A stretch of DNA of 8,062 nt from an uncultured archaeon. Lineage in GTDB: Archaea; Asgardarchaeota; Lokiarchaeia; Helarchaeales; HEL-GB-A. Of this stretch, positions 1 to 8,062 are shown piece after piece. The translations under genes and the position numbers were made by a program. The stretch lies in NCBI GenBank assembly GCA_964353755.1, contig CAYGYC010000215.1, positions 1-8,062 on the forward strand, given 5' to 3'. The stretch's first letter is position 1. Every line of letters starts with the position of its first letter. Under the pieces are notes generated by a model. It saw only the letters and a list, made by a program, of their open reading frames with translations, was not told the origin of the DNA and did not search any database.

Positions 1-50
1 AATGCTTCTTCAGTATTTTCCATATGTTCTTGAAGTAATAAATTAAAGAA

Positions 51-60
51 AAATATATAA
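51..60 (+). promoter_or_regulatory. candidate archaeal TATA box for the vapBC operon
   Basis: AAATATATAA lies about 35 nt upstream of the vapB ATG. The surrounding sequence is AT-rich, so the signal is weak. Confidence 0.3.
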
Positions 61-91
61 TCATATCAATATATAGATCTAGTGATGATAT

Positions 92-298
92 ATGCCATCA
101 AAACCAATTTCTATAACAATTGAGGTCTATGAATTGTTAGATAAATTTCGAATGAAGAATGAAAGTTTTTCCCAAGCAATTAAGCGCTTATTGGAATCAC
201 AAACGAATCTTATGGATCTTGCGGGAGGGTGGAAATCTATCCCGGATGTCGACGCAGCAATTGACCTTATCGAAAAAGTAGTGAAAAAAATTCATTGA
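92..298 (+). CDS. vapB: VapB-type antitoxin (archaeal PF02697/COG1753-like small antitoxin)
   Basis: 68-aa ORF with an ATG start and GTGATG (SD-like) at 82-87. The N-terminus ISITIEVYELLDKFRMKNESFSQAIKRLL fits the xTIxIxdEvYexLxxxKxxxESFSdvIrrLL pattern of archaeal antitoxins found upstream of PIN genes. It lies directly upstream of a PIN-domain ORF. The family assignment is from memory and was not searched. Confidence 0.7.
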   Translation: MPSKPISITIEVYELLDKFRMKNESFSQAIKRLLESQTNLMDLAGGWKSIPDVDAAIDLIEKVVKKIH

Positions 299-354
299 TT
301 CTAACGTAATGATTGATTTTTTTAATTGATTCTAACGTAATGATTGATTTTTTA
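294..354. repeat. 31/30-bp tandem direct duplication spanning the vapB stop and vapC start
   Basis: Copy 1 is 294-324, ATTGATTCTAACGTAATGATTGAT+T6+A. Copy 2 is 325-354, the same sequence with T5. They are identical apart from one T in the homopolymer run. Confidence 0.9.
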
Positions 355-747
355 AAAGGTAACGAAGCAACAATCAAAGAAATTGACCAATTTATATCGA
401 AAAAGATACCTCTTTTCATTTCAACCATTTCAATCTATGAAGTATATATGGGCATTATCGCAAACCTGTATTTAAAAGATGGGCGACCTTCAAAAGTCCC
501 GGATCTCTTACAGATGTATGAAAAATTTCTCTTCAAATGTGGTATCCTTAATTTTTCACGGGAGGCTGCCGAAAAAGCTGCAGATATTTATGCCCAATCA
601 CAAGGTAAAGGTGTAACTATCAAAGAAAAAGATTGCCAAATTGCGGGAATTGCATTATCTTATGGTATCTCAACCGTTTTTACTCGCGATAAATACGATT
701 TTTCTAAAATATTCGATATTACGGGATTGAAATTTCTATCGTATTAA
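313..747 (+). CDS. vapC: VapC toxin, PIN-domain ribonuclease
   Basis: 144-aa ORF. The N-terminal MIFLIDSNVMIDFL carries the first PIN acidic residue in a (hydrophobic)3-D-S/T-N-V context. Further conserved acidic positions are plausible at YEVY (E), KEKDCQIAG (D) and FTRDKYDF (D). It is paired with an upstream antitoxin. The start is TTG at 313 and lies inside the duplicated segment, and the next ATG (340) falls after the catalytic Asp, so the exact start is uncertain. Confidence 0.8.
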   Translation: MIFLIDSNVMIDFLKGNEATIKEIDQFISKKIPLFISTISIYEVYMGIIANLYLKDGRPSKVPDLLQMYEKFLFKCGILNFSREAAEKAADIYAQSQGKGVTIKEKDCQIAGIALSYGISTVFTRDKYDFSKIFDITGLKFLSY

Positions 748-757
748 TTTTTTATTT
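748..757 (+). terminator. oligo-T tract after vapC
   Basis: TTTTTTATTT follows the vapC TAA directly. Archaeal RNA polymerase terminates at T-runs. Confidence 0.35.
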
Positions 758-874
758 CACTCCAGCAGATTATCAACTTTGACCTGAAATGTGTGGCGTA
801 AGATTAAATTATTCCGTTCGATAAAAATTGTGTTAGGAATAGTAAAAATTTCTTTGATATTTTTTGAAAATAAG

Positions 875-1345
875 TTATTTTCTTTTCAAGTTTCCTTGGG
901 GATCGATTTCATCTTTGCGTATACGGGTGGAGGAAATGGGCAGGCCATCTTTAGCGGGGAGTAATTGAATAGCAAAAATTTGTAATGGGTTCAAACCGTG
1001 TTCTACGCGGATTTTATTAATTTCCTCGGCGCCTTTGACCGTGTCTTCACTGACCACAATGCCTTCCTGTTCGGGTAACGTGATGGCGACCCCATAGGGA
1101 TCCGCTAACGGGATAATTTCATAGCGACCGTGATACCCATGCGCTTTAAAAAAATCTTCCAATTTTCGTTTTCGGACTGCATACGAGGGGATTTTTTCTT
1201 TTGCCTGTTTACGCTGGAGCATGGCTTCCGTGGTGAGGGCAACGAGCACTTTCTCTCCGACCTCGAATGCCTTTTGCAGGAGCACATGGTGTCCTTTATG
1301 CAGGGGGCCAAAAGTTCCCGCAACTCCCACGACACGTAACATCAT
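875..1345 (-). CDS. coaD: archaeal-type phosphopantetheine adenylyltransferase (cytidylyltransferase-like nucleotidyltransferase, COG1019)
   Basis: The ORF has the nucleotidyltransferase signature GTFGPLHKGH (T/HxGH motif) near the N-terminus and ISSTRIR near the C-terminus. Its size of about 156 aa is typical of archaeal PPAT. The track ORF starts at TTG 1357, but I prefer ATG 1345 (or 1342), which is preceded by GAGGGGT (SD-like). Confidence 0.75.
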   Translation of the reverse strand: MMLRVVGVAGTFGPLHKGHHVLLQKAFEVGEKVLVALTTEAMLQRKQAKEKIPSYAVRKRKLEDFFKAHGYHGRYEIIPLADPYGVAITLPEQEGIVVSEDTVKGAEEINKIRVEHGLNPLQIFAIQLLPAKDGLPISSTRIRKDEIDPQGNLKRK

Positions 1346-1392
1346 TGAACCCCTCAAAAATTAAAAAAAGAATAGTAGAGTTGATAAATCTT

Positions 1393-1875
1393 TTATTCGC
1401 TTTTCGGTTTTTCGTCCTTTAAGGACCAGGATTCACTTTGCGTTTCTTCTGGGGCTTTTCCTTTTTCTTTCTCTGGTTTTGGGCCTTTTTTCTCCACGTC
1501 AAAGATGGCGGCAATATAGAGGTGGTTATTGCATTTTTCGCATGGCTCCTTCAGTTCTTGGAACACATATTCATCCTTTTCGAATTTGCGCCCCTTCGTA
1601 AATTTACAATTGGGACTATTGGTACATTTCAGGAGGGAAATGGTTTCGATTACGGGTTTGATAATGCCTTGCTGCGCTATGAACAGGAGGAAGGTACTGG
1701 GTATCAGCAGGAGGAATCCTAGAATCAGCATGTAAAGCGGATCTACCCCCGGAATGATGGAACCCCACATTATGCCCATGAATCCGAGCGCAATTAAGAG
1801 CATCGCTAGGAGCATGAATACGTAGGCCAATACTTTGAGAATTTTTGCAGAGCTACTTAATTTTACTTCCGACAT
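1393..1875 (-). CDS. small membrane protein: two N-terminal TM helices plus a C-terminal 4-Cys zinc-ribbon and a Lys/Glu-rich tail
   Basis: Hydrophobic segments VLAYVFMLLAMLLIALGFMGIMW and LYMLILGFLLLIPSTFLLFIA are followed by CTNSPNC...CEKC. The gene is in an operon with its flanking genes. ATG 1875 is preceded by AAGGAG 9 nt upstream and is preferred. The track start GTG 1896 would overlap the upstream stop by 8 nt. No family was recognised. Confidence 0.6.
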   Translation of the reverse strand: MSEVKLSSSAKILKVLAYVFMLLAMLLIALGFMGIMWGSIIPGVDPLYMLILGFLLLIPSTFLLFIAQQGIIKPVIETISLLKCTNSPNCKFTKGRKFEKDEYVFQELKEPCEKCNNHLYIAAIFDVEKKGPKPEKEKGKAPEETQSESWSLKDEKPKSE

Positions 1876-1888
1876 ATCTTTCTTCTCC

Positions 1889-3019
1889 TTAATCACCTAT
1901 GCCACAGCAATTGCCGACACCCGCAATGATCACATTCTCCCCTTCTGCGGTGCGGGTCTTTATGGCGGTTTTAATCTCCTCAATCGCTTTGGGAATACTT
2001 TTCACCAGATCTTTATTCATGGGACCATACGCATCCTCTTGACTCTCCTCGATGACAACACCATCCATGGGCAGTTTGTATTGCACACCGGCTGATTCTT
2101 CAATGTAATATTTTTCGACTGGTGGACCGCCAATCACTGCGCCAACGCCTGTAATGACCGTTCCTGTTTTTTCGCCTTCCAGTTTTAATCCCGCATCGAT
2201 CATGATAAGACGGGCAATCTTGCCATTTTTTTCTTCAATCAATTTCTTGATCGCGACACCCGGCTTCCCAACCGTGGCACCAGGTCCTGTAGCTCTGATT
2301 AGAAAGACGTTGCGCCGTTCAATCTCCATTTCATAGAGGGTGATATCTTTGGTGTATTCTTTGGTGATTTGAGGCGGCGATTGCTTGCTATACTCCCGGA
2401 CCAGCGTAGTAGTAACCAGCGGCCCGATCCCGTCGCCGATTGGCCTCCCTTCGCTAAACGCTTTTAAGGCTTTGAAAACGGCTTTTACTATTAGCATTAT
2501 TAGTGGAAGTTGCATCTGAACTTGCATGATGAGTATAAGGCTCTTCGTTTTCTTTCCGAGTATTAGAAAATGCCGAATAATTTTGTAAATGATATTAACC
2601 GTTCCCGCTGCTTCAATGGTGTTCTCAATATTTGCGGCGATCTCGCGGGACGCGGTAGGAGCTATTTGCTGAACATGCTGTTCCCACCGCGTTTTTCGGA
2701 TGTCCAGAATGTGTTCAAGCCGATAAATTACACCCGCCGGATCTGCACTTACGGGTTCGACAGTGAAAAAATCCAAGAGCGCCTCTATCGTTGGACGTGG
2801 ATCCTCTTTTGGTTTGCCTCGTTCATTGACCATTTTTACAAGAATTTCCTTCCCATCTTTATTCATCATTTCTAATTCGCGCAACGCGACTTCAATCTGT
2901 TTTTGCATCATCCATAATTGCATTCGCTGATTGTAGAAGAAAATGATAAAGAAGAACGCAAGAAATATCATTTGGAAAACAATTGACCATTCACTATTCA
3001 TTTGCATTTTTAGTTTCAC
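1889..3019 (-). CDS. conserved archaeal membrane-anchored protein, DUF1512-like
   Basis: Long 376-aa ORF with an N-terminal TM helix (IVFQMIFLAFFFIIFFY), coherent composition and only short shadow ORFs opposite it. Motifs such as RPIGDGIGP and GPGATVGKPG recall the archaeal DUF1512 family. That call is from memory only and is unverified. The start is GTG 3019 or ATG 3007/3001. Confidence 0.8.
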   Translation of the reverse strand: MKLKMQMNSEWSIVFQMIFLAFFFIIFFYNQRMQLWMMQKQIEVALRELEMMNKDGKEILVKMVNERGKPKEDPRPTIEALLDFFTVEPVSADPAGVIYRLEHILDIRKTRWEQHVQQIAPTASREIAANIENTIEAAGTVNIIYKIIRHFLILGKKTKSLILIMQVQMQLPLIMLIVKAVFKALKAFSEGRPIGDGIGPLVTTTLVREYSKQSPPQITKEYTKDITLYEMEIERRNVFLIRATGPGATVGKPGVAIKKLIEEKNGKIARLIMIDAGLKLEGEKTGTVITGVGAVIGGPPVEKYYIEESAGVQYKLPMDGVVIEESQEDAYGPMNKDLVKSIPKAIEEIKTAIKTRTAEGENVIIAGVGNCCGIGD

Positions 3020-3432
3020 ATCAATTTACTTGAATTTAACTTACCTTTAGTCAAAAACTAGAGACACTAAGTGTATTGTACTCAGTCGCTTGTGAGTTTC
3101 AATTCCTCATAGGTCCATAATTTTTCTTCTAAATTAATGGAATTATATCATCTTTTTATAAAAATTTTGCCTTCCCTAGACTATTCTTCGGATACGCAAT
3201 TACCTCTATTCGCATTCCCTAGCAAAAATATGCAAAATACATTATTTTTCCCTATAAAAAGGTTTTTTCATTACGGGAATCCTGATGATTTACCTCTTTC
3301 CATTTCATTATCCCTTTAAAGCGTGATTTTCAATTTTCAATATTCCGCCTTTTCATTTCATCCTCTCTCCCGTCTCAATATTAGTCCTTACAAAACTTTT
3401 TTAAAAGGGAATATCTTTTTTGAGTATTAATA

Positions 3433-3441
3433 AATTTAAAT
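3433..3441 (+). promoter_or_regulatory. candidate TATA box for the 5S transcription unit
   Basis: AATTTAAAT would place a start site near 3465, about 25 nt before the leader stem begins at 3490. Confidence 0.3.
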
Positions 3442-3489
3442 CAGCGACCTTCAAAGTCTCAAAAGTCAGCCTAAAAAAAAGCGCAGAAA

Positions 3490-3550
3490 CCGAAAAATTC
3501 GTAAAAAAAGAGTAGAAACCGAAGAAAAAGCGCAGGAGTTTCACGCCGAA
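3490..3550 (+). other. 5S leader: 5' strand of the processing stem, including a BHB-like motif
   Basis: 3490-3504 pairs with 3694-3709 (15 bp, one bulged A). 3522-3527 pairs with 3690-3695, 3531-3533 with 3685-3687, GUUUCAC 3538-3544 with GUGAAAC 3673-3679, and GCCG 3545-3548 with CGGC 3666-3669. The leader also contains an internal direct repeat: AGAAACCGAA at 3485-3494 and 3515-3524, and GCGCAG at 3481-3486 and 3530-3535. Confidence 0.6.
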
Positions 3551-3687
3551 ATAAGGCCCTACACGTTCTAACTTGTACTGCCGTGCGCGAGCCGGCGGGA
3601 ACGTTAGATCGCTGACCTTCGGGTCGGTCATAGCTAGGGAGCAACTCCCGTTCTCATCCCGAACACGGCAGAGTGAAACCCCCGGCG
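3551..3687 (+). rRNA. 5S rRNA, circularly permuted gene (3' domain - C(UUCG)G - 5' domain)
   Basis: 3622-3671 is a clear 5S 5' half: GGUCGGUC AUA GCUAGGG...CCCGUUCUCAUCCCGAACACGG. 3567-3617 is a clear 5S 3' domain: helix V UCUAAC/GUUAGA, loop-E-like UUGUAC/GGAAC, helix IV UGCCG/CGGCG, and helix I 3' strand GCUGACC. The two native ends are joined by UUCG at 3618-3621. The core is 3551-3671 (121 nt) if cut at the BHB-like bulges, or about 3564-3687 if the ends lie in loop A. Confidence 0.8.
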
Positions 3688-3709
3688 AATTTCTTACGAA
3701 TATTTTCGG
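3672..3709 (+). other. 5S trailer: 3' strand of the processing stem
   Basis: Complementary to leader 3490-3548 as listed for the leader feature. It is followed directly by T-runs. Confidence 0.55.
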
Positions 3710-3712
3710 ATA

Positions 3713-3728
3713 TTTTTTCTATCTTTTT
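3713..3728 (+). terminator. oligo-T terminators after the 5S unit
   Basis: T6 at 3713-3718 and T5 at 3724-3728 follow the trailer stem. A further T7 lies at 3770-3776. Confidence 0.45.
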
Positions 3729-3799
3729 CAGAATGCCATTTTCCACTTGTATATTGCGTAGAATTTCTCTTTTTTTAAAAAATATCTCCAAGGTCGGGC

Positions 3800-3807
3800 A
3801 AAAAAAA
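3800..3807 (-). terminator. T8 terminator of the tRNA-Trp/tRNA-Pro transcript
   Basis: The minus strand reads ...CCCGCCC G CC TTTTTTTT directly after the tRNA-Pro acceptor end. Confidence 0.55.
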
Positions 3808-3823
3808 GGCGGGCGGGACGGGA

Positions 3824-3852
3824 CTTTCTCAAAATGGAATGCGCCATTCTGA
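3824..3852 (-). other. tRNA-Pro T-loop intron (about 59/60), 29 nt
   Basis: The fold reads GCGGG-UUCG-[AAU]-inner hairpin (GAAUG GCG CAUUC)-AGAA-[AGU]-CCCGU. This is two 3-nt bulges around a 4-position helix with 3 pairs. Splicing restores UUCGAAU. Confidence 0.7.
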
Positions 3853-3890
3853 TTCGAACCCGCGACCTCTGGTTCCCAAGACCAGAATCC

Positions 3891-3920
3891 TGGTTAATCT
3901 GGGAGAAGTCCCAGAGTTTA
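3891..3920 (-). other. tRNA-Pro D-loop insertion/intron, about 30 nt (boundaries approximate)
   Basis: The D-loop AGCAUGGCUA is followed by an insertion holding a perfect 7-bp hairpin UCUGGGA-CUUC-UCCCAGA, then the D-stem 3' strand GGAU. The BHB here is relaxed and I could not fix the exact junctions. Confidence 0.55.
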
Positions 3921-3970
3921 TAGCCATGCTAGACTACCCGCCCAGTATTGCGTGTATGGGGTCGGAGGGA

Positions 3971-3998
3971 TTTTCACAAAATGATCCTATCATTTTGA
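3971..3998 (-). other. tRNA-Trp T-loop intron (about 59/60), 28 nt, textbook BHB
   Basis: The fold reads GAGGG-UUCA-[AAU]-CAAAAUGAU AGG AUCAUUUUG-UGAA-[AAU]-CCCUC. This is two 3-nt bulges separated by a perfect 4-bp helix. Splicing gives UUCAAAU. Confidence 0.8.
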
Positions 3999-4014
3999 TT
4001 TGAACCCTCGATTA

Positions 4015-4046
4015 TTACCAGAAATGCTCTCTTCAAGGGCATTTCC
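4015..4046 (-). other. tRNA-Trp intron at about 43/44, 32 nt
   Basis: It contains a 7-bp hairpin GAAAUGC...GCAUUUC. The fold reads ACCC/UGGU (3 of 4 pairs)-[AGG]...[AAU]. Removal leaves the 5-nt variable loop UAAUC before GAGGG. Confidence 0.6.
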
Positions 4047-4052
4047 CTGGGT

Positions 4053-4121
4053 CTCACCGGAATCGCTCCAAAAGTTCGTCATCCGCGCTTGGCGTCAGTA
4101 GACCCTATTTAGAAGATTCTT
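4053..4121 (-). other. tRNA-Trp canonical 37/38 intron, 69 nt
   Basis: The fold reads CUGGG-CUCC-[AGA]-(A)GAAUC...GAUUC(C)-GGUG-[AGA]-CCCAG. It is BHB-like with one U.U in the central helix. Internally it carries CUGA...CGC-CAA-GCG...GAUGA. Confidence 0.75.
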
Positions 4122-4352
4122 CTGGAGCCCAGCGTCTTTCCGGTCTGGACGACGACCCCATTACTGGATTCTTTTTATTCTACTTTGTCATCTATCCACT
4201 GCTTTTATTTTGACCTTGAACTTCATTACGGTTCGGTTTATATGAAGTTACCCATCAATCCCTTTTAACTTCAATGATCAATGGGCAAGGTCTAAATGAT
4301 GGGGTACCATTTAAAGATTCTGGATTGTCTTTCTCTCAAAAAGGAAAGAGAT

Positions 4353-4428
4353 TGGAGCCTCAGATGGGATTTGAACCCACGACCAACAGCTTACAAGGCT
4401 GCCGCTCTGCCGGCTGAGCTACTGAGGC
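4353..4428 (-). tRNA. tRNA-Thr(UGU), intron-less, CCA encoded
   Basis: The minus strand folds as a perfect 76-nt cloverleaf: GCCUCAG UA GCUC AGCCGGCA GAGC G GCAGC CUUGUAA GCUGU UGGUC GUGGG UUCAAAU CCCAU CUGAGGC U CCA. A T5 run (4338-4342 on +) lies 10 nt downstream. Confidence 0.95.
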
Positions 4429-4628
4429 GCTATTTTCTATATTAACGGACGACGTATAATTCATACTGAGTTTGAGGTATTAAATTGAATACTACAATAC
4501 TCAAAAATATTTAATGTTTTTTAATGCATATCATCATACGCAAAAACAATAAATAGCTAAGCTGCTATTGAATATTGAAAACTGCATTGCAGATATTACA
4601 GATAGAAGAAGTAAGCCGGGGTAGCTCA

Positions 4629-4659
4629 AAGCGCGAACTCAAGAGTTCGTGCTGGTGAA
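4629..4659 (+). other. tRNA-Met D-loop insertion 1, about 31 nt (approximate)
   Basis: It contains a 9-bp hairpin GCGCGAACU-CAAG-AGUUCGUGC (4631-4652) between A14 and GCCUGGU. Confidence 0.5.
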
Positions 4660-4666
4660 GCCTGGT

Positions 4667-4690
4667 TAAAATTACAATGATGGAATGACC
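4667..4690 (+). other. tRNA-Met D-loop insertion 2, about 24 nt (approximate)
   Basis: It lies between GCCUGGU and the D-stem 3' strand. UGGU 4663-4666 pairs with ACCA 4688-4691, flanked by 3-nt unpaired stretches (relaxed BHB). Confidence 0.45.
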
Positions 4691-4707
4691 AAAGCGCTGG
4701 ACTCATA

Positions 4708-4743
4708 AGGTAAGTAAAAATAACAATTTACAGCGCCTGAGGC
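4708..4743 (+). other. tRNA-Met canonical 37/38 intron, 36 nt, textbook BHB
   Basis: The fold reads CUGGA-CUCA-[UAA]-GGU...GCC-UGAG-[GCA]-UCCAG. The central helix is a perfect 4 bp between two 3-nt bulges. Confidence 0.8.
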
Positions 4744-4910
4744 ATCCAGAGACCGCGGGACCGAAGCCCGCCCCATCATAGAAGAAGTCCTTCGTGCAGG
4801 CGAACGGCCCTAAAAAAACCCGCGCGTGAGAGAAAAAAACCCCGGACTTCCATGCAGGGGTAGCCAAGCTGGTCAACGGCGCTGGACTTAAGATCCAGTC
4901 TCGAAGGAGA

Positions 4911-4970
4911 TTGAAACGAGCGCTGTCGTTTGGACCTGCATCTATGGGCACTACGCCCATTGGCCTGTCT
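4911..4970 (+). other. tRNA-Leu variable-arm insertion, about 60 nt (boundaries approximate)
   Basis: 74 nt lie between the anticodon stem and the T-stem, where about 14 are expected. The insertion has hairpins AAACGA-GCGCUG-UCGUUU (4914-4931) and AUGGGC-ACUAC-GCCCAU (4945-4960), closed by GGAGA 4906-4910 / UCUCC 4968-4972. Confidence 0.5.
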
Positions 4971-4983
4971 CCGTGGGTCCGAA

Positions 4984-5012
4984 AAACTCTCCCAAAACTG
5001 GGAGTTCGGAAA
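4984..5012 (+). other. tRNA-Leu T-loop intron (about 59/60), 29 nt
   Basis: The fold reads GUGGG-UCCG-[AAA]-AA(CU)CUCCCA AAAC UGGGAG UU-CGGA-[AAU]-CCCAC. This is two 3-nt bulges around a perfect 4-bp helix. The spliced T-loop would be UCCGAAU. Confidence 0.7.
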
Positions 5013-5031
5013 TCCCACCCCCTGCATCCCC

Positions 5032-5046
5032 TTTTTTTCTTTTTTC
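5032..5046 (+). terminator. oligo-T terminators after tRNA-Leu
   Basis: T7 (5032-5038) and T6 (5041-5046) begin 6 nt after the tRNA-Leu discriminator. Confidence 0.55.
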
Positions 5047-5464
5047 AGGCAAAAACTCTTATTTTAAGCTTTACCTTTTGCGTAAAAAGACCTGTAGAAT
5101 CCAATAATGAACCACTCAGTGGTAGAAAGGTCTAGTCCTGAAGAAAAAATTGGGGTATGTGCTAAAATCCATAATCTTTAATAAGGCGCTATAAGATCTT
5201 TTCTCCATATAATAAATTAACAAAATAACAAATCACATTCATCATATTTCATAAAATCAATCATTAAATACTCATCAGATGAAAAAGGGAATGGAGTCCC
5301 ATTCCCGTGAAGAGAAAAAAATCATGATCATACTTTACCTCTTTAATAGAGTTTCCACGACGATAAGTAGAGACCTGAAAAGAGAGCAAGTTAGACATAT
5401 AATCTGATCTGCTATTTTTGATTGGTTTTATTAAAAAAATGAAAAGAAATAAGGTGAAGATTAT

Positions 5465-6763
5465 ATGTCACATCCAGTTTCAACTACAAAGTATATAATT
5501 CATGGACTAATTGAAGTTGAAGGGGTTGTAGAAAAACCCGATGTTGTTGGTGCCATATTTGGGCAGACGGAAGGCTTATTGGGCGAAGAATTAGACCTTC
5601 GAGAATTACAGAAGACCGGACGGATTGGGCGAATTCAAGTCAATATTGAATCGAAGGAAGGCAAATCGACAGGGGAAATTCTGATTCCCTCCAGTTTAAA
5701 CCGGGTGGAAACATCTATTTTAGCATCTGCTTTGGAAACGGTTGATAGGGTCGGTCCGTGCACTGCAAAAATCCTCTTAGAACAAATTGAAGATGTGCGC
5801 GAAGTGAAACGGCGGCAAATAATTAATCGCGCGGCGAACATTCTAAAGCACTGGGAAGAAGATACGATTCCTGAAAGCCAGGAACTCACCAATGAAGTTA
5901 TGCAATCGGCGAAAGTTGGCGATATTGCCAAATATGGGCCTGAGGATCTGCCGGCAGGACCAGAGGTTGAACAAGCAACCGAATTGATCGTTGTCGAAGG
6001 GCGGGCGGATATCCTAAACTTATTAAGATGTGGAATCACGAATACCCTTGCCCTGGAAGGGACGAATGTTCCCCAAACAGTCATTGATATTTCAAAACAA
6101 AAAGAAGTGACCGCCTTTTTAGATGGCGATCGCGGCGGCGACCTCATTTTAAAAGAACTGCTTCAGGTTGCCAAAATTCAGTTTGTAGCCCGCGCACCGC
6201 CAGGAAAGGAAGTCGAAGATTTAACGAAAAAAGAACTCATTAAGTATTTAAAAAGTAAAATTCCCCTGGATAAATATTTGCAGGAACAGGAGAAAAAGAA
6301 AAAAGCCGATAAAGATAAAAAAAATAAAAAGCCGAAGAAATTCCCGCAACATGGTCCACCAAGTCCCCAAGGACCTAAACCACAACCTCCCGTACAAGCG
6401 AAAAAAGAGAAAAGTCCGGTCCAAATCCCGCTTTCTCTAATCAAAAGTATTAATCACTTAAAGGAAACCTTGCAAGCCAATCTGTTTGATTCTGACTTTA
6501 AAATAATCGAGACACTAAATGTCCGAGAACTAGCAGATAAATTGATAGAAACCCAAAGAACCGTAGCTGCCATCGTCTTTGATGGCGTAATTACTCAACG
6601 ATTGGTCGATATTGCCGCAGAAAAAAACATTAAATATTTAATTGGCGCGCGAACTAGCAGTCTTAGTAAGGTGCCTACGGATCTCCACATTATTACTTTT
6701 GACCGTATCACTATCCCTCCTGAAGCCCTTGAACCCGATGAAGAAGATTTAAAAGATCAATGA
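5465..6763 (+). CDS. dnaG: archaeal DnaG-type primase (TOPRIM domain; exosome-associated in other archaea)
   Basis: 432-aa ORF with ATG preceded by AAGGTGA 7 nt upstream. The N-terminus KYIIHGLIEVEGVVEKPDVVGAIFGQTEGLLG is typical of archaeal DnaG. The TOPRIM motifs are present: VVEGRADILNLL (Glu) and FLDGDRGGDLILKELLQ (DxD). Confidence 0.92.
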   Translation: MSHPVSTTKYIIHGLIEVEGVVEKPDVVGAIFGQTEGLLGEELDLRELQKTGRIGRIQVNIESKEGKSTGEILIPSSLNRVETSILASALETVDRVGPCTAKILLEQIEDVREVKRRQIINRAANILKHWEEDTIPESQELTNEVMQSAKVGDIAKYGPEDLPAGPEVEQATELIVVEGRADILNLLRCGITNTLALEGTNVPQTVIDISKQKEVTAFLDGDRGGDLILKELLQVAKIQFVARAPPGKEVEDLTKKELIKYLKSKIPLDKYLQEQEKKKKADKDKKNKKPKKFPQHGPPSPQGPKPQPPVQAKKEKSPVQIPLSLIKSINHLKETLQANLFDSDFKIIETLNVRELADKLIETQRTVAAIVFDGVITQRLVDIAAEKNIKYLIGARTSSLSKVPTDLHIITFDRITIPPEALEPDEEDLKDQ

Positions 6764-6888
6764 TCCTTCAGAATATTTATTTTAGAGAGATAAATTTAAT
6801 ATCCAATTTTCATTTACAAAAATGGAACTGCGTTTAATAAAAGAAAATAAAGTAGAGATACGATTCAGAAGACTTAGGCGATTCAAAT

Positions 6889-7722
6889 ATGACGGAAGAG
6901 AAACAAGATGAAGGGCTGCTATTACCCCGAGATCAATATTTAGCAGCAGGAATTCACATTGGAACTCAAATAAAAACTAAGGATATGGTTCCTTTCATTT
7001 ATCGGATTACACGAGCCGGACTCTATGTGATTGATATCCGAAAAACGGATGCCCGGATGCGAACTGCTGCCAAATTCATCTCGCGGTTTGATTCAGACAA
7101 GATTGTGATCGTCTCAGCCCGGCGATACGGGCATAATCCCATTCAACAATTCGCTTCGCTCACTGGGGCGCATGCGATTCCTGGGCGATTTATTCCGGGA
7201 AGTCTCACTAATCCCACGGCAAAAAGCTTCCTGGAATGCGACCTTTTAATCATTACAGATCCCAGAGCCGATAGACAGGCCCTACGAGAGGCTAAAATCG
7301 CTAAGATCCCCGTCCTCAGTTTCTGTGATACCGATAATAATGTCAGCAATATCGATCTCTGCGTTCCTGCCAATAATCGCGGGCGAAAAGCGCTGGCGTT
7401 AATTTTTTGGTTACTCGCCCGATCTATCCTCCTCGAGAAAGGGGAAATTGCTAAAGCCGAAGATTTCGCGGCGAGCATAACGGAGTTTCAATCGCGAGGG
7501 AAAATGCCTTATGAGGGTGCTGGAGAACAAGAGAAAATACTCGAGAAACTTGGAGAAAAGGAAAAGCGCCCTCCCGGAGAAAAAGCGGAAACTATCGGGG
7601 AATCCAAAGAACCCGGAGAGCCCTCTGAAGAAATAGTCGAATCCGAAGAAAAAATCGACGAAGAATCCGAAGACGAAATGGAAGGGGAATCCGAAGAAGA
7701 AAATCCAACAAAAAAAAGATGA
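6889..7722 (+). CDS. rps2: 30S ribosomal protein uS2 (S2p/SAe) with an acidic C-terminal extension
   Basis: 277-aa ORF. LLPRDQYLAAGIHIGTQ, LYVIDIRKTD, ITDPRADRQALREA and IPVLSFCDTDN are characteristic uS2 blocks. The last ~70 aa are Glu/Ser/Lys-rich low complexity. Confidence 0.92.
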   Translation: MTEEKQDEGLLLPRDQYLAAGIHIGTQIKTKDMVPFIYRITRAGLYVIDIRKTDARMRTAAKFISRFDSDKIVIVSARRYGHNPIQQFASLTGAHAIPGRFIPGSLTNPTAKSFLECDLLIITDPRADRQALREAKIAKIPVLSFCDTDNNVSNIDLCVPANNRGRKALALIFWLLARSILLEKGEIAKAEDFAASITEFQSRGKMPYEGAGEQEKILEKLGEKEKRPPGEKAETIGESKEPGEPSEEIVESEEKIDEESEDEMEGESEEENPTKKR

Positions 7723-7933
7723 ATCGGGTTAAAATCAAAATCCTCAGTGAATTTAAAACTTTATAACGATTCTGCCGACGAAGAGGGTATTCTATCTTTT
7801 TCTAACTAGTTGATCACCACCCCGAATGTATTTTTTCTTTCACTACGGGAATACTCTCCAATATATTCCCATATTCTCCTACTTTTAAAACAAGAATTTC
7901 CCTAGGGATATCCAAAGAATTAGAGGTTTCTCT

Positions 7934-8062
7934 GTGTGGAATGAGAAAATACTCGATGAGCTTGACCTTGACGAACTCATATCGTTATGTAATCCCCTCG
8001 AACAGTTTAAAGAGGATAAGAAAGAAACCTTCTATTTCATTCTCATCATCTTTTGGCCAAAA
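7934..8062 (+). CDS. probable 5' end of an ORF running off the window (hypothetical protein)
   Basis: GTG 7934 is preceded by GAGGT 7 nt upstream. The frame is open for 43 codons to the window end, reading VWNEKILDELDLDELISLCNPLEQFKEDKKETFYFILIIFWPK, which has protein-like composition. It is too short to assign. Confidence 0.3.
   Translation, partial: MWNEKILDELDLDELISLCNPLEQFKEDKKETFYFILIIFWPK

What the first reader, a model, noticed from the sequence alone, without database searches (positions are those of the whole stretch)
3490..3709. Leader/trailer stem with a BHB-like motif predicts release and circularisation of a 121-nt RNA that restores a canonical 5S sequence
Leader GUUUCAC (3538-3544) pairs with GUGAAAC (3673-3679). 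The adjacent GCCG (3545-3548) pairs with CGGC (3666-3669). The two helices are separated by a 3-nt bulge AGA (3670-3672) on the 3' strand, and GCCG is followed by unpaired AAA (3549-3551) on the 5' strand. This is the same geometry as the textbook BHBs of the tRNA introns in this window, for example 3965-4009: outer helix, 3-nt bulge, 4-bp helix, 3-nt bulge on the other strand. The stem continues outward through CGC 3531-3533 / GCG 3685-3687 and AAGAAA 3522-3527 / UUUCUU 3690-3695. Furthest out is a 15-bp helix, 3490-3504 / 3694-3709; it shares 3694-3695 with the AAGAAA/UUUCUU pairing, so those two helices cannot both form fully. Cutting after the second bulge nucleotide, as in tRNA BHBs, releases 3551-3671, which is 121 nt and 5S-sized. 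Joining G3671 to A3551 gives ...GAACACGGCAG-AUAAGGCCCUACACGUUCUAAC.... As I recall the consensus, this recreates the archaeal/eukaryal ..CGGAAGUUAAGC.. block. It also supplies a helix II 3' strand (CCCUA 3557-3561 pairs with UAGGG 3635-3639) at the expected spacing from helix V. Archaeal 16S and 23S rRNAs are known to be excised at BHBs by the splicing endonuclease and circularised. The same chemistry here would repair the permutation, giving either a covalently circular 5S or a normal linear one if the UUCG loop is later opened. Two caveats apply. The inner helix of the BHB is essentially missing (only U3552-A3665). The colinear trailer AGUGAAACCCCCGGCG (3672-3687) also offers an alternative, bacterial-like helix II 3' strand, in which case the RNA ends would lie in loop A.
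Basis: inference. Interest (0 to 1): 0.9.

Follow-up and report, generated by a model that had tools for sequence, protein, structure and literature searches.

The report
Circularly permuted 5S rRNA gene, splice-repaired
This Asgard archaeon, like many of its relatives, encodes its 5S ribosomal RNA with the two halves in swapped order, flanked by a tRNA-intron-type cutting signal placed so that cutting and re-joining would restore a normal 5S, probably as a closed circle; this would explain why standard tools find no 5S gene in these genomes.

Summary
No RNA data were available.

- **Gene order.** Window 3551-3671 is a circularly permuted 5S rRNA gene. Positions 3620-3671 match Rfam 5S model positions 1-52, and 3551-3614 match positions 53-114. 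Helix I is closed by a UUCG loop.
- **Junction.** The join predicted from the bulge-helix-bulge (BHB) motif, G3671 to A3551, links model positions 52 and 53 with no gap or overlap.
- **Relatives.** About 25 distinct homologues share the architecture. They come from Hel-, Loki-, Odin-, Atabey- and Asgardarchaeia and Heimdall-like lineages.
  - Leader/trailer helix positions 1-5 pair in 21 of 21 sequences, with 3-6 pair types each.
  - They have a 4-bp central helix and two 3-nt bulges.
  - Three different cut registers are used, yet every product reads CGG(A/C/U)A(G/A)(U/A/C)UAAG.
- **Helix II.** It covaries with the upstream segment, not the trailer, which rejects the colinear alternative.
- **Annotation.** Rfam at its gathering score detects 5S in 0 of 20 such loci. 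It does detect a colinear 5S in a syntenic Thorarchaeota locus.

I found no paper describing this. Ligation, and whether the mature RNA stays circular, are inferred only.

The parts
3390..3409 (+). Putative archaeal promoter (BRE/TATA-like ACAAAACTTTTTTAAAAGGG)
   Evidence: The same ACAAAACTTTTTTAAAA block lies upstream of the permuted 5S in the Hel relatives L001, L020, L041 and L043. Promoter function is inferred, not tested.
3490..3504 (+). Distal processing-stem 5' strand; pairs with 3694-3709
   Evidence: Present in the sequence and in the MFE fold. Relatives have a distal stem of different sequence but kept complementarity, for example GGUUUAGAUUUG/CAAAUCUAAACC in L020 and GGAUUAGAUUUG/CAAAUCUAAUCC in L004.
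3522..3533 (+). Middle stem segments AAGAAA (3522-3527) and CGC (3531-3533); they pair with 3690-3695 and 3685-3687
   Evidence: This part is specific to the window and is not conserved in relatives.
3538..3544 (+). BHB outer helix h, 5' strand GUUUCAC
   Evidence: Seven contiguous base pairs with 3673-3679. Covaries in the Hel clade: AUUCGC/GCGAAU, GUUCGU/AUGAAC, AUUUGC/GCAGAU.
3545..3548 (+). BHB central 4-bp helix H, 5' strand GCCG
   Evidence: 4/4 pairs with CGGC 3666-3669. H pairs 1-3 are formed in 21 of 21 homologues.
3549..3551 (+). 5'-strand 3-nt bulge AAA; predicted cut between 3550 and 3551
   Evidence: Geometry is h-H-bulge on the 5' strand, as in tRNA introns. A3551 aligns to Rfam 5S model position 53.
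3551..3671 (+). The 121-nt permuted 5S rRNA (predicted circle after ligating G3671 to A3551)
   Evidence: model 53-114 and 1-52; 93.9% of cells paired, 21 pairs with compensatory change; circular consensus fold gives the 5S three-way junction.
3556..3564 (+). Helix II 3' strand (CCCUA core 3557-3561); pairs with 3633-3640
   Evidence: Helix II is 96.1% paired, and 6 of 8 pairs have changes on both sides.
3565..3609 (+). Helix V (3565-3572 with 3603-3609), loop E, helix IV (3578-3586 with 3591-3599), loop D GCGA
   Evidence: Helix V is 90% paired with 6 of 7 pairs compensatory. Helix IV is 100% paired with 5 of 8 compensatory. Rfam alignment.
3611..3628 (+). Helix I (3611-3617 with 3622-3628) closed by the UUCG tetraloop 3618-3621, where a normal 5S has its two ends
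   Evidence: Helix I is 100% paired in 16 homologues, with 3 pairs compensatory. Caps in relatives are UUCG, UGCG, CUCG, GCAA, GUUA and UUUG.
3629..3671 (+). Loop A (CAUAG), helix II 5' strand 3633-3640, loop B, helix III (3648-3653 with 3661-3668), loop C 3654-3660
   Evidence: Rfam 5S model positions 1-52, 34.2 bits, E 2.5e-6.
3666..3669 (+). BHB central helix H, 3' strand CGGC (also the base of helix III in the mature fold)
   Evidence: The precursor pairing and the mature pairing exclude each other.
3670..3672 (+). 3'-strand 3-nt bulge AGA; predicted cut between 3671 and 3672
   Evidence: G3671 aligns to model position 52.
3673..3679 (+). BHB outer helix h, 3' strand GUGAAAC
3685..3709 (+). 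Trailer strands of the middle and distal processing stem
3713..3728 (+). Two oligo-T runs (3713-3718 and 3724-3728), a likely archaeal terminator
   Evidence: Sequence only. Function is inferred from established knowledge that archaeal transcription ends at T-runs.

Best explanation
Window 3551-3671 is the functional 5S rRNA gene of a Helarchaeota-like Asgard archaeon, written in circularly permuted order.

**Gene order.** The 3' half comes first: helix II 3' strand, helices V and IV, and helix I 3' strand. A UUCG loop then closes helix I where the natural ends would be. The 5' half follows: helix I 5' strand, loop A, helix II 5' strand and helix III.

**Precursor.** The leader and trailer pair into a long processing stem. 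Its innermost part is a relaxed bulge-helix-bulge motif made of a 7-bp outer helix, a 4-bp central helix and two 3-nt bulges on opposite strands.

**Inferred steps.**
1. The archaeal splicing endonuclease EndA cuts after the second nucleotide of each bulge, that is after 3550 and after 3671.
2. The RNA ligase RtcB joins G3671 to A3551.
3. The product is a 121-nt covalently closed RNA in which the normal connection between helix III, loop B and helix II (...CGGCAG-AUAAGG...) is restored.
4. The leader strand that had occupied the base of helix III is discarded, so the native 5S fold can form.

I consider it most likely that this circle, with its helix I cap intact, is the form built into the ribosome.

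**Shown here:** the permuted order, the motif geometry, its conservation by covariation, and the exact restoration of the 5S model at the predicted junction.

**Inferred:** cleavage, ligation, and the circular mature state.
For: 1. **Model junction.** Rfam 5S in truncated mode aligns 3620-3671 to model 1-52 and 3551-3614 to model 53-114. In Odin L010 the split is 1-50 and 51-120, at 35.2 and 36.4 bits. The predicted cut sites are adjacent model positions in two clades that use different cut registers.
2. **Structure covariation.** In 16 aligned homologues the 5S structure read in permuted order is 93.9% paired, against 72.9% in shuffles (0 of 500 reach it). The covariation score is 0.604 against 0.186, and 21 pairs show changes on both sides. 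Helix II, which spans the permutation, has 6 of 8 such pairs.
3. **BHB conservation.** In 21 distinct flanks, outer-helix positions 1-5 pair in 21 of 21 with 3-6 pair types each, and H pairs 1-3 pair in 21 of 21. Cognate leader/trailer pairs score 7.5/8 against 3.4/8 for non-cognate ones.
4. **Constant product.** In-silico cut-and-join of the 16 aligned homologues gives CGG(A/C)AG(U/A/C)UAAG, with circles of 121-134 nt, although three registers are used; the Loki locus L046 added later reads CGGUAAUUAAGC. The circular consensus fold is the 5S three-way junction.
5. **Breadth.** A permutation-specific DNA pattern hit only Asgard genomes among 185,579 species genomes, plus 6 chance bacterial hits. 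All 12 metagenome hits are real. Loki and distant Hel loci also carry the gene.
6. **Synteny.** The gene sits in a conserved neighbourhood (DUF1512 ... DnaG, uS2) with a conserved promoter-like box. A Thorarchaeota genome has an ordinary colinear 5S next to DUF1512, which points to in-situ replacement.
7. **Missed by annotation.** Rfam at its gathering score detects 5S in 0 of 20 permuted loci. The window scores 29.6 bits against a cut-off of 38. Authors of closed Heimdallarchaeum genomes reported that 5S genes 'could not be predicted' (PMC8813620).
Against: - No RNA-level data were available. Neither cleavage nor ligation has been observed for any of these genes.
- The inner helix h' is almost absent (1 bp in the window, 0-3 bp in relatives), so the motif is relaxed. 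I did not examine which type of EndA Asgard archaea have.
- The single-sequence MFE fold of the 121-nt circle does not reproduce the 5S fold. This is common for 5S, but it gives no support.
- One Hel relative (L004/L005) carries a 32-nt insert between the leader BHB strand and the 5S body, with no second motif to remove it.
- The literature states that 5S, unlike 16S and 23S, is not processed through circles. Only trace circular 5S, without a BHB, has been reported, in Sulfolobus and Pyrococcus.
- I could not search whole genomes, so a second, colinear 5S copy elsewhere in this organism is not excluded.
- Homologues were found with a pattern that requires conserved 5S motifs, and BHB registers were chosen by a pairing-maximising finder. 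Both bias the counts upward, although the non-cognate and shuffle controls argue against an artefact.
Confidence: 0.8

Rival explanations
1. Same precursor and same BHB cleavage and ligation, but the circle is only an intermediate. An unknown nuclease later opens the helix I cap and yields a conventional linear 5S with normal ends. This would parallel circular pre-16S rRNA, and the permuted tRNAs of Cyanidioschyzon.
For: [quoted passage not shown] Permuted tRNA genes are expressed through a circular intermediate that is then opened (cited in PMC4267664).
Against: The caps are short, stable tetraloops of varying sequence (UUCG, UGCG, CUCG, GCAA, GUUA, UUUG) on helices of 7-13 bp. They carry no conserved sequence or second BHB that could direct a nuclease. 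One clade lengthens helix I by a covarying hairpin extension, which looks like a structural cap rather than a spacer. Circular 23S rRNA is reported inside mature archaeal ribosomes, so a circle is not in itself a bar to function.
Confidence: 0.17
2. EndA, or another nuclease, trims the leader and trailer but the ends are never joined. The mature RNA is then a linear, permuted 5S with a nick between helix III and loop B, held together by helices II and III.
For: A nicked molecule would also need the full set of nucleotides, so the constant product length across cut registers does not by itself prove ligation. Brown-algal mitochondrial 5S is permuted in the final RNA (PMC4267664). Engineered circularly permuted 5S works in E. 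coli (PMC7283268 abstract).
Against: By established knowledge, BHB cleavage leaves 2',3'-cyclic phosphate and 5'-OH ends, which are the substrates of RtcB. Every known RNA excised from the inner side of an archaeal BHB (tRNA introns, pre-16S, pre-23S) is circularised. The motif is kept strictly to the 4-bp and 3-nt geometry in many lineages, whereas simple end-trimming would not need that geometry.
Confidence: 0.12
3. The colinear reading: the trailer AGUGAAACCCCCGGCG (3672-3687) supplies loop B and the helix II 3' strand. The RNA would run from about 3564 to 3687 with its ends in loop A, and the leader/trailer complementarity would be incidental.
For: In this window alone the trailer offers 6 of 7 pairs with the helix II 5' strand, against 5 of 7 for the upstream segment. 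Rfam's colinear alignment extends into the trailer.
Against: In 22 homologues the upstream segment pairs at one fixed register with a mean of 6.5/7 and strong covariation. The best match anywhere in 28 nt of trailer averages 5.5/7 and has no fixed position. The trailers instead covary with the leaders. The colinear Rfam score (29.6 bits) is below the sum of the two permuted halves (34.2 + 15.6).
Confidence: 0.02
4. A decaying rearranged pseudogene or an assembly artefact, with the real 5S encoded elsewhere.
For: Whole genomes could not be searched. One relative carries tandem copies, one of them imperfect (L039), and another carries an unexplained insert (L004).
Against: The same order recurs in independent assemblies from NCBI, ENA, JGI and Logan, across several Asgard classes and including two closed chromosomes. 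All helices are kept by compensatory changes, and the promoter-like box and synteny are conserved. Closed Heimdallarchaeum genomes yielded no detectable 5S.
Confidence: 0.02

Closest known systems
[quoted passage not shown]
   Same: A long leader/trailer stem with a bulge-helix-bulge at its inner end. The rRNA lies on the inner side and is expected to be released and circularised.
   Different: Here the RNA is 5S, for which this pathway is described as not used. The gene is permuted, so ligation builds an internal part of the mature structure rather than joining spacer remnants at the natural ends. The inner helix h' is nearly absent.
Circularly permuted tRNA genes (Cyanidioschyzon merolae; expressed through a circular intermediate)
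   Same: The 3' half is encoded before the 5' half. The natural termini are joined by a short linker, a BHB lies at the precursor ends, and ligation restores an internal loop (as summarised in PMC4267664; details from my own knowledge).
   Different: A different RNA class and a different domain of life. The tRNA circles are reopened by RNase P and RNase Z at the acceptor stem, and no comparable opening signal is visible in the 5S caps.
Circularly permuted 23S rRNA of Pyrococcus and Thermococcus
   Same: An archaeal rRNA whose mature connectivity differs from the gene order because of BHB-dependent circularisation (PMC7758197; bioRxiv 10.64898/2026.03.23.713588).
   Different: There the gene is colinear and the RNA becomes permuted (the circle is opened by excision of helix 98). 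Here the gene is permuted and processing makes the RNA canonical.
Permuted mitochondrial 5S rRNA of brown algae and other stramenopiles
   Same: A 5S in which helix I is replaced by a closed hairpin and the ends lie elsewhere (PMC4267664).
   Different: In the mitochondrial case the final RNA is itself permuted, with an open three-way junction and ends at the junction of two domains. No BHB, no ligation and no repair are involved. The window gave no match to any Rfam family except a sub-threshold 5S_rRNA hit.
Canonical archaeal 5S rRNA (Rfam RF00001), for example the Thorarchaeota gene at L045 5630-5748
   Same: All helices and the conserved loop A, C and E sequences are the same, and so is the genomic neighbourhood next to DUF1512.
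   Different: Colinear order, its own promoter close to the 5' end, no BHB stem, and detection by standard tools (52.8 bits against 29.6 for the window).
Trace circular 5S species in Sulfolobus solfataricus and Pyrococcus abyssi
   Same: A covalently circular 5S-derived RNA in an archaeon (as cited).
   Different: Low-abundance species from colinear genes without a BHB, of doubtful function. Here the circle would be the obligatory product.

Membership tests
5S ribosomal RNA (RF00001) | Colinear match to the family covariance model at or above the curated gathering score (38 bits) | tested here: not met
   The window scores 29.6 bits over 3620-3727, with only the 5' half aligned credibly. None of 20 homologous loci reaches the threshold.
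5S ribosomal RNA (RF00001) | All model positions present once the permutation is allowed for, with no gap or overlap at the new junction | tested here: met
   3620-3671 aligns to model 1-52 (34.2 bits) and 3551-3614 to model 53-114 (15.6 bits). In L010 the halves are 1-50 and 51-120 at 35.2 and 36.4 bits.
5S ribosomal RNA (RF00001) | Three-way junction with helices I-V supported by covariation | tested here: met
   93.9% of cells paired, 21 of 38 pairs with compensatory change, 0 of 500 shuffles as high, and slid controls at 36-47%. The circular RNAalifold consensus gives the three-way junction.
5S ribosomal RNA (RF00001) | Incorporation into the large ribosomal subunit | not testable with these tools
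   This needs ribosome purification or cryo-EM.
Archaeal bulge-helix-bulge (hBHBh') splicing motif | Two 3-nt bulges on opposite strands separated by exactly 4 bp, with the strand order h-H-bulge used in tRNA introns | tested here: met
   GCCG 3545-3548 with CGGC 3666-3669; bulges 3549-3551 and 3670-3672. The same geometry holds in 21 distinct homologous flanks.
Archaeal bulge-helix-bulge (hBHBh') splicing motif | Outer helix h | tested here: met
   Seven contiguous base pairs in the window, extended by a long stem. Positions 1-5 pair in 21 of 21 homologues with covariation.
Archaeal bulge-helix-bulge (hBHBh') splicing motif | Inner helix h' | tested here: not met
   Only U3552-A3665 pairs in the window, and relatives have 0-3 bp. 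The motif is therefore the relaxed hBH form, not the strict hBHBh'.
Archaeal bulge-helix-bulge (hBHBh') splicing motif | Cleavage by EndA after the second bulge nucleotide on each strand | not testable with these tools
   Indirect support only: applying this rule gives adjacent positions of the 5S model in two clades and a product of constant length across three registers.
Circularly permuted RNA genes expressed through a circular RNA | The 3' half is encoded upstream of the 5' half, with the natural termini linked by a short loop | tested here: met
   (UUCG cap 3618-3621 on a 7-bp helix I).
Circularly permuted RNA genes expressed through a circular RNA | A circular RNA carrying the predicted junction exists in vivo | not testable with these tools
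   No transcriptome data were accessible.
Circularly permuted RNA genes expressed through a circular RNA | The circle is re-opened at the natural termini | tested here: inconclusive
   No conserved sequence or second BHB is visible in the caps. Absence of a visible signal does not prove absence of processing.
Permuted mitochondrial 5S (stramenopile type) | The mature RNA is itself permuted, with its ends at the three-way junction, and no repair motif is present | tested here: not met
   Here the break lies between helix III and loop B, and it is flanked by a conserved BHB and processing stem. Description of the mitochondrial type is from PMC4267664.

The most novel reading that the evidence does not exclude
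In most Asgard lineages (Loki, Hel, Odin, Atabey, Asgardarchaeia, Heimdall-like), the 5S rRNA inside working ribosomes is a covalently closed circle. It is made by the tRNA-splicing enzymes EndA and RtcB from a permuted gene. Ribosome production in the closest archaeal relatives of eukaryotes would then depend on RNA splicing and ligation for 5S. It would also mean the 'missing' 5S genes of closed Asgard genomes are present but have gone unrecognised.
Probability: 0.5. Interest if true: 0.92.

Novelty: new variant of a known kind. Interest (0 to 1): 0.88.

Why it matters
**Annotation.** The permuted gene would account for a practical puzzle. Here 0 of 20 permuted loci were detected at the curated threshold. 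Genome-quality standards that ask for 5S, and the annotation pipelines that apply them, would need a permuted model.

**A new processing class.** As far as the searchable literature shows, this would be the first 5S rRNA gene in any cellular, non-organellar genome that has to be cut and re-ligated to become functional. It would also be the first 5S processed through the BHB/EndA pathway, which reviews currently reserve for 16S, 23S and tRNA introns.

**A possible circular 5S.** If the circle is the mature form, it joins circular 23S as evidence that archaeal ribosomes can be built from closed RNAs.

**Evolution.** Both gene orders exist within Asgard. Thorarchaeota has a colinear 5S in a syntenic place, three cut registers are in use, and some lineages carry nested BHB inserts. 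The system therefore offers a natural series for studying how RNA genes become permuted.

**Testability.** Cultured Lokiarchaeia and existing Asgard metatranscriptomes make the prediction directly testable.

Tried and rejected
- **Window DnaG look-up.** The exact-product look-up found nothing. The homology search identified the lineage instead.
- **First BHB finder.** The first version scanned the wrong trailer range and returned only chance A/T-rich matches. It was corrected. It still failed on L011, which I assigned by eye, and it chose a G·U-rich alternative register for L043.
- **Helix IV.** My first helix IV assignment was one position off, so four pairs scored badly (two unpaired in all 16 sequences, two mostly unpaired). 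Corrected.
- **Folding the circle.** The single-sequence MFE of the 121-nt circle, and of a version opened in the cap, does not give the 5S fold. I treat this as uninformative and rely on the consensus fold.
- **tRNA detection.** ARAGORN, with and without intron mode, and Rfam do not detect the two long tRNA-like genes at 3810-4159.
- **Cultured strain.** I tried to reach the 5S locus of Promethearchaeum syntrophicum through DnaG or DUF1512 neighbours. Its proteins were not among the listed hits, and the Lokiarchaeia DnaG locus L044 has no 5S nearby. A different Lokiarchaeota genome (L046) did yield the permuted gene.
- **Rejected readings.** The colinear trailer as helix II strand, a pseudogene, and an assembly artefact (see the rival explanations).
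- **Literature.** Eight searches found no description of a permuted or BHB-processed archaeal 5S.
Full report
**Origin of the window.** The window is a whole 8,062-bp contig. It encodes a VapBC pair, a cytidylyltransferase-like protein, a DUF1512 protein, archaeal DnaG primase and ribosomal protein uS2. The closest DnaG relatives (about 70% identity) are labelled Candidatus Helarchaeota, and the next tier is other Asgard archaea. The organism is therefore a Helarchaeota-like Asgard archaeon.

**Checking the observation.** These are the outer helix 3538-3544/3673-3679, the 4-bp helix 3545-3548/3666-3669, the bulges 3549-3551 and 3670-3672, the CGC/GCG and AAGAAA/UUUCUU segments, and the distal helix 3490-3504/3694-3709. 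RNAfold of 3480-3715 recovers the leader/trailer helices with z = -3.36. In 20,000 shuffles of the flanks, a strict motif (4/4 central helix, two 3-nt bulges, at least 7 outer base pairs) appeared anywhere in only 18.

**Is it a permuted 5S?**
- At its gathering score Rfam finds only tRNA-Thr in the window.
- A permissive scan gives a sub-threshold 5S hit (29.6 bits, cut-off 38). Only the 5' half of the model aligns credibly, to 3620-3687.
- I then used Infernal's truncated-hit mode and gave it the two predicted pieces separately.
  - 3620-3671 aligns to model positions 1-52 (34.2 bits, E 2.5e-6).
  - 3551-3614 aligns to positions 53-114 (15.6 bits).
- The join predicted from the BHB rule, G3671 to A3551, therefore links model positions 52 and 53 exactly.
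- Helix I (3611-3617 with 3622-3628) is closed by UUCG at 3618-3621.

**Relatives.**
- DnaG-neighbour loci of other Helarchaeota carry the same permuted gene in the same neighbourhood.
- A DNA pattern that can match only the permuted order (loop E, then 22-36 nt, then loop A and helix II/III motifs) was scanned against one genome from each of 185,579 species. It gave 19 loci.
  - Six are chance matches in GC-rich bacterial coding DNA.
  - Thirteen are archaeal. Twelve carry Asgard labels and the thirteenth, L011, has Asgard-like neighbours. The labels are Odinarchaeia (three), two closed Atabeyarchaeia chromosomes, Asgardarchaeum abyssi, Hel_GB_A, Heimdall- and Thor-labelled MAGs, and unclassified Promethearchaeota.
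- A stricter pattern on JGI metagenomes gave 12 hits, all of them real.
- DUF1512 neighbours added a Lokiarchaeota locus and a distant Helarchaeota locus.

**The BHB in relatives.** I wrote a finder that imposes the tRNA-intron geometry: 5' strand h-H4-bulge3, 3' strand H4-bulge3-h.
- In most homologues it recovers a strict motif: 10/10 outer base pairs, CGUG/CACG as the central helix, and bulges AAA and GAA.
- Over 21 distinct flanks, outer positions 1-5 pair in 21 of 21 with 3-6 pair types each. H pairs 1-3 pair in 21 of 21.
- Cognate leader/trailer pairs form 7.5 of 8 pairs, against 3.4 of 8 for non-cognate combinations.
- Three cut registers occur: CACG-GA^A, ACGG-AA^ and, in the Hel clade, CGGC-AG^. 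Applying 'cut after the second bulge nucleotide' to the 16 aligned homologues always gives CGG(A/C)AG(U/A/C)UAAG, which is the Rfam consensus CggAAguUAAGc; the later Loki locus L046 reads CGGUAAUUAAGC.
- In Odin L010 the two pieces align to model 1-50 and 51-120, at 35.2 and 36.4 bits.

**Structure.**
- On an alignment of 16 precursors (A1), the 5S structure written in permuted order is 93.9% paired. Shuffles give 72.9% (0 of 500 as high) and slid controls give 36-47%.
- 21 pairs show changes on both sides.
- Helix II pairs the upstream segment with the downstream one. It is 96% paired and 6 of its 8 pairs are compensatory.
- Helix I is 100% paired.
- Circular RNAalifold on the in-silico ligated circles returns the canonical three-way junction.

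The trailer as helix II strand is marginally better in this window alone (6/7 against 5/7). In the family, the upstream segment pairs at one fixed register at 6.5/7, while the best site anywhere in the trailer averages 5.5/7. The trailers covary with the leaders instead. I reject this alternative.

**Mechanism.** The shown steps are the permuted order, the processing stem, the motif geometry, its conservation, and exact restoration of the model at the junction. The inferred steps, from established archaeal RNA processing, are EndA cleavage, RtcB ligation, and release of a 121-nt circle.

The 3' strand of the central BHB helix (3666-3669) is also the base of helix III. The precursor conformation and the mature conformation therefore exclude each other, and removing the leader frees helix III to form.

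The caps on helix I are stable tetraloops of varying sequence on helices of 7-13 bp. One clade adds a covarying extension. I see no signal for re-opening, so I favour a mature circle. Re-linearisation and an unligated nicked form remain open.

**Further signs that the splicing machinery acts on these 5S precursors.**
- Atabeyarchaeia (L014, L021) and one Hel (L002) carry a roughly 30-nt hairpin at the junction, followed by a repeat of the central-helix strand and bulge.
  - After a first ligation this would form a BHB with a strong inner hairpin (by eye, a complete hBHBh' in Atabeyarchaeia and HBh' in L002), whose removal again yields the canonical junction. The sequences are; the pairing is my reading by eye.
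- The L024/L025 lineage has a 30-nt insert in loop C with the same kind of motif. Its removal gives CAUUCCGAA|CCCGG.
- L004/L005 has an insert with no such motif, which I cannot explain.

**Contrast within Asgard.** A Thorarchaeota genome has an ordinary colinear 5S beside DUF1512 (52.8 bits), with no BHB stem. Rfam at its gathering score finds no 5S in any of 20 permuted loci.

**Literature.** Eight full-text searches found no report of a permuted or BHB-processed archaeal 5S.
- A 2026 study states that 16S and 23S, 'but not 5S', go through circles.
- Known archaeal 5S maturation routes do not involve EndA.
- Permuted 5S is known only in stramenopile mitochondria, where the final RNA is itself permuted.
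- Trace circular 5S without a BHB was seen in Sulfolobus and Pyrococcus.
- Authors of closed Heimdallarchaeum genomes could not predict 5S genes.
- Some Asgard MAG descriptions do list a 5S, which fits the mixed distribution seen here.

**Limits.**
- No RNA data were available.
- Whole genomes could not be scanned for a second copy.
- Homologues were ascertained with conserved 5S motifs.
- BHB registers were picked by a pairing-maximising script.
- The searchable library omits many subscription papers.

**Verdict.** This is a real, conserved and apparently undescribed arrangement: a new variant that combines two known principles, BHB-dependent rRNA circularisation and permuted RNA genes. Confidence is 0.8 for cut-and-ligate repair and about 0.5 for a circular mature 5S.

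Noticed in passing
window 3810-3943 (-) and 3957-4159 (-): Two over-long tRNA-like genes of 134 and 203 nt, with matching acceptor strands (GGGCGGG/CCCGCCC and GGGGUCG/CGACCCC). Each has several inserts, including one inside the T-loop. By eye the shorter one looks like tRNA-Pro(UGG). ARAGORN and Rfam miss both. Introns at non-canonical positions would imply a broad-specificity splicing endonuclease in this organism.
   Followed up: partly
L025 3189-3218 (+); L024 6700-6729 (-): A 30-nt insert in loop C of the permuted 5S, with a BHB-like motif (UCCG-AAA ... hairpin ... CGGG-AAC). Removing it would restore CAUUCCGAA|CCCGG, so this is an apparent splicing-type intron inside a 5S rRNA gene.
   Followed up: partly
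L014 373-402 (-), L021 3680-3708 (-), L002 199-228 (-): Between the leader BHB strand and the 5S body lies a roughly 30-nt covarying hairpin, followed by a second copy of the central-helix strand and bulge. It looks like an insertion with a duplicated target. After a first ligation it would form a second BHB with a strong inner hairpin (by eye, hBHBh' in L014/L021 and HBh' in L002), whose excision gives the canonical junction. It occurs in Atabeyarchaeia and in one Hel lineage.
   Followed up: partly
L004/L005 3506-3537 (+): A degenerate 32-nt duplicate of the first part of the 5S sits between the BHB and the genuine helix II strand. No second motif is present to remove it, so the predicted circle would be 153 nt with an insert in loop B. 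Unexplained.
   Followed up: partly
L039 3573-3718 and 3781-3909 (+): Two tandem copies of the permuted 5S in one Hel genome. The second has the trailer half of the BHB but no matching leader half.
   Followed up: no
L045 5630-5748 (+): A Thorarchaeota genome has a canonical colinear 5S (Rfam 52.8 bits) immediately upstream of its DUF1512 gene, with no BHB stem. Both gene orders therefore exist within Asgard, in related neighbourhoods.
   Followed up: yes
L024 and L025: Nearly identical DNA around the 5S is deposited under a Heimdallarchaeota label in one MAG and a Thorarchaeota label in another. At least one taxonomic label or bin is probably wrong.
   Followed up: no
L026 682-761 (-) with 1460-2056 (+); L031 2580-2659 (+) with 3275-3707 (+): In the Asgardarchaeum-like lineage the permuted 5S lies about 0.6-0.7 kb from the start of the 23S rRNA gene, upstream of it and in one case divergent. 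This is an unusual rRNA gene arrangement.
   Followed up: no
window 3481-3535: The leader contains short direct repeats: AGAAACCGAA at 3485-3494 and 3515-3524, and GCGCAG at 3481-3486 and 3530-3535. The leader is also about 60 nt longer than in relatives, which suggests a local duplication in the processing stem.
   Followed up: no
window 3401-3631 (-) and 3573-3761 (+): ORFs of 76 and 62 codons overlie the 5S gene. They are almost certainly spurious but could be called as hypothetical proteins by gene finders.
   Followed up: no
window 92-298 (+) and 313-747 (+): A VapB-like antitoxin (PF02697) and PIN-domain VapC toxin pair at the start of the contig.
   Followed up: no

What the first reader, a model, noticed from the sequence alone, without database searches (positions are those of the whole stretch)
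3551..3687. Circularly permuted 5S rRNA gene: 3' domain, then C(UUCG)G, then 5' domain
On the + strand, 3622-3671 (GGUCGGUC AUA GCUAGGGAGCAACU CCCGUUCUCAUCCCGAACACGG CAG) is an unmistakable 5S 5' half. It has the helix I 5' strand, loop A, helix II, helix III and loop C with the conserved CCCGAAC. The elements that should follow are helix V, loop E, helix IV and the helix I 3' strand. They are absent downstream, where the sequence turns AT-rich and T-run terminators start at 3713. Instead they lie immediately upstream. These are helix V UCUAAC 3567-3572 / GUUAGA 3603-3608, a loop-E-like UUGUAC / GGAAC with the conserved GUACUGCC...GGCGGGAA, and helix IV UGCCG 3579-3583 / CGGCG 3593-3597. The helix I 3' strand UCGCUGACC 3609-3617 pairs with 3622-3630 across a C(UUCG)G tetraloop at 3617-3622. 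Every 5S element is therefore present exactly once, but the gene order is rotated and the natural 5' and 3' ends are fused. I know of permuted tRNA genes (Cyanidioschyzon merolae, Thermofilum pendens) and permuted organellar 5S rRNAs. I do not know of a permuted archaeal 5S gene.
Basis: partly seen in the sequence, partly recalled or inferred. Interest (0 to 1): 0.9.

Follow-up and report, generated by a model that had tools for sequence, protein, structure and literature searches.

The report
Permuted 5S rRNA gene, Asgard archaea
A clade of Asgard archaea encodes its 5S ribosomal RNA back to front, flanked by a splicing motif that should cut the transcript and join its ends into a 121-nt circle, which would be the first such 5S gene reported outside organelles.

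Summary
Window 3551-3671 (+) holds every 5S rRNA element once, in rotated order: 3' part, C(UUCG)G hairpin closing helix I, then 5' part. Rfam's colinear 5S model fails (29.6 bits, cut-off 38). A covariance model built only from in-silico rotated canonical archaeal 5S sequences matches 3551-3671 end to end (77 bits, E 1.5e-16).

The same architecture occurs in 10 distinct sequences from independent assemblies of related Asgard (Helarchaeota-like) archaea, mostly in conserved synteny upstream of dnaG. Covariation is strong: 98% of cells paired, 15 pairs with compensatory changes.

- The break lies in loop B, not loop A. The 3' strand of helix II is 3556-3564, not 3679-3687.
- Leader and trailer form a conserved, covarying processing stem ending in a bulge-helix-bulge-like motif: GUUUCAC-GCCG-AA|A and CGGC-AG|A-GUGAAAC. 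The predicted cuts (3550|3551, 3671|3672) and ligation restore canonical loop B with no indel.

Most likely the splicing endonuclease and RNA ligase make a 121-nt circular 5S rRNA that probably stays circular.

Not shown: the RNA itself, and the absence of a canonical 5S gene elsewhere in these genomes. I found no prior report.

The parts
3388..3408 (+). Archaeal BRE/TATA-like promoter TTACAAAACTTTTTTAAAAGG
   Evidence: Read directly. Near-identical (T/C)ACAAAAC(T/C)TTTTTAAAA lies upstream of the permuted gene in L001, L004, L039, L041, L043 and L047, with weaker versions in L002, L040 and L045. Promoter function is inferred.
3522..3544 (+). Leader strand of the processing stem: AAGAAA 3522-3527, CGC 3531-3533, GG 3535-3536, and the helix next to the motif, GUUUCAC 3538-3544
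   Evidence: Leader+trailer cofold gives one long interrupted stem in all 10 loci. In the 7-bp helix 3538-3544/3673-3679, 5 of 7 pairs show compensatory changes.
3545..3551 (+). 5' half of the BHB-like motif: central-helix strand GCCG 3545-3548 and 3-nt bulge AAA 3549-3551. Predicted cut between 3550 and 3551.
   Evidence: G(C/U)CG followed by A(A/C)N lies 30 nt upstream of GUACUG in 8 of 10 sequences; L002 and L004 carry a hairpin insertion here. RNAalifold predicts the 4-bp helix independently. The cut rule (4 central nt, then NN|N) was checked on the tRNA-Met-like intron at 4697-4749.
3551..3617 (+). 3' portion of 5S: loop B 3' strand AUAAG 3551-3555; helix II 3' strand 3556-3564; helix V 5' 3567-3572; loop E 5' 3573-3577; helix IV and loop D 3578-3598; loop E 3' 3599-3602; helix V 3' 3603-3608; helix I 3' strand 3611-3617
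   Evidence: Full-length match to rotated model R1. Colinear alignment to 11 canonical archaeal 5S sequences after in-silico un-permutation, 54-72% identity. Covariation in helices II, IV and V.
3618..3621 (+). UUCG tetraloop joining the native 3' and 5' ends of helix I
   Evidence: UUCG in 9 of 10 sequences, UUUG in L004; the closing C-G pair is invariant.
3622..3671 (+). 5' portion of 5S: helix I 5' strand 3622-3628; loop A CAUA 3629-3632; helix II 5' strand 3633-3640; loop B 5' 3641-3647; helix III 3648-3651/3665-3668; loop C 3652-3664; CAG 3669-3671
   Evidence: The well-aligned part of the RF00001 partial hit, R1 and alignments.
3666..3672 (+). 3' half of the BHB-like motif: central-helix strand CGGC 3666-3669 (overlaps helix III 3' strand) and bulge AGA 3670-3672. 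Predicted cut between 3671 and 3672.
   Evidence: CGGCAGA is invariant in all 10 sequences. RNAalifold predicts a 3-nt bulge between the two helices. After ligation the junction CGGCAG|AUAAGG is colinear with canonical CGG(A/C)AG(U/A)UAAGC, with no gap.
3673..3695 (+). Trailer strand of the processing stem: GUGAAAC 3673-3679, CC 3681-3682, GCG 3685-3687, UUUCUU 3690-3695
3697..3730 (+). Small hairpin CGAAUAUUUUCG followed by T-runs (TTTTTT 3714-3719, TTTTT 3725-3729); probable transcription stop
   Evidence: Read directly. Termination function is inferred from the known use of oligo-T by archaeal RNA polymerase.

Best explanation
This is the working 5S rRNA gene of an Asgard (Helarchaeota-like) archaeon, encoded in circularly permuted order.

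Proposed steps:
1. One transcript runs from its own TATA promoter (about 3397) to the T-runs (about 3714).
2. Leader and trailer pair into a long processing stem. Its inner end is a bulge-helix-bulge-like motif: leader GUUUCAC-GCCG-AA|A and trailer CGGC-AG|A-GUGAAAC.
3. The tRNA-splicing endonuclease cuts after the second nucleotide of each 3-nt bulge (3550|3551 and 3671|3672).
4. The RNA ligase RtcB joins G3671 to A3551. This yields a 121-nt covalently closed RNA in which loop B is restored to its canonical sequence and length.
5. The leader's GCCG no longer competes for CGG 3666-3668, so helix III can form.
6. Helix I stays capped by the conserved UUCG loop, so the mature 5S rRNA probably remains circular.

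Shown here: the permuted order, its conservation, the covariation of all variable helices and of the processing stem, the 3-4-3 geometry, and the indel-free junction.

Inferred: enzymatic cleavage, ligation, circularity of the mature form, and incorporation into ribosomes.

Probable origin (inferred): tandem duplication of a 5S gene that carried a BHB intron in loop B. The leader would then be the 3' half of that intron and the trailer its 5' half.

Sub-confidences: functional permuted 5S gene 0.93; BHB-type cleavage plus ligation 0.78; mature form stays circular 0.55.
For: - Native order fails RF00001 (29.6 bits, below 38). None of 7 related loci is called 5S at gathering threshold.
- Model R1, built only from rotated canonical archaeal 5S sequences, matches window 3551-3671 end to end (77.1 bits). 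It matches nine other distinct copies at 69.6-88.7 bits, whereas true colinear genes score 53 or less.
- The un-permuted product aligns colinearly to 11 canonical archaeal 5S sequences with no gap at the ligation junction.
- There are 10 distinct sequences from NCBI, ENA, JGI and Logan assemblies. Seven loci fetched through DnaG relatives (six distinct sequences) carry it in the synteny DUF1512 - 5S - tRNAs - dnaG - rps2.
- Covariation of the 5S fold: 98.4% of cells paired; 15 of 32 pairs changed on both sides; 0 of 500 shuffles reach this; slid controls give 25-44%.
- Covariation of the processing motif: 94.5% paired, 5 of 7 stem pairs compensatory.
- RNAalifold on the precursor alignment independently predicts the stem, the 3-nt trailer bulge, the 4-bp central helix, and helix II with its 3' strand on the leader side.
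- A long leader/trailer stem forms in all 10 loci.
- A tRNA-Met-like intron in the same window shows a canonical BHB with the same cut rule, and the window carries four intron-rich tRNA-like genes.
- Literature: Asgard archaea have the (alpha-beta)2 endonuclease with the L1 loop that confers broad specificity (PMC5829648). Archaeal 16S/23S rRNAs are excised at BHB motifs and circularised, and circular 23S is reported inside ribosomes (PMC12918454). E. coli ribosomes tolerate a 5S whose native ends are joined by a tetraloop (PMC7283268).
Against: - No RNA data: neither the cuts, the G3671-A3551 junction nor circularity has been observed.
- The helix expected on the mature-RNA side of the motif (flanking the 5' cut) is absent. 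The 5' cut site lies in a multiloop, so the motif is relaxed (bulge-helix-loop-like) rather than canonical hBHBh'.
- The central helix competes with helix III for CGG 3666-3668.
- Helix I plus its loop is almost invariant (6 of 7 pairs never vary). That is more than pairing requires and could mark a recognition or cleavage site, which would favour re-opening.
- Single-sequence circular MFE folding reproduces the 5S fold for L001 and L043 but not for the window.
- L002 and L004 carry 31-32 nt hairpin insertions at the 5' cut site. These need a second splicing step or an interrupted motif, and for L004 the product length is ambiguous.
- I could not scan whole genomes for a colinear 5S copy.
Confidence: 0.72

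Rival explanations
1. Same permuted gene and same BHB cleavage and ligation, but the circle is only an intermediate. It is re-opened in or next to the UUCG loop, giving an ordinary linear 5S with ends at helix I, as happens with permuted tRNA genes.
For: - Permuted tRNAs of C. merolae mature this way (cited in PMC4267664).
- Circular 16S/23S rRNAs are classically viewed as intermediates (PMC12918454).
- Helix I and its loop are unusually invariant, as expected for a recognition site.
Against: - The linker is exactly 4 nt, an ultra-stable cUUCGg tetraloop in 9 of 10 sequences. This fits a structural cap better than a spacer to be removed.
- No nuclease is known to open such a loop.
- 5S, unlike tRNA, needs no free CCA end.
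- Helix I is only 7 bp and would be weak once opened.
Confidence: 0.15
2. The precursor is cut (by EndA or another nuclease) but not ligated. The ribosome uses a linear, permuted 5S with its ends in loop B, as brown-algal mitochondria use a permuted 5S.
For: - Permuted 5S RNAs that stay permuted exist in stramenopile mitochondria (PMC4267664).
- All nucleotides of loop B are present whether or not the nick is sealed.
Against: - EndA products carry 2',3'-cyclic phosphate and 5'-OH ends, which archaeal RtcB normally ligates. Excised BHB fragments are generally found as circles (PMC3326292; PMC12918454).
- The exact, indel-free restoration of loop B is most simply explained by selection on a sealed junction.
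Confidence: 0.08
3. A rearranged, non-functional 5S relic. A normal colinear 5S gene elsewhere in the genome does the work.
For: - Whole genomes could not be scanned.
- L045 carries a second, degenerate tandem copy (66 bits, no clear BHB 5' half-site), so decayed copies do occur.
Against: - Ten distinct sequences, whose neighbouring DnaG proteins are only about 70% identical to the window's where known, keep the fold through compensatory changes.
- They also keep the universal loop motifs, a promoter and a covarying processing stem.
- No colinear 5S lies within about 200 kb of flanking sequence searched.
Confidence: 0.03
4. Assembly chimera at the 3617-3622 junction.
For: None found.
Against: The same junction appears in assemblies from at least nine different samples and four data sources, with sequence differences on both sides of it.
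Confidence: 0.005

Closest known systems
Circularly permuted tRNA genes (Cyanidioschyzon merolae; Thermofilum pendens, from my own knowledge)
   Same: The 3' half is encoded upstream of the 5' half in one transcription unit. The native ends are joined by a short linker. Leader and trailer form a BHB at what corresponds to an intron position. Maturation goes through endonuclease cleavage, ligation and a circular RNA. A tandem-duplication origin is plausible.
   Different: The RNA is 5S rRNA, not tRNA. The linker is a conserved 4-nt UUCG tetraloop, with no RNase P or tRNase Z sites, so the circle need not be re-opened. The exon-side helix of the motif is missing (relaxed motif).
BHB-dependent excision and circularisation of archaeal 16S/23S pre-rRNA, including circular or permuted mature 23S (PMC12918454, PMC7758197)
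   Same: A long leader/trailer processing stem carries a BHB, with EndA plus ligase giving a circular rRNA. For 23S, the circle (or a permuted derivative) is reported in mature ribosomes.
   Different: Those genes are colinear and ligation joins the natural ends. Here the gene itself is permuted and ligation repairs an internal loop (loop B). The literature states that 5S is not processed this way (PMC12918454).
Permuted mitochondrial 5S rRNA of brown algae and other stramenopiles (Rfam mtPerm-5S; PMC4267664)
   Same: A 5S rRNA whose helix I is a closed hairpin and whose ends lie elsewhere; it is missed by the standard 5S model.
   Different: In the algal case the ends lie at the junction of the alpha and gamma domains (an open three-way junction) and the RNA stays permuted with no ligation. 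That case is organellar with divergent sequences. Here the break is in loop B of the beta domain, the three-way junction is intact, the sequence is a typical archaeal 5S, and a splicing motif is present.
Engineered cp5S in E. coli (PMC7283268)
   Same: The native 5' and 3' ends of 5S are joined by a tetraloop and the ribosomes remain functional.
   Different: That construct is artificial and its new ends are fused into 23S rRNA. It is neither natural nor circular.

Membership tests
5S rRNA (Rfam RF00001) | Colinear match to the family model at or above the gathering score (38 bits) | tested here: not met
   29.6 bits at 3620-3727, with only the 5' half truly aligned. No 5S call at gathering threshold in the window or in 7 related loci.
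5S rRNA (Rfam RF00001) | All elements (helices I-V, loops A-E) present once and matching when the order is rotated | tested here: met
   Model R1, built from rotated canonical archaeal 5S, matches all 123 positions at 3551-3671 with 77.1 bits, E 1.5e-16. The un-permuted sequence aligns colinearly to 11 canonical 5S sequences at 54-72% identity.
5S rRNA (Rfam RF00001) | Helices supported by compensatory substitutions | tested here: met
   98.4% of cells paired; 15 of 32 pairs changed on both sides; slid controls 25-44%. RNAalifold recovers helices I, II, IV and V. Helix III is invariant and therefore uninformative.
5S rRNA (Rfam RF00001) | Expressed and incorporated into the large ribosomal subunit | not testable with these tools
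   No RNA or ribosome data available.
BHB substrates of the archaeal splicing endonuclease | Two 3-nt bulges on opposite strands separated by a 4-bp helix, each bulge 3' of its central-helix strand | tested here: met
   GCCG+AAA (3545-3551) and CGGC+AGA (3666-3672). This is conserved in 10 of 10 sequences, with the central helix 97.5% paired. The geometry matches the tRNA intron at 4697-4749.
BHB substrates of the archaeal splicing endonuclease | Flanking helices on both sides of the motif (h and h') | tested here: inconclusive
   The leader/trailer helix (3538-3544/3673-3679) is present and covaries. The helix on the mature-RNA side is absent, so the 5' cut lies in a multiloop. The motif is therefore relaxed or BHL-like.
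BHB substrates of the archaeal splicing endonuclease | Cleavage by EndA and ligation by RtcB | not testable with these tools
   Literature only: Asgard archaea have a broad-specificity (alpha-beta)2 EndA (PMC5829648).
Circularly permuted RNA genes matured via a circular RNA (permuted tRNA type) | 3' half upstream of 5' half in one unit, with the motif formed by leader and trailer | tested here: met
Circularly permuted RNA genes matured via a circular RNA (permuted tRNA type) | Circular intermediate whose linker is removed to expose the native ends | not testable with these tools
   Needs RNA data. The conserved 4-nt UUCG linker argues against removal, but this is inference.
Permuted mitochondrial 5S (mtPerm-5S) | Ends at the alpha/gamma junction, an open three-way junction, no rejoining | tested here: not met
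   The break is in the 3' strand of loop B (beta domain). Loop A is closed by helices I, II and V. The family description comes from PMC4267664. No mtPerm-5S hit was listed in the permissive Rfam scan, although overlapping hits of one clan are hidden.

The most novel reading that the evidence does not exclude
In this Helarchaeales clade the only 5S rRNA gene is the permuted one, and the 5S rRNA in the ribosome is a covalently closed 121-nt circle made by the tRNA-splicing machinery. It would be a ribosomal RNA with no ends at all. It would have arisen by tandem duplication of an intron-containing 5S gene, so that the former intron became the leader and trailer.
Probability: 0.5. Interest if true: 0.92.

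Novelty: new variant of a known kind. Interest (0 to 1): 0.86.

Why it matters
- **A gap in the picture of 5S.** 5S rRNA is treated as the one rRNA whose gene is trivially recognisable and whose maturation in archaea does not involve BHB cleavage or circularisation. Here a whole clade of Asgard archaea, the closest prokaryotic relatives of eukaryotes, would make 5S from a back-to-front gene using the tRNA-splicing machinery, probably as a circle.
- **Annotation.** Standard 5S models miss the gene, so genomes of this clade will be scored as lacking 5S and as lower quality. A permuted model fixes this.
- **Mechanism.** It extends permuted-gene expression from tRNA to rRNA. It gives a natural test of whether 5S needs free ends, and a natural example of a precursor/mature structural switch (leader GCCG against helix III).
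- **Evolution.** L002 and L004, with an extra intron-like hairpin at the junction, and the tandem copies in L045 offer snapshots of how such genes may arise.

Tried and rejected
- **Wasted genome scan.** I wrote a 10-nt spacer after CATAG where the family has 9. It returned only 31 colinear 5S genes of unrelated lineages and no Helarchaeota. I reused them as canonical references, but the distribution of the permuted gene across GTDB genomes remains untested. So does the presence of colinear 5S in sister Asgard lineages.
- **Source contig.** Looking up the window's DnaG by exact sequence found nothing. Its cluster has one unnamed NCBI member, so the organism is named only through relatives.
- **Helix II 3' strand in the trailer (3679-3687).** Rejected: it is slightly more stable in the window alone (-9.6 against -7.4 kcal/mol) but absent in the nine relatives, where the leader-side partner is conserved and covaries.
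- **Single-sequence folding.** MFE folds of the precursor and of the circle do not reliably give the 5S fold, so they were not used as evidence.
- **More distant relatives.** Three DnaG loci at 53-55% identity (L049-L051), plus L006/L007 and L048, show different synteny and no 5S of either kind. They say nothing about where the permutation arose.
- **Direct Rfam test.** Infernal is not available in the sandbox, so the rotated window sequence could not be scored against RF00001 itself. The mirror test with a rotated-reference model was used instead.
- **Literature.** Five searches found no report of a permuted or BHB-processed archaeal 5S gene. The library lacks most subscription journals.

Full report
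**What is in the sequence**

The window is archaeal. It has AT-rich spacers and GC-rich RNA genes. It carries a DnaG primase (5465-6763) and ribosomal protein S2 (6889-7722), plus DUF1512, a cytidylyltransferase and a VapBC pair. The closest named DnaG relatives (66-73% identity) are called Candidatus Helarchaeota or Promethearchaeota, that is, Asgard archaea.

Rfam at gathering threshold finds only one tRNA in the window. In permissive mode RF00001 gives a 29.6-bit hit at 3620-3727, below the cut-off of 38, and only the 5' half of the model is truly aligned.

**The rotation test**

Infernal cannot be run on an edited sequence with these tools, so I inverted the test.
- I took 11 canonical archaeal 5S genes located by Rfam in unrelated genomes and used nine distinct ones.
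- I rotated them in silico, cutting after CGG(A/C)AG and joining the native ends with UUCG. I then aligned them (A2) and built covariance model R1 with the 5S helices.
- R1 contains no sequence from this lineage. It matches window 3551-3671 over all 123 positions at 77.1 bits (E 1.5e-16).
- Real colinear 5S genes score 53 bits or less with R1.
- The converse also holds. The un-permuted window sequence (3622-3671 + 3551-3617) aligns colinearly with all 11 canonical 5S sequences at 54-72% identity. The only differences are a helix I shorter by 2-3 bp and one position in helix II.

**Conservation**

- Contigs carrying DnaG relatives show the same neighbourhood (cytidylyltransferase, hypothetical gene, DUF1512, RNA genes, dnaG, rps2) and hold the same permuted gene.
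- A pattern that demands the permuted order (GTACTG...GGGAA...ATAG...TCNCGAACNCGG) matches nothing in 200 shuffles of the window. It found six more loci in JGI metagenomes.
- Together this gives 10 distinct good sequences from NCBI, ENA, JGI and Logan assemblies (alignment A3), plus one degenerate tandem copy in L045.
- None of the related loci scanned with Rfam is recognised as 5S at gathering threshold.
- On A3 the 5S fold is 98.4% paired. Fifteen of 32 pairs change on both sides, no shuffle of 500 reaches this, and sliding the partners by 1-3 columns drops pairing to 25-44%.
- This rules out an assembly artefact and makes a decaying pseudogene very unlikely.

**Where the break really is**

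That pairing exists only in this window.

In the nine relatives the trailer does not pair with helix II. The segment just upstream of helix V does pair, and it covaries (pairs):

| Locus | Leader-side 3' strand | Helix II 5' strand |
|---|---|---|
| window | CCCUA | UAGGG |
| L001 | CUCUUA | UAAGAG |
| L004 | CUCACA | UGUGAG |
| L041 | CCCGCG | CGCGGG |

RNAalifold makes the same choice without guidance. The gene therefore starts with the 3' strand of loop B (AUAAG, 3551-3555) and ends with CAG (3669-3671). The break lies within the 3' strand of loop B, and the three-way junction at loop A is intact.

**The processing motif**

Immediately outside these ends, leader and trailer are complementary.
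- Leader: GUUUCAC (3538-3544), GCCG (3545-3548), AAA (3549-3551).
- Trailer: CGGC (3666-3669), AGA (3670-3672), GUGAAAC (3673-3679).
- This is the bulge-helix-bulge layout: a 4-bp helix flanked by 3-nt bulges on opposite strands, each bulge 3' of its central strand.
- A tRNA-Met-like gene in the same window shows the canonical form and the cut rule: CUGGA[CUCA][UA|A]...[UGAG][GC|A]UCCAG (4697-4749).
- The 7-bp helix covaries in 5 of 7 pairs, for example GAUUCGC/GCGAAUC, GUUCGU/AUGAAC, GCUGGU/ACUAGC and GCUGGU/AUCAGC.
- CGGCAGA is invariant, and the 5' half-site is G(C/U)CG-A(A/C)N.
- Leader and trailer extend this into a long stem in every locus. Most relatives use UUAGAUUUG/CAAAUCUAA; the window uses AAGAAA/UUUCUU, CGC/GCG and GG/CC.

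Cutting after the second bulge nucleotide on each strand releases 3551-3671. Joining its ends gives CGGCAG|AUAAGG. This is colinear, with no gap, with canonical CGG(A/C)AG(U/A)UAAGC. The ends predicted from the bulge rule and the ends of the 5S homology coincide exactly. That coincidence is the strongest single argument that this motif is how the gene is expressed.

**Caveats on the motif**

- The helix expected on the mature-RNA side of the motif is missing, so the 5' cut site sits in a multiloop. The motif is relaxed. According to PMC5829648, Asgard archaea have the (alpha-beta)2 endonuclease with the L1 loop that allows relaxed motifs. I did not test this for this lineage.
- The central helix uses CGG 3666-3668, which also forms helix III. 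Precursor and mature folds are therefore alternatives, and removing the leader frees helix III.

**Circular or linear**

Ligation of an excised BHB fragment gives a circle, as for tRNA introns and 16S/23S pre-rRNA (PMC3326292; PMC12918454).

For staying closed:
- The linker is exactly four nucleotides.
- It is a cUUCGg tetraloop in 9 of 10 sequences.
- 5S needs no free end.
- E. coli ribosomes accept a 5S whose native ends are joined by a tetraloop (PMC7283268).

For re-opening:
- Helix I and its loop are almost invariant (6 of 7 pairs never vary), which could mark a recognition site.

I put the circular mature form at about 0.55, re-opening at about 0.15, and an unligated permuted RNA at about 0.08.

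**Variants**

L002 and L004 carry a 31-32 nt hairpin between the 5' half-site and UAAGC, followed by a second half-site (ACCG-AA|U in L002, ACUG-UA|A in L004).
- In L002, after the first ligation the hairpin would be bracketed by CGGC-AG|A and ACCG-AA|U. It would then behave as a small intron whose removal gives the canonical CAG|UUAAGC. R1 places the L002 gene on that product (4075-4198).
- For L004 the outcome is ambiguous by 1-2 nt.

L045 has two tandem copies. The second is divergent (loop E GAUAC) and has no clear 5' half-site.

These variants, and the fact that leader and trailer look like the two halves of a loop-B intron, fit an origin by tandem duplication of an intron-containing 5S gene. 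That is the model proposed for permuted tRNA genes. This origin is inference.

**Comparison with known systems**

- It works like permuted tRNA genes and like BHB-dependent circularisation of 16S/23S, applied to 5S.
- It differs from the permuted mitochondrial 5S of brown algae. There the ends lie at the alpha/gamma junction and the RNA stays permuted (PMC4267664).
- Low-level 5S circles were seen in Sulfolobus and Halobacterium but could not be validated, and they come from colinear genes (PMC3326292).
- A 2026 paper states that 16S and 23S, but not 5S, are processed by excision and circularisation (PMC12918454).
- Five full-text searches found no report of a permuted archaeal 5S gene.

**Not established**

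- Expression, cleavage, ligation and circularity.
- Whether a colinear 5S gene also exists in these genomes. None lies in about 200 kb of flanks. My one whole-collection genome scan was wasted on a mis-counted spacer.
- How far the arrangement extends beyond this clade.

Noticed in passing
window 3811-3943 (-), 3957-4159 (-), about 4615-4850 (+), 4853-5029 (+): Four tRNA-like genes are broken up by long insertions in the anticodon, D, T or variable regions: Pro/UGG-like, Trp/CCA-like, Met/CAU-like and Leu/UAA. Rfam at threshold and default ARAGORN miss them. Relaxed ARAGORN calls only tRNA-Leu(taa), with an 84-nt insertion. The Met-like gene has a textbook BHB intron (4708-4743). With tRNA-Thr (4353-4428) and the 5S gene they form an RNA-gene cluster. 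The exon structures were not fully resolved.
   Followed up: partly
L045 7778-7898 (second copy), 70 nt downstream of the first copy at 7588-7708: There is a tandem second permuted 5S copy. It scores lower (66 bits), has an altered loop E (GAUAC) and loop B (AACGGC), and its 5' half-site is degenerate. It may be a pseudogene, or a remnant of the duplication that created the arrangement.
   Followed up: partly
L002 about 4199-4229 (- strand); L004 7505-7536: A 31-32 nt stable hairpin is inserted exactly at the predicted 5' cut site and is followed by a second BHB half-site. In L002 it would form an intron-like BHB only after the first ligation (nested splicing). In L004 the product would differ by 1-2 nt in loop B.
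   Followed up: partly
window 3470-3535: The window's leader is about 75 nt longer than in the relatives and contains direct repeats: AAAAAAAGCGCAGAAACCGAAAAA / AAAAAAAGAGTAGAAACCGAAGAA, and CCTAAAAAAAAGCGCAG / CCGAAGAAAAAGCGCAG. It also lacks the UUAGAUUUG/CAAAUCUAA distal stem that the relatives share and uses different pairings.
   Followed up: no
window 291-352: A 31-nt perfect-register tandem duplication (TTCATTGATTCTAACGTAATGATTGATTTTT, two copies, 97% identical) lies at the junction of the VapB-like antitoxin ORF (92-298) and the PIN-domain ORF (313-747). It could be a real duplication or an assembly stutter.
   Followed up: no
L002 4064-4203: In L002 the permuted 5S unit, with its own promoter, lies on the opposite strand relative to dnaG, unlike all other syntenic loci. 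This indicates a local inversion of an autonomous transcription unit.
   Followed up: no
window 3611-3628 and alignment A3 columns 145-162: Helix I with its UUCG cap is nearly invariant across sequences that otherwise differ by 20-30%, while helices II, IV and V covary freely. The constraint goes beyond base pairing and is unexplained. It could be a protein-binding site or a processing site.
   Followed up: no
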